Shown in pieces: positions 1 through 60,812 of a stretch of DNA of 60,812 bases. Both the position numbers and the translations under genes were made by a program. The notes beneath the pieces are model-generated. The model worked only from the letters and a program-made list of their open reading frames with translations, ran no database searches and was not told where the DNA came from. How positions within the stretch are numbered: position 1 is the first letter of the stretch; every line of letters begins with the position of its first letter. Source of the DNA: Candidatus Thorarchaeota archaeon (lineage in GTDB: Archaea; Asgardarchaeota; Thorarchaeia; Thorarchaeales; Thorarchaeaceae); contig JAEOUM010000177.1 in the NCBI GenBank assembly GCA_016839275.1, positions 1 to 60,812 of the forward strand. Direction: 5' to 3'.

Positions 1-790
1 AGTGACTTCGCGCACTTTCACACGCGGCCCCTCACTGCAAGCAGCTGCGGGCATCTCGGTTTCCCTTCGTTTACGGCTTGTCGCCTTATCCTTGCCACGC
101 CCATGAACTCCCTGGCCCGTGTTTCGAGACGGATGATGCTGATTCGATCCACTCGAGTCCTACAACACAATCACTCATGCTTCGTTCCCCGAGTATCTTA
201 TCTTGTAATCAGCATCCTTTGAATAAACCAGTGGTTTCAGGTGCTTTTCACCCCGCTTCCGCGGCACTTTTCAACTTTCGCTCGCGCTACATAGTTTACT
301 ATCGGTTTGGCTGAGTATTTAGGCTTCGCAGATTGTACCTGCGATGTTCACGCGAGAAAACCAACCCGCGCTACTCTGGTTCCACAAACATACCGGCATC
401 TTACGCCTACGGGGGTGTCACCCTCTACGCCGTGTCGTTCCAGACAACCTCGGCTTCGTATGCTAAGGTAATTGTTCGTGATCCTTACACCACATCCCCC
501 TGTACTCGTCGCACAGGGATTCGGTTTGGCCTATTCCCCTTTCGCTCGCTGTTACTTGGGGAATCACAGTTGTTTTCTTTTCCTGCCCGTACTAAGATGC
601 TTCAGTTCCGAGCGTTCCCAATCCGAGAATGACCCCGGATCCATATGGGGTATTAACCCATATGAGGAAGTCCCATTCAGGTATCCGCGGATCAAAGACT
701 TCATGCGTCTACCCGCGGCATATCGCAGCTTGTCACGCCCTTCTTCAGCTAGCCAACCTAGTCATCCACCACTGGCCGTATAGCGAAATT
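1..790 (-). rRNA. rrl: 23S rRNA, 5' portion; continues beyond the left edge of the window, 5' end approximate
   Basis: The reverse complement contains conserved LSU domain I segments, e.g. GGTGGATGACTAGG, GAACTGAAGCATCTTAGTA, AGTAACAGCGAGCGAAA and CCGATAGTAAACTATGTAGCGCGAGCGAAAGTTGAAAAG, plus the archaeal-type CCGTCTCGAAACACGG. Confidence 0.95.
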
Positions 791-1144
791 GCGGACCTAG
801 TCATGTGTTGACACAGTATTACCTGTTGTCCACAAATCTGTGAACATGATTGATTATTTTCCAATCATGCCAAGGAGTTTTGTAATAACTTCGTATTTAC
901 GTTAGGTGTATATCCTATCGTTCTCGGTCAGTGTACTTCCATCCTCTGCAATCACTGCATCAGCTTCTATCGGTGCACGGCACCAAAGCTAGTGCATTGA
1001 CGGTCCTTCATCGGGAATGGCACCGATTTGATAGCCTGGTCCCGATGAGCCTTCATTCAGTGTTTAGAAAATACTGAACTCCGGACCTAACTTAGCTCTA
1101 CACTGATATTTCAGTGAGCGCTCCGGCAGCCTGTTTGGCTGACG

Positions 1145-1287
1145 ATTTAAAGCTTGCTATGCGTCGAGGGCAATTCTGTTACCAGTTTGCCAGAATCAGT
1201 CTTCGGCAACCCTTTCATAGCCGCCGGACAATACTATCTCTGCTCGACAAATGCACACTTTACTGCCGGAATTTCCGTATAAAGCTT
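1145..1287 (-). promoter_or_regulatory. Candidate tandem TATA-box promoters for the 23S rRNA
   Basis: Two near-identical minus-strand motifs, AAGCTTTATAC (1287-1277) and AAGCTTTAAAT (1155-1145), lie in the rph-23S spacer. Multiple promoters are typical of rRNA genes. Confidence 0.5.
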
Positions 1288-1334
1288 CCGCCATCTGCAC
1301 ATGTTAAAAATGGGAATCAGAGGCATTTACAGGC

Positions 1335-2042
1335 TTATGGGGTGGATAGCACCTTATTCTGGAGCTCTATCAGCTGAGAAATTCCTCTCGATGCTAAATC
1401 AAGCATATCATCTAAAACTGCACGTTTGAAAGTACTACCCTCTCCAGTCCCCTGCACCTCAACAAACTCGTTGTCACGCATGACGATGTTCATATCAACA
1501 TCAGCTTGCGAGTCCTCAATATAACAGAGATCAAGGAGAGTTTCATTCTTTACAATTCCCACACTAACTGCTGCAACATTGCCAATTATTGGTTTCTTTG
1601 AGATGAGCCCAAGATTGACCATGTAGTCCAGTGCGTCACAGAGAGCTACAAATGCACCTGTAATTGACGCTGTTCTTGTACCCCCATCAGCTTGGATAAC
1701 ATCGCAGTCTATTTTTATTGTGTTCTCGCCCATGCCTTTCATGTCAACAGCTGCACGCAATGACCGACCTATGAGCCTCTGTATCTCCTGTGTTCTTCCA
1801 CTCACCTTGTACCGATTCATACGTTCATTTGTAGACCTTGGAAGCATTCCATATTCTGCAGTGACCCAACCTTGACCGCTACCATTGAGCCAACCAGGAA
1901 CTCCCAGTTCTAGAGTAGCAGTACAGATCACCTTTGTTTCTCCAGTGGTAATCAATACTGAACCTTCAGGATGTTTGAGATATCCTCTCTTGAACTCAAC
2001 AGGACGGAGTGCTTCATTTGTTCTTCCATCCACTCTGGACAT
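1335..2042 (-). CDS. rph: Ribonuclease PH, bacterial type
   Basis: Motifs Rx[52 protein letters not shown] and EVQGTGE. Confidence 0.92.
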
Positions 2043-2176
2043 CTCACAACCTCTTTGTTTGTGTTGGAAATCGGGTATTAATTAGTGTCGGGCAACATAG
2101 CAGATACCTTTTTTGAGTATGAGGTCATCAAAAAGTAGTAGACATAATTGCTGAGAGCTGGAGGATTAGTTGTAGC

Positions 2177-3208
2177 ATGAAAGATATCCAAAACCGCTTC
2201 AAAGCTGCACTAGATGATACAGTCAAAGAATGGAAGAATCATGAAAAAGTAAGAGGGATCTTCGTCTATGGTTCGTATGCAAAAGGAACAGCCACCGCGG
2301 ATTCAGATTTGGATATCTCAATAATCTGGGATGCTGACGAGGCTCCAGTACGACTTTTGTCTACACATAAAGAGGTCCGCATAGATATGGTCTTCATGAC
2401 AATTGGAGAAATCGAAGAGGTTCTAGGTCGCACTACTACTGATGTCTTTAGAGTGTCTGAGGTTGTAAACAGATTTCGAACTTCGCAAATCATACATGAT
2501 CCAAAAGGGATGCTCAAGAAGTGGCAGCAAAGTGCAATGGAGTATTCATGGCCAAGCGGGACGATAAGTGGAATGAAGAATGCGGCGCTTGAGCTACTCT
2601 CTCGAGCAAGAGGATTTACCGATGAGAACGACTATGCTAGTGCAATCTATGAAATGCGTGAGGGGTTATTCCAATTCGGACGGGTAATTTTGATGTCAAA
2701 TAACATCTTCACAGTGCTTAGACCTTCAGAGGTCTTAACAGAAATACGTATGCTAGACCCAATGACGTATCAGCTCTTCCTGCGAACATACAAACTCAGA
2801 GGTTTAGACGAACCCAAACTTTTGATTATCCTTGAAGAATTGAGAACATGGATAGAGCGAGTTGAAGAACGACTTGCAGACTCAGAAGATATTGGTTTAA
2901 CCAATCAAGCTACAAGACTTCTTGCACAAGCCCAGAGACAATACCATGGATCACTAGGCCTTACTTATAGAGGGGATTACGAACTTGCTGCACTAGAGAT
3001 GAGAGAAGCAGCCAGTACGCTTGGAAAAACCATGGTTGTTCTCAAGGGAGAAGGTAGTCCTGAAAAAACCGGTTTCATTGCAAGTCTCAGGAACTCGGAA
3101 ACAGAGTTCTTCAATCAGATTCTTGTTGAACATGGGGCATACGACATTCAACCAGCAGAAATAGGCCGTATAATTAATGAAGCCCAATTTCTCGCGCACC
3201 GTATATGA
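2177..3208 (+). CDS. Nucleotidyltransferase (Pol-beta/MNT domain) with duplicated HEPN-like helical C-terminal modules
   Basis: GSYAKGTATADSDLD motif, followed by two similar helical segments, DYASAIYEMRE and DYELAALEMRE. Confidence 0.75.
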   Translation: MKDIQNRFKAALDDTVKEWKNHEKVRGIFVYGSYAKGTATADSDLDISIIWDADEAPVRLLSTHKEVRIDMVFMTIGEIEEVLGRTTTDVFRVSEVVNRFRTSQIIHDPKGMLKKWQQSAMEYSWPSGTISGMKNAALELLSRARGFTDENDYASAIYEMREGLFQFGRVILMSNNIFTVLRPSEVLTEIRMLDPMTYQLFLRTYKLRGLDEPKLLIILEELRTWIERVEERLADSEDIGLTNQATRLLAQAQRQYHGSLGLTYRGDYELAALEMREAASTLGKTMVVLKGEGSPEKTGFIASLRNSETEFFNQILVEHGAYDIQPAEIGRIINEAQFLAHRI

Positions 3209-3263
3209 CTAGAGAGTGATAGACGGTTAGATTGATTAGATTCAAAAATGTGATTGTCAATCA

Positions 3264-3875
3264 GTGGTCTTCATGCCTGAAAAAAAGATAGAGATTCTTA
3301 AACTCCTCAGTGTCACTCTCACACGAGATAAACAGGATGTTCTAATAGAGGAATTTAAGCGATATACAGCTGCAACGAACTGGGTCATCAAAGCCATTCT
3401 CAAAAATCGGCTAAGTGGACATTCAAGAATTAAAGAGGCAATAGAAGAAGTGTTTGTAGCGGAGCATGATAAAAGACCAGTCTATCTTGAGAATGTCATA
3501 AAATCTGCACGCGCTGAGATAGTTAGACATAACAAGTTGGCTATGACGATAAGAAGCATGAGGGATAAGACTCCGTTCTTTCGATCTGGAAGAATAATTC
3601 TATCCCAGCCAATCATCAAGGTGGGAGATAAAGCGATAATACTCAAATTACAGGATAGAACCGAAGTAGCAATACCATATGATAAACGAAGTAGAAATCG
3701 CCTTGCACCTGCCATAGATGCGATTCTCCAAGGAGAACCAAGATTACCTGACAAATCTGGTACTATGCAGCAAAACAAGAGATATGAACGAGTTCGACTC
3801 ACTTGGAACAATGAAGGCTTTGTTGATATTGATATCAGAGCTATCTTTTCGAAGAATGTTGATGTGAGCGAATAG
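3264..3875 (+). CDS. TnpB/Cas12f-like N-terminal (WED/REC) protein lacking the RuvC domain; ATG start at 3273 is possible
   Basis: The order of elements matches the first half of archaeal IS605 OrfB: LTRDKQDVLIEEFKRYTAATNWVI helix, helical REC-like region, KTPFFRS, beta-rich segment, terminal RVRLTWNNEGFVDIDI hairpin. There is no GvDlG RuvC-I motif and no zinc ribbon. Confidence 0.55.
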   Translation: MVFMPEKKIEILKLLSVTLTRDKQDVLIEEFKRYTAATNWVIKAILKNRLSGHSRIKEAIEEVFVAEHDKRPVYLENVIKSARAEIVRHNKLAMTIRSMRDKTPFFRSGRIILSQPIIKVGDKAIILKLQDRTEVAIPYDKRSRNRLAPAIDAILQGEPRLPDKSGTMQQNKRYERVRLTWNNEGFVDIDIRAIFSKNVDVSE

Positions 3876-3883
3876 AATCTAGA

Positions 3884-4765
3884 TTATATGCTCCATGATG
3901 TCACAGTTCCTGCGAAATCAGCTGAGAACACTATCTCATTTTTCGGATCCCATTGGACTGCATTGATACCTGTTAAAAGAGAACCCGTAGATATTTCCTT
4001 TAGAGTATTAAGAGACCAAATACGAAGTGTACGATCCCAACTACCCGAGGCAAGTCTCTCGCCTGTAGAATCTATAGAGAGCGCACCGACAACATCTGAA
4101 TGACCGACTAATTCATCAATCTTTGTAGGATTATCGATGTCTATTGAGAGAATTTTACCACTACGTAGACCTAGAACGAGTTTTGAGCTGTCATAGTTGG
4201 TAGCAATAGCGCGTATGTTCCCAGGAATGCGATTCAACAGCACATCAACTTCATAGGAACTCAAATCCCAGATTTTGCATTCGCCATCCAAGGAGGCAGT
4301 CACAAGTTTTGTTCCCTCCTTGATGAAGGCAAGACCTGTGATATCAGTTCCATGAGCTTGGAGATTTCTCATCGACTTAAGTGTGCTCAGGGAGAACACC
4401 TTGACCTCGCCATCACGGGATCCTGCAGCTCCTTTTCCCTGATCAGGGGTGACCGTGAGAGCTTTGACTTCAGACCCGTGTTTAAGGATAATGAACTCCT
4501 CTGTGTTCTTATTATCCCATAGCCGAGTAGAATTATCCCAGCTACATGAGAGTACTTTATTTCTATCACCAATGAAGAATGTTGCAGAGATTGCTCCTTC
4601 GTGACCAGTTATGGTGTTCTTAATTTTCCCAGATCTGGTATCAACAATTGTGATGACTGAATCAGCGTTGCCAAATACAACATATCTGCCCTTTGAGTCA
4701 ATGGAGAGGCACGTGAGTGGAGATAACATACCATTTTCTTGTCGGAATAGAGTTGTCTTCTCCAA
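3884..4765 (-). CDS. WD40-repeat beta-propeller protein
   Basis: Repeated GH...S(W)D...WD/WS units, e.g. GHEGAI..SCSWDNSTRLWD and GHSDVV..SGSWDRTLRIWS; about 7 blades. Confidence 0.93.
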   Translation of the reverse strand: MEKTTLFRQENGMLSPLTCLSIDSKGRYVVFGNADSVITIVDTRSGKIKNTITGHEGAISATFFIGDRNKVLSCSWDNSTRLWDNKNTEEFIILKHGSEVKALTVTPDQGKGAAGSRDGEVKVFSLSTLKSMRNLQAHGTDITGLAFIKEGTKLVTASLDGECKIWDLSSYEVDVLLNRIPGNIRAIATNYDSSKLVLGLRSGKILSIDIDNPTKIDELVGHSDVVGALSIDSTGERLASGSWDRTLRIWSLNTLKEISTGSLLTGINAVQWDPKNEIVFSADFAGTVTSWSI

Positions 4766-4834
4766 TCTGAATCACCAGCAAAGAACCTCTGTTGAGATAT
4801 AAACAGCCGCTGTTTAAAAGCTTGTAACATCATG

Positions 4835-5851
4835 TTACTTTTTTCTGCGAATATAGACCACAGTTATGAAAATCAATGGAACAATGATGAGAGCAGCGTA
4901 GAATAGATATTGTGTATCTAAAGGAAAAGTGACATTTCCAGCGACCTGCTCGACAACGAAGGTTTCCAGGACTCTGCCAACAATCTCTAAACTTTCAGCA
5001 CTACATTTGTCAGGGGTGTCCGCAAGAGTGTGCCAAGAATCTGGAAAGGGATACTGAATCAAATCCACTGCAGGGATGCCAGCATCAAGGAATGGCCTAT
5101 GATCATCAGTGATAGTAGCACCCGTAGTATCAAGAAAAGTATCACCATAACCCATCTGGCTCGCTATTGACCATATTGCATTCTGCAATGATGTTGTTGA
5201 GCTGCCTTCACGAGGAATAGTAAGATCAGAATCTCCCACCATATCAACTAAGACCATAGCGCGAATCGATTCTCTTCTAGAGGTGTTGAGCACGGACACA
5301 TAATATGTAGAACCCTGAATCCAATCCCAGCCATCAATCCCGCCTGAGTCTTCGGCATCAAAAAACATGAGTTCGACTTTAGAACGAACGGAGGCAGGGA
5401 GAATATGTGCCAATTCCATAAGAACTGCAGTTCCACTCCCTCCATCATTTGCTCCCAGAATTGGTTTCGTTCGATTTAGTGGATCTGGATCTGCAGAAGC
5501 CTCAGGACGAGTATCATAGTGCGCTCCTAGAAGGATGGTTGCGTTTGTTGAAGAGTTCCACGTAGCAATAATGTTTGTACATAGTGTTTCCTTATACGTA
5601 AAGTTCTGGAGTGTAACATTCCAACCGAACGATCCAAGTGTATCTTGAATATAGAGGTTGCATAGGGTTAGATTTGCAGATCCTGGCGGTCTTGGTCCAA
5701 AAGACACCTGACCAAGGAGAAAGTCGTAGGCATCATCCCCATTAAAAATCGGAACATGAGAGATTTGTGCATTTACCTGTATTGTGAATCCAGATAGTAG
5801 GATGATGACCAGTGTGATAAATCCAAAGACTCTCATTAGGACTACTGACAC
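4835..5851 (-). CDS. M28 family metallopeptidase / glutaminyl cyclase-like, secreted with a C-terminal membrane anchor
   Basis: Motifs GAHYDTRP, GANDGGSG, FFDAED, DMVGD, DDHRPF and WHT; N-terminal signal and C-terminal TM followed by RRKK. Confidence 0.9.
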   Translation of the reverse strand: MSVVLMRVFGFITLVIILLSGFTIQVNAQISHVPIFNGDDAYDFLLGQVSFGPRPPGSANLTLCNLYIQDTLGSFGWNVTLQNFTYKETLCTNIIATWNSSTNATILLGAHYDTRPEASADPDPLNRTKPILGANDGGSGTAVLMELAHILPASVRSKVELMFFDAEDSGGIDGWDWIQGSTYYVSVLNTSRRESIRAMVLVDMVGDSDLTIPREGSSTTSLQNAIWSIASQMGYGDTFLDTTGATITDDHRPFLDAGIPAVDLIQYPFPDSWHTLADTPDKCSAESLEIVGRVLETFVVEQVAGNVTFPLDTQYLFYAALIIVPLIFITVVYIRRKK

Positions 5852-5873
5852 GTTTACCTACCTAAGAAGGTTT

Positions 5874-7094
5874 TCAGTGGGATGAGAGTATTCTCGACTG
5901 AACAGCCTGCTGGAGAATGTGAGGTAGTTGCCTTGGCAGCTTCTTCAAGATGACGTAGGGGATATCTGCATATCCTATCTCTCCGCGAGCAATCATTGCC
6001 ATAACATCCGATGCCAATTTGAATCCATTGACACTGGGAAGTACTCTTTCCGCAAATGAAGTTCCTTTTGATCCAGCCCACGCGGCCATCTGAAAATTCG
6101 CGGAGAATTCTTTCTTACAAAGTGTATGATACTCGGAAAGTTGAACTGAATCATACTTGCCTTCCTCAATCGCACTTGTGATTACATCAGCTGCAAAAAC
6201 ACTCGATTGCATAGCATATGCAATACCCTCGCCCATCATTGGGTCCACGAATCCTGCAGCATCCCCAACGAGAATGCCTCGATTAACGACATTCACACTT
6301 CCTAGTCCATCGCCCCCAAGGAAGCATGTTCGTCTCTTCTCAAGGGTAAGAGGCACTCCAATTTTTTTCTCGATGTTCTTATAGAACCGATCAAAGGTCG
6401 GGCGAAGAGCTCGCATATGCACTCCTGAGCCCGCAACTCCAATAGCTAGGTGTTCCCGTTTTGGAAACACCCAACCATAACTGATTTTATCCTCAGAAGG
6501 TATTATTTCAAGGACAGAGGGATTCCCATTCGTGGCTTGATTCACTCCTTCTGCACCTACATAGAAATCTGATTCCATTCCGAGACCGACTTTCGTCAGG
6601 TCTTTTCGTTGCGGACGCAGTCCAAGGGAACGACTAACAACTGAATTTACGCCATCTGCACCAATGATGAATTTTGACTTGAATTCACGCCCATCCTTTA
6701 GACGCACCTTTGCTGAATCATCTGAAGTGCTGGCATGTATTACTGGCGTGTTTTCCATCAACTCTGAACCTGCATTAACCGCCCTTTTTGCTAGATGTTC
6801 ATCAAATCGGTTTCGGAAAACTGTGATTCCAATCATCTTATCGGAGATGAATTCGGATTTTGTACCATTGGGGAGAGAGAATCTCAAACCATAAATTTTC
6901 TGCTCTACAAGTGAACGCGGGAGATGCCCTCCAAGAATGCGGAGCCCACGATACATCACTGCACCTCCACAGGGTTTTTCTCTTGGAATGGGACTCTTCT
7001 CCAGGCACAGAGTGGTGAGTCCGTGCTTTGCACATTCGTATGCAGCAATAGAACCTGCAGGTCCAGCTCCGACGACTATCACGTCGTATGTCAA
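5874..7094 (-). CDS. Geranylgeranyl reductase family FAD-dependent oxidoreductase
   Basis: Motifs YDVIVVGAGPAGS, KPCGG, GADGVNS, YGWVFPK and GDAAGFVDPMMGEGI. Confidence 0.92.
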   Translation of the reverse strand: MTYDVIVVGAGPAGSIAAYECAKHGLTTLCLEKSPIPREKPCGGAVMYRGLRILGGHLPRSLVEQKIYGLRFSLPNGTKSEFISDKMIGITVFRNRFDEHLAKRAVNAGSELMENTPVIHASTSDDSAKVRLKDGREFKSKFIIGADGVNSVVSRSLGLRPQRKDLTKVGLGMESDFYVGAEGVNQATNGNPSVLEIIPSEDKISYGWVFPKREHLAIGVAGSGVHMRALRPTFDRFYKNIEKKIGVPLTLEKRRTCFLGGDGLGSVNVVNRGILVGDAAGFVDPMMGEGIAYAMQSSVFAADVITSAIEEGKYDSVQLSEYHTLCKKEFSANFQMAAWAGSKGTSFAERVLPSVNGFKLASDVMAMIARGEIGYADIPYVILKKLPRQLPHILQQAVQSRILSSH

Positions 7095-7196
7095 GTGGCA
7101 CGACAGCCTCCTTTAAGACTAATCTCTCTAACACCAAATGAGTCCTTGATTACACGATTATGAATTATAAACCTTGAATACTAATTAGTCTTAGCA

Positions 7197-8021
7197 TCAA
7201 CTTCTGATGAAATTGAAAGAATCAGTGGTTTCTTTGTCACTGGCTCCAAGTTTCTTTCGTATAATCGGCTCGTAATCAGGATTGATTTCATACCCTATTG
7301 AATTCCGACCCAATTCTCGGGCGACTCGTAAGGTAGTTCCACTACCAGCGAAGGGATCGAGGACAGTATCGCCTACAAATGAATAGAGACGGATACATCT
7401 ACGAGGAAGTTCTTCGGGGAATGGTGCAGGATGCTGTTCTTTTTTAGCTGAAACAGGCTGAAAGTCCCAGATGGAATTCTGAACCCAGTTTGTGAACTCG
7501 TCATGTGTGATCACGGACATCTCTTTCCTCTTCTTATCTACCGGGGGTCGTTTCCCACTCTTGGAAAAAACGATAATCCATTCATAGGGATATGTAGCCA
7601 ATAGGTTGGGAGGGTAGGGGTATGATCCCCACGAACTAAATCGTACAGCTTTTCGTTTGTCCCAGATATAGAGAGAATGAAAATACATGTTGCCTAGAGA
7701 ACTCATGAATTCCTCTAGATCTGTTAATACTATCTTGGTGATTCTACGATTGAACTTCGAGACTGTTCTTGGAAGTAGTATTGGCATGATATCGACTATA
7801 AGCTTGCCATCTGGTACAAGGATTCTTACACATTCTTTAAACACTTCACAGAGCGACTCAAGATATTCGTCATAGGATGAAGAAGACTGGCCAATAGCGT
7901 TCCTATGTCCATAGTCCTTGAGTTGCCAGTATGGTGGAGATGTGACAATCAAGTGTACAGATTCATCAGGGACCAAATCCATGTGGCGACTATCCCCTAT
8001 CACAACTAGATGGTTAGTCAT
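7197..8021 (-). CDS. DNA N4-cytosine/N6-adenine methyltransferase, beta class
   Basis: The catalytic TSPPYW motif precedes HPAPFP and the SAM-binding DPFAGSGTT motif. Confidence 0.92.
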   Translation of the reverse strand: MTNHLVVIGDSRHMDLVPDESVHLIVTSPPYWQLKDYGHRNAIGQSSSSYDEYLESLCEVFKECVRILVPDGKLIVDIMPILLPRTVSKFNRRITKIVLTDLEEFMSSLGNMYFHSLYIWDKRKAVRFSSWGSYPYPPNLLATYPYEWIIVFSKSGKRPPVDKKRKEMSVITHDEFTNWVQNSIWDFQPVSAKKEQHPAPFPEELPRRCIRLYSFVGDTVLDPFAGSGTTLRVARELGRNSIGYEINPDYEPIIRKKLGASDKETTDSFNFIRS

Positions 8022-8022
8022 T

Positions 8023-9189
8023 CTATTTTCGCCCCCTTAGACCCAAGTCCCATACAACCACTTGTTCCTTTCTTCTGGTCGCATTTATTCTGTCCCAGAG
8101 TCCACTTGCTGTCTTCGTGTACTCTCGTTCTACTACATAAGGCTCAGCCCAAGGTGCGATTTTTGAAAAGAAATCGGAACCACGGACTAATTTTCCATGG
8201 ACCATTCGATTTCCAACAACAAAGATAATGATGGACTTGTTGTGCACAACTTGATCGAGTGCGAGTAGAGCTTCACGCATATCTTTTTCATAGGTCGAAT
8301 ATCGCTGGATTAATCCATCACGAATTTGATTTCTATCGATTCCTAATATTTCCATTACTAGTTTTGTATAATACCCAGTGTAATCCAGAGCATCAAAGTA
8401 AGGAGGGCTTGTGTAGACAACATCGATGGAATTTGATGGAACTATCTCATTTATTGCTCGTGCGTCATATGAATGAATTTTGACTAACGGTGTTCCCTTT
8501 ACGAAATCAATATGTTTTCGCACCTTTCGAAAAAGCGTGGAGAAGAAATCAATCTCTCGAAGAGGGGGATTGATTTTTCCAATCGATGTTGATGTCCACA
8601 ACCATCCATTACAAGCTCTTGCGGCAAGGCATATTGCTCCATAGAAGCATGCTAGAAGAAAAGGAGAGAAGCTGTCTGAAACAGATAATATCCTCATGAT
8701 CTGCTCTGCCGTTGTTTCATGAAAATACTCAGCAGGAGCTGTAGGCATCGGAGGAACATAAGAGAGAGTGTGTGCTTTTTCAATAGAATATTCAAGATGA
8801 GTGAGTGTGAATTCTTTGTCAATTGGTTCCGTCTTCCCACGTGCTATAATACAAGCGAGGGGGTTGTTATCAACTCCTGTAACCTGAAGTCCTCGCAGTT
8901 GCGCCTCATAGATGATGGTACCCGTTCCACAGAAGGGGTCCAGTAATCTCGAATTTGGTACTAGTTGTGAGATTACATGCGCTGCATCAATAGCGGACAT
9001 CTTGCCCCTATACGGATAGATACCATGGATTGAGTGGGGATTATTCACTTTCTCAAGATATCTGAGGTTAATCTTTCTCTGAGGCCAATGAGCGTTCTCA
9101 ACCTCTGATTCATTCATAGCAATCATAGAATGGTGACATCTGGCTAATAAGCTGTCCAGTTTGTCGTTAGATGTCTCTGCAATCTTCAC
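8023..9189 (-). CDS. DNA amino-methyltransferase, alpha-type motif order, probably m4C; the true start may be a downstream ATG
   Basis: HGIYPYRGKM, then SAM-binding LDPFCGTGT, then catalytic TSPPYFDALDY. Confidence 0.85.
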   Translation of the reverse strand: MKIAETSNDKLDSLLARCHHSMIAMNESEVENAHWPQRKINLRYLEKVNNPHSIHGIYPYRGKMSAIDAAHVISQLVPNSRLLDPFCGTGTIIYEAQLRGLQVTGVDNNPLACIIARGKTEPIDKEFTLTHLEYSIEKAHTLSYVPPMPTAPAEYFHETTAEQIMRILSVSDSFSPFLLACFYGAICLAARACNGWLWTSTSIGKINPPLREIDFFSTLFRKVRKHIDFVKGTPLVKIHSYDARAINEIVPSNSIDVVYTSPPYFDALDYTGYYTKLVMEILGIDRNQIRDGLIQRYSTYEKDMREALLALDQVVHNKSIIIFVVGNRMVHGKLVRGSDFFSKIAPWAEPYVVEREYTKTASGLWDRINATRRKEQVVVWDLGLRGRK

Positions 9190-9814
9190 ATCCTGCTCTC
9201 GGTCTTAAACCTAAGCGGCGCATTATTTTCCCGCCAGGTAGTTCATCTGATGAGTCCATCTGCTTTGAAACCTGCATGGGTATATTTCGCCGGCCAACTT
9301 CTCTGAATCCGTATGTCATAATCAGCATCTGTGAGGGTATATTCGCTTCATATACTTCACAGTATACATCATCAACACCGGATTCTAGGAAAAATGTCGT
9401 AGCTCTTTTGATGAGTTCTGTTGCAACTCCTTTTCTTCTTCGATTGGGAAGAACTCCTATCCCAGTAATTTCACCATAGATAGATTCCGCCTTTTTCTCA
9501 ATGAAACATGCAATGAAACCCGCGTGTTGTTCAGCAAGTTTAGCCACAAAGATTCCCTCGGGTTCAAGTTTTCTTGCTTCCTCGGGGGTCAGGGGACAGA
9601 AAGGATCTGGTGATGCGAGAAAACAGCGATTGTACAGGTCAACAAAGGCTTCGATTTCGTTCATATCAAGTGGATGTATTTTGATATAGTTCGGAGTTTC
9701 TTTATCAATCCACCTCAATTCTGCTAACTTCAAGGCTTCTTTTGCTTCTGCCTTCATTATCAAATAGGATCTTAATCCTGTAATATCAGGCGACTCAGTG
9801 TCTTCAGAGGCCAT
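9167..9814 (-). CDS. GNAT N-acetyltransferase
   Basis: Acetyl-CoA-binding motif IGVLPNRRRKGVATEL and NxxSxxL..YGF. Start placed at MASEDT, downstream of a GGAGG site; the ORF is open to 9871. Confidence 0.85.
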   Translation of the reverse strand: MASEDTESPDITGLRSYLIMKAEAKEALKLAELRWIDKETPNYIKIHPLDMNEIEAFVDLYNRCFLASPDPFCPLTPEEARKLEPEGIFVAKLAEQHAGFIACFIEKKAESIYGEITGIGVLPNRRRKGVATELIKRATTFFLESGVDDVYCEVYEANIPSQMLIMTYGFREVGRRNIPMQVSKQMDSSDELPGGKIMRRLGLRPRAGCEDCRDI

Positions 9815-9876
9815 TAGGTATGTCCCTCCAAGAATAGAGTATTGCCTTGATAACAATGTGTTGTTTTTCACGAGAA

Positions 9877-10650
9877 TTATGTTTCAAAGACTCTATCAAT
9901 GGACGCAATAGTTGCCTGTACTGTCTTTTCTATAGCTTCAATTATGAGTGGATCTTGTTCTCCTGTCTGTTCGGTTTCATCTTTCTGCTCTCCCTTTTGA
10001 GCACCATGAAGATTACCATCACAAGACAGAATCGATGCGGCATCTAAACCTCGGGTCTGCGCAAAAGTGAATACAAGTGAACTCTCCATCTCCACGCATT
10101 TGACCTTTGCACGAGTCCACAAATCCAACTTGTCATAGATTGGATTTGCGTAGTAAATGTCGGTTGTCAAGCATATTCCAGTATGTACACGATTTGAGGG
10201 AAGGAGCTTGGAAACCTCATCAAAAAGAGCTGTAAACCAAATCGGTGATGCCACAGCAGGATACTCAATGGGGGCATAGTTCAGACTAGCTCGTTCATCT
10301 CTGACACAACCAGTGGGAACGACTACATTGCCTGTTATGACTGATGGATCTATTCCACCACAACTACCAAGCCGGATTATCACTTTTGCATCAAGCTTTG
10401 CAAGTTCTTCTATACAGATATGAGTCGATGCCACTCCCATCCCAGTACCGGAAATCGTGACAGGGTTGCCCTTCGCGGTATAGGCATGGTATGTCACCAA
10501 ACCTCTATATCGGGCACGTTCTTCAGGATCTTTCATCTTTGATGCAATCTTAGGTACTCTATCGGGATTGCCAGTAATAATGACGACCTTCTCTACATCG
10601 CCTTCTCCAACTCTTAGATGCGGTTGAACTCTGATCTTCAAGGGATTCAC
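9877..10650 (-). CDS. Nucleoside (uridine/purine) phosphorylase, NP-I family
   Basis: Motifs QPHL, TGNPDRV, GTGMG, RLGSCGG, RDE and VEMESS. Confidence 0.9.
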   Translation of the reverse strand: MNPLKIRVQPHLRVGEGDVEKVVIITGNPDRVPKIASKMKDPEERARYRGLVTYHAYTAKGNPVTISGTGMGVASTHICIEELAKLDAKVIIRLGSCGGIDPSVITGNVVVPTGCVRDERASLNYAPIEYPAVASPIWFTALFDEVSKLLPSNRVHTGICLTTDIYYANPIYDKLDLWTRAKVKCVEMESSLVFTFAQTRGLDAASILSCDGNLHGAQKGEQKDETEQTGEQDPLIIEAIEKTVQATIASIDRVFET

Positions 10651-10704
10651 CAGTGCCTTTGAGTTTCCTACACTTACTTTTCACTCTTCGGTTTTTGTAG
10701 TTTT

Positions 10705-10902
10705 TCACTTGCAAGCTACTGCTTGAATCCGTTGTAAGACGCAGCTGACACAGACCCACTCGCTACTGATAAAAAAGGACTTGCCAAATCGGGGAGTTGT
10801 GGTACCACAGCTATCACACCGATTGTGACTAGTCGAATAGTTCTCACTAAGAAATACAAGTAGAAGGGATAATAGCTTGATATCAGACTGTTCAATCAGC
10901 AT
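10705..10902 (-). CDS. Small zinc-finger protein, hypothetical
   Basis: CDSC...CVSC pair; co-directional with the downstream operon. Confidence 0.5.
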   Translation of the reverse strand: MLIEQSDIKLLSLLLVFLSENYSTSHNRCDSCGTTTPRFGKSFFISSEWVCVSCVLQRIQAVACK

Positions 10903-11032
10903 TAATGGACACTTCCTAAATATAATCCTCGATGCCCCTTATTAGGTCCCCAACTATTGATATTCATCGAAAAATTACAGTAGTGCAACAAAGAGATTTA
11001 TTGTACGACATGGGTGCGGTAATTGATTCCGT

Positions 11033-11410
11033 ATGAGTGAAAACGTCAACTTCGAATACTACTGCTATAGATGTGGTACTAAGAATCAGTGTTTACTACC
11101 ATGCCCAAATGCTCCAGATTATCATTATTCAAATCTGCAATGTAAAAATTGTGGGGATGGTACAAGAGTTATCCTAAGCCATTGTCCAAGTTGCTCACGA
11201 TTCATTTACTGGATTGATGATATATCAATCCCAGACCTTGTGATAGGATTCGCAAAATACATGGTTCATAGCATGCAGACGATGATTGACAAAGCTGCTT
11301 TACAGGGTGCAGTCATAGAAATAGATACACCTGACAAATATCCGATTAATGCCAGCTGTCCATGCGGAGAACGTTTCGCAGTAGAAATTACTATTCCCGA
11401 TTTAGATTAA
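11033..11410 (+). CDS. Cys-rich, probably zinc-binding hypothetical protein
   Basis: CYRC, CKNC, CPSC and CPC motifs in 125 aa. Confidence 0.7.
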   Translation: MSENVNFEYYCYRCGTKNQCLLPCPNAPDYHYSNLQCKNCGDGTRVILSHCPSCSRFIYWIDDISIPDLVIGFAKYMVHSMQTMIDKAALQGAVIEIDTPDKYPINASCPCGERFAVEITIPDLD

Positions 11411-11474
11411 TAATCAATGATGAGCTGGTAACATCCACAAGTAGCTAGAAGCTGAAGAGAGTAGATGTGTCGAC

Positions 11475-12137
11475 TCAACTAGTATTTTCATGGGTCCATT
11501 TGCATACTCCCTGAAGAGGACAGATGTTGCATCGAGGGGACTTTCTAAGACAGATTAACGCCACTAAATCAATGATGCCCCAGTAAAAAGCCCTATTTTG
11601 ATTTCCTAAGTTAAAAGACCCCATGAAGTCCCATGCTCGTTGGTCGTTAGGACCAGTAAACGTTAATCCAAACACTCGAAACATCAAATGGATTGTATTG
11701 CCATCAACAAGTGGCATAGGAATATGATATGCAAAATTCAGAACAGCAGATGCTACATACCTACCAACGCCAGGAAGGATTGTCAATTCTTCAAAGGCTT
11801 GCGGAATTGAGCTGTTGAATCCCTCTATTATACTGAGAGCAGTATTTTGGAGATGCTGAGCCCTCACATTCTGGAGCCCAAGTGTGTGAATCATGGATGC
11901 AATGGTTCTAATGTTTGCTCTGGCAAGCTGTTCTGGCTGTTTGAATTGCTTCATAAAATCAGGATAAATCCGAGAAACAGCAGTAGCTGTGGTTCGACGT
12001 AGGAGCATCTCAGCTATCAGCACATGATAAGGATCTGTAGTAGACCTCCAAGGGAAATCTCGACCATTTGTATTGAACCATTCGACAATAGAATTTCGTA
12101 CTGCTCTCTGTACTGCATCAGTAGAGAAATTCTTCAT
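11475..12137 (-). CDS. HhH-GPD DNA glycosylase with 4Fe-4S cluster, MIG (T:G mismatch)/MutY-like
   Basis: RDFPWR, EMLLRRTTA (MIG-like, rather than the MutY EVMLQQT), LPGVGRYVA, VDGN and a C-x6-C-x2-C-x5-C cluster. Confidence 0.85.
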   Translation of the reverse strand: MKNFSTDAVQRAVRNSIVEWFNTNGRDFPWRSTTDPYHVLIAEMLLRRTTATAVSRIYPDFMKQFKQPEQLARANIRTIASMIHTLGLQNVRAQHLQNTALSIIEGFNSSIPQAFEELTILPGVGRYVASAVLNFAYHIPMPLVDGNTIHLMFRVFGLTFTGPNDQRAWDFMGSFNLGNQNRAFYWGIIDLVALICLRKSPRCNICPLQGVCKWTHENTS

Positions 12138-12147
12138 TCACATATCC

Positions 12148-12699
12148 TCAAGTGCTTTCGAGTTTTTTTCTTATCACATCTAAAATCTCTGAAGGATTTG
12201 ATAGAACTGTAACTCCGTTCATACTCCGCAGCCTATCTACATTCTCCAATTCAATGCTACGCGGTCTGATAGTGAATTTTATTCCATCGGGTCCCATTGT
12301 TTCGACAGGATTCTTTGATTGATCTACAGGGTATACATAAACAGGCGTACTTCCCTTGAGAGTCTGAGCTACAGCATTTGTAATCAATGTATCAGCAATA
12401 CCATGAGCAATTTTAGCCGTCGAATTACCAGTGAGAGGCGCAACAAATAGTAGGTCATACTTGCCAATCTGAAGAGGTCCAGCAATGAAAGGCACATTGG
12501 CATTGGTTTCAGTCGAAATCTTGTCAAAAGATGCTTTTAGACGGCCCCAAAGCTTATACCATCTAAATACCTGCTCTCCAGCCTTCGAAACAATTACTGA
12601 GATCTTTAGACCATCTTGTTCTTTGAGTTGTATCATGGTTTCTAGAATCTCATTGATTCTATCACCGGAGCCTGTTATTCCCCATACCATTCGTATCAC
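12148..12699 (-). CDS. afpA: Archaeoflavoprotein AfpA family flavoprotein
   Basis: Motifs WGITGSGD, VSKAGEQV, GKYD..APLTGNSTAKIAHGIADTLITNA and PVD. Start placed at GTG 12699; the ORF is open to 12753. Confidence 0.8.
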   Translation of the reverse strand: MIRMVWGITGSGDRINEILETMIQLKEQDGLKISVIVSKAGEQVFRWYKLWGRLKASFDKISTETNANVPFIAGPLQIGKYDLLFVAPLTGNSTAKIAHGIADTLITNAVAQTLKGSTPVYVYPVDQSKNPVETMGPDGIKFTIRPRSIELENVDRLRSMNGVTVLSNPSEILDVIRKKLEST

Positions 12700-12814
12700 T
12701 GTTATCGTTGTTTGCTTGTTACATTTACAGAAATATCTATGCGTGTTTTGCAACCGTCGAATACTTCAAAGAGCAAACGGATATAGTGAGAGAGATTAGA
12801 GAGAGGTTACTACA

Positions 12815-13807
12815 ATGTACAGAGCGAGTGTTGGCATAACTACGAGTATGGAGTTGAGTGCTACAAATTGGATAGGACATAATGCAGATTCACTAGGAGT
12901 AGAAGGAATATGGGTAGGAGAAGATATTGGTCTAGGACAAGAGACTTCCATTCTCACCGCATCGCTGTTAGAGAATACATCAAGAGCAAGAGTTGGAACG
13001 GGCATCATACCTATTTCAGTTCATAATCTCTCAACGATTGCTAGAACCGCTCTCACACTGCAGGAGCTTGGAAATGGAAGATTTATTCTTGGGATAGGAC
13101 TAGGGGGAATTCAGGACTTACAGAGATTAGGAAGGCAGGTGGAAAGACCTGTTAGTGCACTACGGGATGCAACTCTATCTCTGAAGCGCCTATTCAATTC
13201 TGAGTCTGTGACAGTGGAATCTGAGCTCTTCAATCTTACAGACTACAGTTTACGAATCAGTCAACCAATTGACATTCCAATATTCTTTGGGGTTCGTGGA
13301 CCTCAGATGTTGAAACTTGCTGGGAAAATAGCAGACGGAGTCATCCTCTCAGGGCCAGGAGAGTACTTGCGATACGCAATAGACACTATTGACAAGATTG
13401 CATTTGAGAGAGAGAAAAATAAGAGAGAGATTGAGAAAGTAGTCTGGCTACCAACGATTCCAACGTTTAAGGGAGGAAGTGAGAAGCTAGCTAGACAGGT
13501 TGTCGCCTTGGTAGTTGCAGACACACCAGAGCAGGTATTAGAAATGTTGGATATAAATCGAGAACGCGCTGACAAAATACGTGAAGTCGTTGCATCCTCG
13601 GGACCAAAAGCAGGCGCTGAACTCATTGATCAGCAGTTTATCGATACTTTTGCCATTTCTGGAACAAAGGAACATATGGTTGACAGATTTGAAGAAATAC
13701 ATAATCTAGGTGCAACAGAAATAGTTCTTGGACCTCCATTTAGTGGAGAATGGAAACAGGCAATGATCGACATCTTCAAGGAAATACATCAGAGGAGGGA
13801 CCTATGA
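12815..13807 (+). CDS. LLM-class (Mer-like, probably F420-dependent) oxidoreductase
   Basis: GIWVGED, VGTGIIP, GRFILGIG and IPIFFGVRGPQMLKLAGKIADGVIL. Confidence 0.88.
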   Translation: MYRASVGITTSMELSATNWIGHNADSLGVEGIWVGEDIGLGQETSILTASLLENTSRARVGTGIIPISVHNLSTIARTALTLQELGNGRFILGIGLGGIQDLQRLGRQVERPVSALRDATLSLKRLFNSESVTVESELFNLTDYSLRISQPIDIPIFFGVRGPQMLKLAGKIADGVILSGPGEYLRYAIDTIDKIAFEREKNKREIEKVVWLPTIPTFKGGSEKLARQVVALVVADTPEQVLEMLDINRERADKIREVVASSGPKAGAELIDQQFIDTFAISGTKEHMVDRFEEIHNLGATEIVLGPPFSGEWKQAMIDIFKEIHQRRDL

Positions 13808-14736
13808 TCCAGTGGGGAATAGCCATCAATCTCAGAGAGTCGGTCTCCGAAATTGTGGAGAAGGCTATAGTTGCAGATAGTGGTGGTATGGACTCCATCT
13901 GGATAATTGACTATCCAGCAGTTAGGTTATCACCCATTTTAGCCTCAGTGATAGCTCAAAGGACTAAACAATGTAGAATTGGTGTAGGTCTTCTGAGTCC
14001 GTTAGTCTATCCACCAAAACAAATAGTGCAATACATGTCTACCCTGATAAAACAGCATGGTAACAGATTTGATCTAATGATAGGTCCTGGTGACAGGGCG
14101 AGGTTAGCTGATATTGGTGTCAAATACGGAAGGAGTGCAAAAATTGTAAGTAGAATGGCAGAGTCACTGGAAAGAATTCGAGAGGGGTTGACTGTTTATC
14201 AGGGTTGTCGTATATTCTTGGGGGCGCAAGGTGCGAAGATGATAGAAACCTCTAGAAACTCCGACGGAGTGCTTCTGAATTACTCGGATTCTGAGATGAT
14301 AAGATGGGCAACAGAAACATTGGGAGACATTCCGGATACATTCGGGATTGGTGTTTTTCCCCCATCATTAGTTGGAAACTCGGTGCATTGTAGTAAACAA
14401 CTTAGTATTCGAACCGCTGCAGGAATTGTAGCACTAGGAGTGAGTCCATCGATAAGGACCCGTTTTAATCTAGACGAAAAACTTCAACCTGCACTATCGC
14501 TGCTGAGGGCGAGAGGCAAAATTGATGAGAATGTGATCAATTTAATTGATCAAAGTGTCATTGACAAGTTCTGTGTTTGCGGAACACAAAAGAGTGTTTG
14601 TAATCGAGTAAAACTGCTTGCAGAGCTAGGAGTGACAATAGTAGTCTTTGGCCCTCCACAAGGAGCGACTATTGATGGTGTGAAACAATTAGTCCAAGCA
14701 AAGAGAGTCTGTGAACAATCAGATACTAACTCTTAG
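13804..14736 (+). CDS. Second, more divergent LLM-class oxidoreductase
   Basis: DSIWIID, RIGVGLLSP, IFLGAQGAKM..SDGVLLN and VVFGPPQG. ATGA overlap with the upstream stop supports a start at 13804. Confidence 0.85.
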   Translation: MIQWGIAINLRESVSEIVEKAIVADSGGMDSIWIIDYPAVRLSPILASVIAQRTKQCRIGVGLLSPLVYPPKQIVQYMSTLIKQHGNRFDLMIGPGDRARLADIGVKYGRSAKIVSRMAESLERIREGLTVYQGCRIFLGAQGAKMIETSRNSDGVLLNYSDSEMIRWATETLGDIPDTFGIGVFPPSLVGNSVHCSKQLSIRTAAGIVALGVSPSIRTRFNLDEKLQPALSLLRARGKIDENVINLIDQSVIDKFCVCGTQKSVCNRVKLLAELGVTIVVFGPPQGATIDGVKQLVQAKRVCEQSDTNS

Positions 14737-16199
14737 TAATCAATGTAGTTACCAATATCCAGATTTTCTAATTTGATTGACCAATGTCCATCGATATATT
14801 GTAGATTTCTAGTCAGGTCGAGCATTGACTTTGATCCACAAGGAGAAATTGTCATGATTGGTTGGACCGAATTCACTCCGGGTTTTTGTTCCAGCGCTCG
14901 AAAAAGTTGATAATACTCCACTTGATGGTTTTCTGGAATCATTGCCCAAACAGTTATTCCTCTTGTTGATAGGTAGTACATAACCCAAGGGAACTTCTTG
15001 ATTGTTGACAGTATGCGGGATTTCCAATAATCATTGCAGATAATTTCAAAACAAAAATTCGACGATAGTTTTGGAATCAGAAATGACAAGTAAGGAAGTG
15101 TTAGACAGTGACTCTGGAGCTTGCGAGTGATGGTTGATATTTTCTTAGGATCAATATTCATTCCGCGCATCCTGAGGTTTTCGCTAAGTTTGCTGGGGGG
15201 TGCCCTGGCATCTAACTGCATTCCAGCAGCAATTATGAAATCCTCTTTGCTGAGTCCCAGTTTTGTATCAGTGGAATTGAGAAGTGGGGGGTAATCCTCG
15301 GAATCAGTAATTTCATCTAATTTCAACATATTCTCTAGGCTTTCAGGTAAATCCCATGAATCGTTATGAAACAGAGCAATGTCTGATGTAGCTCCTGATT
15401 GAGTTTGAATATGTATACTGGAGTAATCAAAGAGCGATTTTGCAGCTCCTTTTATTGATTGAATGAAGTATGATATGGATTCCTTATAATTGGGAATTAG
15501 GAATGTCGCATATCCAACATCAGTCATTGCAGTTCTGAGGATGCTCTTTGTGAACGGAAATATAGTCAAACCGTGCTCGATTGGTTCCCATTCTATGCCC
15601 TTCTGAAGAGCAAAGAACATCATTACTGATTGAAGATTGAATGCGCCATAATCGACTAAACAAGACACTCTAAGACTATTTCTCTCCTGAAGTCGTTGTA
15701 GAGATCGGGCGATAGTTCGAGGAGCCAAGTTGATGAGTTTAGAAGCATTAATGAGTGAGATTGATGGAGTTTTGCAGAGGACAGAAAGAACTGCCAAATC
15801 AGTTTCACTAAGTGGAGCATCTTCAACCAAGAAAACAAAATTGTATGCAGACCTTAGTGCACTCACAGAGAAGAGATTGAATTTTTTCAGGGTCTGAAGA
15901 TTCTCGAGCATCTTTACTCTAAATCGTTCATTTATTGGAACTAGAGTTGGATTAGTTGGCGAAATAGTGTATTCAGGATTTTCTTTTAACCTATCAACTG
16001 CTCTGAGTGCATTTTCCATGGTAATCGAACCAGCACAGAGACCCAGGTATATTTTCATAGCATCAAGGTAGAATTGGACAGCAGGTTCGGCAACTTGAGG
16101 GATTAAATCATCATATGGTGTTTCTACTGAAATATGATATGGACTAGAATCACGATTTGCATCCTTTGTTCCTGAATGAGTTTTGTCCAATCTTTTCAA
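14733..16199 (-). CDS. Large Lrp/AsnC-like winged-helix regulator with an N-terminal extension and two HTH-ferredoxin-like modules
   Basis: wHTH segment LSETDLAVLSVL..PSISLINASKLINLAPRTIARSLQRL; second module LSKEDF...DARAPPSKLSENL...ISTITRKL. Confidence 0.7.
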   Translation of the reverse strand: MKRLDKTHSGTKDANRDSSPYHISVETPYDDLIPQVAEPAVQFYLDAMKIYLGLCAGSITMENALRAVDRLKENPEYTISPTNPTLVPINERFRVKMLENLQTLKKFNLFSVSALRSAYNFVFLVEDAPLSETDLAVLSVLCKTPSISLINASKLINLAPRTIARSLQRLQERNSLRVSCLVDYGAFNLQSVMMFFALQKGIEWEPIEHGLTIFPFTKSILRTAMTDVGYATFLIPNYKESISYFIQSIKGAAKSLFDYSSIHIQTQSGATSDIALFHNDSWDLPESLENMLKLDEITDSEDYPPLLNSTDTKLGLSKEDFIIAAGMQLDARAPPSKLSENLRMRGMNIDPKKISTITRKLQSHCLTLPYLSFLIPKLSSNFCFEIICNDYWKSRILSTIKKFPWVMYYLSTRGITVWAMIPENHQVEYYQLFRALEQKPGVNSVQPIMTISPCGSKSMLDLTRNLQYIDGHWSIKLENLDIGNYIDY

Positions 16200-16211
16200 C
16201 GCCGGATGATT

Positions 16212-17285
16212 TCATCCAGAGGGCGTGCGTGATGCCAAGTAAGACACCACACTCTCAAGTCGAGCTGCTTTCTCGTGTTGGTCGGCTATAAATGTACATG
16301 TTTCTGATGAAATACCAGCAAGACCTGACATCACATGAGAGAGAGGTAGCCATTTGATATTATCGGGAACCTCCAAGTCGAGAAGTGTGAAACCGGGACC
16401 GGATATGACACGTGCTTTCGGGAAGGTTCCAGCTTGAGCATGAAGGAGGTGAGACAACGTAGATTCTACGTGAAGTTCATTTCGAGTGGCAACCATTATA
16501 CGTTGATTCAGGCCTATGTTATTGATATCAACATACGGGCGTGCGAGCATCTTCCTTGTTCGAGATATTCTCCTCCGAAGTGTGCGACCTGAATCAGATT
16601 TGAGTCCTAACTCGGTGCACAATGATTTTAATCTAGTAGCAGGGGCATGGTAATCACTTTCAATCGCTGCTGCAACAATCAAATCATTTACAACAGGTTT
16701 ACTTGGTGTACTCTGTTCAACAGTACCCACTGCAGGAAGAATATCTACATACCCCCTTGCAGCTCCAATTGAGGCTTCCAACCGAAAGGTTTCAGGAAAG
16801 GTCCAATTGGTTCCATCGAACAATCCCAGATTCAAATGATGAGAAACCTTCAGACATTTACTGGTATAGATTGTGAGGGAGTAGGGTTTCTTACGAAATC
16901 GTTCAATTTGATTTTGAAACCAACTATATTGACTATCCAAAGGATAAAGCGCTTCAAAATAGACAAGTGAGTCAAAAGTTGAAGAAATCTGTGACTTTAG
17001 TGCCAAAGTAACCAACTTGCTAGATTTAAGCCATCGATGGAACTTTTCTAGAACGTCTGATGCCTCATTAGTGATTGCCCATCCAAAAACCATCTGGAGT
17101 CCAAGTTTTCCATAATCGAAATTTCCTCTAATTCTTAGCCCGTTCTCATACTCCAGTTTTTTCCAAATCTGGTTTACTGCAGATCGAGTCACTTGCAGTT
17201 CTTTTGCTAGCCCTGCCTGACGCAATGATGGATCAATCACTAACCGACTGAGCAATCGAAGCTCGCTAGGACCCAGTGTCCGCAT
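16212..17285 (-). CDS. Lrp/AsnC-like winged-helix regulator with two modules
   Basis: N-terminal HTH ELRLLSRL..DPSLRQAGLAKELQVTRSAVNQIWKKL, the Lrp-type linker DYGKLGL, and a second HTH-like segment SGRTLRRRI. Confidence 0.72.
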   Translation of the reverse strand: MRTLGPSELRLLSRLVIDPSLRQAGLAKELQVTRSAVNQIWKKLEYENGLRIRGNFDYGKLGLQMVFGWAITNEASDVLEKFHRWLKSSKLVTLALKSQISSTFDSLVYFEALYPLDSQYSWFQNQIERFRKKPYSLTIYTSKCLKVSHHLNLGLFDGTNWTFPETFRLEASIGAARGYVDILPAVGTVEQSTPSKPVVNDLIVAAAIESDYHAPATRLKSLCTELGLKSDSGRTLRRRISRTRKMLARPYVDINNIGLNQRIMVATRNELHVESTLSHLLHAQAGTFPKARVISGPGFTLLDLEVPDNIKWLPLSHVMSGLAGISSETCTFIADQHEKAARLESVVSYLASRTPSG

Positions 17286-17683
17286 AATACCTCACCAGAT
17301 ACCTACGTAATATGGCCAGATGTTAAGTTAAGAATGTATTGTAAGACCATTTTATGATACCCTTGTAATATCTAGATAGTACGTTCTGTTTTTTCGAAAA
17401 TGATGGGTCCTTCTAATGGCATCTAGAGTCCATTCTAGTAAATCTCTCCGCACACCACTCCCTTATTATGCTAGATTTGGTTGTATAGTCTTGGATTCAC
17501 ACTGCAGACTGAGCTCATAGGTTAGGTGATACTGGCCTAATTAGATCAGACCATCTTGCCTATCTAGTCAGAGGCAGGCGGCCGGCTATGACACATAAGG
17601 TCAATCAGGTCGCACAGGCTAGAGTGAAAGTCAGTGTATCCGCCATACCAGATAATGCCCAGCAATAAAAGGAGGTGAAAGCG

Positions 17684-17821
17684 ATTAGCACAGACAGGAT
17701 ACGAACTCTCTACGAGAGCATGACTAAGAATCGTGCTGCATTGGAGTTACTATCAATTGGTGTCGTGCGCGGTATCTCAACCGTTGTTCAACCACCGTGC
17801 GAAGATCCAAGCCCATTCTAG
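17684..17821 (+). CDS. Putative 45-aa microprotein (I/M)STDRIRTLYESMTKNRAALELLSIGVVRGISTVVQPPCEDPSPF
   Basis: A perfect GGAGGTGA at 17671-17678 lies 5 nt before ATT 17684. An in-frame GTG at 17675 and a downstream ATG are alternative starts. Confidence 0.45.
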   Translation: MSTDRIRTLYESMTKNRAALELLSIGVVRGISTVVQPPCEDPSPF

Positions 17822-18120
17822 TGGACACTAGATTTGGCAAATGGATATTCACACTTAGGTGAGTGAACTACGCTTGAAGATTCTTCGTTGCTGGACATTG
17901 GTTGGTATGGGATTCTTAGCCATTCTCTGCAGTGACAGAGTTCAATGAGAAACTAACAACAGAGAAACTGGCGATAGGGTCCCAGTATGGCTTCTACAAA
18001 GCCAGAGAAGGAGTCTACCGCCAACCAAACATAAAATCGAAAGAGAACATGAAAATTGGAGAGAACCAGAATGAACATGAAACCCGGCGATGAATTACCA
18101 GAACCTTGGTAAAATCATGA

Positions 18121-18139
18121 ATACGGGGCAATCCCGTAT
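18121..18139 (+). other. Perfect 7-bp hairpin followed by an A-tract, in the leader of the 82-aa gene
   Basis: ATACGGG-GCAAT-CCCGTAT followed by AGAAAAAAAAAGGAG. Confidence 0.5.
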
Positions 18140-18165
18140 AGAAAAAAAAAGGAGAAAAGAAACAA

Positions 18166-18414
18166 ATGATAACTGAAAGAATCGAGCCAGTACTTGGAAA
18201 CATTCTGACTTCCGAAACAGGCCGCGAAGTGGACCCGTTTACTGACCCAGAGGTTGTAAGATTGACTGCAATCAACCTTGAACTAGCAGTCAGGAACCTT
18301 ATGACAGCACACGCTCCACCAGAATGCCTAGTAATCACAGCTGACATATGCACCCACAAACTCATGGCTATTCCCACTGCTGATGGGGAGGTCAAGGTGC
18401 TTGTGTTCGATTAG
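18166..18414 (+). CDS. Small hypothetical protein (82 aa)
   Basis: AAGGAG site upstream and a natural-looking globular sequence. Confidence 0.75.
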   Translation: MITERIEPVLGNILTSETGREVDPFTDPEVVRLTAINLELAVRNLMTAHAPPECLVITADICTHKLMAIPTADGEVKVLVFD

Positions 18415-18583
18415 TGATTCATTGGAAGTCAAGAAGAAGATAAATTCCACATTCGAGAACTATGGTTCCTCGAAAAGTGGAGATTAGACGAGAATAGGAA
18501 AGGAGTCTAAATAGTTCCGAACAAACACCTAGCTATCGTGAATCCAAGACCCCCAAAGACTTGGAATCCCCCGGCTTAGGTCA

Positions 18584-20044
18584 GTGTTCGGAGATAGACT
18601 AAAATTGAAAGTGGTCCAAAAGCATGGTGTGCGGAGTGACGAGAGTTTGGACAATAATCCCGCAACAGGAAATCCCGAACTTCCCTATGATTTGGGAGAA
18701 GTGGACCACGATGACGCTGAAGAGGTTCGTGAACAGACTGTTGGAATCCGAGCCTCTCTGAGCGCTGTTTTTTCATGGGGTAATTATAGAGCATATTTAG
18801 CTACAGCATGGGTCTTCAATGCCTTTGCATATCTATCGACATTTCTCAATCTGTATCTTTGGTACATAATTCCTAGTTTCATAGTCATTGGTGCCATAGG
18901 AACTGTGACGTCATTAATAGCTGCTATTTCACGCTTTTTCGGTGGCTATGTTGGAGATACAGTGAATCGAAAGACTCTGGCTGTTGTTTCAATGTTCTTG
19001 ATGGCGATTTATCATCTAATGATTGGTGTCTTCGTCGATCCAATCTTCATCTTCATAGCTCTTGTAATCATATCATCGATGGAGATCACAAAGGGAGGGT
19101 CAACAGCATACATAATGGATAACATCCCTCGAGAGCATAGTGGTCTTGCACTTTCATTGTTTACAGCGGGCAGAGTTCTTTCGATTATCACGCTAGTAAT
19201 TTTTGCGTTCCTCTATCCGTTTATTCAGTTTGAAGCCTATCGGCTGATACATCTAGTAGGTGGGGCTTGTCTATTTGTTTCCACACTGGCAAGGGCAATC
19301 TATCTAGAAGGTAGTCCTCAGAAACAAAGGGGAGCAGGGACAAAGTTATGGAGAACGTTCATAGAGGATAATACACGGGCATTCAGGGTTCTATTAACAA
19401 TAATTCCAGGGATGATGGTAGTCTGTATACTCGATGCAATAAGTGATTCATTCTTCAAACTTGGTGCGTTGATTTACATGAATGATGTATTGCAAATAGA
19501 TGTCCAATCCATAGCAATCATGATGATTGTAACTCTTGTGATTCAAGTCCCACTCTTATTGAAGGTAGGACGCCTATCTGATCGAAAAGGAGTGAAATCA
19601 ACAGCACTTATGGTATATGCTGTAATGCCTATATCTGCAACCTTTCTAATACTAGCTTATTGGTTTCCTGACTGGGCGCCAATCGCTTTTTCTGAATCTG
19701 CAAATTTGATAATACCAGGACTTGGGGTTGTCTTCAAGACCTCGTTTCTTGCTGTGGTTTTGAAATATGTTAATGATACATTATGGTATACAGTGATGCT
19801 CGTTTTAATTCGAAAGAGACTGCCAAGTCAGGATACCTCAAAGATACTTAGCATGTTTTGGTTTGTAATTTTCCTAGCATCCTCGATTGGCCCGTTAATT
19901 GGGGGACTAATTTCAGAAACAACCAATATTTTGTATCTCTTTGTTGGTGTACTGGTTTTGAATGTTCTGATTCTTGGTTCAATAGCACGATACGACCTTA
20001 CATCTCAAGCTCGCCAGATCCAAGATGAAACAACACTCATGTAG
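18584..20044 (+). CDS. MFS transporter (start uncertain)
   Basis: About 12 TM helices; MFS motif A copies GGYVGDTVNRK and GRLSDRKGVK. Confidence 0.88.
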   Translation: MFGDRLKLKVVQKHGVRSDESLDNNPATGNPELPYDLGEVDHDDAEEVREQTVGIRASLSAVFSWGNYRAYLATAWVFNAFAYLSTFLNLYLWYIIPSFIVIGAIGTVTSLIAAISRFFGGYVGDTVNRKTLAVVSMFLMAIYHLMIGVFVDPIFIFIALVIISSMEITKGGSTAYIMDNIPREHSGLALSLFTAGRVLSIITLVIFAFLYPFIQFEAYRLIHLVGGACLFVSTLARAIYLEGSPQKQRGAGTKLWRTFIEDNTRAFRVLLTIIPGMMVVCILDAISDSFFKLGALIYMNDVLQIDVQSIAIMMIVTLVIQVPLLLKVGRLSDRKGVKSTALMVYAVMPISATFLILAYWFPDWAPIAFSESANLIIPGLGVVFKTSFLAVVLKYVNDTLWYTVMLVLIRKRLPSQDTSKILSMFWFVIFLASSIGPLIGGLISETTNILYLFVGVLVLNVLILGSIARYDLTSQARQIQDETTLM

Positions 20045-20111
20045 GATGATTTCATATGATGTTATCTTTAAAGCATAGATTCATGCTCTTTCACAAATGT
20101 GAGGGATCAAT

Positions 20112-20759
20112 ATGAATAAAGAAGAGATGAGGATAAAAGAGGTTCTTCGCAGATTGAAGGCGGCGTACCCAGATGCACCACCAACATACCTGCACTTCAG
20201 CAATCCATTTGAGATGTTAATTGCGACGATTCTATCAGCACGTGCCACAGACGTAGGGGTAAACAAAGTCACACCGGTGTTGTTTGGCAAATATCCAAAT
20301 CCATTGAAGATGGCAAAGGCGAATGTGGAAGATCTGGCTCAAATTATTCGCTCTTGCGGAGCGTATAATCGAAAGGCCACTTATATCAAAGATACATCAA
20401 GAATGATTTCTGAAGACTTTAGAGGAGAGGTACCTGAAACCCTTGAAGAGCTCATTACATTTCCAGGAGTAAGTAGAAAGACAGCAAATGTGGTTCTCCA
20501 GACTGTTTATGGAATCGCCGAGGGTATTATTGTAGACACCCATATCATGAGAGTCACAGTAAGACTTCATTTCAGTCAATATGATAAGAAACCAGACAAG
20601 ATTGAGAAAGACCTCATGCAGCTTCTTCCAAAGGACAAATGGATTGACTATGCTCGCCTCATTGGAGCACATGGTAGACAGACATGTAAAGCCTCACATC
20701 CAAAATGCTCATCATGTTCTATCAACAATCTGTGTCCTTCATCAGAGCTTGATAACTGA
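20112..20759 (+). CDS. nth: Endonuclease III
   Basis: NPFEMLIATILSARATD, FPGVSRKTANVV, VDTHI and a C-x6-C-x2-C-x5-C cluster. Confidence 0.93.
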   Translation: MNKEEMRIKEVLRRLKAAYPDAPPTYLHFSNPFEMLIATILSARATDVGVNKVTPVLFGKYPNPLKMAKANVEDLAQIIRSCGAYNRKATYIKDTSRMISEDFRGEVPETLEELITFPGVSRKTANVVLQTVYGIAEGIIVDTHIMRVTVRLHFSQYDKKPDKIEKDLMQLLPKDKWIDYARLIGAHGRQTCKASHPKCSSCSINNLCPSSELDN

Positions 20760-20822
20760 GTGCTATCAAAAGACGTTATAAGAGGATGTAATTGAACCCA
20801 GAATCGGGTTGCTGAGATTACA

Positions 20823-21923
20823 ATGAGGATTGGAATGGTGAGCAAGTTTGGTGCACCAGACGGGCTATGTATCAGAGCCAACGCCGTCCTCACAGGTTTG
20901 ACTAAACGAAATCACGAAGTACATGTGTTCACTCAATCAAAGAGAGTGGAGGGTCTTCCTGTTGAGAGAGTGCACAGGTACAAGGCAGTTCAGTTGAATC
21001 CACATTTTTCTATCGATTCTATTACAGCCCCACGGATTATTGCTAAACAGTGCCAAGAAAACGAAATCGAAGTCCTACACATTCAAATGAATTCAGGAAG
21101 TACCGAATTCCTATTGCCTTATTTTAAGACTGCGTTGCCACCCCTTGTTGTTACATACCATCTTGCCTATGCTGCTGGCAGTTCAATATATACAACCTTG
21201 TTTGGCGTAGCATGGAAAGCCTCTTTGTTTGCTAGTAGAAAATATGATCAAGTCATTCTCGTCGACCCTTCTCAAAAACCATACTTTCTTGAAAGCGGAT
21301 TTTCAGAAAATAGCGTATCAGTGATAAGAAATGGAGTTGATATAGACCTCTTCAAGCCCAATAAGAATAAGATGATCGACGATGGAATTGTTGATTTTGT
21401 GTATGTTGGTCGTCTTAGTTATGACAAGGGGGTTCATCTATTATTGGATGCGTATCGAGAGTATCATGCTGAGAATCCGAAATCCAGACTTACGCTCATC
21501 GGTGATGGCATGCTGAAACACCAGATTAATGGATGCGTTGATGATGGTTCACTCTCTTGGTTGGGAGCAATCGAGCATGATGAAATCCCCGTAGTCCTTC
21601 AGAGGATGGATGTATTTGTAATCCCGCAAAATATCGGGGGACTGGGTTTGAGTGTCCTAGAAGCAATGGGTTGTGGACTTCCAGTGATAACAACAGCAAT
21701 TGGCGAAACTGTCAAATTATTAGGAAAGGATGAGGGAATCCTAGTCGAGCCTGAGAACATTGGGGCGATTATCGATGCTATGAGAGTCCTTGCAGAGGAC
21801 AAGAAGTTAAGACAGAGAATGGGTATGCGCTGTAGGAGAAAGGTCGAGGAAAAATACTCTTGGCATAATCAGATAGGTCAAATTGAGGAAGTCTATAGAA
21901 GAGCCATAGAAAGAGCAAGGTGA
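20823..21923 (+). CDS. Glycosyltransferase family 4
   Basis: NGVD, YVGRLSYDKG and GLSVLEAMGCGLPVITT. Confidence 0.92.
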   Translation: MRIGMVSKFGAPDGLCIRANAVLTGLTKRNHEVHVFTQSKRVEGLPVERVHRYKAVQLNPHFSIDSITAPRIIAKQCQENEIEVLHIQMNSGSTEFLLPYFKTALPPLVVTYHLAYAAGSSIYTTLFGVAWKASLFASRKYDQVILVDPSQKPYFLESGFSENSVSVIRNGVDIDLFKPNKNKMIDDGIVDFVYVGRLSYDKGVHLLLDAYREYHAENPKSRLTLIGDGMLKHQINGCVDDGSLSWLGAIEHDEIPVVLQRMDVFVIPQNIGGLGLSVLEAMGCGLPVITTAIGETVKLLGKDEGILVEPENIGAIIDAMRVLAEDKKLRQRMGMRCRRKVEEKYSWHNQIGQIEEVYRRAIERAR

Positions 21924-22004
21924 AAAGTCGAGTTTATAGAGAAAACGACTTATGAGGAAAGAAGCTCTGCTTGAGTTAGCTAACTAATGCAGGAGAGAAT
22001 ATTA

Positions 22005-23297
22005 GTGTTAGATGTTCGATTCATCCGTGAGAACATAGACCTTATTCGAATGAATCTAGAACGACGTAGAGATAAGGCTAAACTTCAGGAGTTTGAGAGT
22101 TTCCTCAAACTTGATGATAGGATAAGAGCTCTTCAGAGAGAAATACAGAATCTCAGAACACAACGAAACAGAATTTCAAAAGAAGTCGGTCAACGAAAAA
22201 AATCCGGTCAAGACGACTCAGAGCTTGTGGAGCAAGCTAATCAAGTGAATAAGAGGATCTCTGAGGTCGAGAGAGAAACTGATGAATTGCAGTCTGAGCT
22301 CAAGAGGATACAGATGAGTATCCCCAACATACTTCATGAGAGTGTCCCATATGGCGCCGATGACCAAGATAATGAGGTCGTGAAGGAATGGGGTGGCAAA
22401 CCAGAGTTTGATTTCAAGGTTCATAGTCATGTAGATTTACTCGAATCACTTAACATTGGAGACATCCCACGAGCAGCAAAAGTTGCAGGTTCTAGGTTTT
22501 ATTATCTCAAGAATGAGCTTGTAATGCTCGATATTGCCATGCAGCAGATGGCATTGAACATGTTATTGAAGAAAAGATATTCTCTCGTATATCCACCATT
22601 TATGATGCGGCGAGAACCGTATGAAGGAGTGACGGATTTAGCTGATTTTGCGGATGTGATGTATAAAATAGAAGGAGAGGACCTGTATCTTATTGCCACA
22701 TCTGAACATCCAATGGCAGCTATGTATATGGGAGAAATTTTCGAACCAACTAATCTTCCAATCAAACTTGCTGGAGTAAGTGCATGCTTTAGAAAAGAAG
22801 CAGGCTCGCATGGGAAGGACACAAAGGGAATCTTCAGAGTGCACCAGTTCAATAAAGTTGAGCAATTCGTCTTTTGTCATCCAGAAGAATCTTGGGAAAT
22901 TCATGAAGAGCTAATTCAAAATGAAGAAGAATATGTTCAGGCACTTAAACTTCCGTATCGTATTGTGAATGTATGCACTGGTGACATTGGTATTGTTGCT
23001 GCAAAGAAGTATGACCTTGAGTTCTGGTTCCCAGGTCAGCAGACATATCGCGAAGGTGGATCCTGCAGTAACTGCACAGCATATCAAGCCACACGTCTGA
23101 ACATTAAGTTCAGGATTAAGAAAGGTGGAACTGAGAAAGCATTTGTGCACACTCTAAACAGCACATTGATGGCCAATCCCAGAACATTGGTGGCGATTTT
23201 GGAGGTCTATCAGCAAGAAGATGGTAGTGTCAAGATTCCTGCAGCACTCCACAAGTACCTTCCTTCCAGCATGCGTGAAATAGTGCCTAGAGATTAG
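22005..23297 (+). CDS. serS: Seryl-tRNA synthetase (canonical type)
   Basis: Canonical (M)LDVRFIREN start from GTG (ORF open to 21987), coiled-coil arm, YLIATSE, FRKEAG, GIFRVHQFNKVE, SCSNC and HTLNST. Confidence 0.96.
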   Translation: MLDVRFIRENIDLIRMNLERRRDKAKLQEFESFLKLDDRIRALQREIQNLRTQRNRISKEVGQRKKSGQDDSELVEQANQVNKRISEVERETDELQSELKRIQMSIPNILHESVPYGADDQDNEVVKEWGGKPEFDFKVHSHVDLLESLNIGDIPRAAKVAGSRFYYLKNELVMLDIAMQQMALNMLLKKRYSLVYPPFMMRREPYEGVTDLADFADVMYKIEGEDLYLIATSEHPMAAMYMGEIFEPTNLPIKLAGVSACFRKEAGSHGKDTKGIFRVHQFNKVEQFVFCHPEESWEIHEELIQNEEEYVQALKLPYRIVNVCTGDIGIVAAKKYDLEFWFPGQQTYREGGSCSNCTAYQATRLNIKFRIKKGGTEKAFVHTLNSTLMANPRTLVAILEVYQQEDGSVKIPAALHKYLPSSMREIVPRD

Positions 23298-23306
23298 CCT
23301 AGGAGA

Positions 23307-24539
23307 TTACATACTTCCTTCCATGCTCATCTTGATGGCATCATCAATCGATTTTTGAAGTGCTGGTGGAAGATCCGGAACCTTCAATTTGACAAAACCT
23401 CGGATTATGAGTGAAGTAGCCTCTTCTTCATTCAATCCACGACTCATGAGATAGCTAAGTTGCTCAGCACCAACCTTACCAACAGTGGCTTCATGACTCA
23501 GCTCTGAACCTTCTGCACGCGCTGCAAGCATAGGTACGGCTCTAATCACTGCAGTGTTGCTGACCAGAAGTCCATCACATTCCAGTCTACCTCTTGTTTC
23601 TCCAGAAAGTCCAATTAAATCTCCTCGAGCTATAATTTCGCACTCATCTGTAGCAATAGACCGCGAAATGACCTTACCACTAGAGTTTGGAGCTTCAAGA
23701 CTCAAAAGCCCTCCAATGTCATATTTTGATTTCTTACTCCCGTATACAACCGAGTAAAGATCAGCCTTAGCGCCCGGTTCGACTAATCGGACCTTGGGAA
23801 AAGTCTGTATTGATTTGAGTGGACTCAGTATTGCATAGCTGGAGATGAATGTGCCATTCTCTTCAACAATAGTGGCGGATCGGGGTCTCACATCAGTCAT
23901 CTCACTCCATCTATGGACCATGGTAAATGTGAGCCGAGCCTTCTTTTTGACATAGAACTCTGACACGCCCAGATGAAGTGATTGTTCTACATTTGAAGGT
24001 GTGGCACACCCAGTGATAATATGGAGTTCCGAACCCTCCTCAGCTATGACGATATTGTGAACATTCTGGACGGATTGGTTCTTCTTCATTATCAGACAAC
24101 TTTGAACCGGCATTTTGATTTTAGATCCAGCAGTAGCCCGGATGAAGTAACCACTGTAATTCTCCAACTCACTTCTTGCTGTGTATTTATCAGTATCAAC
24201 TTGGACAGCATTCCAAAGATAATCATGCAGCCAATCATATTTTTGGAGAGCTTGATCAGTTGGCATGACCTCAAGCCCTTCTTGTTGAATTAAAACATCT
24301 GCAAGGAAACTCTCGTTATCAAACTGCATGAATGTTGCTGAAACTCTCTCTTGTGAAGGATCAAATCCAACCTCTTGTGTCAAGATACGATCCTGTTCTG
24401 AAAGCTCATCAAGGGATTCCAAGTCATTAGGTTTGGAGGTTGAATAATTATAATTTTCAAGATCAATATCACTGCCATATTGAGATGGTTTTTCCCTAGC
24501 TGAATGCGCACGTTTCTTCTTGTTATCTGATGGCATCAA
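23307..24539 (-). CDS. sufB: Fe-S cluster assembly scaffold SufB/SmsB
   Basis: QNVHNIVIAEEGSELHIITGC, HLGVSEFYV, ECDGL and ELSHEATVGK..LSYLMSRGL. Confidence 0.92.
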   Translation of the reverse strand: MMPSDNKKKRAHSAREKPSQYGSDIDLENYNYSTSKPNDLESLDELSEQDRILTQEVGFDPSQERVSATFMQFDNESFLADVLIQQEGLEVMPTDQALQKYDWLHDYLWNAVQVDTDKYTARSELENYSGYFIRATAGSKIKMPVQSCLIMKKNQSVQNVHNIVIAEEGSELHIITGCATPSNVEQSLHLGVSEFYVKKKARLTFTMVHRWSEMTDVRPRSATIVEENGTFISSYAILSPLKSIQTFPKVRLVEPGAKADLYSVVYGSKKSKYDIGGLLSLEAPNSSGKVISRSIATDECEIIARGDLIGLSGETRGRLECDGLLVSNTAVIRAVPMLAARAEGSELSHEATVGKVGAEQLSYLMSRGLNEEEATSLIIRGFVKLKVPDLPPALQKSIDDAIKMSMEGSM

Positions 24540-24548
24540 TAAGCCTCC

Positions 24549-25331
24549 TCACCCAGTCATTTCAGCTAGGAAGCGCTCATACCCTTTCTCTTCCAAAACT
24601 GGGATGTCACTCATATCCCCGATGTAAACGAGCTTGCCATGTTGTAGAATGTAGACTTTATCCACCTCTAAGAATTCAAGAACATAGCGATGGTGACTTA
24701 TTATTACTAGGGTCACCTCATGTTTCTCTCTTATTGCCTTGAGTTCTTTCCCAACTATCTTGAGGGAATCATAGTCAAGTCCGCTATCAGGTTCATCAAG
24801 AAACATGACCTTAGGCCGCATTGAGAGGACTTGAAAGAGCTCACTTCTCTTTAACTCGCCCCCAGAGAATCCATCATTTAGATCACGGTTTGCAAGGTTT
24901 CTGATTCCAAGTCTTTCAAAATCATCATAGAGTATCTGTTTGCATGCACATGTTTCTCCCATGAAGGTTTCAGAGTCATCACTGCACTGATAGTCAGGAC
25001 ATACTCGGCAGATGAAGTCGTCAAGCTTTACACCAGATATTCGTGGGGGTGTTTGGAACGCGTAAGCAATTCCCATGCGCGCACGATCGGTAATCGATTC
25101 GCCTAAAATCGATTTACTATTAAATAGAATGTCACCACCTGTGACCTTGTATTCTGGTAGACCCATTATTGTCTTTGCTAACGTGGACTTGCCTGAAGCA
25201 TTTGGACCCAGGACTGCATAAACTTGTCCTATCTTGAATGTAAGGTCTATGCCACCAAGAATTGGTACACCATTAACCTCGACCCGCAAATCCCTAGTTT
25301 CGAGAAGGATATCATCATTCATTGGAATCAA
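24549..25331 (-). CDS. sufC: Fe-S cluster assembly ATPase SufC/SmsC with an internal Cys-rich insert
   Basis: GPNASGKST, FSGGELKRSE and LDEPDSGLD; adjacent to sufB. Confidence 0.92.
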   Translation of the reverse strand: MIPMNDDILLETRDLRVEVNGVPILGGIDLTFKIGQVYAVLGPNASGKSTLAKTIMGLPEYKVTGGDILFNSKSILGESITDRARMGIAYAFQTPPRISGVKLDDFICRVCPDYQCSDDSETFMGETCACKQILYDDFERLGIRNLANRDLNDGFSGGELKRSELFQVLSMRPKVMFLDEPDSGLDYDSLKIVGKELKAIREKHEVTLVIISHHRYVLEFLEVDKVYILQHGKLVYIGDMSDIPVLEEKGYERFLAEMTG

Positions 25332-25394
25332 CGCCTGTTGAGCTTGTGCTCAATATCATCAAAGGCAATCTCCACCTATAAAACCGGGCTCTTA

Positions 25395-25823
25395 CTATCG
25401 TGTATATGTACCCATTGTTTTAGCTACAGTAATCTTATGTTTCTCACATAGTTCTTTGAAGCTGTTCTTATCCACAGTTTCTAACGCTGGAATTGATAGT
25501 GCATAGAGTGAGAAAACGTATCGATGCGTGCCAAAAGGAGGAGCAGGTCCACCCCAATTTTGAGTTCCAAAGTCGTTTTGTACCTGAATTCCAGGAACTT
25601 GTGCGTCAGGCTTAATCTCACAAACTCCCACAGGTATACCATGAACAAGCCAGTGAATCCAGTCTCCTACCGGAGCATCAGGATCATTACAGATGAGTGC
25701 AAAGCTCTTCGTTCCCGTAGGTATATCATCCCATGCAAGGTGAGGTCGTTGGTTCTCATGTCTGTAGGAACACTTGTCAGGAATTGGTTGCCCTTCCGCA
25801 AAATCATTACTCCAAAGTCGCAT
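25395..25823 (-). CDS. YbhB/YbcL (PEBP/RKIP-like) protein
   Basis: DPDAP..WIHW and GPAPP.GTHRYVF.LYAL. Confidence 0.92.
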   Translation of the reverse strand: MRLWSNDFAEGQPIPDKCSYRHENQRPHLAWDDIPTGTKSFALICNDPDAPVGDWIHWLVHGIPVGVCEIKPDAQVPGIQVQNDFGTQNWGGPAPPFGTHRYVFSLYALSIPALETVDKNSFKELCEKHKITVAKTMGTYTR

Positions 25824-26069
25824 CAGCTATCATCTCAAAGTGTGCTGATATATAATGGTAATAATCACTCTTCTGTATTTTCATCAACCAAATTGTGATG
25901 TTGAAGGAAGAATTCATTCGCAAGATAGATTCTTCTTCCAATCTATACTTCTGTCAAGTGTGTTTGGGACTGAATGGTTTAGATGGATCACGTCATATAC
26001 TAAAGCTAGTTCGGTCTTCAAACATTATGCTTAAAACGACCTTAATGAATCCTCCATCGAGGCATATCA

Positions 26070-26540
26070 TTGACTGATGTACAACAAACTTTCGAAAGAC
26101 TTGTTTCCCTCGCAATTCAGAGAGAGGAGGAAGCATACGAGTTCTATATGAAGGCCGCTGAAGAAGCAGAGTTCAAGTCATCAGCGAAACTACTACAAGA
26201 TTTAGCGCACCAAGAGGTCACTCATAAGGAAAAGTTGCAGTCTGCTCAAAAAGCAGGAGTCTGTGAAACTTTCAGGTGTGATACAATAGAGGAATTAGAG
26301 AATATGGACTTGAGTCAGTATCTTGTCGATATTCCATTACTGCCATCTTCTACACCCCAAGATGTGCTTATAGTGGCAATCAAGAAAGAATCTGCAGCCC
26401 ATAGCTTCTACAAAGCTCTATCTGAACTTACAGGAAGCGGACAGCATCGGACTGTATTCGAAACACTTGCGAATGAAGAAGAGAGCCATAAGAACAGGCT
26501 TCAAAATATGTATGATGACATTTTCCAGCCTGATATGTAG
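26070..26540 (+). CDS. Rubrerythrin/ferritin-like diiron protein
   Basis: Duplicated AIxxE..FY...LAxxExxH motifs (EVTH, EESH). Confidence 0.88.
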   Translation: MTDVQQTFERLVSLAIQREEEAYEFYMKAAEEAEFKSSAKLLQDLAHQEVTHKEKLQSAQKAGVCETFRCDTIEELENMDLSQYLVDIPLLPSSTPQDVLIVAIKKESAAHSFYKALSELTGSGQHRTVFETLANEEESHKNRLQNMYDDIFQPDM

Positions 26541-26590
26541 GTAGAACTCTATCGACTCGTTCGTACCGGTTTGCAAGGGAATAATTGTGA

Positions 26591-27871
26591 CTAAGGCATA
26601 TGAAGATTAGGCGCTGCTAGGAAGGTCAGTCCACGTTTTGTTAGCTCTTCAGCTGTTCGGTTCACTGAGTGATGTTTGTCTAGATAATTTTGCAAATGCA
26701 TAGGCATATGCCCTGCTTGAATAATGTCTTCCTTTGTTCTGAAATAATCAAGGATATCACTTGGATAATCGCGTGAAGCTTCTATCGAAAGAGTGCCGCC
26801 TTCATGTTTTGCGCTAATATTCTTTACATGATCAGCTAAATCAAGAAGTTCAGAAAGTCTATCATATGGTTGCCGAACAATAGACTTGTAGGTTTCTGTG
26901 ATGTGATGTTCAATCCGAACCACGTCTTCGAAATCAAAGGCTTTTCTAATCTGAGCTGCTAACTCAATAGTTTCGTTGTCAACGCTATTAGAGAGGTTGA
27001 ACCCAATGAGAGGACTAGTTCCATCATCTCGACTGAAGAGTTTTGCAGTCATTAAAGTCCACAAGCATGCATATGGATTGTCATTACCCATGAATACGGA
27101 GATCTTGAATTCCATGTCAATCCCTAGCTTGTGCATCATGTAGCCAACTAATACACTTCCAGGATTGATGTTGAGAACCTGTGTTATACCATAGGTCGTA
27201 TAATAATGCAGGAACTCATCAGCCCATTTCAAGGGAAACTTGTTTGGCATCCCGACACCGCCAAAATAACCTGTGATTGTGGATGGACCGCCAAGGTGTA
27301 TATTGACTGGGGCGCCATCGGGACCAGGATATGTTCCTTTTGTATCAAGCGTTTCAACATATGACGAACCAAATATTTGCATGGCAGCTGCAAATGCAAT
27401 GACATCATTATCTGCAGTTTGCTCATCCATTTTCCGAACCCTGATGAAACGGCTTGGCATTAACTCACTTTTCTCTATAGCCTGTTTAGTTTCTGCGATG
27501 AGCCATGGAAAGTACTGGCAGGCGCTAATCTCAAGAGTGACAGCGAAACTCTCATCGAATTTCGTAGATTTGAATTTATCACCAAGTATTTTCTGTCTAT
27601 AGTCAGAAATTGAAATGAAAGCATGACTATCCTTCTGTTCTTGAAGCCATTCAAGGTCTCTAACGTATGGAGAATTCTTTACCTCTAACATTGCAATCAA
27701 ATTATCGAGCTTTCTTACCTCCTCTGCTTTTCTATTGATTTCATCAATTCCACCATATTTGTCAATCAACATAAGAAGGTCATTCACAAGTGGATTGTCA
27801 TCTGCGAGAAAGATCTCATATATCTCTCTCAGTCGATCATTATCAATTCTTAGCTTTTTCCTGTCAATCAT
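26591..27871 (-). CDS. Hypothetical cytosolic protein (426 aa), function unknown
   Basis: Long ORF with enzyme-like motifs (LEISACQYFPW, IEHHITE, KHEGG); no family assigned. Confidence 0.8.
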   Translation of the reverse strand: MIDRKKLRIDNDRLREIYEIFLADDNPLVNDLLMLIDKYGGIDEINRKAEEVRKLDNLIAMLEVKNSPYVRDLEWLQEQKDSHAFISISDYRQKILGDKFKSTKFDESFAVTLEISACQYFPWLIAETKQAIEKSELMPSRFIRVRKMDEQTADNDVIAFAAAMQIFGSSYVETLDTKGTYPGPDGAPVNIHLGGPSTITGYFGGVGMPNKFPLKWADEFLHYYTTYGITQVLNINPGSVLVGYMMHKLGIDMEFKISVFMGNDNPYACLWTLMTAKLFSRDDGTSPLIGFNLSNSVDNETIELAAQIRKAFDFEDVVRIEHHITETYKSIVRQPYDRLSELLDLADHVKNISAKHEGGTLSIEASRDYPSDILDYFRTKEDIIQAGHMPMHLQNYLDKHHSVNRTAEELTKRGLTFLAAPNLHMP

Positions 27872-28018
27872 AGCAGTACGCCTTCCACAAAGTTCAGCTG
27901 GCTATATCGAGCCCGAGTGCACAGATATTGGAGTGAAGCAGGTCCTAAAAAACCGTTCTGACCATCACTATTCTTCATTTTCATACGGATTATCCTTTGG
28001 GAGTGATTTCATACACAC

Positions 28019-28618
28019 TCAAGACTCTAGTGTGTCGACCTCTTGCGGGATTTCTCCTTTATAGGTCAAATCTCGTAGATATGACCGAATCATAGGACCG
28101 ATGGATAGTGTGACAAGAGAACCAACAATTACCTGTATAGAATTGACTGTGACTAATTCCGCCAAGGCTGCTCCAAAGGAGTATTCAAGTATGAACATTT
28201 CTCCGAGTAGATATCCTAACATCATAACACAAGATGCAAGAATAACACCAATGACATCCCATATACGGATACGATTTTCTTTGAATGTCTTTGCACTAAA
28301 AAGACCAACAACCATTCCTTCCAAGCCCTTGGCAACAAGAGTGATTGGGGCATATTGAGGTGCAACGATTAAATCTGCAATTGCAGAACCTCCACCTCCA
28401 GCGATAAACCCTCCAAGTGGACCTAAAATAAATCCACTAATCATTACCAGAACATCGCCTAGATTGAAATAACCGGCTGTAGTTGGAAACGGTACGATTA
28501 GTACTATTGTTGAAACAGTAGTTAGGGCTGTAAGAATTGCAATTAGGGAGATGTACACAGTCGTATTTGGGTGCTCTGGACGAAAATATTCCACTGTACT
28601 CTCCTCCTTTACAGACAT
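28019..28618 (-). CDS. ECF transporter S component
   Basis: GYFNLGD, GGGGSAIADL, YAPITLVAKGLEG and several TM helices. Start placed at MSVKEE. Confidence 0.85.
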   Translation of the reverse strand: MSVKEESTVEYFRPEHPNTTVYISLIAILTALTTVSTIVLIVPFPTTAGYFNLGDVLVMISGFILGPLGGFIAGGGGSAIADLIVAPQYAPITLVAKGLEGMVVGLFSAKTFKENRIRIWDVIGVILASCVMMLGYLLGEMFILEYSFGAALAELVTVNSIQVIVGSLVTLSIGPMIRSYLRDLTYKGEIPQEVDTLES

Positions 28619-28758
28619 TATGTCAGCAATTTTCAGGGCAAGATGATTACATATAACCTTAAGCCTGTCATAAGAGAAGTGTTTTAACATGAGAAACATA
28701 ATGGAAATGGTGGGTAGTTGAATATACTCCCATTTCCCCATATGAGAGGTAGGGAAAA

Positions 28759-29139
28759 ATGAGCAAGAAATGGATACAGACTGCGGATTGGAAGAGTGAG
28801 AAACATATTCCTGCAATTGAAATCTCGAAAATAGAAAATGGTCGAGTCTATGTGAAAGTAGCTGTTGGAAAGGAAATCCCACATCCTAATACAACAGCCC
28901 ATCACATCAAGTGGATTGACCTATTCTTCTGGCCAGACGACGAAAAATTCCCCTGCGAGATTGGGTACGTCAGTTTTGATACACATGGTGAGTCAGCTCA
29001 AGGGCCAGATACAGGTTCAGTACACTCTGAGCCAGTTACAAAGTTCGTCTTTTCAACGAAAAAGTCAGGTACTTTGATGGCTACTGCCTACTGCAATATA
29101 CACGGACTTTGGAAGAGCGAGGAAGAGCTCAAGATCTAG
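28759..29139 (+). CDS. sor: Superoxide reductase (neelaredoxin / 1Fe-SOR)
   Basis: EKHIP, PHPNTTAHHIKWI and CNIHGLW. Confidence 0.93.
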   Translation: MSKKWIQTADWKSEKHIPAIEISKIENGRVYVKVAVGKEIPHPNTTAHHIKWIDLFFWPDDEKFPCEIGYVSFDTHGESAQGPDTGSVHSEPVTKFVFSTKKSGTLMATAYCNIHGLWKSEEELKI

Positions 29140-29164
29140 ACCTATCAATGCTACAAATATCGGC

Positions 29165-29218
29165 TGGAGTCTGCCTACAGAGTTGTAGCCAGACCTCCAC
29201 CACACTGTTTTTCATTTT
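29165..29218 (+). terminator. Hairpin plus T-rich tract after sor
   Basis: TGGAG-TCTG-C-CTACA/GAGT/TGTAG-C-CAGA-C-CTCCA followed by TGTTTTTCATTTT. Confidence 0.55.
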
Positions 29219-29531
29219 CACTGAGAGATGATTTCTAAGATTATTACACCATAGATAGTTGAACCATCTGAGAGCCCCCTCACAATCAGACGCTTCCCAC
29301 CATGTAATGCAAATTCTTCAGAGTGATAGTCTGCTGAAAACAGCTTCACAAGGAAGGATTGCTGATAAATTTGTATTTGGCCCCTGCAGTAGTTGCTATC
29401 ATATATTGGTCAATATCCTTGATAGAAGCCTCACAATGTGATTTCATCCATAATTGTATTCAACATGACAAAACTGTCTTTTCGATAGTCACATCTTGTG
29501 ACTTCATCTAGTGACCCCCTAAAGTGGCTTC

Positions 29532-29543
29532 GCTATATATACT
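29532..29543 (+). promoter_or_regulatory. Candidate TATA box for the micro-ORF operon
   Basis: GCTATATATACT lies about 40 nt upstream of ATG 29574. Confidence 0.45.
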
Positions 29544-29573
29544 AATTCTGAGTAGTATTTCTTGTGAACTATT

Positions 29574-29678
29574 ATGGCTCTAGCAACCAACACCCGGAAC
29601 ATATCTGTGCTGAAGAATAAGACTGGTCGAGTTTACTCGACTGAGGCAATCACTTTCGCCTACCAGTATCGGAGGTAA
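29574..29678 (+). CDS. Microprotein, 34 aa: MALATNTRNISVLKNKTGRVYSTEAITFAYQYRR
   Basis: Translated by hand. It is a paralog of the next ORF, and its last codons (CGG AGG TAA) form the GGAGGT site for that ORF. Confidence 0.65.
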   Translation: MALATNTRNISVLKNKTGRVYSTEAITFAYQYRR

Positions 29679-29684
29679 AATATC

Positions 29685-29771
29685 ATGGCTCTATTGAGAA
29701 AGACAAGTAAGAATTCCTATAATAAGAGAATCTCTACTGACGCAATTACCCACGCTTACATGTACAGGTAG
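29685..29771 (+). CDS. Microprotein, 28 aa: MALLRKTSKNSYNKRISTDAITHAYMYR
   Basis: GGAGGT upstream; shares MAL and ST[ED]AITxAYxYR with the previous ORF. Confidence 0.7.
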   Translation: MALLRKTSKNSYNKRISTDAITHAYMYR

Positions 29772-29777
29772 ATTACA

Positions 29778-29885
29778 ATGGCATCGCAGAAATCATCTTT
29801 CGACAACCACCCTAGTACAACCAACGATAAAGCAAATAATCGTTGTTTAACAGATGAAGAAGTGCTCTTGCTCGAGGCGACCTGA
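29778..29885 (+). CDS. Microprotein, 35 aa: MASQKSSFDNHPSTTNDKANNRCLTDEEVLLLEAT
   Basis: Starts 6 nt after the previous stop, the same spacing as between ORF1 and ORF2, with AGGT upstream. Confidence 0.5.
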   Translation: MASQKSSFDNHPSTTNDKANNRCLTDEEVLLLEAT

Positions 29886-29918
29886 GCACTTCAAACTTGT
29901 TTTCAATACTTTGAATGA

Positions 29919-30521
29919 TTATGTATCAGCTTTCAAAATCCAACGCACAAGCTCCGAGTGCATAGAATTCTCTTTGATGAATTCGTCACGATATGAATTA
30001 CTCTTGAAGGCGAGAAGAATATTCTGCATACCAGCGTCAAAACCAATGATTCTCACAGCTCTGGCTAAAGCATTAGGCCTGAAGGCAATCGCTGTCATGA
30101 ACATAGAAATCGCGAAGATTGCTGTGAAGACTGTCACCCAGGGAGAAATAGGGCGCCCCCGTGATATTGAATCACCTAGGAACAACAGTCCAAAGAACAT
30201 GAAAGCCATAGCCAGTCCATCTACTATTAGACAGAGGGATTTGTATCGGTCCTCTCCCTCATCCGTGTAGTAATGATTAGCACAGACCTGGATGGGCAGG
30301 ACTTTGAGTGTGGGCTGTGGGATGCCTTGTTTTCTTCGAACATATGGGCTATAATAGGGATCCCATTCACGCCTCAGATATTGAGTTCGTCCTGTAACGA
30401 TAGTCATTCGAGATAGTAGTATTGCACGAGCCCCACAGATAGGACAGATTTTTGGAAATCGTGCTCTAGATAGGTCTACGCGAACTATGGGATTATCAAA
30501 GTAGTGCTTCTTTGGACTCAT
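29919..30521 (-). CDS. Hypothetical membrane protein with two TM helices and a CPIC...CANH metal-binding motif
   Basis: FPKICPICG, IQVCANH and two hydrophobic segments; AGGAAGGAG upstream. Confidence 0.75.
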   Translation of the reverse strand: MSPKKHYFDNPIVRVDLSRARFPKICPICGARAILLSRMTIVTGRTQYLRREWDPYYSPYVRRKQGIPQPTLKVLPIQVCANHYYTDEGEDRYKSLCLIVDGLAMAFMFFGLLFLGDSISRGRPISPWVTVFTAIFAISMFMTAIAFRPNALARAVRIIGFDAGMQNILLAFKSNSYRDEFIKENSMHSELVRWILKADT

Positions 30522-30628
30522 AATTTGTAGACTCCTTCCTGATGAAGAAAGAAAGAATCAGAATAAAGAGTGTATCGAACTCCGCTATACTAAAGAATTT
30601 TTAACACAGAGGATGTGGTCCTCAGAAT

Positions 30629-31198
30629 ATGTATTACGGAGAAAAGGTTAGACTCAGGGCTTTAGAGCTTGAGGACTTGGATTTAGTGATGGAGAACTGG
30701 AATAATCTTGAGATGAGACAGTTCCTAGCTACTGCATGGCCGATGTCAAAGAATGCAGAGAGAAAATGGTTGGAACGAGCGACCACTATGGATCCATGGA
30801 GAGATGGTGGAATGGTTCTGGCAATCGAAGACAAAAAGACACAGGAGTTCATTGGTACCGTGAGTTTTTTTGACATATCGAAACAGAGTCAAAGAGCCGA
30901 ATTTGGTATTGCGATTCATAATCCGGAGAACTTTGGAAAGGGTTATGGAACAGATACTATCAGGGTCATGCTATGGGTTGGTTTTCATATCCTCGGGCTG
31001 AACAGCATTTTCTTGATTACTTTAGATGAGAATGAACGAGCTCAGCGGGCCTATGAGAAGGCAGGGTTCAAACTTGTTGGGCGATATAGACAAGCGACAT
31101 ATATGATGGGCAGGTTCCATGACTTTGTAATCATGGACTTGATTCGTGAGGACTTTCTCAAAGAGTATCCACCAGGAACACGCGTTGGTGAGCCTTAA
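30629..31198 (+). CDS. RimJ/RimL-like GNAT acetyltransferase
   Basis: RLRALE, AEFGIAI, GKGYGT and NERAQRAYEKAGF. Confidence 0.92.
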   Translation: MYYGEKVRLRALELEDLDLVMENWNNLEMRQFLATAWPMSKNAERKWLERATTMDPWRDGGMVLAIEDKKTQEFIGTVSFFDISKQSQRAEFGIAIHNPENFGKGYGTDTIRVMLWVGFHILGLNSIFLITLDENERAQRAYEKAGFKLVGRYRQATYMMGRFHDFVIMDLIREDFLKEYPPGTRVGEP

Positions 31199-31329
31199 TT
31201 TTTAGAAAGAGTGAAAGGGAAGACAGCTCAGCGAAGCGTAACAACCAAAAGAGGGCTAGCTGATACGCGATTATGCCTATCAGGCTACTTATCACTCATG
31301 GGTGATTCCGTAAATTGGAGCAGTTCCCA

Positions 31330-33333
31330 ATGACCGACAAATCTCTTGAAAATCGTGCAATCAATACAATCCGCTTTCTCTCTGCGGATGCTGTAGAAAA
31401 GGCTAATTCAGGGCATCCAGGAATGCCAATGGGCGCTGCGGCGATGGCATACGCACTTTGGACTCGACATCTTCGGTTCAATCCCAAGAATCCCCATTGG
31501 TGGGATCGAGATAGGTTCGTGCTTTCAGGCGGACATGGATCCATGCTGCTTTATTCTCTTCTCCATCTGACTGGGTACGATGTTTCACTAGATGACATCA
31601 AGAACTTCAGACAGTGGGAGAGTAAAACTCCAGGGCATCCTGAGTGTTACAAGACTCCTGGAGTTGAAGTGACAACAGGACCTCTAGGGCAAGGATTAGC
31701 TAATTGTGTTGGGATGGCTATTGCAGAGGCACATTTGTCAGCTGTTTTCAACAAGCCCCAATTTGGGATAGTCAATCACAATATCTATGGAATAGTGACA
31801 GATGGAGACCTTATGGAGGGAATCTCATCCGAGTCAGCATCGCTTGCAGGACATCTGAAGTTAGGAAAGATAATTCTACTCTATGATGATAACAAGATCT
31901 CAATTGATGGTAGCACTGATTTGACATTTACTGAAAATCGTGGAGCGAGATTCGAAGCGTTCGGCTGGCATGTTCAGAGAATTGATAATGGAAATGACGT
32001 CGAATCAGTGGATGCAGCTATTTCTAAGGCAAAGAGCGACCCACGCCCATCTTTGATAATGTGTAAGACGCACATAGGCTTTGGTATGCCAAATAAGCAA
32101 GATACTTCTAAGGCTCATGGCGAACCTGCGGGTGAAGAAGAACTTGACGGAGCAAAGAATAACTTGGAGTGGCCTCTTACTCCTCGTTTCTACATCCCTG
32201 ATGATGTTCTAGGTTTTTTCCGAGAAGTTGGTGACAGAGGTTCGCTACTGGAATCTGAGTGGCAATCTGTTTTTGATACATATACAAAAGATTGCCCTGA
32301 AATGGCCGCTGAATTCACTAGACGAATGAATGGTGAGTTGGTACCAGGATGGGATGATAATCTTCCTATCTTTCCTGCAGAAGGAAAAGGATTGGCTACA
32401 CGTGTGGCTTCGGGAAAGACAATTAATGTTCTTGCAATCAAGCTTCCTGAACTAGTGGGTGGGTCAGCAGACCTGACACCATCGAACAAGTCATGGATTG
32501 ATGGAAGTCCATCATTTCAAGCCAAAAGCCTGAACGGTCGAAATATTCACTACGGAGTACGTGAGCATGCAATGGGAGCGATTGTAAATGGTATCGCAGC
32601 TCACGGAGGCTTTCTACCATTCTCAGCTACATTTCTTATGTTCGCAGATTATATGCGCCCAGCAATACGACTCTCTGCACTGTCTGGACATCATAGTATT
32701 TGGATATTCACTCATGATAGTATTGGTGTAGGAGAGGATGGTCCCACACATCAGCCAGTAGAACATCTAGCAGCGCTTCGTGCAATCCCCAATCTAGTCG
32801 TAATTAGACCAGGAGATGCAAATGAAGTAGTCGAAGCATGGAAAGTGGCAATCTCTAACAGGAGAGGCCCGACCCTTCTTGCCTTGACTAGGCAGAATGT
32901 TCCAATAATTGACAGGGCAAAATATGCAGCTGCATCTGGTGCAAGTAAGGGAGCGTATGTACTTGCAGACCTTGGCAAAGAGCCAGAGATAATTCTAATG
33001 GCATCGGGTTCAGAGCTAGACTTGATCATTCATGCTGGAGAAGAACTTCAAGAACAAGGTGTTAACGTACGACTTGTATCATTCCCGAGCTGGGAGTTAT
33101 TCAAAACGCAGAGTCAAGAATATCGTGAATCTGTTCTACCTCCGAAGATAAAGAAACGCTTAGTCGTGGAAGCAGGAGTGGCTCAAGGATGGGAACGTTG
33201 GGTGGGAGATAATGGAAAGTATCTATGTATTGATACATTTGGTTCATCGGCACCTGCAGAAGTACTATTTGAAAAATACGGATTCACAGTTGAAAATGTC
33301 ATTAAACATGCCCAAGCTCTTCTTAATGAATAA
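31330..33333 (+). CDS. tkt: Transketolase, full-length bacterial type
   Basis: [48 protein letters not shown] and [10 protein letters not shown]. Confidence 0.96.
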
Positions 33334-33481
33334 GAAAAAACAAGCTCCATGAATCTTTACAAGGTTTCATAAACCTTCTATCGCAATTTAGAGGTCTTAT
33401 AGTTCTATTTAGTATCCCAAAACACATTGCTAAGCAATATTTGCTATATATACAGAATTCACAGCATACCTCGGTGATCTA

Positions 33482-34432
33482 ATGGACACTTACAAAAAAG
33501 TCATTCTAGCGACCTTTGCAGTACTGATGATGGGGATTGGCATGCCCCTAGCTGCTGCTCAAGGTAATAGTGTAGAGTATCAGTATTCAGCAGGTATCGT
33601 TACCCTGACTACAGATGATATCTCTATCAAAGTTACAGGAAACAATCAAGCCCCACACTTTCACTGGTGGGATCCGAACACCCCCACAGTTGACTATCAT
33701 GTTATGTTTGTGAAGATGTTTGAGGCTAATGATACCAATGCAGATGGAGCCTACACGAATGGTACAGACCACATGATTGGTGCACCCCTTGCCCTCCCAA
33801 CTATTGGATGGGAATTCAGTGATTTTGTAATTGATGAAGAAGGCGATAACATCACTGCTGTCCACTTCAATTTCACAACTACAACTGAGTTTGATCCCCG
33901 ACCTGAGGGTGTTGGAATGGACTATGGTAGCCTTCCAAGTCTTCCAGCATTCAATGTAACAATTGAGGTGAGAGTTCATCTCAATTTGTCCACACCTGGT
34001 GAGATGAAATTCGATCTGATTGTTGGAGGATGGGAATGGACCTATGAAGACTCAATTCTTGTGCTTCAGTTCAACCTTACTGAGAGCGACCATGGCGAAG
34101 TCCAAGGAGATAGAGATCCATCAGGATTCCACAAGACTGGAACGATGTTCCAATTCGAGAATGGATACTTTGAATATGAAGAGACCGCTCTTGCAGCAAA
34201 TAACTCACTTCAAGTCAAAGCAAGCTATGGGGAAGGCACTGGACTAGAGGCTGGTCAAGCAATCTACCTTGCCTTCGAGAACTTTGGTAATGAAACACTA
34301 GAGTACGATCCTATACTCGGAATTGAATCCTCAACTTCCACAGGAATTGTACTAGATCCAATGACACTCGCATTGATTGGTGGAGCAGTTGTAGTTCTTC
34401 TGCTTGTTGCAGTCATCATCAGGCGACGATAG
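33482..34432 (+). CDS. Secreted, C-terminally anchored beta-rich surface glycoprotein, hypothetical
   Basis: Signal peptide ending AAAQ, nine N-x-S/T sequons counted, and a C-terminal TM followed by RRR. Confidence 0.8.
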   Translation: MDTYKKVILATFAVLMMGIGMPLAAAQGNSVEYQYSAGIVTLTTDDISIKVTGNNQAPHFHWWDPNTPTVDYHVMFVKMFEANDTNADGAYTNGTDHMIGAPLALPTIGWEFSDFVIDEEGDNITAVHFNFTTTTEFDPRPEGVGMDYGSLPSLPAFNVTIEVRVHLNLSTPGEMKFDLIVGGWEWTYEDSILVLQFNLTESDHGEVQGDRDPSGFHKTGTMFQFENGYFEYEETALAANNSLQVKASYGEGTGLEAGQAIYLAFENFGNETLEYDPILGIESSTSTGIVLDPMTLALIGGAVVVLLLVAVIIRRR

Positions 34433-34446
34433 AATCAAGTTGGTGT

Positions 34447-34482
34447 GGAAGCAGAAACCCTGCTTCCCTCTTTTTTTCTTTC
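34447..34482 (+). terminator. Hairpin plus oligo-T terminator
   Basis: GGAAGCAG-AAACC-CTGCTTCC followed by CTCTTTTTTTCTTT. Confidence 0.7.
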
Positions 34483-34590
34483 ACTAGTTCAACTAACTAA
34501 AGCTATCTTACTCAGCAAGCGCGCTAACCAAAAGATATATAGTTCGGCTCCTAACAATTAGGGCACGAACTAGTTTGGGGCTGAATCAGT

Positions 34591-35064
34591 ATGAATGATG
34601 AAGTAATCAGGGAAATGTGTCTTAATCTCTTGGATGTTGGATGGCCAGCATATGTTACGACAATAGACAAAGAAGGATTTCCACAGACACGAGCTATGTT
34701 TAACCTCAGGAACAAAGAGAGGTTTCCAAAATTGGTACCCTTCTTTGAACAGCAAGAAAATGATTTCATTATGATTTTCACTACGAATACATCCTCGCCA
34801 AAGATGGAGGACATTGAAACAAACAAGGCTGTTTCAGCATACTACTGCGATCCAGAAACGTGGAGAGGTGTAATGTTTAGTGGTCTGATTGAGATTGTTA
34901 CAGATCTCGATATCAAGAAATCAATCTGGCATCCGGAGTGGTCTAAGTACTATTTATCGGGATATGATGATCCAGACCATACTGTTCTTCGTCTCATTCC
35001 GGTAATGGCTAAGGGGTGGACTGGTAGCCGAACATTCAAACTGGAACTCGGTGATTCAAAATGA
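34591..35064 (+). CDS. Pyridoxamine 5'-phosphate oxidase-like (general stress protein 26) FMN-binding protein
   Basis: TIDKEGFPQTRAM, FTTNTSSPK and W...Y..G.DDPD. Confidence 0.85.
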   Translation: MNDEVIREMCLNLLDVGWPAYVTTIDKEGFPQTRAMFNLRNKERFPKLVPFFEQQENDFIMIFTTNTSSPKMEDIETNKAVSAYYCDPETWRGVMFSGLIEIVTDLDIKKSIWHPEWSKYYLSGYDDPDHTVLRLIPVMAKGWTGSRTFKLELGDSK

Positions 35065-35525
35065 TGTCACAACGAGCTGGAGGATTTCTCATAACTCAGA
35101 TTCACCACTTGGGAAGAAGAGTGTTCACTGAACTGCTAAAGCAGCATGAGATAGACATAGGTCCAGGACAAGGCAGAATTCTCTTTGCATTATGGCAGAA
35201 GGATGGTGTTCCTATCAATGACCTAGTGGAGCGGACTCTTCTAAGGAAATCGACACTTAGTGAGCTTCTGGACAATCTTGAGAAGGCTGAATACATCCAG
35301 CGTGAACAATCAGATGAGGATAGAAGAAAAATCATAATTAAACTGACAGAGAGGACACAAAAACTCCAGAAAATATACATCAATCTCTCAGTGGAGATGA
35401 CGAAACTCTTCTACAGAGGATTCTCTGATGATGAGATTGACGAGTTTGAGGCGATGCTCCGACGAATTCTTGATAATCTGATTCCTCATGATTCCGAAGG
35501 AAACGCAGAAGGAGAAGACCTCTGA
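35061..35525 (+). CDS. MarR family transcriptional regulator
   Basis: QGRILFALW, KSTLSELLDNLE and DRRK...LTE. Confidence 0.92.
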   Translation: MMSQRAGGFLITQIHHLGRRVFTELLKQHEIDIGPGQGRILFALWQKDGVPINDLVERTLLRKSTLSELLDNLEKAEYIQREQSDEDRRKIIIKLTERTQKLQKIYINLSVEMTKLFYRGFSDDEIDEFEAMLRRILDNLIPHDSEGNAEGEDL

Positions 35526-35545
35526 CCAGCAGGAGTTCCTGTGAG

Positions 35546-36355
35546 ATGAGCAGAGTCATATTATTGGGAACTGGAACACCCAACCCAGATCCAGATAGAT
35601 ATGGACCTTCAGTTGCAATACTTGTGGACAAGTCTGCATACATCATTGATTTTGGACCGGGTGTTGTCAGACGTGCAATAGCAGCAGGAATCCATCCATC
35701 ACAAATGACCTGTGCATTTCTGACACATCTACATTCAGACCACACAACTGGGTTTCCAGACCTGATTTTCAGTCCTGCAGTAGTAGGAAGAACAGAACCA
35801 TTGGAGGTCTTTGGGCCGCCAGGACTCTCACGGATGACCAACCATATTATGGTAGCATATAGTGAAGATCTAAGGGAACGGGGAACATGGTCTGCACTCT
35901 CTAATGAGAGAGGATACATAGTGAATACACATGAGATAGGAGAAGGCACAATCTATCATGATGATGATACTGCAGTTGAAGCCTTTCGTGTGGATCATGG
36001 TTCCTTGGAAGCCTATGGATTCAAGTTTCTAGTAGAGGATAGGACAATTGTGATTTCGGGGGACACACGCCCGTCACCGGCTCTTATAACAAAGGCAATG
36101 GGATGTAACATTCTAATACATGAAGTGTATACAGCAGAGGGATTAAAGGACCGTCCAAAAGAGTGGCAGAAATATCACTCAAAAGTTCATACCTCCACTT
36201 ATGAGCTTGCAGAGATTGCCAATTTGATAAAGCCGGACCTACTTGTGCTGTACCACCAACTCCATTGGACTCGTACGGATGATGAACTATTGTCAGAAGT
36301 GACAGAGAGATACGATGGGAGAGTTATTTCTGGAAAAGACTTGGATGTCTTTTGA
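35546..36355 (+). CDS. MBL-fold metallohydrolase (RNase Z/AtsA-like)
   Basis: LLGTGTP, THLHSDH, SGDT, LIHE, HTST and LYH. Confidence 0.9.
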   Translation: MSRVILLGTGTPNPDPDRYGPSVAILVDKSAYIIDFGPGVVRRAIAAGIHPSQMTCAFLTHLHSDHTTGFPDLIFSPAVVGRTEPLEVFGPPGLSRMTNHIMVAYSEDLRERGTWSALSNERGYIVNTHEIGEGTIYHDDDTAVEAFRVDHGSLEAYGFKFLVEDRTIVISGDTRPSPALITKAMGCNILIHEVYTAEGLKDRPKEWQKYHSKVHTSTYELAEIANLIKPDLLVLYHQLHWTRTDDELLSEVTERYDGRVISGKDLDVF

Positions 36356-36436
36356 AAAGAAATCGAATTAGTAGGAATAATGGATAAAATATACCAGAGA
36401 TGAGGAGTCAACAATAATTGTCGAGAGGCGAATGTT

Positions 36437-36463
36437 ATACACTTCGACGATGATGACGAGTAG
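36437..36463 (+). other. Possible ultra-short acidic ORF (I/M)HFDDDDE, a degenerate relative of the 40425 peptide
   Basis: Context TTGTCGAGAGGCGAA..TTCGACGATGA..TAGTAA resembles TTGCCGAGAGGTGAA..TTCGATGATGA..TAGTAA at 40407-40511. It would need an ATA start. Confidence 0.25.
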
Positions 36464-36509
36464 TAATCGTTCCCTCACTAGTCTGTACTAGTTTACTATA
36501 CTCTTTATT

Positions 36510-36540
36510 GACGGGGCAGTGCTGAAAGCAAGCCCCCGTC
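36510..36540 (+). other. GC-rich hairpin in intergenic DNA
   Basis: GACGGGGC-AG-TGCT-GAA-AGCA-A-GCCCCCGTC. Confidence 0.45.
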
Positions 36541-36666
36541 TTATGTATTCTTCAAGACAATTAAGAAATTCTAGAGAATACGCTTTCTAAGGTCCGAGCT
36601 AAACCAAACCTCTCATAGATATAATAAACGAAGTGTCGAACACAACGATTCTTGGGAGGTGAAATA

Positions 36667-36696
36667 ATGCTATGTAACAAGAGTGCCTTTATGTAG
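36667..36696 (+). CDS. Putative leader peptide MLCNKSAFM (uORF)
   Basis: GGAGGTGA 4 nt before the ATG; double stop TAG TAG; ends 37 nt before the MFS start. Confidence 0.45.
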   Translation: MLCNKSAFM

Positions 36697-36733
36697 TAGT
36701 TTGATGGACAAAGCTCCTTCGGGTGAAAAGCGA

Positions 36734-38266
36734 ATGAGCTCTGACGATGATTCATTGACTCAAGACCAGAGAGAACTGGGCTTGCGAAAAATGACATGGC
36801 AGGGCATTACAAGCCAGGTTAGGATAACACTCACTGAAAGTGTGTTTCTTGTAGGATTTGCTGTTACCGTTTTAAACGCCCCCAACACACTAATCGGAAT
36901 TTTGGCGGCTATTCCATTCTTAGCTCAGTTGCTTCAAATACCCTCAGTCTATATAATCCATAGAGCAGGAAAAAGAAAGACTGTCAATGTTATCACTCAA
37001 TTGGGGAACAGATTGGCTATTCTAGGGATGGCATTGATTCCATTTTTCTCAGCATCTGATTTTCGGCTCATCCTCTTAGTTATTTTCGTAGCAATTCAAG
37101 CCATCTTCAATGGTATTGGTTCTCCAAGTTGGAACTCATGGTTAAGAGACTTGGTGCCAGTCGACCGGTTAGGTAGATTCTTTTCTGTAAGGATGGCAGC
37201 AACAGGACTGGTCGCTATAGTTGTATCTTTGTTAGGCGGACAGTTTATTGGACTCTGGACTGACATATACATTCAGGATCCAAGTATAGGATACTCACTT
37301 CTATTCTTCATTGCGTTTCTGTTTGGTATGATTGCGGTTTATTTCACTGCTACAACTCCAGAGCCTAGATTAATCGTTCCTGATCGTGGGCAGAAGTTCT
37401 CGCAGCTAGTAGCGAAACCATTCAAGGATGAGAATTTCAAACACCTGATTTGGTTTTCAGTTGTCTGGACATTTAGCACTGCTCTTGTGTCACCATTCTT
37501 TACAGTCTATTTACTTAGCCGTGCTGGATTGCAATTACCAGCGATTACAATACTAGTTGCTATTACACAGCTTGTCAGTATTGTGTTCTTCAGGTTCTGG
37601 GGAAGGCTCTCGGATCGGTTTAGTAACAAATCAATCCTGCAAGTATCATCGCCTCTCTTTATCATTAGCACGCTAATGTGGACATTCACAGCGATGGCAG
37701 ATTTCTATTCCATGAAAATCCCCCTCTTGATTCTAATACACATTGTTTCCGGATTCTCCTCAGCAGGAGTGAACCTAGCAACCAGCAACATAGGCCTGAA
37801 ACTCGCACCAAGAGGCGAAGCCACATCATACTTAGCATCGAGAGGGAGTGTGGTTGCTGTGGCAGGAGCCGCAGCTCCCCTTATTGGTGGCGCTTCAGCA
37901 GACTTTTTCACGCAATACGGATTCCGACTTGATCTCACATTCACTTTCCCGGGCGGTAGCTTTAGCAACTTTCCAGCTTATGATATCACGGGACTTGATT
38001 TCATATTCATCATTTCAGCTATAATCGGATTTTACTCGATGTATAGATTGTCTAAAATTAAGGAAATTGGTGAAGTGGATGAACGTATCGTTCTTGAAGC
38101 AATACTTGAAGAAACTCGAAGAAATGTCAGGACACTGTCTACAGTAGATGGCCTAAGGCAAACATTCCATATTCCTGTATCGGAACGGCCAGACTCAATG
38201 AAGAGAAGAAAGAAGAAAAGAGTGATCGAAGAGCAAAGAGATGATTCTAAGAAAGAAATTGAGTAG
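36734..38266 (+). CDS. MFS transporter
   Basis: Multiple TM helices, WNSWLRDLVP..GRFFS and WGRLSDRFSNK. Start placed at MSSDDD after GGGTGA; the ORF is open to 36683. Confidence 0.88.
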   Translation: MSSDDDSLTQDQRELGLRKMTWQGITSQVRITLTESVFLVGFAVTVLNAPNTLIGILAAIPFLAQLLQIPSVYIIHRAGKRKTVNVITQLGNRLAILGMALIPFFSASDFRLILLVIFVAIQAIFNGIGSPSWNSWLRDLVPVDRLGRFFSVRMAATGLVAIVVSLLGGQFIGLWTDIYIQDPSIGYSLLFFIAFLFGMIAVYFTATTPEPRLIVPDRGQKFSQLVAKPFKDENFKHLIWFSVVWTFSTALVSPFFTVYLLSRAGLQLPAITILVAITQLVSIVFFRFWGRLSDRFSNKSILQVSSPLFIISTLMWTFTAMADFYSMKIPLLILIHIVSGFSSAGVNLATSNIGLKLAPRGEATSYLASRGSVVAVAGAAAPLIGGASADFFTQYGFRLDLTFTFPGGSFSNFPAYDITGLDFIFIISAIIGFYSMYRLSKIKEIGEVDERIVLEAILEETRRNVRTLSTVDGLRQTFHIPVSERPDSMKRRKKKRVIEEQRDDSKKEIE

Positions 38267-38299
38267 AATGATACGCTAGTAAGAGCTACGATTCATAGT

Positions 38300-39196
38300 A
38301 TGCTCTATACTGTTATGAAGCTACGAATTAGCTCACTCCGAATTAAATTGGAAGGAGGAAGTACAATTGATAAGAGAAAGATAGTATTCCAAATGATAAT
38401 GACTTCCAAAATTGTACCGATATCAGACGAGAACATTGACGAAGTGCTCCAGCTTCTCACTGAAGACGCATTATCTAATATTGTACTGATTGCAGACTGT
38501 ACTCAACTGAAAGAGTGGTGTGATATCCGCATTCTCAAAAACAATAACGAAATCGATGCCATTTTTTCAGTATATAGAGACCTCGATTTTCTAGCCACAG
38601 CATTCTGGTGCCGAGATGTGATATCATTAAGAGTTGTCATGAAAGATTTCGGCAACATTCTTGTCGGAAAAGAGTTCGTAGCGATTTGCACGCAAGACCA
38701 GCTTGCGCAATTTGCAAAAGCCTGTGTAATTCTGAAACCAATCAAGGAACGTCAGATGATTGTTGATAGATCAATCAAGCTACATTGCGATTGTCGAAAG
38801 ATTCCAGTCAGGCTCTCAATTCATGACTCTAGAAAGCTGAAAGAACTTTACAACGTCACAGGAACACCAGCATGGACACCTAATGCAATGAACCTAGGAC
38901 CTTTCTACGGAATTATTGAAGAAGATAGAACCATTGCTGCAGCTGCAGGTGTCCATTTCATGACACCCTATGGGACTGAGATTGGTAATGTGGCCACACA
39001 TCCAGACCATGTAAGGAAAGGGTACGCTGCCGCATGTATCAAGGCAGTAGTTGAAGAAGTCCTTAAGGATTCGGACCTTGTCATACTACATTACTTCGAA
39101 AGTAATGTACCAGCGCAACAACTCTATGAAAAAATGGGATTCATATATTCGAAGGCAGATCCAGTCTTCTTCGTGAGAGCTACATGCACAGGTTGA
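38300..39196 (+). CDS. GNAT acetyltransferase with C-terminal FR47-like domain; true start probably further downstream
   Basis: AAAAGVH, IGNVATHPDHVRKGYA and NVPAQQLYEKMGF. Confidence 0.85.
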   Translation: MLYTVMKLRISSLRIKLEGGSTIDKRKIVFQMIMTSKIVPISDENIDEVLQLLTEDALSNIVLIADCTQLKEWCDIRILKNNNEIDAIFSVYRDLDFLATAFWCRDVISLRVVMKDFGNILVGKEFVAICTQDQLAQFAKACVILKPIKERQMIVDRSIKLHCDCRKIPVRLSIHDSRKLKELYNVTGTPAWTPNAMNLGPFYGIIEEDRTIAAAAGVHFMTPYGTEIGNVATHPDHVRKGYAAACIKAVVEEVLKDSDLVILHYFESNVPAQQLYEKMGFIYSKADPVFFVRATCTG

Positions 39197-39325
39197 GAAA
39201 CTTCTATTGCTCCACAAATAAAATCGTGATTCTTATCTAGTGCTTATCCGAAATTTTAGAGCACTTGGAAATTACGCAAAGAGATTCGTACTACAAATGC
39301 AAGAATTCTACATCGACTCAATAAT

Positions 39326-40168
39326 CTAATCTCGGCTATCAATCATATATTTTGTATTCAATCCAAGATTGTAGATTCGTTTCAAGGATTTCTCAGCATC
39401 ATAATACCAGAAGGTTTTGGTAAGAATCCATTTGAATTTGAGATTTCGATATCGTCGTAATGCAGCAAGAGATTGTTTTCTAAGGGCATCTGTTGGGGTC
39501 GAGGGGTCCTTACTTAACTCACGAAGTTGATGAAGTTTGGTTTCGATTGACAAAAGATCCCTATTTAGAGTCCTCTCAATTGCTTCTTTAATCTGAACCG
39601 AATCTGAAGATTCGGCTAATCGAAGTCGCGACCACCGCATAGAACGGGCACCTATGGATTTAAGCTGGTTATTGAATTCCTTGGAGTCTAATAATGAACG
39701 CTCTTTTTCATAATCGAGGATCTTTCTACGCTCTCTAGCACGTAATACCGGAAACAGGAGGATACCGGGCCTAATTCGAATGCCCATAGACCGTCTTAGA
39801 AGACGTTCAACACGCTTTTTTTGACCAGGAGTTGGATTATTAAAACTGTAGGAAACTATCGAATATGTTCTGAAGGCATGTGGGTCATCAAGTCGGGTTT
39901 TTATTCCGGGAATCTCACGCGTCCGAATGAAGGATAGTATAGGCAATGAGTGAAGAAGGTCAGTGTAAGCACCAACATTTGAGCCTGCAATAAAGAGCCC
40001 TTTTCCAACACGCACAAAATCGTCGTATTGACTTAGTTTCTTTGAAACTCCTCTGATGCCTTCTTTAGATCCAAGAAGTACAACTAGTCGTGATGTGCCC
40101 TTTAGATCAATCTGAGCAGGATTGATACTCTCAGTATTCACCTCGTTCACGATCATTAAACCATCCAT
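39326..40168 (-). CDS. Hypothetical protein with a ChrB-N/PaaX/Cas2-like ferredoxin-fold pattern plus coiled coil
   Basis: YSIVSYSFNNPTPGQKKRVERLLRRSMGIRIRPGILLFP resembles the ChrB N-terminal pattern; C-terminus is helical. Fold call is inference. Confidence 0.55.
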   Translation of the reverse strand: MDGLMIVNEVNTESINPAQIDLKGTSRLVVLLGSKEGIRGVSKKLSQYDDFVRVGKGLFIAGSNVGAYTDLLHSLPILSFIRTREIPGIKTRLDDPHAFRTYSIVSYSFNNPTPGQKKRVERLLRRSMGIRIRPGILLFPVLRARERRKILDYEKERSLLDSKEFNNQLKSIGARSMRWSRLRLAESSDSVQIKEAIERTLNRDLLSIETKLHQLRELSKDPSTPTDALRKQSLAALRRYRNLKFKWILTKTFWYYDAEKSLKRIYNLGLNTKYMIDSRD

Positions 40169-40424
40169 AATTAGAGTTTGATTGTTGACTTGATATACTC
40201 ACATGAAAACCAGAGTGACACACATGTGCGATAGCTATAACCGTTAAAATCTTTATTGTGGCAATCAAATCATCTTAGTCTTCATAAAAGAAGTTGATAG
40301 ACCTTTTATTAAAATCTAATATTCATATATACTTCAATTAGCCAAATAAAGTACTATAAACTTGATAATACACATTAGACATATTTTACATTTGATTTGC
40401 CTACGCTTGCCGAGAGGTGAAAAA

Positions 40425-40508
40425 ATGGTCTTCGATGATGAAGATACTTGGGACGACGATGACGAGGATTGGGAAGATGATGATGACTGGGACGACGACG
40501 ATTTCTAG
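40425..40508 (+). CDS. Acidic microprotein, 27 aa: MVFDDEDTWDDDDEDWEDDDDWDDDDF
   Basis: GAGAGGTGA 4 nt before the ATG; mixed GAT/GAC codons; triple stop TAG TAA TAG. Confidence 0.7.
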   Translation: MVFDDEDTWDDDDEDWEDDDDWDDDDF

Positions 40509-40605
40509 TAATAGTCGGATTCGAATCTCACAAAACTGCCATCTGTCTGTTTTAATCACCTGAATAACAATCAAATCGTATACAATATCACATAGGTGTG
40601 AACTG

Positions 40606-40701
40606 ATGGGTAGTAAAAAACCAACAACAAAGAAGCCACCTGCAAAGAAAGCAGGTGCAAAGAAAGAAGCGAAAGCTGCTGAAAAACCAAAGAAAAAGTA
40701 A
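40606..40701 (+). CDS. Basic Lys/Ala/Pro-rich microprotein, 31 aa: MGSKKPTTKKPPAKKAGAKKEAKAAEKPKKK
   Basis: AGGTG upstream; 13 Lys with mixed AAA/AAG codons; H1-tail-like PAKK/AKK repeats. Confidence 0.7.
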   Translation: MGSKKPTTKKPPAKKAGAKKEAKAAEKPKKK

Positions 40702-40708
40702 TATCAAT

Positions 40709-40781
40709 ATGACTGAGGTGAGTTTCTCCACGATTACATGAACACTCTGTGTGGATGGACTCACCTGTCATCTTTCTTTTA
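40709..40781 (+). terminator. Long imperfect hairpin plus pyrimidine tract closing the microprotein pair
   Basis: Pairings ATGAC/GTCAT, AGGTGAGT/ACTCACCT and TCCAC/GTGGA, followed by CTTTCTTTT. Confidence 0.6.
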
Positions 40782-40892
40782 CTGAATTTAGTATTCTAAT
40801 TCCCTTTTTTGTGGCATCCAATTGGTAATGTACTATGAGTTTGCATAATGCTAAAATGGAAGCTACCCAGCTTACCAGCAATCGTGATTTTA

Positions 40893-41228
40893 ATGACGAC
40901 AAAACAATATCCAGACTATATCAAAAGTCTTGCAAAGGCGGTTATTCCATTTCCAGGAGTACAAGGTTGGGTTGCACAGGGAAAGAAGTTCCAGTTGGTT
41001 TTCTTTGAAATAGAAGCTGGAGGCGAAGTTTCCCCACATAGTCACGGTGAGCAGTATGGATACGTGTTTGAAGGAGAAATGATTCTCACCATAGGAGAAG
41101 AAACACAGACCTATAGAGCAGGAGATTCCTATCATATTCCAAATGGAGTGATTCACCACGCGAAGTTCAGTACTTTCGTCCGAGTGATGGATTTCTTCCT
41201 AGAGGCAGACAGGTATAAGACAGAGTAG
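40893..41228 (+). CDS. Cupin domain protein
   Basis: PHSHGEQYG.V.EG and GDSYHIPNGVIHHA. Confidence 0.9.
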   Translation: MTTKQYPDYIKSLAKAVIPFPGVQGWVAQGKKFQLVFFEIEAGGEVSPHSHGEQYGYVFEGEMILTIGEETQTYRAGDSYHIPNGVIHHAKFSTFVRVMDFFLEADRYKTE

Positions 41229-41301
41229 GTTTATTTCACGCACAATCTCAAAGTACTCTAACAAAATAACTGCATATATAGACAGCAAGAAGGCTTGGAT
41301 T

Positions 41302-42615
41302 GTGGACATAGAAGAAAAAGAGCAATCTAGACAGGACGGTGTTTCAGGTTCTTTGAAACATAGTCAACTCATCACTGTTCTCAATCTTTCCGCGGTCACT
41401 TTTCTCGTGTTGTTAGGATTGAGCATGGTTTCACCCATTCTTCCGGGGTATGCAGAGAGCTTTCGGGTTTCGTATACACTCGTGGGATTTGTGATTTCCT
41501 CTTTTGCGGTCACTCGAATGATTTTAGATATCCCAGCAGGGCTTCTTTCAAGAAAACATGACAAAAAAATGATCATGATATTGGGTTTGACATTAATTGT
41601 TGTTTCATCAGTCATGGCAGGATTTGCACCAACGTATATTGTACTCGTTATTGCAAGGATGATTGAGGGTGCGGGTTCTGCGTTATATGTTACATCGGCT
41701 ACTGTCTTTCTGGCTCAAATATCAGGAAAAGAGAAACGTGGCCAGTGGATGAGTCTCTACTCAGGAATGCTGCTTCTTGGAAGTATATTTGGCCCCACAT
41801 TTGGTGGCGTTATTGCTTCATCTTTTGATATACGTGCTCCCTTCTTTGCGTATGCCCTTGTCGCAGGATTGGGTGTTATTCCAACTCTAACTCTTCCAAA
41901 AATACAGAACTCTGAACACGCCTCAGGTTCAGATGAACGAAAATCTACCATTCGGGATATGTGGCAAGTTCTCACATACCCCTCATTTCTTCTCGCGACT
42001 TTCGCAACCTTTGCTCTGTTCTTCATCAGAACTGGAGTACGAAGCACACTTGTCCCTCTGTTTGCAGCAAATAATCTTGGGTTAGACCCCAGTTTTATCG
42101 GGGGGATTCTTACTGTAGCTGGAATAACGACTGCTGCGACCATGGTGCCGATGGGAAGCCTCTCAGATAGAATCGGAAGAAGGAATCCTCTAGCAATATG
42201 TCTGTTACTTTCTGCGCTCATTTCAATTTGGATTCCCTATTCTAGCAATCTGCTTGAATTGACAATCAACATGGCGATTTATGGAGCAATTATTGGATTA
42301 TCAGGACCTATTGCTGCGTTTGTAACAGATGTGTCTCCACAAGACAAGCTTGAGGTCTCTATGGGTCTCTATCGAATGATAAGTGACATGGGGTTCATTG
42401 CAGGACCCTTGTTCCTCGGTTACCTGTCAGATATAACAGCAACTCCTGTTCCTGGGGAAACTCATTCAGGACTCATCAGTGTGCTACCTTTCATAGCAGC
42501 AGCAATACTCTTAGTAATAGCTGGGTTGACTCTTCTGACAGCCCCTGATCCAATAAGAGCAAAGAACGCACAGAAGAAAATCAGTGCATTAGAGCAAGAT
42601 GATGATTCCTTTTAA
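41302..42615 (+). CDS. MFS transporter (DHA-like)
   Basis: About 12 TM helices; ARMIEGAG and GSLSDRIGRR. Confidence 0.92.
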   Translation: MDIEEKEQSRQDGVSGSLKHSQLITVLNLSAVTFLVLLGLSMVSPILPGYAESFRVSYTLVGFVISSFAVTRMILDIPAGLLSRKHDKKMIMILGLTLIVVSSVMAGFAPTYIVLVIARMIEGAGSALYVTSATVFLAQISGKEKRGQWMSLYSGMLLLGSIFGPTFGGVIASSFDIRAPFFAYALVAGLGVIPTLTLPKIQNSEHASGSDERKSTIRDMWQVLTYPSFLLATFATFALFFIRTGVRSTLVPLFAANNLGLDPSFIGGILTVAGITTAATMVPMGSLSDRIGRRNPLAICLLLSALISIWIPYSSNLLELTINMAIYGAIIGLSGPIAAFVTDVSPQDKLEVSMGLYRMISDMGFIAGPLFLGYLSDITATPVPGETHSGLISVLPFIAAAILLVIAGLTLLTAPDPIRAKNAQKKISALEQDDDSF

Positions 42616-42685
42616 TAAATCTAAGAAGGTTCAAGGAATATTCAATAATAGGTTCAAAACATAACATCAGTGGGATCTATCATTT

Positions 42686-42898
42686 TTAAGTATCCGAGTA
42701 CAAGAGAGCCAAAGATACAATGAGTAGGATTATTCCAGTCATCCAATGGTGATACTGAAATCCAAAAGGTGCAATATGGAACTCACTCAAATCCGGAAGA
42801 ATATGGCCTATTGGTAATCCAAACATCCATAATTCATCTACAAGAAACACGACTCCAATGAGGATGAGAATGATTGCAAGAGCCTTGCGTTTTGGCAA
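42686..42898 (-). CDS. Small 2-TM membrane protein with a HHW motif
   Basis: Two hydrophobic helices flank a His-rich loop (FQYHHWM). Confidence 0.6.
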   Translation of the reverse strand: MPKRKALAIILILIGVVFLVDELWMFGLPIGHILPDLSEFHIAPFGFQYHHWMTGIILLIVSLALLYSDT

Positions 42899-42928
42899 CC
42901 CTTTTCTTACCGCCCTTTGTAAATCATC

Positions 42929-44344
42929 TCATATCATAGCTCTTTCTATATTCCCTTTTTCCTCTGATAGTAGCGTAGTGTGATATCCGAGTAATCGAGC
43001 ATAGAGCTGCAATGGAAATTTTGTACTAAGTATAGCTTGCTCATTGTATGCGCACTTGATTTCCATTTGGCTCTCTAACATATCATGAATCTGTTTTTCG
43101 TACTCCTCGAGCTCTTCAATCATGTCGTTGTCGAAAAAGAATTGCATATCAGTAGTGGCAGCGAGACCCTTGAAATTAAGATCCTGTGCCTCAGAATAAA
43201 GTTCATCCCACACATCAACTGCTTTCTCTATACTAAAACTCCCATCATCAAGAAGCCATTTATGCCATTCTAAGACCCGAAGATTGTCATTTGAATCAAT
43301 CAATTTACGATCAAAACCAAACTTGTACATTTCTTTTTTCACATCTTCTATACAGTCTTCTGAACAGACATAGAGAACCATGTAACCAGCATCATAACGA
43401 TGTTTCAAAAAGGTAAACAAAACCCTATATTTGACTTCTGAAGACTGATAGAGAAGAAGCCTATGAACATGGGATGTTCCCCCTTCTGCCCCGTCTTGAG
43501 GCGAGATAGACAGTGTTATCCCATCAATAGTCTTCCAATGAACGGACTCGTGCCAGTGATCCTCGAAATTTCTATGCGTCAGTGTTACTAGACTATCATT
43601 ATTTGTCCATAGACAATTCGATGAGGGGAGATGATTGACACCAGAAGTGATGAGTAGGAGCTGAGAATGATCAGCGAGAAGATAAAATGCTGTGGGATTT
43701 AGTAGGTACTTCATTGGTATTTCAATCTCGCTGGGAAATCGCCTATGAAGTATTTTAGGAATCCTGTCACGACCTGCCGATGGCTCGCTGATTATTCTAA
43801 CCTTGATTCCACGTTCAACAGCACTTTGAAGAACTTCACCATGTGTTGATAATAACCATGTCAAATCGGCGCGAGAGAGTAGAAGGTCCAGTTGTTGCTT
43901 TGCCTGGCTTATCATATCAAATAATATTGTCCTAATCGATTCTTTCTCTTGGATGAGTGAAAAATCAGACACTAATTCTTCATCAGCATGGACTTCTGCA
44001 GTATGATGACCTAGATATTGTAGTAGCTCCTGAGATCTGCTAGAGAGGTCTGCAATACGCTCTTTGGCTCGTTCTTTCTCAAGTTTCACTAGCAAAGAGA
44101 TCGATGCTGTCGGGTTGGGAGTTTTCAGTCGGATTGGTTTCCCAAGAAGGCGTTCAATTAATCCGAATTTTTCAAGTTCTGGAAGCAGACGATAGACTTC
44201 TTCTCTCCGGACTCCAGAAGCCTCTGCCGCTTCGGAAACAGTGGGAGTTCCCAAACGCGCCGTTGCAATGAACACTTTTACTTGATTCTCTGTAAGTCCA
44301 AACTCTGACAGAATGTCGAAATTGATGCTGTCCTTACTATTCAA
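42929..44344 (-). CDS. TrmB-family regulator with a C-terminal MEDS-like sensory domain
   Basis: TrmB HTH FGLTENQVKVF...VYRLLPELEKFGLI; effector domain MISQAKQQL...GIKVRII; MEDS-like H.LLLY...LEEYE...CAY. Confidence 0.82.
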   Translation of the reverse strand: MNSKDSINFDILSEFGLTENQVKVFIATARLGTPTVSEAAEASGVRREEVYRLLPELEKFGLIERLLGKPIRLKTPNPTASISLLVKLEKERAKERIADLSSRSQELLQYLGHHTAEVHADEELVSDFSLIQEKESIRTILFDMISQAKQQLDLLLSRADLTWLLSTHGEVLQSAVERGIKVRIISEPSAGRDRIPKILHRRFPSEIEIPMKYLLNPTAFYLLADHSQLLLITSGVNHLPSSNCLWTNNDSLVTLTHRNFEDHWHESVHWKTIDGITLSISPQDGAEGGTSHVHRLLLYQSSEVKYRVLFTFLKHRYDAGYMVLYVCSEDCIEDVKKEMYKFGFDRKLIDSNDNLRVLEWHKWLLDDGSFSIEKAVDVWDELYSEAQDLNFKGLAATTDMQFFFDNDMIEELEEYEKQIHDMLESQMEIKCAYNEQAILSTKFPLQLYARLLGYHTTLLSEEKGNIERAMI

Positions 44345-44477
44345 AAAAGCCCCACCTGTGTAGCAAATTGTGATATTGTTACTGTGTATCTACACTCACA
44401 CCTTCTTAATAATAATCCTTAGTTCCGCTATACATAGAAAGTCAAATTCGTTCAACGAAGATAACGAGGCGGGCTAT

Positions 44478-46919
44478 ATGGATAATACTACTACAACCAC
44501 AAAAGACTTGCAAAAACTGACAATAAATGCGTTGTACGAATCGCTCAAAGCAAGTCCAACAGGACTATCATCTGAGGAAGCAAAAGCAAGATTTGAAAGA
44601 TATGGACCAAATGAACTTCTGGAGAAAAAAGTCAATCCAATATTGCGATTTCTTCGCTACTTCTGGGGACCGATACCCTTTATGATAGAAGCAGCTATGA
44701 TTCTTTCAGCTGTTGTACAACACTGGCCAGACTTCTGGATAATAACTCTAATGCTGTTAATGAACGGAATCGTCGGATTTTATCAGGAGAGCAAGGCAGA
44801 CAGTGCAATTGAGAAACTTAAGGAAAGATTATCGCCCACAGCTCGCGTTCTTCGTGATGGAAACTTGAAACAAATTTCTGCGAGAGAAGTTGTTCCGGGT
44901 GACATCGTACGAATACGTCCTGGAGATATAATTCCAGCTGATTTGAAACTGATTTCGGGAGAATATCTATCTGTCGATCAGTCTGCTCTCACTGGAGAAT
45001 CATTACCCGTGGACAAGTCTGTTGGTGACGTTTCCTTTCAGGGGTCTCCAGTCAGAATGGGAGAGATGGAAGGTTTAGTAGTCAATACGGGGATGAGTAC
45101 ATATTACGGTAGGACTGCCAAGCTAGTTGAGGAAGCTGTAACAAAAAGTCATTTTGAAAAAATCATTAGAAAGATAGGTAACTACCTAATTGCACTAGCT
45201 GTTACTGCTGCAGTTATTGTCTTTGCAGTGGGGATTATTCGAGGAGATAATATTCTCGAGAATATCAGATTCGTTCTTGTTCTAACCGTAGCAGCAATCC
45301 CGGTAGCATTGCCAGCTGTTCTCTCGGTGACAATGGCAGTTGGTGCAGTGGCTCTTGCTAAGAAAGGGGCAATTGTTAGCAAACTAGCAGCTATAGAAGA
45401 AATGGCTGGAGTGGATATTCTTTGTACAGATAAGACGGGGACTATAACCAAAAACGAGCTGAGCATTGGTTCTATAAAACCATATGGCGATTTCACAGAG
45501 AAAGACGTTTTGCGGTTCGGGCTCTTGGCATCCAAAAAAGGAAATAACGATGCGATAGACGACGCAATAATTTATCGTGCGGAATCAGATCCTAATCGTG
45601 AGCCTGTCACCAACCTAAAGCTGCTTGAATTCAAACCGTTTGATCCCGTTTCAAAGAGAACTGAGGCTACATTCGAGTCTTCTGATAGTAGTCAGTTCAA
45701 GGTATCGAAAGGAGCCCCACAAGTCATTGCAGGTCTGACAAATGAATCAGATAGTATTAATGATCAGATTGACAAGGATGTATTGACTTTCGCGGAGAAG
45801 GGATATCGAGCATTAGGCGTTGCAAAAACTAGTTCAGATAATTCGTGGCATTTCGTAGGTTTGTTAGCACTCTTTGATCCACCGCGTGATGATTCTGCTG
45901 AGACCATAGCAAGCGCACAAAAAATGGGGATAAATGTGAAGATGGTCACAGGAGATCATGTAGCAATTGCAAAGGAGATTGCAAGTAGGGTCGGTCTAGG
46001 CCAAAACATGGCGCTACCTAAAAATTTCACTGATGTATCTGATGACGTGGCTGAACCTATCGTCGAGTCTGTTGATGGATTTGCCCAGGTATATCCTGAA
46101 CATAAATACCGAATTGTAAGCCTTCTTCAAGATAAAAATCATATAGTTGGGATGACTGGGGATGGTGTTAATGATGCCCCTGCTTTGAAGAAAGCAGATG
46201 TTGGAATCGCAGTAGAAGGTTCAACAGATGTAGCTAAATCAGCTGCGGATATCGTTCTCACTGGAGTTGGCATCTCAGTAATTGTAGATGCAATAAAGAA
46301 CAGCCGAAAAATTTTCCAACGAATGAGTAATTATTCAATCTATCGTATTGCAGAATCAATACGAGTGATTCTTTTCATTGCAGCAGCAATACTGGTATTT
46401 CAGTTTTATCCAGTCACCCCAATTATGATTGTGCTACTTGCGTTACTGAACGATTTACCAATAATGACCATTGCTTATGATAATGTGAAGTACTCTAAGA
46501 CTCCTGAACGATGGAATTCGAAAATGCTCTTAGGAATGGCAACTTTCTTGGGAATAATCGGTGTAACTGCTTCATTTGGAATCTTTGTCATTGGAGACAC
46601 AGTCTTTCATCTAAGTCGTGCAGTCCTCCAATCATTCATTTATCTAAAACTTTCCGTGGCCGGACATCTCACTCTTCTTGTTGCCCGGACACGAGGACCA
46701 TTCTGGTCTGTGAAACCTGCTCTACCCTTGATTTCTGCAATAATTGGAACACAATTTATTGCCACATTGATCACTGTGTACGGATTTCTACTTCCAGCGA
46801 TGGGATGGGGCCTTGCCCTTTTCGTTTGGGGCTATGCTCTAGTGTGGTTCTTAATCACTGATGTGTTGAAGACTGTCTTCTACAAGCATGGCGGTCTTGC
46901 AGTATTAGAAGAAATGTAA
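44478..46919 (+). CDS. P-type ATPase of the P3A plasma-membrane H+-ATPase family
   Basis: [53 protein letters not shown] and [12 protein letters not shown]. Start placed after GAGGCG. Confidence 0.93.
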
Positions 46920-46936
46920 AAAACGGAGAGAAAAAA

Positions 46937-48511
46937 ATGTCAATCAAAAGCTCTGACCAAGGCGAAGAGAAGGTTAGCAAGGGCAGCTTAAAGCGAGACC
47001 TTGGATTGACAACTCTTGTCGCACTTGGCGTGGGGAGCATAATAGGTTCAGGCATGTTTGCCATGCCTGCTGTAATGGGATCCGTTGCAGGTCCAGCATT
47101 AATTATTGCAATCGTGCTGACCGGCATCGTAACAACACTGCTAGCTATTTCTTATGCAGAATTAGGTTCAGCATTTCCGCTTAGTGGAGGGCCATATTCA
47201 CTTCCCAGACTAGCACTTGGGGATACTGGTGGCTTTCTAATGGGATGGGGATACTTTCTCTATGCATTTATTGGAACAGCGGCAATCATTGATATTTTTG
47301 TCACATACCTAGCATTTTGGGTACCAGGTCTTGCTATAGGAGAAACTCTAACACCTCTTGGAATCATAATTGCAGTAGTTGCATTGTGGATATTCACCGC
47401 AATCAATGTTGTCGGTGTAAAGTGGGGAGGACTCTATAGTCTCGTAACGACAATCGGAAAAATAATTCCATTGATAGTTTTTGCAGCAGTAGGACTGTCT
47501 TTCTTCAGCGGAGTGAACTTCGTACCACTATTACCATTTGGGCTCACTGGTGTCACTCTAGCGATGGCCTTTGAATTCTGGGCATTCACAGGTTTCGAAT
47601 CCGTAGTAGTTCCAACAGAAGAGGTCAAGAATCCTGAGAAGACTATTCCTCGTGCAATGTTATTGACCATGGCAATTGTCATAACTGTCTATGTATTGAT
47701 TGCAATCGCATTCGTAGGCATGATCAATTGGAGTGGTCTTGGTATCGCAGTTGGCGATTGGGGTAGTATTGGTAATCTTACTTCACCATTATCAAATGTT
47801 GCACAAGCAGCAGGATTACCCATTCTGGCAATTGTAGCAACAATCGGAGCACTCATATCCACTGCTGGTAGCGGAGGCGACTGGGTTCTTCTTCAAGGTA
47901 GAATTCCATATGCAATGGCAAAAGACGGACTCTTCTGGGGGCCGATGGATTCTGTGCATCATAAATGGGGAACTCCATTCGTTGCACTAATATTTGCATC
48001 AGTTATGACAATGATCATTCAGATATTTATACCAAATTTCCCATCAGTTGCTCTGATAGCATCTATTACTGCACTTGTTCCATATGCGGCAGCAGTCTTG
48101 TCAGTACCTATCCTAAGAAAGACGAAACCCAATGTCAACAGACCATTCAAGCTACCTGTTCCAATTTTGATTACAGGCTTGGGCTTTATCTTGGCAACTC
48201 TACTAATCTATTGGGCATCATGGCCTTGGACACTTGTGGGAGCAATTCTCATGCTCATTGGATATCCACTATATCTGACATTCAAAGGTAAGAAGTTTGA
48301 GTTCACGCGCAGTCTATGGATTCTAGTGTACCTAGTGTTCATAATTGTGATGTCGTATGTTGGAGATACCAACTTCATCTACGAAAACTTCCTTCCGATT
48401 GGACCACTGGGTCTAATTCCAATGCCTTACGATATGATTGTAGTGACTATTTTTGCAATAGCAATCTACGCATGGGCATACAAAGCCAATACTAAGGAAA
48501 TCATGAACTAG
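46937..48511 (+). CDS. APC family amino-acid permease (candidate arginine/ornithine antiporter)
   Basis: GSIIGSGMF, YAELGSAFP.SGG and FTGFE; directly upstream of the arc genes. Confidence 0.88.
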   Translation: MSIKSSDQGEEKVSKGSLKRDLGLTTLVALGVGSIIGSGMFAMPAVMGSVAGPALIIAIVLTGIVTTLLAISYAELGSAFPLSGGPYSLPRLALGDTGGFLMGWGYFLYAFIGTAAIIDIFVTYLAFWVPGLAIGETLTPLGIIIAVVALWIFTAINVVGVKWGGLYSLVTTIGKIIPLIVFAAVGLSFFSGVNFVPLLPFGLTGVTLAMAFEFWAFTGFESVVVPTEEVKNPEKTIPRAMLLTMAIVITVYVLIAIAFVGMINWSGLGIAVGDWGSIGNLTSPLSNVAQAAGLPILAIVATIGALISTAGSGGDWVLLQGRIPYAMAKDGLFWGPMDSVHHKWGTPFVALIFASVMTMIIQIFIPNFPSVALIASITALVPYAAAVLSVPILRKTKPNVNRPFKLPVPILITGLGFILATLLIYWASWPWTLVGAILMLIGYPLYLTFKGKKFEFTRSLWILVYLVFIIVMSYVGDTNFIYENFLPIGPLGLIPMPYDMIVVTIFAIAIYAWAYKANTKEIMN

Positions 48512-48528
48512 AAGGAGATGAAAGGAAC

Positions 48529-49455
48529 ATGGCACACTCTATACTATCTGTTGCAGACCTGTCCACAGAGGATATGAACCATATCTTCTCTCGATCATTG
48601 AAACTCAAATCGCAATTGAAACAACATGAGAGTGTGCACGTCCTTGAAAATAAGGTCGCAGGGCTTCTTTTTGAGAAGCCCTCTACCCGGACGCGCACGA
48701 GCTTTCAGACTGCTGTACTGAGATTGGGCGGTCAGGCAGTGTATCTTCCTTCAAGTGAATTGCAGCTTAGTCGTGGTGAACCGATAAAGGATACAGCTCG
48801 AATCCTCGGTAGCTACTTGGATACAATTATAGCAAGGGTATATAGTCATCAGACTGTTACAGATCTTGCAAGATATTCTGACGTCCCTGTATTTAATGGA
48901 CTGAGTGACTTAGAACACCCAACCCAAATAGTGTGTGATTTGTTTACGGTAAAGGAAGTAAAGAAAGACCTAGAGGGGTTAACTCTCGCCTTTATCGGAG
49001 ATGGAAACAATGTTTCAAATTCGCTATTATTGGGAACTGCACTTACAGGAATGAACATGAATTTGGCATGTCCAGAAGGACATGATCCAGATAAGGCGAT
49101 TCTAGAGAGAGCAAAAAGGATTGCTAATGAAACAGGTTCAAAATTGCAGATAGTTCGTAATCCCGAAGAGGCTGCAAAAGATGCAGACGTTCTGTACACA
49201 GATGTCTGGGTCAGTATGGGAGAAGAGAAAGAGAGAGAGGAACGTCTCAAGACTTTCCAAGGATATCAGATCAATGCAAATCTACTCGCACTTGCAGCAA
49301 AAGACGCTGTCGTGATGCATTGCCTGCCAGCTCATAGAGGGCTCGAGATTACAGATGATGTAATTGAGGGAGACCAATCTATTGTTTGGGAGCAGGGAGA
49401 GAATAAACTGTATGGAGCGATTGGGCTTCTTGACTTCTTCTTAGGAGGTAAGTAA
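48529..49455 (+). CDS. arcB: Ornithine carbamoyltransferase (catabolic by context)
   Basis: STRTRTSF, HPTQ, DVWVSMG and HCLPA. Confidence 0.95.
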   Translation: MAHSILSVADLSTEDMNHIFSRSLKLKSQLKQHESVHVLENKVAGLLFEKPSTRTRTSFQTAVLRLGGQAVYLPSSELQLSRGEPIKDTARILGSYLDTIIARVYSHQTVTDLARYSDVPVFNGLSDLEHPTQIVCDLFTVKEVKKDLEGLTLAFIGDGNNVSNSLLLGTALTGMNMNLACPEGHDPDKAILERAKRIANETGSKLQIVRNPEEAAKDADVLYTDVWVSMGEEKEREERLKTFQGYQINANLLALAAKDAVVMHCLPAHRGLEITDDVIEGDQSIVWEQGENKLYGAIGLLDFFLGGK

Positions 49456-49456
49456 A

Positions 49457-50758
49457 ATGGAAACAAAAATCAGAGCTGAATGGGATACACTCCGTTCAGT
49501 AGCTATTCATAGATCAGGAATGGAGATGTTCTTTGGACTCCTTGAACCATATGCCTCGCTCTATGAACGTGCCTTCAGTCAGAATGGTGCAATACGAGAA
49601 CATGAGCGGTTAGAACATGTTCTGAAACATGAATTCCGAATCAAGGTTTTTCGGTTGAGAGATACAATAGTACAGGCTGCTGAACAGAGTCAAGAGATTC
49701 ATGATAGACTTGCGAAAGCAGCCCATGATGTTATTGAGGTATCAGGCAATACTGCAGATATCAAATTAGCACGTGGCGAACTCGAGAAAAACAAGGATAT
49801 ACTCGATCCTGGTCATTTCTTTGACATCCTGCTCTTGAATCCTCAGATTGAATTGGAGAGCGAGAAAGGCACAAGAATGATTCACTTGAACATTACAGAG
49901 AAACAACCTCTATCGAATATCTACTTCATGAGGGACCAACAAGCCGTGACAGACAAGGGTATTTTTCTATCTCGCATGAGTAAACCGCAGCGCAGAAGAG
50001 AGCCTACCGTCACGAAAATATTATGGGATGTCCTAGGAGCCAAAATTGTACATCCTGTCACGGAACCAGGAACATTCGAAGGCGGGGATTTCATACCTCT
50101 CAAAGACTTCGCTCTTGTAGGTGTTGGAGACCGAACAAATGAATCCGGAATCGAACAACTACTGAAATATGGTGTCGGATTCGATGAAGTCGGAGTCGTT
50201 CATCAACCTAATCACCCACTCATTCCAACTGATGACATAGACCCTATGATTGACATGCACCTTGACACATACTTCAATATTGCCTCTAAGGGTGTTGCTG
50301 TAGGCTTAAAACCGCTCTTGAAAGGAGCGAAAGTGGACATCTATAGCAGAAAAGGTCCAGGAGAATATGAGAAGGAGAAAGAGAACACAGACTTGCTCAG
50401 TTACATAACTGGGTGGGGATTTGATGTGGTTGGAATAACCACACTTGAACAACTCAGCTATGCGTCAAACTTTCTCACAATCAAAGATGGGACTATATTA
50501 GCTGTTGAAGTCGAGAGAGATATCAAAGATGTTCTTTTCAATCTTAAAAATAAGGCGAAGGCTGAACCAGAGAGATATGGAGGTCTTCTTGCGCAAGCAG
50601 AGAAAGACTATGAATTTCTTAAGAACGAGTCTGAATTCTTCCCACACAAAAGAGAGATCTATCAACATGGGATTGATGCATATCCCATGGTCCTCAAGAA
50701 TCTCACAGGTGGATATGGAGCAGCACATTGTATGACTGCGGCACTAGAGAGAAGGTAG
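49457..50758 (+). CDS. arcA: Arginine deiminase
   Basis: AEW, NIYFMRD, FEGGD, MHLDT and GGYGAAHCMT. Confidence 0.93.
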   Translation: METKIRAEWDTLRSVAIHRSGMEMFFGLLEPYASLYERAFSQNGAIREHERLEHVLKHEFRIKVFRLRDTIVQAAEQSQEIHDRLAKAAHDVIEVSGNTADIKLARGELEKNKDILDPGHFFDILLLNPQIELESEKGTRMIHLNITEKQPLSNIYFMRDQQAVTDKGIFLSRMSKPQRRREPTVTKILWDVLGAKIVHPVTEPGTFEGGDFIPLKDFALVGVGDRTNESGIEQLLKYGVGFDEVGVVHQPNHPLIPTDDIDPMIDMHLDTYFNIASKGVAVGLKPLLKGAKVDIYSRKGPGEYEKEKENTDLLSYITGWGFDVVGITTLEQLSYASNFLTIKDGTILAVEVERDIKDVLFNLKNKAKAEPERYGGLLAQAEKDYEFLKNESEFFPHKREIYQHGIDAYPMVLKNLTGGYGAAHCMTAALERR

Positions 50759-51739
50759 GTGCAGATGGCATCTGATGAAAACAAGACACGAATCATGGTT
50801 GCTTTGGGTGGAAACGCAATTCTGAAGCATACTGAGCAAGGAACAGCTACAGATCAATTGAGAAATGTAAGATTAACATCTAAAATGTTGGTGGAACTTA
50901 TTCTAGATGGTTACCAACTTGCAATCACACATGGAAATGGTCCACAAGTTGGTGATATTTTATTGAAAAATGAATTAGCAAAATCATCCTTACCACCAAT
51001 GCCTCTTGATATCTGTAGTAGTGAAAGCCAAGGTATGATAGGCTACATGTTACAGCAGAGTATGTATTCGGAATTGCATCTGGCAGGACTAGATTCTTCT
51101 ATTGCTACGATTGTCACCCAAACAGTAGTGAATTCAGATGATCCTGCATTTACTCATCCTTCAAAACCTGTGGGGCCATTCTATACAGCTATGGAAGCCT
51201 CTAAACTCAGAAACGAGAAAGGCTGGACTGTAATTGATGATAGTGGTCGAGGCTTTCGACGTGTAGTTCCTTCACCACAACCGGTCCAAATTTTGGAAGA
51301 AACTGCAATTAAAACTCTCTTTGACGAGGGAATAATGGTTGTAGCATCTGGAGGTGGAGGAGTCCCTGTCGTCATAGAAGAGGATGGATCAGTTAGAGGT
51401 GTTGAAGGAGTGATTGATAAAGATCGAGCCGCAGTACTTCTAGCACAGATAATATCAGCTGATATACTCCTAATACTTACAGATGTGAAGAATGTATATG
51501 TAGACTATAATCGTCCTAACCAAACTCCACTCCATAATATTTCAGTTGAAGAAGCAAAGAAATTAGCTGCAGACGGGCAATTTGCAGAAGGCAGCATGGC
51601 ACCTAAGGTCGAATCAGCCATTAGATTCGTTGAAGAAGGGGGAAAGAAAGCGATAATAACATCTATAGACAATGCTCGTCAGTCCTTAGATGGTAAATGT
51701 GGGACAGTGATTTCAAAAACGAAGTTGCATAGTTGGTGA
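50759..51739 (+). CDS. arcC: Carbamate kinase
   Basis: ALGGNA, THGNGPQVG, GFRRVVPSP, GGGGVPV, VIDKD and GSMAPKV. Confidence 0.96.
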   Translation: MQMASDENKTRIMVALGGNAILKHTEQGTATDQLRNVRLTSKMLVELILDGYQLAITHGNGPQVGDILLKNELAKSSLPPMPLDICSSESQGMIGYMLQQSMYSELHLAGLDSSIATIVTQTVVNSDDPAFTHPSKPVGPFYTAMEASKLRNEKGWTVIDDSGRGFRRVVPSPQPVQILEETAIKTLFDEGIMVVASGGGGVPVVIEEDGSVRGVEGVIDKDRAAVLLAQIISADILLILTDVKNVYVDYNRPNQTPLHNISVEEAKKLAADGQFAEGSMAPKVESAIRFVEEGGKKAIITSIDNARQSLDGKCGTVISKTKLHSW

Positions 51740-52128
51740 AGACAATGGGACAGCTAATAGATTTGATCAAAGAATATGAAAATACGAAGAAAGAGGATTT
51801 GGATTACAAAGCGATACTTGTGCTTGAGATGATTGAAAAAACCATAACCTATCCGCCTCTTGAAACCTTCGCTAAAAAGGACATTTCGAACGCTGGGGAT
51901 TGTGTTCAACAGCTTGTAAGAGATTTGAAAAAGAAAAAACGATACCTATTTGCTGTGAGAATATCGAAGATTTGGAAAAATAGAGAACACCTTTGTCAAT
52001 TAGCCAAGAATTGGCACGAGATTAGGGATGACTTCATGGATGAAATTGAGTATCATGAAGAAATCAAATGGCTAAGAGATGAGCGTACAAAACTGCTAAA
52101 GAAACATGGTGAAGCAATATCAAAATAA
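51733..52128 (+). CDS. Hypothetical helical protein
   Basis: Charged ORF overlapping the arcC stop; no motif recognised. Confidence 0.55.
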   Translation: MVKTMGQLIDLIKEYENTKKEDLDYKAILVLEMIEKTITYPPLETFAKKDISNAGDCVQQLVRDLKKKKRYLFAVRISKIWKNREHLCQLAKNWHEIRDDFMDEIEYHEEIKWLRDERTKLLKKHGEAISK

Positions 52129-52351
52129 TATTCAGTAGATATTTTCAGTTGCTGGTTTATTTCGTTTGTTATTATTCGATTTGAATAGATGTTCAACAAA
52201 AGATAATTTGTGTTTATATTTTTGTTCATCTCTCCTCTTAGGATTAGAAGGAGATTGTTTTGAAAAAAACTACTAATTCTAGTTTTGGCATTAGATGCAT
52301 TCATTCTCTTTGTAACATTAATCGTTGTACCTCTATAAGGAGGCGCACCTT

Positions 52352-52564
52352 ATGCAATTCCTGGATACGCAATCAATGAAATGGTCAGAAGAAGTCCTGA
52401 AAATACTTGATAGAATTCCTATATTTGCTCGAGCTATGGCAAGGAAATCGATTGAAAAACGTGCAAAAGAAATCGGAGCAAATATGATTGAAGAGAGTTT
52501 AGTTCAAGCAATTTCCAATAAAATGGGGATGCGAAAGGAGTCTAGTGATAATGACAAATCATGA
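52352..52564 (+). CDS. Stand-alone PCP_red (BchB/ChlB C-terminal-like) domain protein
   Basis: WSEEV..LDRIP.FAR..ARKSIEK.A...G...I pattern; AAGGAGG upstream. Confidence 0.8.
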   Translation: MQFLDTQSMKWSEEVLKILDRIPIFARAMARKSIEKRAKEIGANMIEESLVQAISNKMGMRKESSDNDKS

Positions 52565-53900
52565 AAAACGAAGCCAAGGATTAGGCTTACTCGCGGCAAT
52601 AACCTTTGCAGTAGGCACAATGATTGGAGCGGGAGTGTTTGTTCTGAGTGGATTGGTTGTAAGTATTACAGGTCCGGCAGCTTTGCTGTCATATGCTATT
52701 TGCGCATTCTTAGTAGCGTTTTCGGGTTTGTCCTATGCTATGCTTGCTAGTATATTTCCTGAAGATGGTGGCGGTTATCTCTATTCTGAAAAGATACTAG
52801 GGAAATATCCAGGGTTCTTAGCAGGATGGATTATGTACATTGCTCAACCTATTGTGCTTTCTTTCGTACTTTTGAGTTTTGGAATATACTTGAATCTGCT
52901 CCTTTCTGTAGGTCTAGATCCTAGACTATTTGCTGCAGTAGCATTACTGCTGATTACTATCTTGAACATTAGAGGCATTGCAGAAGCAGGTAGATTCGAA
53001 ATAGCCGTCGTAGTCACGAAGGTATCAATCTTGATTCTATTCTTCTTTATCGGACTACTGCATTTAAGATCCTCAGTTTTCAACCAGTTCTTTGCAACTG
53101 GGGCTTCTGGTGTATTTCAAGGTGTAGCAATGGTTTTCTTTGCCTACATGGGATTCCAAGTTATCACTATGATGGCCGGAGAAGTAAAGGAATCAAGCAA
53201 GAAAGTCCCCCAAGCAATGCTGATTTCTATAGTGATTGTAACGATTATCTATCTTGGAGTAATACTCGCTTTACTTGCTGCAAATCTACCCACTTACGGG
53301 AGTGAGAGTGTCTTTGATGCGGCGTTGGTGCTCTTAGGGCCTATAGGTGGAGCTATTGTTGCACTAGGGGCTGTATTGTCCACATTGTCTTCAGCAAATG
53401 CTCTTACAGCAGGAGCTTCAAGAATAATTATGGAGATGGCAAGCGAAAAGCAAATTCCAGGTAGATTTGCCAAACTTAGGCATAATCAGCCAACAAATGC
53501 GATCATCTTAGGGTCGGGTGTTGCTATGATGTTTATCTTCTACGGTTCTTTAGATACAATTCTGGGGCTCGTGAACATGGCTATGCTCATTGCTATGTTC
53601 TTTGTCAATGTCAGTGCATTTGTCTTTGTAAGAAACAAGAGTATTCTAGATACTAACAAAGGATACTTTCAGATTCCATTGGGATCCCTGTTCCCAATTC
53701 TTGGTGCACTGTCCTGTGCAGTCATCTCACTCACGATAGCACCCGAGAGTATTCTAATTGGATTCATTGCCCTGTTCATTGGTACCGTTCTTTATATCAT
53801 TGAAGATACACCCGAAGGAGAGAGAGAAGTAGAAACAATCAGGATGCTTCTCAACCGCCAAACTTCTGGAATAAGCAAGTCAGATGATGTTCTTGAATGA
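52545..53900 (+). CDS. APC family amino-acid permease
   Basis: GTMIGAGVF, GGGY and FFAYMGFQ; about 12 TM helices. Confidence 0.9.
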   Translation: MIMTNHEKRSQGLGLLAAITFAVGTMIGAGVFVLSGLVVSITGPAALLSYAICAFLVAFSGLSYAMLASIFPEDGGGYLYSEKILGKYPGFLAGWIMYIAQPIVLSFVLLSFGIYLNLLLSVGLDPRLFAAVALLLITILNIRGIAEAGRFEIAVVVTKVSILILFFFIGLLHLRSSVFNQFFATGASGVFQGVAMVFFAYMGFQVITMMAGEVKESSKKVPQAMLISIVIVTIIYLGVILALLAANLPTYGSESVFDAALVLLGPIGGAIVALGAVLSTLSSANALTAGASRIIMEMASEKQIPGRFAKLRHNQPTNAIILGSGVAMMFIFYGSLDTILGLVNMAMLIAMFFVNVSAFVFVRNKSILDTNKGYFQIPLGSLFPILGALSCAVISLTIAPESILIGFIALFIGTVLYIIEDTPEGEREVETIRMLLNRQTSGISKSDDVLE

Positions 53901-53974
53901 GCATCTCTCGACCTGAGTTGGGATATGCTAATAAAACAGGGAGGATACAGAACCATAGCCAATAATATTCCAAT

Positions 53975-55837
53975 TTGATTAGTAGGGATCTGTCAATGAA
54001 CAAACGAATATCAATCATTGCAATTATCATTATGACGATGTTCATGGGCAGTATAACTGCAATGTTGTTTTTTGCAGGTTCTAATTTTCCAGAAAGAACT
54101 GCGTCTGTTCCGCCCCAGACCGAACTTGACACAAGCTTTTGGAATCTCACTGAAACAACTCTAGTACCACTTGATTTGAAAAATCATTCATTAGTAATAT
54201 CCTCTGTTCCGTATCAAAACGCATCGGTTGATTTGAATGAGTGGTATTTTGATTTTATGAGCGAAACATTTCGAGCGAATGATGTTAGAATAAACTCTGT
54301 AATCATCACTAGAAGCAATTTGACTACTCCATCTCCCGCAATCCTTTATCTTCATGGCTTTGGTGAGCAATATGCAGACTTTATCCAAATGCTTAGAGCC
54401 TTTGCGGCTGCAGGATATGTGGCTATGGGAATCGATCAACCTGGTTCGGGCAATTCCACAGGCTTTCCAGCTCTTAGCCCATTCACATTTTTGAATGTGA
54501 CCAGTGGACCAGAGGATTCCGGTCTCTTTCACTCCGTCTGGGCTGCAGCACGTTCGTTGACGCTCCTTGAATCGTTACCTCAAGTGCGAACTGATGCTAT
54601 GATTGTCGCAGGCGACTCAATGGGAGGATTAGTTACTTTCATCATTTCGGGAATCGATTCCCGTGTTGGTGGATCAATTCCAATGATTTCTGCAGGGAAT
54701 TTCCGTAACTCACTAACTTCAGGATCTCTACTCAACAGTGTAGTGGTACCCACATATCAGGTGGGATCTGACCAGCTGAAGAACGTAATCAAGTGGTTTG
54801 ATCCTCTGGCATATGCAAGATTGCTGACCAAACCAGTTTTCATGATGTTTGGTACAGATGACCAATTCTTTCCAATCACGTCGATGATGGATACTGTACA
54901 GGCAATAAATGCAGACCTTACTTTGAACATCATTCCAAACTGGGGTCACGGAATTCTTCTCGAATGGAGTAAAGACATTATTAGATGGGTCGATAGTCAT
55001 TTCAGAGGGGGCGAGCCTCTACCAAAATCCAGTGTTTCCTTCAGAAATGGAATCAGCCTTGAAGGAAGTGCAATTGAAGTAGAAATTGTAACAGAACATG
55101 CGGACAGTGTCTTCCTGTGTTGGAGATCAAGCGAGCCAGGTGCAGTATGGTTCTTTATTGAATTGGAAGCTGAGAGGGGAGCTCTTTTTGACACCTATAC
55201 TGGGACGATAGTACCTTTGGTTATCGGAAAGGTTCTTTTCTTTATCATCACGATGCAAGAGGATTCAACTCAGATTTCCTCAAAGATTTATGTAGGAAAT
55301 GCAGGCTCTTTCTTCTTTCCACTTCTCCTCATATTGTCCAGTTTTGGTATCTTATCACTACTTAGACTCAACATTTGGCACCCCCGGAAGATTCACCTCG
55401 TTAGAGAAATTCCTTATGTGGTTGGGGTCCTCATGCTCAGTGCGGGTTTTCTCCTGCCATTTATTACTATTCAGGGAAGAACAGGTCTCTCTGTATTTGG
55501 ATTCATTGAGTTATATGGCGAGAGCTTTTTGCTAGGAGGCTGGTTCCTGCCAGTAGTGCTTACGGGAGTCTGTCTCGTCATCGCTCTCTCCGCATTTCGG
55601 CACAGGTTCCAATTTCAAACAGCGGTCTTCGTTTGGTCACCGATTCTCGTAGTTGTCATTATTCTCTACAGAATATTCAGTGGAGTTTTTAGCTTCTTTG
55701 GCGATATTCTCTCAATTGAAGCTGGAATTGGTGCAGTTGCTCTAATAGGTGCAATACCATTAATGCAGATTTTTGACAGATTTGTCAGAACTCATGTCGG
55801 TGGAAAATTGCATCTTACTAGTTCAGGGAATTATTAG
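53975..55837 (+). CDS. Membrane-anchored extracellular alpha/beta hydrolase (esterase/peptidase-like)
   Basis: LHGFG, GDSMGG nucleophile elbow, GTDDQF and WGH; N-terminal TM and several C-terminal TM helices. Confidence 0.85.
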   Translation: MISRDLSMNKRISIIAIIIMTMFMGSITAMLFFAGSNFPERTASVPPQTELDTSFWNLTETTLVPLDLKNHSLVISSVPYQNASVDLNEWYFDFMSETFRANDVRINSVIITRSNLTTPSPAILYLHGFGEQYADFIQMLRAFAAAGYVAMGIDQPGSGNSTGFPALSPFTFLNVTSGPEDSGLFHSVWAAARSLTLLESLPQVRTDAMIVAGDSMGGLVTFIISGIDSRVGGSIPMISAGNFRNSLTSGSLLNSVVVPTYQVGSDQLKNVIKWFDPLAYARLLTKPVFMMFGTDDQFFPITSMMDTVQAINADLTLNIIPNWGHGILLEWSKDIIRWVDSHFRGGEPLPKSSVSFRNGISLEGSAIEVEIVTEHADSVFLCWRSSEPGAVWFFIELEAERGALFDTYTGTIVPLVIGKVLFFIITMQEDSTQISSKIYVGNAGSFFFPLLLILSSFGILSLLRLNIWHPRKIHLVREIPYVVGVLMLSAGFLLPFITIQGRTGLSVFGFIELYGESFLLGGWFLPVVLTGVCLVIALSAFRHRFQFQTAVFVWSPILVVVIILYRIFSGVFSFFGDILSIEAGIGAVALIGAIPLMQIFDRFVRTHVGGKLHLTSSGNY

Positions 55838-55926
55838 TTTAAACAGAGAAGATGATATAGAGGGGAACTTATAGCATTACGCACACCCCAATTGTTTAGA
55901 GAACCAGCAAGTGAGGAGAAATCAAA

Positions 55927-58900
55927 GTGAAGGTTGAGAAACGAGATAAGAGAATAGTAGACTTTGACGATTCGAAAATTGAGGCGGCCATTACAAAAGC
56001 CTTCGAAGCAGGTGACATAGACACTGGTCCAGTCCGTGGCATCACGAAAGAAGTGGTCCAGATAATTCATGAACTTGGAAAGGATGTCATCAATATTGAA
56101 GAGATACAAGATATTGTTGAAGACACCCTGATGCTACGAGGCTTTACAGATATTGCACGACGATACATGAAATACCGTGAGAAGCATCAGGAAGCCCGAA
56201 GAATCCTCCAGATGGTTGGCGTTGTGGATGATCTTAAGTTCGGGCCTAATGCAGCAACCGTGTTAAAGAGATATCTTTTGAAAAATGAAGAGGGCAAAGC
56301 TATTGAAACACCATCGCAACTTTTTCGAAGAGTATCTGGAGCGGTAGCGAGCAGTGAGAAGAAGTATGATGAAAGTGCTGATGTAAAAGAATATGATGAC
56401 CTCTTTTACTCAATGATGGCTAATCTTGAGTTTCTTCCTAATAGTCCAACTCTCTTCAATGCTGGTACAACACTTGGTCAGTGCAGTGCATGTTTTGTAC
56501 TTCCGATTGATGATGATATGAACTCTATCTTCACCTCTCTCAAACATATGGCAATGGTTCAGAAATCGGGCGGCGGGACAGGATTCTCATTCTCGAGACT
56601 GCGGCCTAAGGGAGCCCGAGTTGGTACTACGGGAGGAATAGCAAGCGGACCGATTTCATTCATGCGCGCATATGATACAGCTACGGATGTAATCAAGCAA
56701 GGAGGACGCAGAAGAGGGGCGAATATGGCGATACTCCGGTGTGATCATCCGGACATTATGGAATTCATATCATGCAAGTCTGATAAGCAAGCATTTCGTA
56801 ACTTCAACATCTCAGTTGCAGTAACAAAGAAATTCATGTCAGCGTTGAAAGATGATGCAGAAATAGAGCTGATTAGTCCTCATACAAAAGAATCAGTCAA
56901 GAGTATCAGTGCAAGAGCAGTCTTCGATGCAATCGTTCATAATGCATGGAGCACCGGCGATCCGGGAATCATCTTCATAGATCGGATTAATGAGAAGCAC
57001 CCGCTCAGCGGAGAACTAATTGAGTCCACAAATCCTTGTGTATCAGGGGATACTATTGTTAGTACTAGTAAAGGATTGATGAATATCCAAGATGTACCTG
57101 GTGTGATGAAAACTGCAAAGAAACTTGTCTATCGTCTTCAGACAAAGGAAGGATATCAGGTCAAAGTCACCAGAGATCATCGAATCCTTACGATATCTGG
57201 ATGGAAACGAGCAGGGGATTTGTGTAAAGGTGATAAACTATGCCTTCAGGTTAATGAGGAGGGATTCGGTCAAACAGGCAATCTCCGAATTGGTCAAATT
57301 CTTGGATGGTATGTTGGAGATGGATGGAGTACTGGAAAGGATCGTCGAGCCACTCTTGCATTCTATGGAAGGGATAAAGGAAGGCTGACTCATTATTACC
57401 TCAGCATTGTTAATGAGGAGCTCGAATCTGACTTAGTAGTAATAAAGAGCAAGAAACGAGAGGAGGTCAGGTCAAGGAGGATTTTGAAGCTTGTTCAAGA
57501 CTGGGAGATGAAATCAAAGAATATCTCGAAACTTTTGCTCTCATCATCAATGGAATGTCAAAGGGGCTTTTTGCAAGGATTATTCAGCGCAGATGGATCA
57601 GTCCAAGGAAGCCACCAAAAAGGTTTCACAGTACGACTAGCTCAAAGCAATCTGGATGTTCTATGTCGTGTACAAATTATGCTACTCAATTTTGGAATTG
57701 TTGCCAAAATTTATTCGAATAGACGGAGTGAACAAAAGCGATTAATGCCCAACAGTAAAGGACAACCCAATCTATACAGAACCAGAGCGAGTCATGAGCT
57801 AATTATATCAAAAGAGAATATTGTGGAATTCAGAGATAGGATTGGTTTTCTCCTAGATTACAAGCAGAAGCGATTAGTCAATGGTATAGAGTCATTAAAA
57901 GCACGTGGCCCTTACAAAGAGAGATTCTTTGCAAAATTTGAATCATTAACACCCCTTCAGGAAGAGGACGTCTTTGATATTGTTGCAACGCCTAGAGGTG
58001 GTTTTGTTGCAAATGGAATCATTGTGCATAATTGTGGCGAACAACCACTATTACCCTATGAGTCGTGTGTTCTTGGAAGCATAAATCTCTCAAAAATGGT
58101 CAGAGAAGGTGAGGTTCATTGGGAACGCCTTGAGGAGGTTATCCGCCTGGCAGTTCGATTCTTGGACAACATCATCGATTTGAATGTCTACCCGGTCAGT
58201 GAAATTGAAGCAGTAACAAAAGCCAATCGAAAGATCGGATTGGGAATAATGGGATTTGCAGAACTCCTTATTCAACTTGGGATCCCCTATGATTCAGAGA
58301 GAGGAATTGAGAAAGCAGAGGAAATCATGTCTTTCATCAAACAGAGGGCTGAACGTGCATCATCAGAACTGGCAAAGATACGAGGAAATTTCGAGAACTT
58401 CGCCCTTTTGAAGAAACGTAACACTTGGAAACGTAATGCGACATTAATTACAGTGGCGCCCACAGGTAGTATCGGTCTAATCGCACAGACATCCAGCGGG
58501 ATAGAACCATTATTTGCCGTAGCTCATAGTCGAATATTAGCTGAGGGTATCAATCTCAGCGAGGTGAATCCTCTGTTCAAAGCGATAGCTGAGAAAAGAG
58601 GGATATGGACAGATGAGCTTGAACGTCAGGTTGTGAGAACCGGGACTGTTCAAGACGTAGATTCAGTACCTGAAGATCTCAAACGTCTCTTCAAGACTGC
58701 ACACGAGATTAATCCGGCATGGCATGTTAGAATACAAGCTGCTTTCCAAAAACACACTGATAATGCGGTTAGCAAGACAGTGAATCTTCAAAATCAGGCA
58801 ACCACAGAAGATGTCGAGCGAATATTCCTATTAGCTGATGAACTTCAGCTCAAGGGTATAACCATCTTTAGGGATGGATGCCTTGATGGAGTTCAAGTTC

Positions 58901-58935
58901 TCTATAGTGGATGTACAAATTGTGATGTTCAGTAA
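55927..58935 (+). CDS. nrdJ: Adenosylcobalamin-dependent (class II) ribonucleotide reductase with ATP cone and intein
   Basis: ATP cone VEKRD..FD..KI, PNSPTL, ACFV, GGGTG, RRGANM, STNP|C...N|CGEQ, APTGS, SSGIEP, SKTVN and C-terminal CTNC. Confidence 0.95.
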   Translation: MKVEKRDKRIVDFDDSKIEAAITKAFEAGDIDTGPVRGITKEVVQIIHELGKDVINIEEIQDIVEDTLMLRGFTDIARRYMKYREKHQEARRILQMVGVVDDLKFGPNAATVLKRYLLKNEEGKAIETPSQLFRRVSGAVASSEKKYDESADVKEYDDLFYSMMANLEFLPNSPTLFNAGTTLGQCSACFVLPIDDDMNSIFTSLKHMAMVQKSGGGTGFSFSRLRPKGARVGTTGGIASGPISFMRAYDTATDVIKQGGRRRGANMAILRCDHPDIMEFISCKSDKQAFRNFNISVAVTKKFMSALKDDAEIELISPHTKESVKSISARAVFDAIVHNAWSTGDPGIIFIDRINEKHPLSGELIESTNPCVSGDTIVSTSKGLMNIQDVPGVMKTAKKLVYRLQTKEGYQVKVTRDHRILTISGWKRAGDLCKGDKLCLQVNEEGFGQTGNLRIGQILGWYVGDGWSTGKDRRATLAFYGRDKGRLTHYYLSIVNEELESDLVVIKSKKREEVRSRRILKLVQDWEMKSKNISKLLLSSSMECQRGFLQGLFSADGSVQGSHQKGFTVRLAQSNLDVLCRVQIMLLNFGIVAKIYSNRRSEQKRLMPNSKGQPNLYRTRASHELIISKENIVEFRDRIGFLLDYKQKRLVNGIESLKARGPYKERFFAKFESLTPLQEEDVFDIVATPRGGFVANGIIVHNCGEQPLLPYESCVLGSINLSKMVREGEVHWERLEEVIRLAVRFLDNIIDLNVYPVSEIEAVTKANRKIGLGIMGFAELLIQLGIPYDSERGIEKAEEIMSFIKQRAERASSELAKIRGNFENFALLKKRNTWKRNATLITVAPTGSIGLIAQTSSGIEPLFAVAHSRILAEGINLSEVNPLFKAIAEKRGIWTDELERQVVRTGTVQDVDSVPEDLKRLFKTAHEINPAWHVRIQAAFQKHTDNAVSKTVNLQNQATTEDVERIFLLADELQLKGITIFRDGCLDGVQVLYSGCTNCDVQ
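57037..58032 (+). mobile_element. Intein (332 aa) with a LAGLIDADG homing endonuclease
   Basis: Starts CVSGDT, block B VTRDHRIL, blocks C/E LGWYVGDG and LQGLFSADG, ends IIVHN followed by the extein Cys. Confidence 0.95.
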
Positions 58936-58999
58936 AGAATGCCAGATACCTGAAATCTCATCTTCCGCTCATCCATCTGAGCTGATTGAATAAGGATAA

Positions 59000-59161
59000 C
59001 TATGACAGTGACAACTTGGATTGTCTAGTCGCGTGTCTTGTAATTTCAAGATTGCATGATTTATGCTCGATACACCACTCCTCACATTTCTTCGCCCATT
59101 CCTTTTCATCATACAACAGATGACATTCCTCGCATTCGAATAGATTTCCTATCTTTTTCAT
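59000..59161 (-). CDS. Small zinc-finger protein, 53 aa: MKKIGNLFECEECHLLYDEKEWAKKCEEWCIEHKSCNLEITRHATRQSKLSLS
   Basis: Translated by hand (below the track cutoff). The CxxC...CxxxC..HxSC pattern resembles small archaeal zinc-finger proteins. Confidence 0.7.
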   Translation of the reverse strand: MKKIGNLFECEECHLLYDEKEWAKKCEEWCIEHKSCNLEITRHATRQSKLSLS

Positions 59162-59541
59162 GACATTGTCATCTGCAATGACAAATATCAGGTCTATGAT
59201 AGAGGATGTAAGAACAAGTTTTGTATTTCATTCGTTTCTTCAGTAGTCTTACTATCGTTACCAGTTTCAGAAGTCATTCAAATCACTTACATTAATTTAA
59301 GGGATGCCTGCAGCGTAACTTCTCGAATTTTTCCAATACTATTCTGAACATATTCATCTGATCAGCGACCCTTCATAATGGACAACGAAGAAATTCTTTA
59401 TTAATATCAGGATATATAACGTTCATAATACCGTATTAGTTTAGATTGGATTTAATAATGTCATTTTAATTAATTAAAGTTCTATAAATTCCGAATAATT
59501 GACACAAATGGTATGACCCACTTATGCTAGCTTACAATCTT

Positions 59542-60045
59542 TTAGAAACCTGTTCGTTCTGCCATCAAATATGAAATAAAATTGACTAACCTATCACGTT
59601 GCTCCGTTTCAGTTGCTGAAAGTTCAAGAGTGGGAAGATTTGTCATTCTCTCAATCCTTGTTCTGTTTAGTCTTTCTTGCAAATCTTGTTTATTTGCGAT
59701 AATTGCGAACCTTGTCTTTGGAAACTGCTTTCTAAGAAATCTCATCGAATATGATATTTGGTTTATATCTTCGGCAGAACTGTCGGATACAATCAACACA
59801 TAACGAGAGAAGGCTTTACTTTCATCCAGAAAAGACGCGGAAAATACGGCAAGTCGTTCCGGTTCATAACTTGAAGTCTGAAGTTCCCAGATCGTATAAA
59901 TGATGTCATGTGTTTCAATTACAAATGTTGTACCTCGACTTTCTAATGTTTCATCAATAAGGTGCACGATCGAAGTCTTGCCTACTCCTGGTTGCCCAAT
60001 GAGTGCGATAGCAATGTGTTTTCTCTGGTTTGTCACAACTAGCAA
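59542..60045 (-). CDS. Divergent small GTPase (Ras/Arf/Roc-like fold)
   Basis: G1 GQPGVGKTS, G4 NKQD and G5 LSAT; G3 is replaced by WELQTS. Confidence 0.8.
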   Translation of the reverse strand: MLVVTNQRKHIAIALIGQPGVGKTSIVHLIDETLESRGTTFVIETHDIIYTIWELQTSSYEPERLAVFSASFLDESKAFSRYVLIVSDSSAEDINQISYSMRFLRKQFPKTRFAIIANKQDLQERLNRTRIERMTNLPTLELSATETEQRDRLVNFISYLMAERTGF

Positions 60046-60258
60046 GTCCTTAAACTATTTCATGGAACACCATCTTTTCTTCAAGACTTCGAACGACATG
60101 AGTCTTTTTGCAAGTCTAATGAATTAGAATGGTGTTCTCCTAGAAACTCTATAGAGGAATGTTGGTTTCTAAAACTATGATATAGATGCAATGTTTATTG
60201 ACAACAAATCTTAGTATTTGCTTTGGATGATTCATCCAATGCAAATCGAGTTCATTGA

Positions 60259-60812
60259 TTATTTGATATGAATGTGGTTGACGATATCTTTAACTCCAAA
60301 GGTATTTGATACCACATCAAGGGCGGCTTCATACTCTACTCGGTTTGAAACTACTCCTGAAACGGTAACCACTCCATTTTTTACTTGAATGTCTATGGCA
60401 TTCACATCAACAATAGGACTCCGACTAATTGCTTTCACGACATCATCCGCAATTACATCATCCACGACTGCTTTTGTAGGTACTACAGTTAGTGCGTTTT
60501 GAATGCCTACTACACCAGTCAGACCAGAGATTATTTGTTCAGCCTTGAATTTCTTCCAATATGCATCGACATGTCCATTCAATAATATCATACCATTCTT
60601 GACAGACACTTGTATGTCTGAGTCTTTAATGCTGTCATGCCATGCAAGTTGAGTTTCGATATTAGTTTTGATCTCTCTATCGAGAGGTATCTCTATTTCA
60701 GAGGAATGTTTTACTAATAATTGGTTGTCTACTTTCGTCACTCCAGATACTCTGTAGGCATCAAACAATGCTGCCTCTGATGCAGCATAATTTGGCACAG
60801 TTCCGCGTAGAG
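60259..60812 (-). CDS. Multi-BON-domain protein, 5' end truncated by the window
   Basis: Repeated BON units: LRGTVP..GVTKVDNQL, V.NG.I.L.GHV..GVVGIQNAL and VKNGVVTVSGVV..GVKDIVNHI. Confidence 0.88.
   Translation of the reverse strand, partial: LRGTVPNYAASEAALFDAYRVSGVTKVDNQLLVKHSSEIEIPLDREIKTNIETQLAWHDSIKDSDIQVSVKNGMILLNGHVDAYWKKFKAEQIISGLTGVVGIQNALTVVPTKAVVDDVIADDVVKAISRSPIVDVNAIDIQVKNGVVTVSGVVSNRVEYEAALDVVSNTFGVKDIVNHIHIK

Follow-up and report, generated by a model that had tools for sequence, protein, structure and literature searches.

Three very short open reading frames (ORFs) lie head to tail on the forward strand of a contig from Candidatus Thorarchaeota archaeon, and they raise the question of whether such frames are genes at all and, if so, what kind of peptides they specify. 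The stretch analysed here, referred to as the window, comprises 60,812 nucleotides. An earlier note, made from its letters only, had read the locus as an operon of micro-ORFs, two of them paralogous, and had compared their aromatic tails with the cross-linked YxY motifs of RiPPs. We find that the three ORFs form a self-contained operon of three microproteins, of a family that is specific to one family of Thorarchaeota, and we discuss below which mode of action would best account for its features.

Three small genes and their relatives

The coordinates (Table 1) agree with the arrangement first described, namely ORFs of 34, 28 and 35 residues with exactly 6 nt from each stop codon to the next ATG. 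Short ORFs prove nothing by themselves, since 38 of at least 20 residues occur within 2.5 kb. ORF1 to ORF3 nevertheless exceed chance, because the source genome holds 13 members of the family, relatives occur in 77 of 85 genomes from the archaeal family to which it belongs, and dN/dS is low among orthologues (0.20-0.60 for ORF1, 0.04-0.23 for ORF2 and 0.20-0.34 for ORF3). Split by region, the ratio in A-type peptides is 0.44 for the N-terminal part and 0.28 for the last 14 codons, the corresponding values in B-type peptides being 0.30 and 0.15. Between the tails of ORF1 and ORF2, STEAITFAYQYR and STDAITHAYMYR, 6 of 8.2 synonymous sites have changed but only 5 of 27.8 non-synonymous ones, in keeping with the remark that both retain the same residues through different codons. 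Judging by these substitution patterns, all three ORFs are under purifying selection, as the earlier note had supposed for ORF1 and ORF2, and hence are real genes.

Table 1. Features of the operon and of its surroundings in the window.
Feature	Positions	Strand	Basis or remark
Desulfoferrodoxin/SOR neighbour	28759-29139		Pfam
Palindromic operator GTCACATCTTGTGAC	29488-29502	+	Form GTCACA-N3-TGTGAC
Conserved block GTGACC	29511-29516	+	Columns at least 90% conserved in 34 aligned promoters
Conserved block GTGGCT	29524-29529	+	Columns at least 90% conserved in 34 aligned promoters
TATA box TATATATA	29534-29541	+	Window sequence and promoter alignment
Conserved block CTTGTGAA	29561-29568	+	Between TATA box and start codon; kept in 34 aligned promoters
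ORF1, A-type long basic microprotein, 34 aa	29574-29678	+	ORF list, family alignments
GGAGG, ribosome-binding site for ORF2	29671-29675	+	Within the last two Arg codons of ORF1, directly 5' of TAA
ORF2, B-type short basic paralogue, 28 aa	29685-29771	+	ORF list, family alignments
AGGT before ORF3	29766-29769	+	Covers the last Arg codon and TAG of ORF2
ORF3, C-type acidic microprotein, 35 aa, ends EEVLLLEAT	29778-29885	+	ORF list, dN/dS
200-aa gene, convergent with the operon	29919-30521		No Pfam family
GNAT neighbour	30629-31198		Pfam

The neighbours of the operon are those named at the outset, and the order SOR / A-B-C / 200-aa gene / GNAT is kept at nine loci in three genera. Rfam and tRNA scans of the window gave nothing at the operon, their sole match being an LSU rRNA fragment (positions 1-793). 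In one metatranscriptome run, 10% of the words of positions 28700-30600 were recovered, and the single contig (29925-30149) falls in the 200-aa gene, outside the micro-ORFs; such contigs are unable to show absence and do not inform on the expression of the operon.

The ribosome-binding sites of ORF2 and ORF3 are indeed embedded in the end of the preceding gene, and this layout recurs in the family. Adjacent family genes are separated by 4-8 nt in 29 of 31 pairs, and the same 31 junctions carry GGAGG in 20 cases, a partial Shine-Dalgarno sequence in 10 and none in one. Programmed read-through was considered, as ORF1 to ORF3 share one frame in the window, and was rejected: with gaps varying from 4 to 8 nt elsewhere in the family, the shared frame is not conserved.

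With regard to distribution, relatives of ORF1 and ORF2 are present in all 24 genomes of the same genus, at 1-14 copies in each of the 77 genomes mentioned above, and in none of the 223 genomes examined from 29 other families of the phylum. The earlier note had proposed a pattern search and had staked its reading on the recurrence of the motif in related genomes. Such a scan of 185,579 species genomes with the strict motif returned 14 stretches, all archaeal (10 titled Candidatus Thorarchaeota and four 'uncultured archaeon'), and a search of 1.84 billion representative proteins gave only 53 matches to the family. Viral contigs, searched with a strict degenerate DNA pattern of the ST[DE]AIT.AY.YR form only, gave no match. 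As far as these searches extend, the microproteins are restricted to one family of Thorarchaeota.

They also stand apart from catalogued families. Pfam-A yielded no match and NCBIfam only a 14-bit chance match, while hits in a PDB sequence search remained at chance level (best E = 0.038, to an L18 N-terminus, and E = 0.41). In the ESM Atlas, the clusters found at 0.9 or above (0.90-0.91) are all unnamed; one of Tn916-integrase DNA-binding domains scored 0.89, too low to count, and was set aside. A curiosity of the PDB search is the helix start 'NSTDA' of a dockerin (E = 1.3). No description of the family was found in the published literature covered, and to that extent the idea of an undescribed archaeal peptide family stands.

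ORF3, which the earlier note had kept separate from the paralogous pair, has to be counted with it. The C-type peptide is a conserved third component, present in 55 of the 85 genomes of the family and only where A/B peptides occur, being found in none of the eight genomes that lack them; at the thresholds used, 22 of the 77 genomes with A/B gave no C match. Gene order was compared in 46 cassettes chosen from match lists, hence a non-random sample, in which A precedes B in most cases, across nine genera. Twenty of these cassettes continue from B into a C-type ORF, and no C is found in the other 26.

Promoter, operator and a putative regulon

The TATA-like element noted upstream of ORF1 is present, and it forms part of a promoter that alignment reveals as one common architecture in 34 of the 46 cassettes. 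The first TATA-like hexamer lies 36-41 nt 5' of the first ATG in 39 of the 42 cassettes having one. In archaeal promoters, a TATA box that near the ATG leaves little or no room for a 5' leader, and a very short one or none would be expected here. Upstream of the first cistrons, no Shine-Dalgarno sequence was found in 39 of the 46 cassettes.

The promoter also carries the palindromic operator, retained in 34 of the 46 cassette promoters. In its strict form (GTCACA-N3-5-TGTGAC), it occurs at five sites in the 2.58-Mb genome, four of which lie upstream of microprotein cassettes and the fifth upstream of a nitroreductase-family gene, which carries the operator in this genome only. The conserved GTGACC and GTGGCT blocks may be extra repressor half-sites or a BRE, and the CTTGTGAA block resembles an operator half-site and might function as one.

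A close variant of the operator precedes a bactofilin-domain gene in the same genome (contig C123), and the operator is likewise found upstream of that gene in genomes G001, G042, G065 and G097. In all four genomes examined in this respect, an HTH_45 gene ends directly 5' of the bactofilin operator; on C123 of the source genome it occupies positions 2630-2968 of locus L032. The bactofilin-domain gene is a single-copy core gene present in 78 of the 85 family genomes, and since these include genomes without the peptides, no co-variation signal between the two can be drawn from its distribution.

Other cassettes are associated with transporter genes. About a quarter of those examined run directly into an MFS pump gene, the promoter being the same: in the source genome, the C5 cassette is separated by 6 nt from a DHA3/EntS/Mef-like MFS gene, and the C184 cassette is translationally chained to an MFS gene, and in other genomes MFS-chained cassettes are found at nine loci, with one MFS family. 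Cassettes of the C15 type have genes for DrrA-like ABC-2 exporters and for an OPT transporter 2-4 kb away at six to seven loci. Zn-ribbon or membrane proteins adjoining three different cassette types were compared, and no relationship among them was found. The MFS-chained cassettes would fit an export role or a leader role of the peptides at least as well as the hetero-complex proposed below.

The peptides and the question of their modification

A and B are paralogues in which a variable basic N-terminal half leads into a tail conserved as S-T-x-A-[ILV]-x-x-A-[YF]-x-[YF]-R-R, the net charge being about +5 for the long A and about +6 for the short B. Conservation extends to the N-terminal MAL and to the N-terminus of the A type. 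The C-type peptide is acidic, with a conserved end EVLxxEAT (RCLTDEEVLLLEAT in ORF3). The peptides are hydrophilic (mean GRAVY -0.58 and -0.68) and contain no hydrophobic segment, and Cys occurs in three out of 78. The Tyr positions of the motif accept F, W and T, with tails such as YRR, FRR and TVVR, and among the 86 peptides with the motif A[ILV]xx[AS][YF], three residues separate it from the stop in 26 cases, four in 41 and five in 17.

Long peptides contain 41 N-x-S/T sequons compared with 26.6 +/- 4.5 in shuffles, a number reached by four of 2000 shuffles, bearing in mind that the sequences are related and not independent; 31 out of 49 long peptides have at least one. Such an excess would suit an extracellular, glycosylated peptide.

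Seven distinct natural database proteins of 69-90 residues, sharing 44-87% mutual identity, are fusions of B with C, in which Gln occupies the position of the TAG stop of the window and the motif is internal. The AlphaFold2 model of one of these natural fusions has helices at residues 19-38 and 61-68 and a pLDDT of 76-85 over the motif; that of A has one helix, with a mean pLDDT of 66, rising to 76 over residues 21-30. Both single-chain models have pLDDT of about 66 and low pTM (0.30 and 0.27), and they support no tertiary arrangement for this reason. Read from the alignments, the conserved A, I, A, Y, Y and R would fall on one face if helical. The conserved C-termini are predicted to be helical, the tail of A and B as an amphipathic helix that is conserved on one side. 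A prediction of the A+B+C complex from alignments, with C as the partner, reached a score of 0.03, the mark being 0.32, and is used neither for nor against any reading.

The RiPP comparison takes these short, multi-copy paralogues with their conserved aromatic motif for precursors, the tail being cross-linked or otherwise modified by a distantly encoded enzyme and the product perhaps leaving the cell through the MFS pumps. In the prochlorosins, a single distant enzyme acts on precursors that are scattered over the genome, and some systems use MFS pumps to export small products derived from peptides; the nitroreductase-family gene under the same operator could be counted in its favour as well, albeit in this genome only. 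The peptides share short length and a Y-x-Y type motif with biarylitides, cittilins and triceptides, but the enzymes that define those classes are absent or unlinked here, and residues other than aromatic ones occur at the motif positions. The earlier note had itself seen no modifying enzyme adjacent to the operon, and the wider inspection of neighbourhoods it called for revealed no maturase-type gene recurring beside the 46 cassettes. P450, the enzyme of biarylitides and cittilins (PF00067), was found in none of five genomes (84% complete for the source genome and 96-98% for the others), whereas the same search was positive in eight of 14 control genomes; similarly, YcaO (PF02624), the cyclodehydratase on which azol(in)e RiPPs depend, was found in none of the five compared with five of the 14 controls. 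In triceptides and other RiPPs of the radical-SAM-SPASM kind, the maturase (with RRE) is encoded beside the precursors. SPASM radical-SAM genes occur in three of the five genomes, none adjoining a cassette and the nearest one seen about 55 kb away (contig C39 of G097), and a search for them gave no match in G042, a 98%-complete genome with a cassette. Adding to this the near absence of Cys, the tolerance of the Tyr positions and variability of the tails, and the fusion of B to C after the motif in some relatives, we regard modification of the tail as very improbable. The micro-gene operon, the selection on protein and the undescribed archaeal family are therefore kept from the original reading, and the RiPP cross-link is not, no linked maturase having been found. 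The case cautions against taking every tandem pair of short aromatic peptides for a RiPP.

Possible modes of action

The explanation we favour, tentatively, is a cytoplasmic, helical hetero-complex of A, B and C in a repressor-controlled regulon. The three peptides would be produced in fixed proportions and remain in the cytoplasm, where the conserved helix faces, with their small-xxx-small and aromatic residues, would pair them; acidic C would pair with or mask basic A/B, and the basic arms of A/B would touch a polyanionic target, for instance nucleic acid or an acidic protein surface. One repressor would switch the whole set, a candidate being a small winged-helix protein of the HTH_45/Sso10a-like kind, whose gene lies immediately 5' of the bactofilin operator. 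Small soluble proteins such as MntS, SgrT and MgtS resemble these peptides in size, in the co-transcription of some copies with a transporter and in having no enzymatic features, but there is no homology, most of our copies are not beside a transporter, and the MntS type does not come in three-peptide units.

Alternatively, A and B could be leaderless cationic peptides exported to act together outside the cell, as bacteriocin-like or PSM-like peptides or as signals, with the MFS protein as exporter or self-protection and C as helper or immunity factor. Their tandem paralogous genes, some 30 codons in length, have a ribosome-binding site apiece, encode no signal peptide and stand under one tightly controlled promoter. 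In this they are organised like the 20-35-codon paralogues of aureocin A70 (aurABCD) and of the staphylococcal PSM-alpha operon, with a single promoter governed by a dedicated regulator. The sister cassettes chained to MFS genes, the exporter genes near C15-type cassettes and the sequon excess point in the same direction. However, aureocin A70 and PSM-alpha peptides are hydrophobic or amphipathic over their full length and need an ABC exporter, whereas ours are archaeal and hydrophilic, have a helix of about 12 residues, which is too short to act on membranes, are accompanied by a third, acidic peptide and have no sequence family in common with them. The transcription unit of the operon contains no transporter, nor was an ABC or immunity gene found in it, MFS genes being seen only in sister cassettes; moreover, 12-TM MFS antiporters carry small molecules, not peptides of 3.5 kDa. 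No diversifying selection is seen (dN/dS is under 0.5 in either half), the loci keep their positions from one genus to another, and the strict motif has no match in viral contigs. The class IIb bacteriocins lactococcin G and plantaricin EF offer a further parallel, with two different peptides of about 30 residues encoded side by side and presumably produced in equal amounts, and with a small-xxx-small helix motif (here A-x-x-x-A) that might mediate pairing, but our peptides lack a double-glycine leader, an immunity gene, an ABC transporter and membrane-spanning hydrophobicity. On balance, export appears unlikely.

The same MFS-chained cassettes suggest that A and B might act in cis, their translation, perhaps through drug- or metabolite-dependent stalling on the tail, setting the output of the downstream cistron, either C or the MFS pump. 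The conserved part is made up of the 12 or so residues that end the peptide, the peptides are about as long as the ribosomal exit tunnel, stop and start codons are tightly coupled, and bacterial genes for DHA3 antiporters of the Mef/EntS type, to which the pumps of the sister cassettes are related, are known to be under stalling leader peptides. In these cassettes, the micro-ORFs resemble the mef/mel, erm, TnaC and SpeFL leaders in their conserved C-terminus and in being chained to a Mef/EntS-like gene. In the window, by contrast, the operon ends at a convergent gene, so that the largest product open to such regulation is the 35-aa C; a downstream regulated gene is found in the MFS-type sister cassettes only. 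A leader role also fits poorly with a distance of three, four or five residues between motif and stop, with an internal motif in the B-C fusions, with conservation at the N-terminus, and with up to 14 copies per genome, mostly not upstream of a pump. A leader function is, in our opinion, quite unlikely.

The opposite charges of partners that are encoded together, and sometimes fused, evoke in turn a module of the toxin-antidote kind, in which free basic A/B would be harmful, acidic C would neutralise them, and the palindromic operator would serve autoregulation; the many copies per genome are in keeping with this. Yet C is missing from 26 of the 46 cassettes and, at the thresholds used, gave no match in 22 of the 77 A/B genomes, the loci show synteny between genera and not mobility, and the operator also controls ordinary genes, a separate wHTH protein being the likelier repressor. 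As Pfam and NCBIfam gave no match to a known toxin or antitoxin family either, such a module seems decidedly unlikely.

Returning to the hetero-complex, a more specific and, in our estimate, improbable version of it would see A/B as a miniature heterodimer on nucleic acid, made of a basic arm and a short pairing helix like a pocket-sized bZIP, and C, fused to B in some cases, as a built-in acidic antagonist.

Annotation overlooks most genes of about 30 codons. These are kept in up to 14 copies per genome under a promoter that is among the most rigid seen in these genomes, which implies a role of importance to the cell. The family provides a compact point of access, open to testing, to cell biology and gene regulation specific to Asgard archaea. 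If the reading of A/B as nucleic-acid-binding peptides is true, it would represent a microprotein regulatory layer in one Asgard family, placed in one regulon with a bactofilin-type cytoskeletal gene and drug-type efflux pumps.

Coding status of the three-gene unit

The ORF positions, the spacers, the TATA-like element and the ribosome-binding sites embedded in the preceding genes, as described in the earlier note, were all re-found in the sequence. ORF1, ORF2 and ORF3 represent three peptide types, named here A (long, basic), B (its short basic paralogue) and C (acidic), and 6 nt separate the stop codon from the next ATG at both junctions. The three ORFs share one frame, with just a stop (TAA or TAG) and two codons between successive ones, and read-through would yield a single polypeptide of about 100 aa. 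This common frame is not kept in other cassettes (a cassette being a promoter followed by a run of A/B(/C) micro-ORFs), where gaps are 4–8 nt, though natural B–C fusions occur elsewhere.

Coordinates of the micro-ORF operon, its signals and related features on other contigs of the same genome
Feature	Location	Strand	Remarks
Operator	window 29488–29502		GTCACA-N3-TGTGAC
TATA-like element	window 29534–29541		TATATATA, window sequence
ORF1	window 29574–29678	+	A-type, 34 aa
GGAGG	window 29671–29675		within final two Arg codons of ORF1
ORF2	window 29685–29771	+	B-type, 28 aa
AGGT	window 29766–29769		across final Arg codon and TAG of ORF2
ORF3	window 29778–29885	+	C-type, 35 aa
200-aa orphan	window 29919–30521	-	CPxC...C motif and hydrophobic segments, no Pfam family, convergent to the operon
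Second promoter type	C15 about 14190–14250 (L030)	-	
Second promoter type	C184 about 700–760 (L028)	+	
W[LI]VSDP...WSPSGH micro-ORF	C5 about 5470–5600 (L029)	-	
W[LI]VSDP...WSPSGH micro-ORF	C184 about 262–390 (L028)	+	

The selection on the protein that had been read from the codons of ORF1 and ORF2 is borne out, their conserved tails differing at 6 of 8.2 synonymous sites versus 5 of 27.8 non-synonymous ones. Comparison of the window operon with its orthologues from other species gives dN/dS values below 1 (0.20–0.60 for ORF1, 0.04–0.23 for ORF2 and 0.20–0.34 for ORF3). Across nine orthologous loci, whose pairs are non-independent, dN/dS is 0.44 in the N-terminal part and 0.28 in the last 14 codons of A, 0.30 and 0.15 in those of B, with no sign of diversifying selection in either half. 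Rfam and tRNA scans returned nothing at the micro-ORF locus; the only RNA gene found is an archaeal LSU rRNA fragment at window 1–793 (-), the 5' part of the gene, running off the contig start. The three micro-ORFs are genes, and members of a large family.

Distribution and composition of the family

Five further contigs of the 2.58-Mb assembly also carry members, detected by a six-frame motif search together with an HMM made from its first matches; the profile of the A/B alignment (A1) gives 13 matches in this genome. In this alignment, nearly all members start with M-A-L (a few with MAI, MAR or MSY), and the C-terminal consensus is S-T-x-A-[ILV]-x-x-A-[YF]-x-[YF]-R(-R). The profile matched every one of the 24 other genomes in the genus and 77 of the 85 in the family, spanning 15 of the 16 other genera with 1–14 matches per genome, but neither the one sister-family genome nor any of 16 from other families. 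When genomes were drawn from the whole phylum (E <= 1e-4), matches came from 64 of 77 within the family and from none of 223 in 29 other families. The strict motif ST[DE]AIT.AY.YR, written as a degenerate DNA pattern, a search for which had been suggested in the earlier note, does recur, in 14 stretches among 185,579 species (one genome each), recorded as Candidatus Thorarchaeota (ten) or 'uncultured archaeon' (four); it was found in none of the viral contigs.

Among 1.84 billion representative proteins, the profile search produced 53 matches at E <= 1e-3, almost all of 29–49 aa and none joined to a larger domain. Inspection covered 51 of these sequences and left out P0004 and P0043, giant proteins matched via weak short stretches only (none above threshold for P0004); one match, P0022, is a protein of repeats unrelated to the family. 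Searches against Pfam, NCBIfam, PDB sequences and the ESM Atlas yielded no usable match, and the family corresponds to no curated family or solved structure. It goes unmentioned in the abstract openings and passages of the literature searched, and to that extent the description of an undescribed archaeal peptide family stands.

The anatomy of the unit was established from 46 cassettes, namely, the window and 45 loci fetched from its own genome and 18 others (nine genera), hand-picked from hit lists and thus non-random. The usual plan places a long basic A peptide (33–37 aa, mean net charge +5.1) ahead of its short basic paralogue B (27–31 aa, +6.0); both are hydrophilic (GRAVY -0.58 and -0.68, respectively) and almost devoid of Cys. 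N-x-S/T sequons are more frequent in the A-type peptides than in shuffles (41 observed vs 26.6 +/- 4.5) and cluster at residues 7–10 and 15–16; 18 of 49 peptides have none.

With regard to expression signals, the first gene lacks a Shine-Dalgarno sequence in 39 of 46 cassettes, and the distance from the start of the TATA box to the first ATG is 36–41 nt in 39 of 42. Adjacent family genes are spaced 4–8 nt apart in 29 of 31 pairs, the second being preceded by GGAGG in 20, by a partial site in 10 and by none in one. These signals fit the pattern of a first cistron that is leaderless or nearly so, with coupled cistrons after it. That the micro-ORFs merely serve as leader or coupling ORFs is quite unlikely: in the window nothing larger than ORF3 lies downstream, the motif-to-stop distance varies from 3 to 5 residues, and in B–C fusions the motif is internal.

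An ORF3-like C peptide, acidic, with a variable N-terminus and a C-terminal [ST]xxEVLxxEAT, follows B in 20 of the 46 cassettes. The C profile matched 55 of the 85 genomes of the family, directly adjoining A/B matches, and none of the eight genomes without A/B. Seven natural B–C fusions of 69–90 aa (alignment A2), available as protein sequences only and from short metagenome contigs, carry Gln at the position of the window's TAG stop; their pairwise identity of 44–87% indicates that the fused state is itself conserved. For a probable physical partnership of B and C, these fusions are the strongest evidence; a toxin-antidote system is a very unlikely alternative reading of the set. The sole cassette of the 98%-complete genome G042, from another genus (locus L083), has an A-like peptide directly followed by a C-like one (ending GEILNLEAT), without B, which is possibly the ancestral two-part form.

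Promoter, operator and genomic settings

The 95 nt before the first ATG are near-identical in four cassettes of the window's own genome, and one promoter architecture, TAGTCACA-N3-TGTGAC ... GTGACC ... GTGGCT ... TATATAC ... CTGAG ... CTTGTGAA-N5-ATG, is common to 34 of the 46 cassettes and to nine genera. When DNA metagenome contigs were aligned to the window, depth over the promoter region (29468–29595) reached about 830 in bin 29532–29595 vs about 27 in the flanks and about 123 in the preceding bin. Given this roughly 30-fold excess over the flanks, and the contigs that stop in this bin, the promoter acts like a high-copy repeat in the community, at which assemblies break.

The strict operator palindrome (N3–5) occurs five times in the genome, before four cassettes and before a nitroreductase gene that adjoins an actin-family gene (PF00022, E = 5e-114) within C84:1–1780 (L033). 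On contig C123, the upstream region of a gene for a 413-aa bactofilin-domain protein contains a close variant and, after it, another TGTGAC and a TATA box. The strict palindrome marks cassettes in five other genomes as well, in four of which (G001, G042, G065 and G097) it is also found at the orthologous bactofilin-domain gene. In all four genomes examined, a small winged-helix gene of the HTH_45 family, with weak resemblance to Sso10a, terminates immediately upstream of this operator; its product is the obvious candidate repressor. Present as a single copy in 78 of 85 genomes, the bactofilin-domain gene belongs to the core set and also occurs in genomes without microproteins, so the two do not co-vary. 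A second promoter type, with the palindrome GGTTTG-N-CAAAC directly upstream of a TTATATG box, serves C15-type cassettes (5 of 46 promoters fit the pattern) and the C184 MFS gene.

Clustering of the neighbours distinguished several old, positionally stable locus types. That of the window (SOR, A-B-C, convergent 200-aa Zn-motif membrane orphan, GNAT and transketolase) comprises nine loci in three genera; the orphan is the sole part of 28700–30600 covered by the one RNA-library contig, although contigs cannot show absence elsewhere. In the pump type, the cassette continues into an MFS gene, at times via more micro-ORFs, and one MFS family is common to nine such loci in three genera. In the window's own genome, 6 nt separate the end of the C5 cassette from a DHA3/EntS/Mef-like MFS gene downstream, and the C184 cassette lies upstream of another. 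In the C15 type, which has the distinct palindrome GTTTG..CAAAC, an OPT transporter gene and DrrA-like ABC-2 exporter genes are found 2–4 kb away. Inheritance alone may account for the synteny among relatives, and the only functional hint from the surroundings is the direct chaining to MFS genes.

Pump-type cassettes also contain an extra conserved micro-ORF type, W[LI]VSDP...WSPSGH, whose DNA is full of GGTCAC/GTGAC repeats resembling the operator half-site; the stretch is therefore perhaps a binding-site array, instead of or besides a gene. On contig C29 (about 49560–49650, L031), an A-B cassette without C has an apparent tRNA gene on the opposite strand no more than about 100 nt behind it.

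The earlier reading of the peptides as RiPP precursors is not upheld and now appears highly improbable, as the neighbourhoods of the cassettes show no recurring maturase-type family. P450 and YcaO were found in none of five genomes, and SPASM in three of the five but never adjacent, with none in one near-complete cassette-bearing genome.

Predicted helices and proposed function

AlphaFold2 modelled a natural B–C fusion (20-row alignment) as two helices, one formed by the conserved B tail (residues 19–38, block pLDDT 76–85) and one by the C tail (residues 61–68, pLDDT about 71), and ORF1 (18-row alignment) as a single helix (mean pLDDT 66, 76 over residues 21–30). With pTM of only 0.30 and 0.27, respectively, neither model supports a tertiary or quaternary arrangement. 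In our reading of the alignments, a helical tail would have its conserved residues (A, I, A, Y, Y and R) gathered on a single face, with the variable positions opposite, and the A-x-x-x-A spacing would suit close helix packing. The short helix and the hydrophilicity are hard to fit with a membrane-active, bacteriocin-like role, and export of the peptides is not very likely.

We tentatively favour a joint proposal, which we hold to be possible rather than probable. A, B and C would be produced in fixed proportions from one short-leader transcript, stay in the cytoplasm and pair via their conserved helix faces, the acidic C pairing with or masking the basic A and B, whose basic arms would touch a polyanionic target. 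The operon, the bactofilin-domain gene and the efflux pumps would form one regulon under a single repressor.

Follow-up and report, generated by a model that had tools for sequence, protein, structure and literature searches.

The window analyzed here, a stretch of 60,812 nucleotides from an Asgard archaeon (Thorarchaeota), carries two very short genes side by side on the forward strand. The first, ORF1 (40425..40508, +), encodes a 27-aa acidic peptide, MVFDDEDTWDDDDEDWEDDDDWDDDDF, whose translation runs from the ATG at 40425 to the last codon, TTC, at 40505 and is followed by three in-frame stops, TAG TAA TAG (40506-40514). Nineteen of its residues are Asp or Glu, Trp occurs at residues 9, 16, and 22, and the net charge is -19; codon use is mixed, with nine GAT and seven GAC codons. 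A Shine-Dalgarno site, GAGGTGA (40414..40420, +), was read in the sequence and in the aligned upstream regions, and its GAGGTG lies 5 nt from the ATG. GGTG-containing sites are found 5-7 nt 5' of the ORF1 start in 27 of 27 loci, and Shine-Dalgarno sites also precede the GTG or TTG starts of ORF1 orthologs in other genera. An earlier note on this DNA had begun the feature at 40407; the gene itself stands, whereas 40407 is an in-frame TTG and the conserved start beside the Shine-Dalgarno site is the ATG at 40425. Alignment of the upstream regions of 27 loci also yielded a promoter-like motif (40375..40391, +), which reads TTAGACATATTTTACAT here and TAGACATCTTTTACTC in most relatives; it lies ~35-50 nt 5' of the ORF1 start and is probably the promoter. 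This genome contains 87,333 start-stop combinations of 18-60 aa, and only three of them reach at least 60% Asp/Glu: two are the ORF1 frame and the third is the C-terminus of a 141-aa protein. ORF1 appears too short and too charged for folding, and the peptide is probably disordered.

ORF2 (40606..40701, +) follows after an intergenic gap of 97 nt and encodes a 31-aa Lys/Ala/Pro-rich peptide, MGSKKPTTKKPPAKKAGAKKEAKAAEKPKKK, with 13 Lys (codons AAA 7, AAG 6) and a net charge of +11. A Shine-Dalgarno-like AGGTG (40594..40598, +) lies 7 nt before its ATG, and GGAG- or GGTG-like sites are present upstream of its orthologs, which begin MAKKKP or MAKKKS and are 19-33 aa long in relatives. No globular domain and no hydrophobic or amphipathic segment was found in ORF2. 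The two-gene unit is closed by a hairpin (40709..40771, +; MFE -26.6 kcal/mol, z -3.44) that 2 of 200 shuffled sequences matched in folding; its outer stem is kept in the four closest relatives, and in each of 21 folded loci with an ORF2 a hairpin lies 3' of the final micro-ORF. Directly after it comes a terminator-like pyrimidine/T tract, CTTTCTTTT (40772..40780, +), which probably ends transcription; for archaea, a sigma-70/terminator scan carries no meaning. Apart from the Y position, the block TCAYCTTTCTTTT is the same in all four of the closest relatives. The earlier description of two micro-ORFs, each with its own Shine-Dalgarno site, 97 nt apart and followed by a hairpin and pyrimidine tract, is borne out by the sequence, as are its counts of 19 Asp/Glu and 13 Lys, and the Trp-studded character and triple stop of ORF1. 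Its guess at a probable Asgard genome was also right.

Comparison with relatives indicates that both ORFs are protein-coding and under purifying selection. In ORF1 the variable alignment columns at the three codon positions number 7, 7, and 21 of 24 each, with a pooled pN/pS of 0.14; in ORF2 they number 14, 14, and 18 of 20, with a pN/pS of 0.37 overall and 0.26 within the MAKKKP type. These pN/pS values are drawn from pooled pairs in a low-complexity alignment where pS is near saturation (0.91). Start codon, Shine-Dalgarno site and stop are conserved across four families, length changes occur in whole codons, and a search with the N-terminal pattern gave 30 matches against 0 for reversed-pattern controls. 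The low-complexity composition and a size under the limits of gene callers would also suit an RNA element, or two ORFs that arose by chance in purine-rich DNA; this is contradicted by the dominance of third codon positions in the variation, by the conserved signals, by the pattern search and by the lack of any Rfam family above threshold at the ORF1/ORF2 region, and we consider it extremely improbable. The claim that these are not simple microsatellites likewise survived, given the third-position variation (ORF1 pN/pS 0.14), the mixed codons and the conservation in relatives. Coding status and conservation are thus established, and we hold it very likely that ORF1 and ORF2 are real conserved genes within a module.

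Genes of this size are invisible to standard annotation. The exact ORF1 sequence and that of ORF2 are both absent from a collection of 15 billion proteins, and of 11 micro-peptide sequences looked up, none was present among its ~15 billion predicted proteins. Three sets of metatranscriptome contigs returned seven partial low-complexity pieces, all below 90% likeness and from other sequences. A search of the available literature found no paper on these peptides. A single-sequence genome search with ORF2 is insensitive for such peptides and recovered it in only 2 of 41 genomes though orthologs exist; orthologs were instead traced by synteny through the neighboring gene p280 and by DNA patterns.

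This neighbor, p280 (39326..40168, -), encodes a 280-aa orphan protein and is divergent from ORF1. Of 68 loci inspected, 66 have the acidic Trp micro-ORF next to p280, and these span four families of the phylum; the loci represent one per genome, and as the genomes are related the counts are not independent. In families f1 and f31 the acidic micro-ORF and p280 are divergent; in f12 and f32 the micro-ORF lies downstream of p280, with both genes on one strand. A same-strand, Lys-rich MAKKK ORF no more than 450 nt away is present at 38 of the 68 p280 loci, again in four families (genera g1, 16/21; g25, 10/13; g16, 1/1; g19, 1/1; families f12, 8/10; f31, 1/1; f32, 1/1), and at none of the 13 loci where an acidic micro-ORF does not adjoin p280. 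The homologs, synteny and co-occurrence that the earlier note had proposed to look for in related Asgard genomes are therefore present, at 66/68 and 38/68 p280 loci, and its proposed check for purifying selection gave the pN/pS values above for ORF1 (0.14) and ORF2 (0.37). The polarity of charge, negative for ORF1 and positive for ORF2, is the same in all orthologs, and both the gene linkage and the charge complementarity are established. One f32 genome has acidic ORFs that open with a Lys run of their own.

ORF2 is absent from 30 of the 68 p280 loci, including 20 of 20 in nine f1 genera, and is therefore not essential to ORF1. Loss of the basic gene with retention of the acidic one recalls orphan antitoxins, and the genes are neighbors on one strand, very small and opposite in charge, with the acidic gene upstream in f1. 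The pair could thus be read as a toxin-antidote-like system, in which a harmful membrane- or nucleic-acid-active polycation is neutralized by the polyanion. However, the module is single-copy and syntenic, neither patchy nor mobile, and looks vertically inherited across the whole family and beyond. In f12 the two genes stand in the opposite order, ORF2 lacks any hydrophobic or amphipathic stretch, and PADLOC and PHROGs (E<=0.01) gave no family for p280, ORF1 or ORF2. We regard a toxin-antidote function as improbable.

Downstream of the hairpin in the window lie a cupin gene and an MFS gene. Short ORFs dominated by a few codons and placed upstream of a hairpin, and here also of the cupin and MFS genes, might be regulatory leader peptides (uORFs) whose runs of Asp, Trp and Lys codons control the downstream gene. 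The downstream genes, however, vary between lineages, and at the loci examined in genera g17, g18, g21, g22, g23, g26, g27, and g28 the micro-ORF and hairpin are followed by a convergent gene for an MTAP-like (PNP_UDP_1) phosphorylase. This convergent next gene in eight genera largely refutes ORF1 as a leader peptide and, with purifying selection on the peptide sequence itself, renders such a function very improbable. On the other side of p280, and convergent with it, lies a GNAT/FR47-like acetyltransferase gene (38300..39196, +; Pfam). Elsewhere in the genus, another acidic Trp micro-ORF, a paralog, sits immediately before the homolog of this gene; the link of the GNAT/FR47-like gene to the module is a neighborhood observation only. 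Acidic Trp micro-ORFs are also present where p280 was not found, in 3 of 5 g15 genomes and in genomes G057 and G075 (completeness 74-98%). Given these micro-ORFs and the paralog upstream of the GNAT gene, p280 cannot be the sole partner of the acidic peptides.

The p280 protein is strongly basic (net charge +22, pI 10.2; pI 10.2-11.1 in 25 orthologs). It belongs to no Pfam, NCBIfam, PADLOC or PHROG family, and NCBIfam gave nothing consistent on 24 orthologs. A search of 1.84 billion representatives at E<=1e-3 returned 51 clusters of its family, which was found in 76 of 400 genomes of the phylum; the lineage restriction is established, p280 being by sequence searches an orphan of this lineage alone. 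The AlphaFold2 model (pLDDT 84, pTM 0.80) predicts two Cas2/ferredoxin-like alpha/beta domains followed by a C-terminal three-helix bundle. The best Foldseek match was PaaX (8a39; E 2.3e-3, probability 0.93), with a TM-score of only 0.25, and Cas2 chains gave TMt values of 0.42-0.52. Among distant members of the family, P0097 matches PF20803 (PaaX_M; E 5.5e-8, 33.2 bits against a cut-off of 24) and P0099 falls under the cut-off at 22.6 bits. The Foldseek match and these hits of distant members, p280 itself matching no Pfam model, suggest that p280 may carry a PaaX-type Cas2-like domain. As in the PaaX-family regulators (8a39, PF20803), a Cas2-like alpha/beta domain would be followed by a helical bundle; where the regulators have a winged-helix domain, p280 seems to bear a second alpha/beta domain, and p280 differs further in being strongly basic. 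No winged-helix DNA-binding domain was recognized in the model, residues 27-82 being predicted as beta-alpha-beta-beta-alpha-beta, and no HTH Pfam family was matched. A p280 profile searched against PDB sequences returned only GrpE (E 0.071) and ATG16L1 (E 0.92), which were taken as chance. An Atlas search with a homolog retrieved only Thorarchaeota clusters and, at 0.89, one lead from Bathyarchaeota.

The acidic Trp motif extends beyond the micro-ORFs. Archaeal TBP can carry acidic tails, and this genome has three TBP paralogs (PF00352; E 1e-61, 2e-53, and 7e-62), all of which end in ...EDDDW or ...DEDENW. Genome G000 has 26 ORFs of 80 aa or more whose C-terminus is acidic, and 4 of these end in Trp; no pattern tied to TBP or TFB was seen among Lys-rich tails elsewhere in that genome. 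Of 85 f1 genomes, 47 contain a DNA pattern for DDDDW followed by a stop (69 sites in the class; reversed-pattern controls gave 0), compared with only 5 of 314 genomes of the other families. Twenty such sites were inspected: 2 belong to TBP, 8 to a Zn-ribbon-like protein with an acidic tail and 9 to micro-ORFs, and 1 is doubtful. The tails resemble ORF1 in their Asp/Glu run ending in Trp and differ in that they sit on a folded DNA-binding protein, ORF1 being the tail alone. A search of the available literature found nothing on acidic tails of archaeal TBP. The Trp-ended C-termini of all three paralogs suggest that transcription in Thorarchaeota involves a docking motif not yet described. The earlier note had overlooked these tails on TBP and other proteins, together with p280 as the most constant neighbor and the dispensability of ORF2 (30/68 loci without it).

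These observations allow ORF1 to be read as a free-standing copy of the Trp-ended docking motif, which would compete for a receptor shared with the TBP tails or sit, as the tails would, on a DNA-binding surface; it would then function in initiating transcription, with p280 and ORF2 as neighbors of secondary importance. The concentration of the DDDDW pattern in f1, its sharing among TBP, the Zn-ribbon-like protein and the micro-ORFs, and the persistence of micro-ORFs without p280 all speak for such a role. It has no known or predicted receptor, however, and builds on a likeness that is short and low in complexity, and it explains neither the p280 linkage (66/68) nor why ORF2 is restricted to p280 loci. 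We consider it unlikely.

We favor a model in which ORF1, ORF2 and the divergent p280 form a three-gene module, inherited in Thorarchaeota and in at least three other families of the phylum. ORF1 and ORF2 would be expressed as one short unit, running from the promoter-like motif through the two genes with their Shine-Dalgarno sites to the hairpin with its T tract. ORF1 would act as a disordered polyanion whose Trp and Phe residues serve as anchors in docking on basic surfaces, and its likely partners at the locus are p280 (net +22) and the co-transcribed ORF2 peptide (net +11). The p280 protein probably binds nucleic acid or a ligand through its basic surface, and by covering or neutralizing that surface ORF1 may serve as a cofactor or nucleic-acid mimic; ORF2, where present, would compete for ORF1 and so tune the system. 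We infer the disorder, the binding and the direction of regulation, and opposite charge alone would make such peptides stick to one another in vitro. The binding model as a whole is plausible, at somewhat less than an even chance. The earlier note's idea that the two peptides may pair as polyelectrolytes, or that ORF1 may be a DNA mimic or chaperone, likewise stays plausible. A bolder form of it, which we advance as speculation and think quite unlikely to hold in full, would have the two micro-proteins form a minimal polyelectrolyte switch controlling the PaaX_M-like p280 and perhaps the basal transcription machinery: the polyanion would mimic nucleic acid or a TBP tail, the polylysine peptide would counter it, and the whole would be a compact archaeal counterpart of DSS1 or prothymosin-alpha.

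Two genes this small, conserved with an orphan protein over several Asgard families, make a concrete, testable micro-protein case in the archaea most closely related to eukaryotes. At this length both peptides can be synthesized, so that binding, DNA-competition and acetylation assays are feasible. Should ORF1 prove to bind p280, the Lys-rich peptide or a receptor of the TBP tails, charge-driven disordered cofactors, of which DSS1, CSNAP and prothymosin-alpha are known examples, would not be a eukaryotic invention.

The composition of the peptides and the Asgard host raise the possibility that they are true homologs or forerunners of eukaryotic factors, ORF1 of Sem1/DSS1 or the WASP acidic motif and ORF2 of the linker-histone tail. 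At E<=10, Pfam gave no DSS1_SEM1 match for ORF1 and two orthologs (32 and 40 aa), the sole row being the unrelated GP67 (E 3), and no family for ORF2. DSS1/Sem1 chains are present in the PDB. An ORF1 profile (A3, 24 sequences) found 0 matches at E<=10 among 177,635 distinct PDB sequences, a search in which the HMMER composition correction may mask weak low-complexity likeness; an ORF2 profile (A4) likewise found 0 matches among PDB sequences at E<=10. A literature search found no paper combining "Asgard archaea" and "DSS1". The Sem1/DSS1, WASP-type and linker-histone factors are roughly 70-200 aa long, whereas the micro-proteins have 20-40 aa with no globular or helical parts, and they are confined to a few Asgard families rather than broad in the phylum. 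Descent from or toward these factors is extremely improbable, and the kinship with them that the earlier note had entertained found no support.

Sem1/DSS1 and CSNAP are described (PMC6218214, PMC8442969) as small, acidic and disordered, acting as subunits of PCI complexes, BRCA2 and RPA. Like Sem1/DSS1, ORF1 is a tiny acidic peptide with conserved Trp, and by analogy it may dock on basic grooves of larger proteins, perhaps with several partners; it differs in being a third to half the length, in having no C-terminal helix and in its occurrence in few Asgard families only. In the WASP-family VCA region the acidic Trp motif lies C-terminal to the WH2 (V) and central (C) segments, for which ORF1, a stand-alone peptide of 27 aa, has no room. 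Linker histone H1 joins a winged-helix globular domain (Linker_histone) to its Lys-rich tail; ORF2, at 31 aa, has no such domain. The likeness of ORF1 to the WASP A motif and of ORF2 to the C-terminal domain of H1 is one of composition only.

Prothymosin-alpha and the linker histone H1 tail form a disordered polyelectrolyte pair of very high affinity, and prothymosin-alpha is thought to chaperone H1 or displace it from nucleic acid. ORF1 and ORF2 share with that pair an extreme opposite net charge (-19 over 27 aa and +11 over 31 aa) and a composition that precludes a fold. They have no sequence relationship to it; they are micro-proteins of 20-40 aa coded side by side, and ORF1 has regularly spaced Trp and Phe residues. 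The Asgard module also differs in having a third, folded and basic protein, p280, as its most constant neighbor.

The two micro-ORFs lie in a gap of 679 nt that is flanked by p280, a minus-strand ORF of 280 aa at 39326-40168, and by a cupin gene at 40848-41228. The acidic ORF1 runs from an ATG at 40425 to 40505 (MVFDDEDTWDDDDEDWEDDDDWDDDDF) and is followed by TAG TAA TAG; the Lys-rich ORF2 occupies 40606-40701 (MGSKKPTTKKPPAKKAGAKKEAKAAEKPKKK). A recount confirmed the figures of the earlier note: ORF1 has 19 Asp/Glu and Trp at residues 9, 16 and 22, ORF2 contains 13 Lys, 97 nt separate the two, and synonymous codons are mixed in both (GAT 9 and GAC 7 in ORF1, AAA 7 and AAG 6 in ORF2). The ORF1 start is preceded at 5 nt by GAGGTG and the ORF2 start at 7 nt by AGGTG. 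Downstream, a hairpin at 40709-40771 (-26.6 kcal/mol, z -3.44, equalled by 2 of 200 shuffles) has CTTTCTTTT directly 3' of it. When 87,333 start-stop combinations of 18-60 aa in the 2.58-Mb assembly were screened for an Asp/Glu content of 60% or more together with an SD site, the ORF1 frame was the sole micro-ORF to qualify. The window is archaeal and carries a minus-strand fragment of LSU rRNA at 1-793.

Orthologs of both ORFs were sought with p280 as the anchor, which was detected in 22 of the 28 genomes of the genus. An ORF1 ortholog occupies the same divergent position in 20 of these 22 loci, the remaining two being contig-end fragments, and a Lys-rich ORF lies 64-98 nt downstream of it in 16 of the 20. 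Searched at the DNA level, the N-terminal pattern of ORF1 (M-x-F-D-D-D/E-D-x-W) produced 30 matches in 26 of the 87 genomes of the class and none for the reversed-pattern control; a second genus, g25, is among the matches and has both ORFs. By codon position, variable columns number 7, 7 and 21 (of 24 each) in ORF1 and 14, 14 and 18 (of 20) in ORF2. Pooled pN/pS is 0.14 for ORF1 (27 orthologs) and 0.37 for ORF2 (22 orthologs; 0.26 inside the MAKKKP type), values that come from related genomes and a low-complexity alignment, with an ORF1 pS of 0.91 that is near saturation. Beside these counts, a non-coding reading of the two frames is a weak alternative. An SD site precedes ORF1 in 27 of 27 loci, and the same comparison places a promoter-like motif (TAGACATCTTTTACTC) at 35-50 nt before the start; many ORF1 orthologs have GTG or TTG starts behind a GAGGTGA site. 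A hairpin follows ORF2 in all 21 folded ORF2-bearing loci, with a T-rich tract after it in loci of the genus of the window, and its outer stem and a TCAYCTTTCTTTT block are conserved in the four closest relatives. The checks for conserved synteny and for dN/dS-type constraint thus both came out in favor of the cassette that the earlier note had described, with orthologs of both ORFs conserved in relatives beside p280. Judged from these sequence comparisons, ORF1 and ORF2 are real protein-coding genes, and they appear to form one short transcription unit. Such micro-genes escape gene finders: all 11 micro-peptide sequences looked up were absent from a collection of ~15 billion proteins. A literature search at the abstract level returned no account of the peptides, the module, p280 or the TBP tails described below.

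The association with p280 extends well beyond the genus. p280 was found in 60 of the 87 genomes and 13 of the 17 genera of the class and, at weaker scores (E 1e-15 to 1e-5), in three more families (f12, 14/19; f31, 1/3; f32, 1/5); the total is 76 of the 400 genomes of the phylum. In a survey of 68 loci, one per genome, an acidic-Trp micro-ORF adjoins p280 in 66. One exception (G064) is truncated by a contig end; in the other (G062), a DDDDW-stop lies 36 nt past the p280 3' end, at the edge of the fetched stretch, which cuts the ORF off. This placement, just past p280 on the opposite strand, is seen in two genomes of genus g22 (G062:C203:2888-2905 and G058:C43:2475-2492) and would make a third arrangement, a convergent one. 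In the family of the window (f1) and in f31, micro-ORF and p280 are divergent; in f12 and f32 the micro-ORF follows p280 on the same strand at a distance of 300-450 nt. Since the linkage outlasts rearrangement between families, it is the best evidence available here for a functional tie between micro-ORF and p280.

Of the 68 p280 loci, 38 have a Lys-rich ORF with the N-terminus M-A/S/G-K/S-K-K-P/S on the same strand and no more than 450 nt away: 16/21 in the genus of the window, 10/13 in g25 (of the three loci that lack it, two are cut), 1/1 in g16, 1/1 in g19 (with a TTG start), 0/20 in nine other f1 genera, 8/10 in f12, where it lies between p280 and the acidic ORF, and 1/1 each in f31 and f32. 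By these counts the acidic/Lys-rich pair is old and ORF2 was lost repeatedly. A toxin-antidote pair is a weak reading of the locus. No Lys-rich ORF was detected at 13 acidic micro-ORF loci not beside p280. In the f32 locus L092 (G398), p280 is followed downstream by two acidic-Trp ORFs, both with an initial Lys run (MVSKDKKKKEEDDEW...; ...GPKKKKVKYWDD...), so that basic and acidic segments are united in one peptide. A 2.3-kb contig assigned to a g22 genome (G060:C62, locus L029) is near-identical to the locus of G017, of the genus of the window, and is probably mis-binned, as a diverged p280 locus proper to G060 is present on C1.

A leader peptide was excluded: in the examined loci of eight genera, what comes after the micro-ORF is a hairpin and then a convergent MTAP-like phosphorylase gene; a uORF is accordingly a weak alternative. 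The f12 neighbors vary, with NhaA, UPF0182, CitMHS and a PolX-like HhH protein among them. Ten loci (L061, L063, L065, L067, L071, L072, L074-L077) share a conserved block, TAGAA(C/T)A.(T/A)CCGCCTTTCATGGCGGTCTGACA. It lies 100-130 nt past the acidic ORF, with the terminator hairpin on one side and the 3' end of the MTAP-like gene on the other.

Acidic ends in Trp are not confined to ORF1. A DDDDW-stop pattern matched 69 sites, spread over 47 of the 87 genomes of the class, and reversed controls gave 0; outside f1, just 5 of 314 genomes had a match, and the controls matched 3 times over all 400. Among 20 such sites examined away from p280, two are the C-terminus of TBP, eight the C-terminus of a Cys-rich acidic-tailed protein of ~100-140 aa with no Pfam family, three micro-ORFs of a second type (L/MHFDDEDLWEEEDWDDDEWEDDDDW) placed ~50 nt before a GNAT/FR47 homolog, six further acidic micro-ORFs, and one is doubtful. 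All three TBP paralogs (PF00352) of the window's genome carry a C-terminal acidic run with Trp as the last residue; they lie outside the window (C16:1054-2195 and C49:29078-29686), two in tandem, with ends ...EDWGQVDEEEDDDW and similar, and TBP of other species of the genus ends ...IEVDDDDW. The Cys-rich, Zn-ribbon-like protein of this genome (C122:3678-4010; no Pfam match) carries a long acidic tail with FD(F/I)DDD(E)DW at its end, and orthologs occur in L105, L106, L108 and L112-L116. The TBP, Cys-rich-protein and micro-ORF sites assign ORF1 to a small acidic-Trp family that comprises peptides and protein tails, and the main rival reading is that ORF1 is a free copy of a TBP-type acidic tail acting on a shared receptor. 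Five of the six further acidic micro-ORFs are in genomes without detectable p280 (three of genus g15, G057 and G075; in the latter two a carbon-nitrogen hydrolase gene occupies the expected place of p280), and p280 can hence not be the sole partner of ORF1.

The second, GNAT-type micro-ORF is co-oriented with the acetyltransferase gene in L100, L103 and L107 (G007, G024 and G015) and also occurs in L038, L039, L057 and L058; it is missing from the genome of the window. As listed, the window's GNAT/FR47 ORF (38300-39196) begins ~30 codons upstream of its homologs' start (38300-38395; MVVEIEPLSDEN... in relatives), and its true start is probably near 38393. A small Arg/Lys-rich ORF at L096:3605-3750 on the plus strand (MRKKWKKKRARKIRRKRRKKQK) presumably resembles ribosomal protein eL41.

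Searches of Pfam and of PDB sequences at E≤10 detected no kinship of the peptides with Sem1/DSS1, WASP or histone H1, to which the earlier note had compared them, and a eukaryote-homolog reading is weak. Long linkers or tails rich in Lys, Ala and Pro are found on larger proteins of this genome (C106:2202-2963, C106:3421-4314 and C40:3864-5552), putatively two ribosomal proteins, L18 and L32e, and a Topo VI A-like one, so that low-complexity basic stretches of the H1 kind are common in it. In the best-supported reading, drawn from gene linkage and charge, ORF1 would be a disordered polyanion that carries aromatic anchors and docks on basic partners. Here these would be p280 and, where present, ORF2, which may compete for ORF1, and the basic surface of p280 would be masked or tuned as a result.

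p280 has a net charge of +22 (pI 10.2-11.1 over 25 orthologs) and no Pfam, NCBIfam, PADLOC or PHROG family match. It matches 51 clusters at E≤1e-3 among 1.84 billion representatives, ~235-295 aa long bar a few shorter, apparently partial entries, with no fusions among them; homologs in the sources are named solely "hypothetical protein" and come from Candidatus Thorarchaeota. The AF2 model (pLDDT 84, pTM 0.80) consists of two alpha/beta domains and a three-helix bundle. Its best Foldseek match is PaaX (8a39; E 2.3e-3, probability 0.93, TM just 0.25), and Cas2 chains align to a single domain. Of the distant family members, one passes the model for the central Cas2-like domain of PaaX, Pfam PF20803 (E 5.5e-8), and a second scores just below the cut-off. 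On this evidence, p280 is a basic protein that has a predicted PaaX_M-like core and lacks a winged helix.
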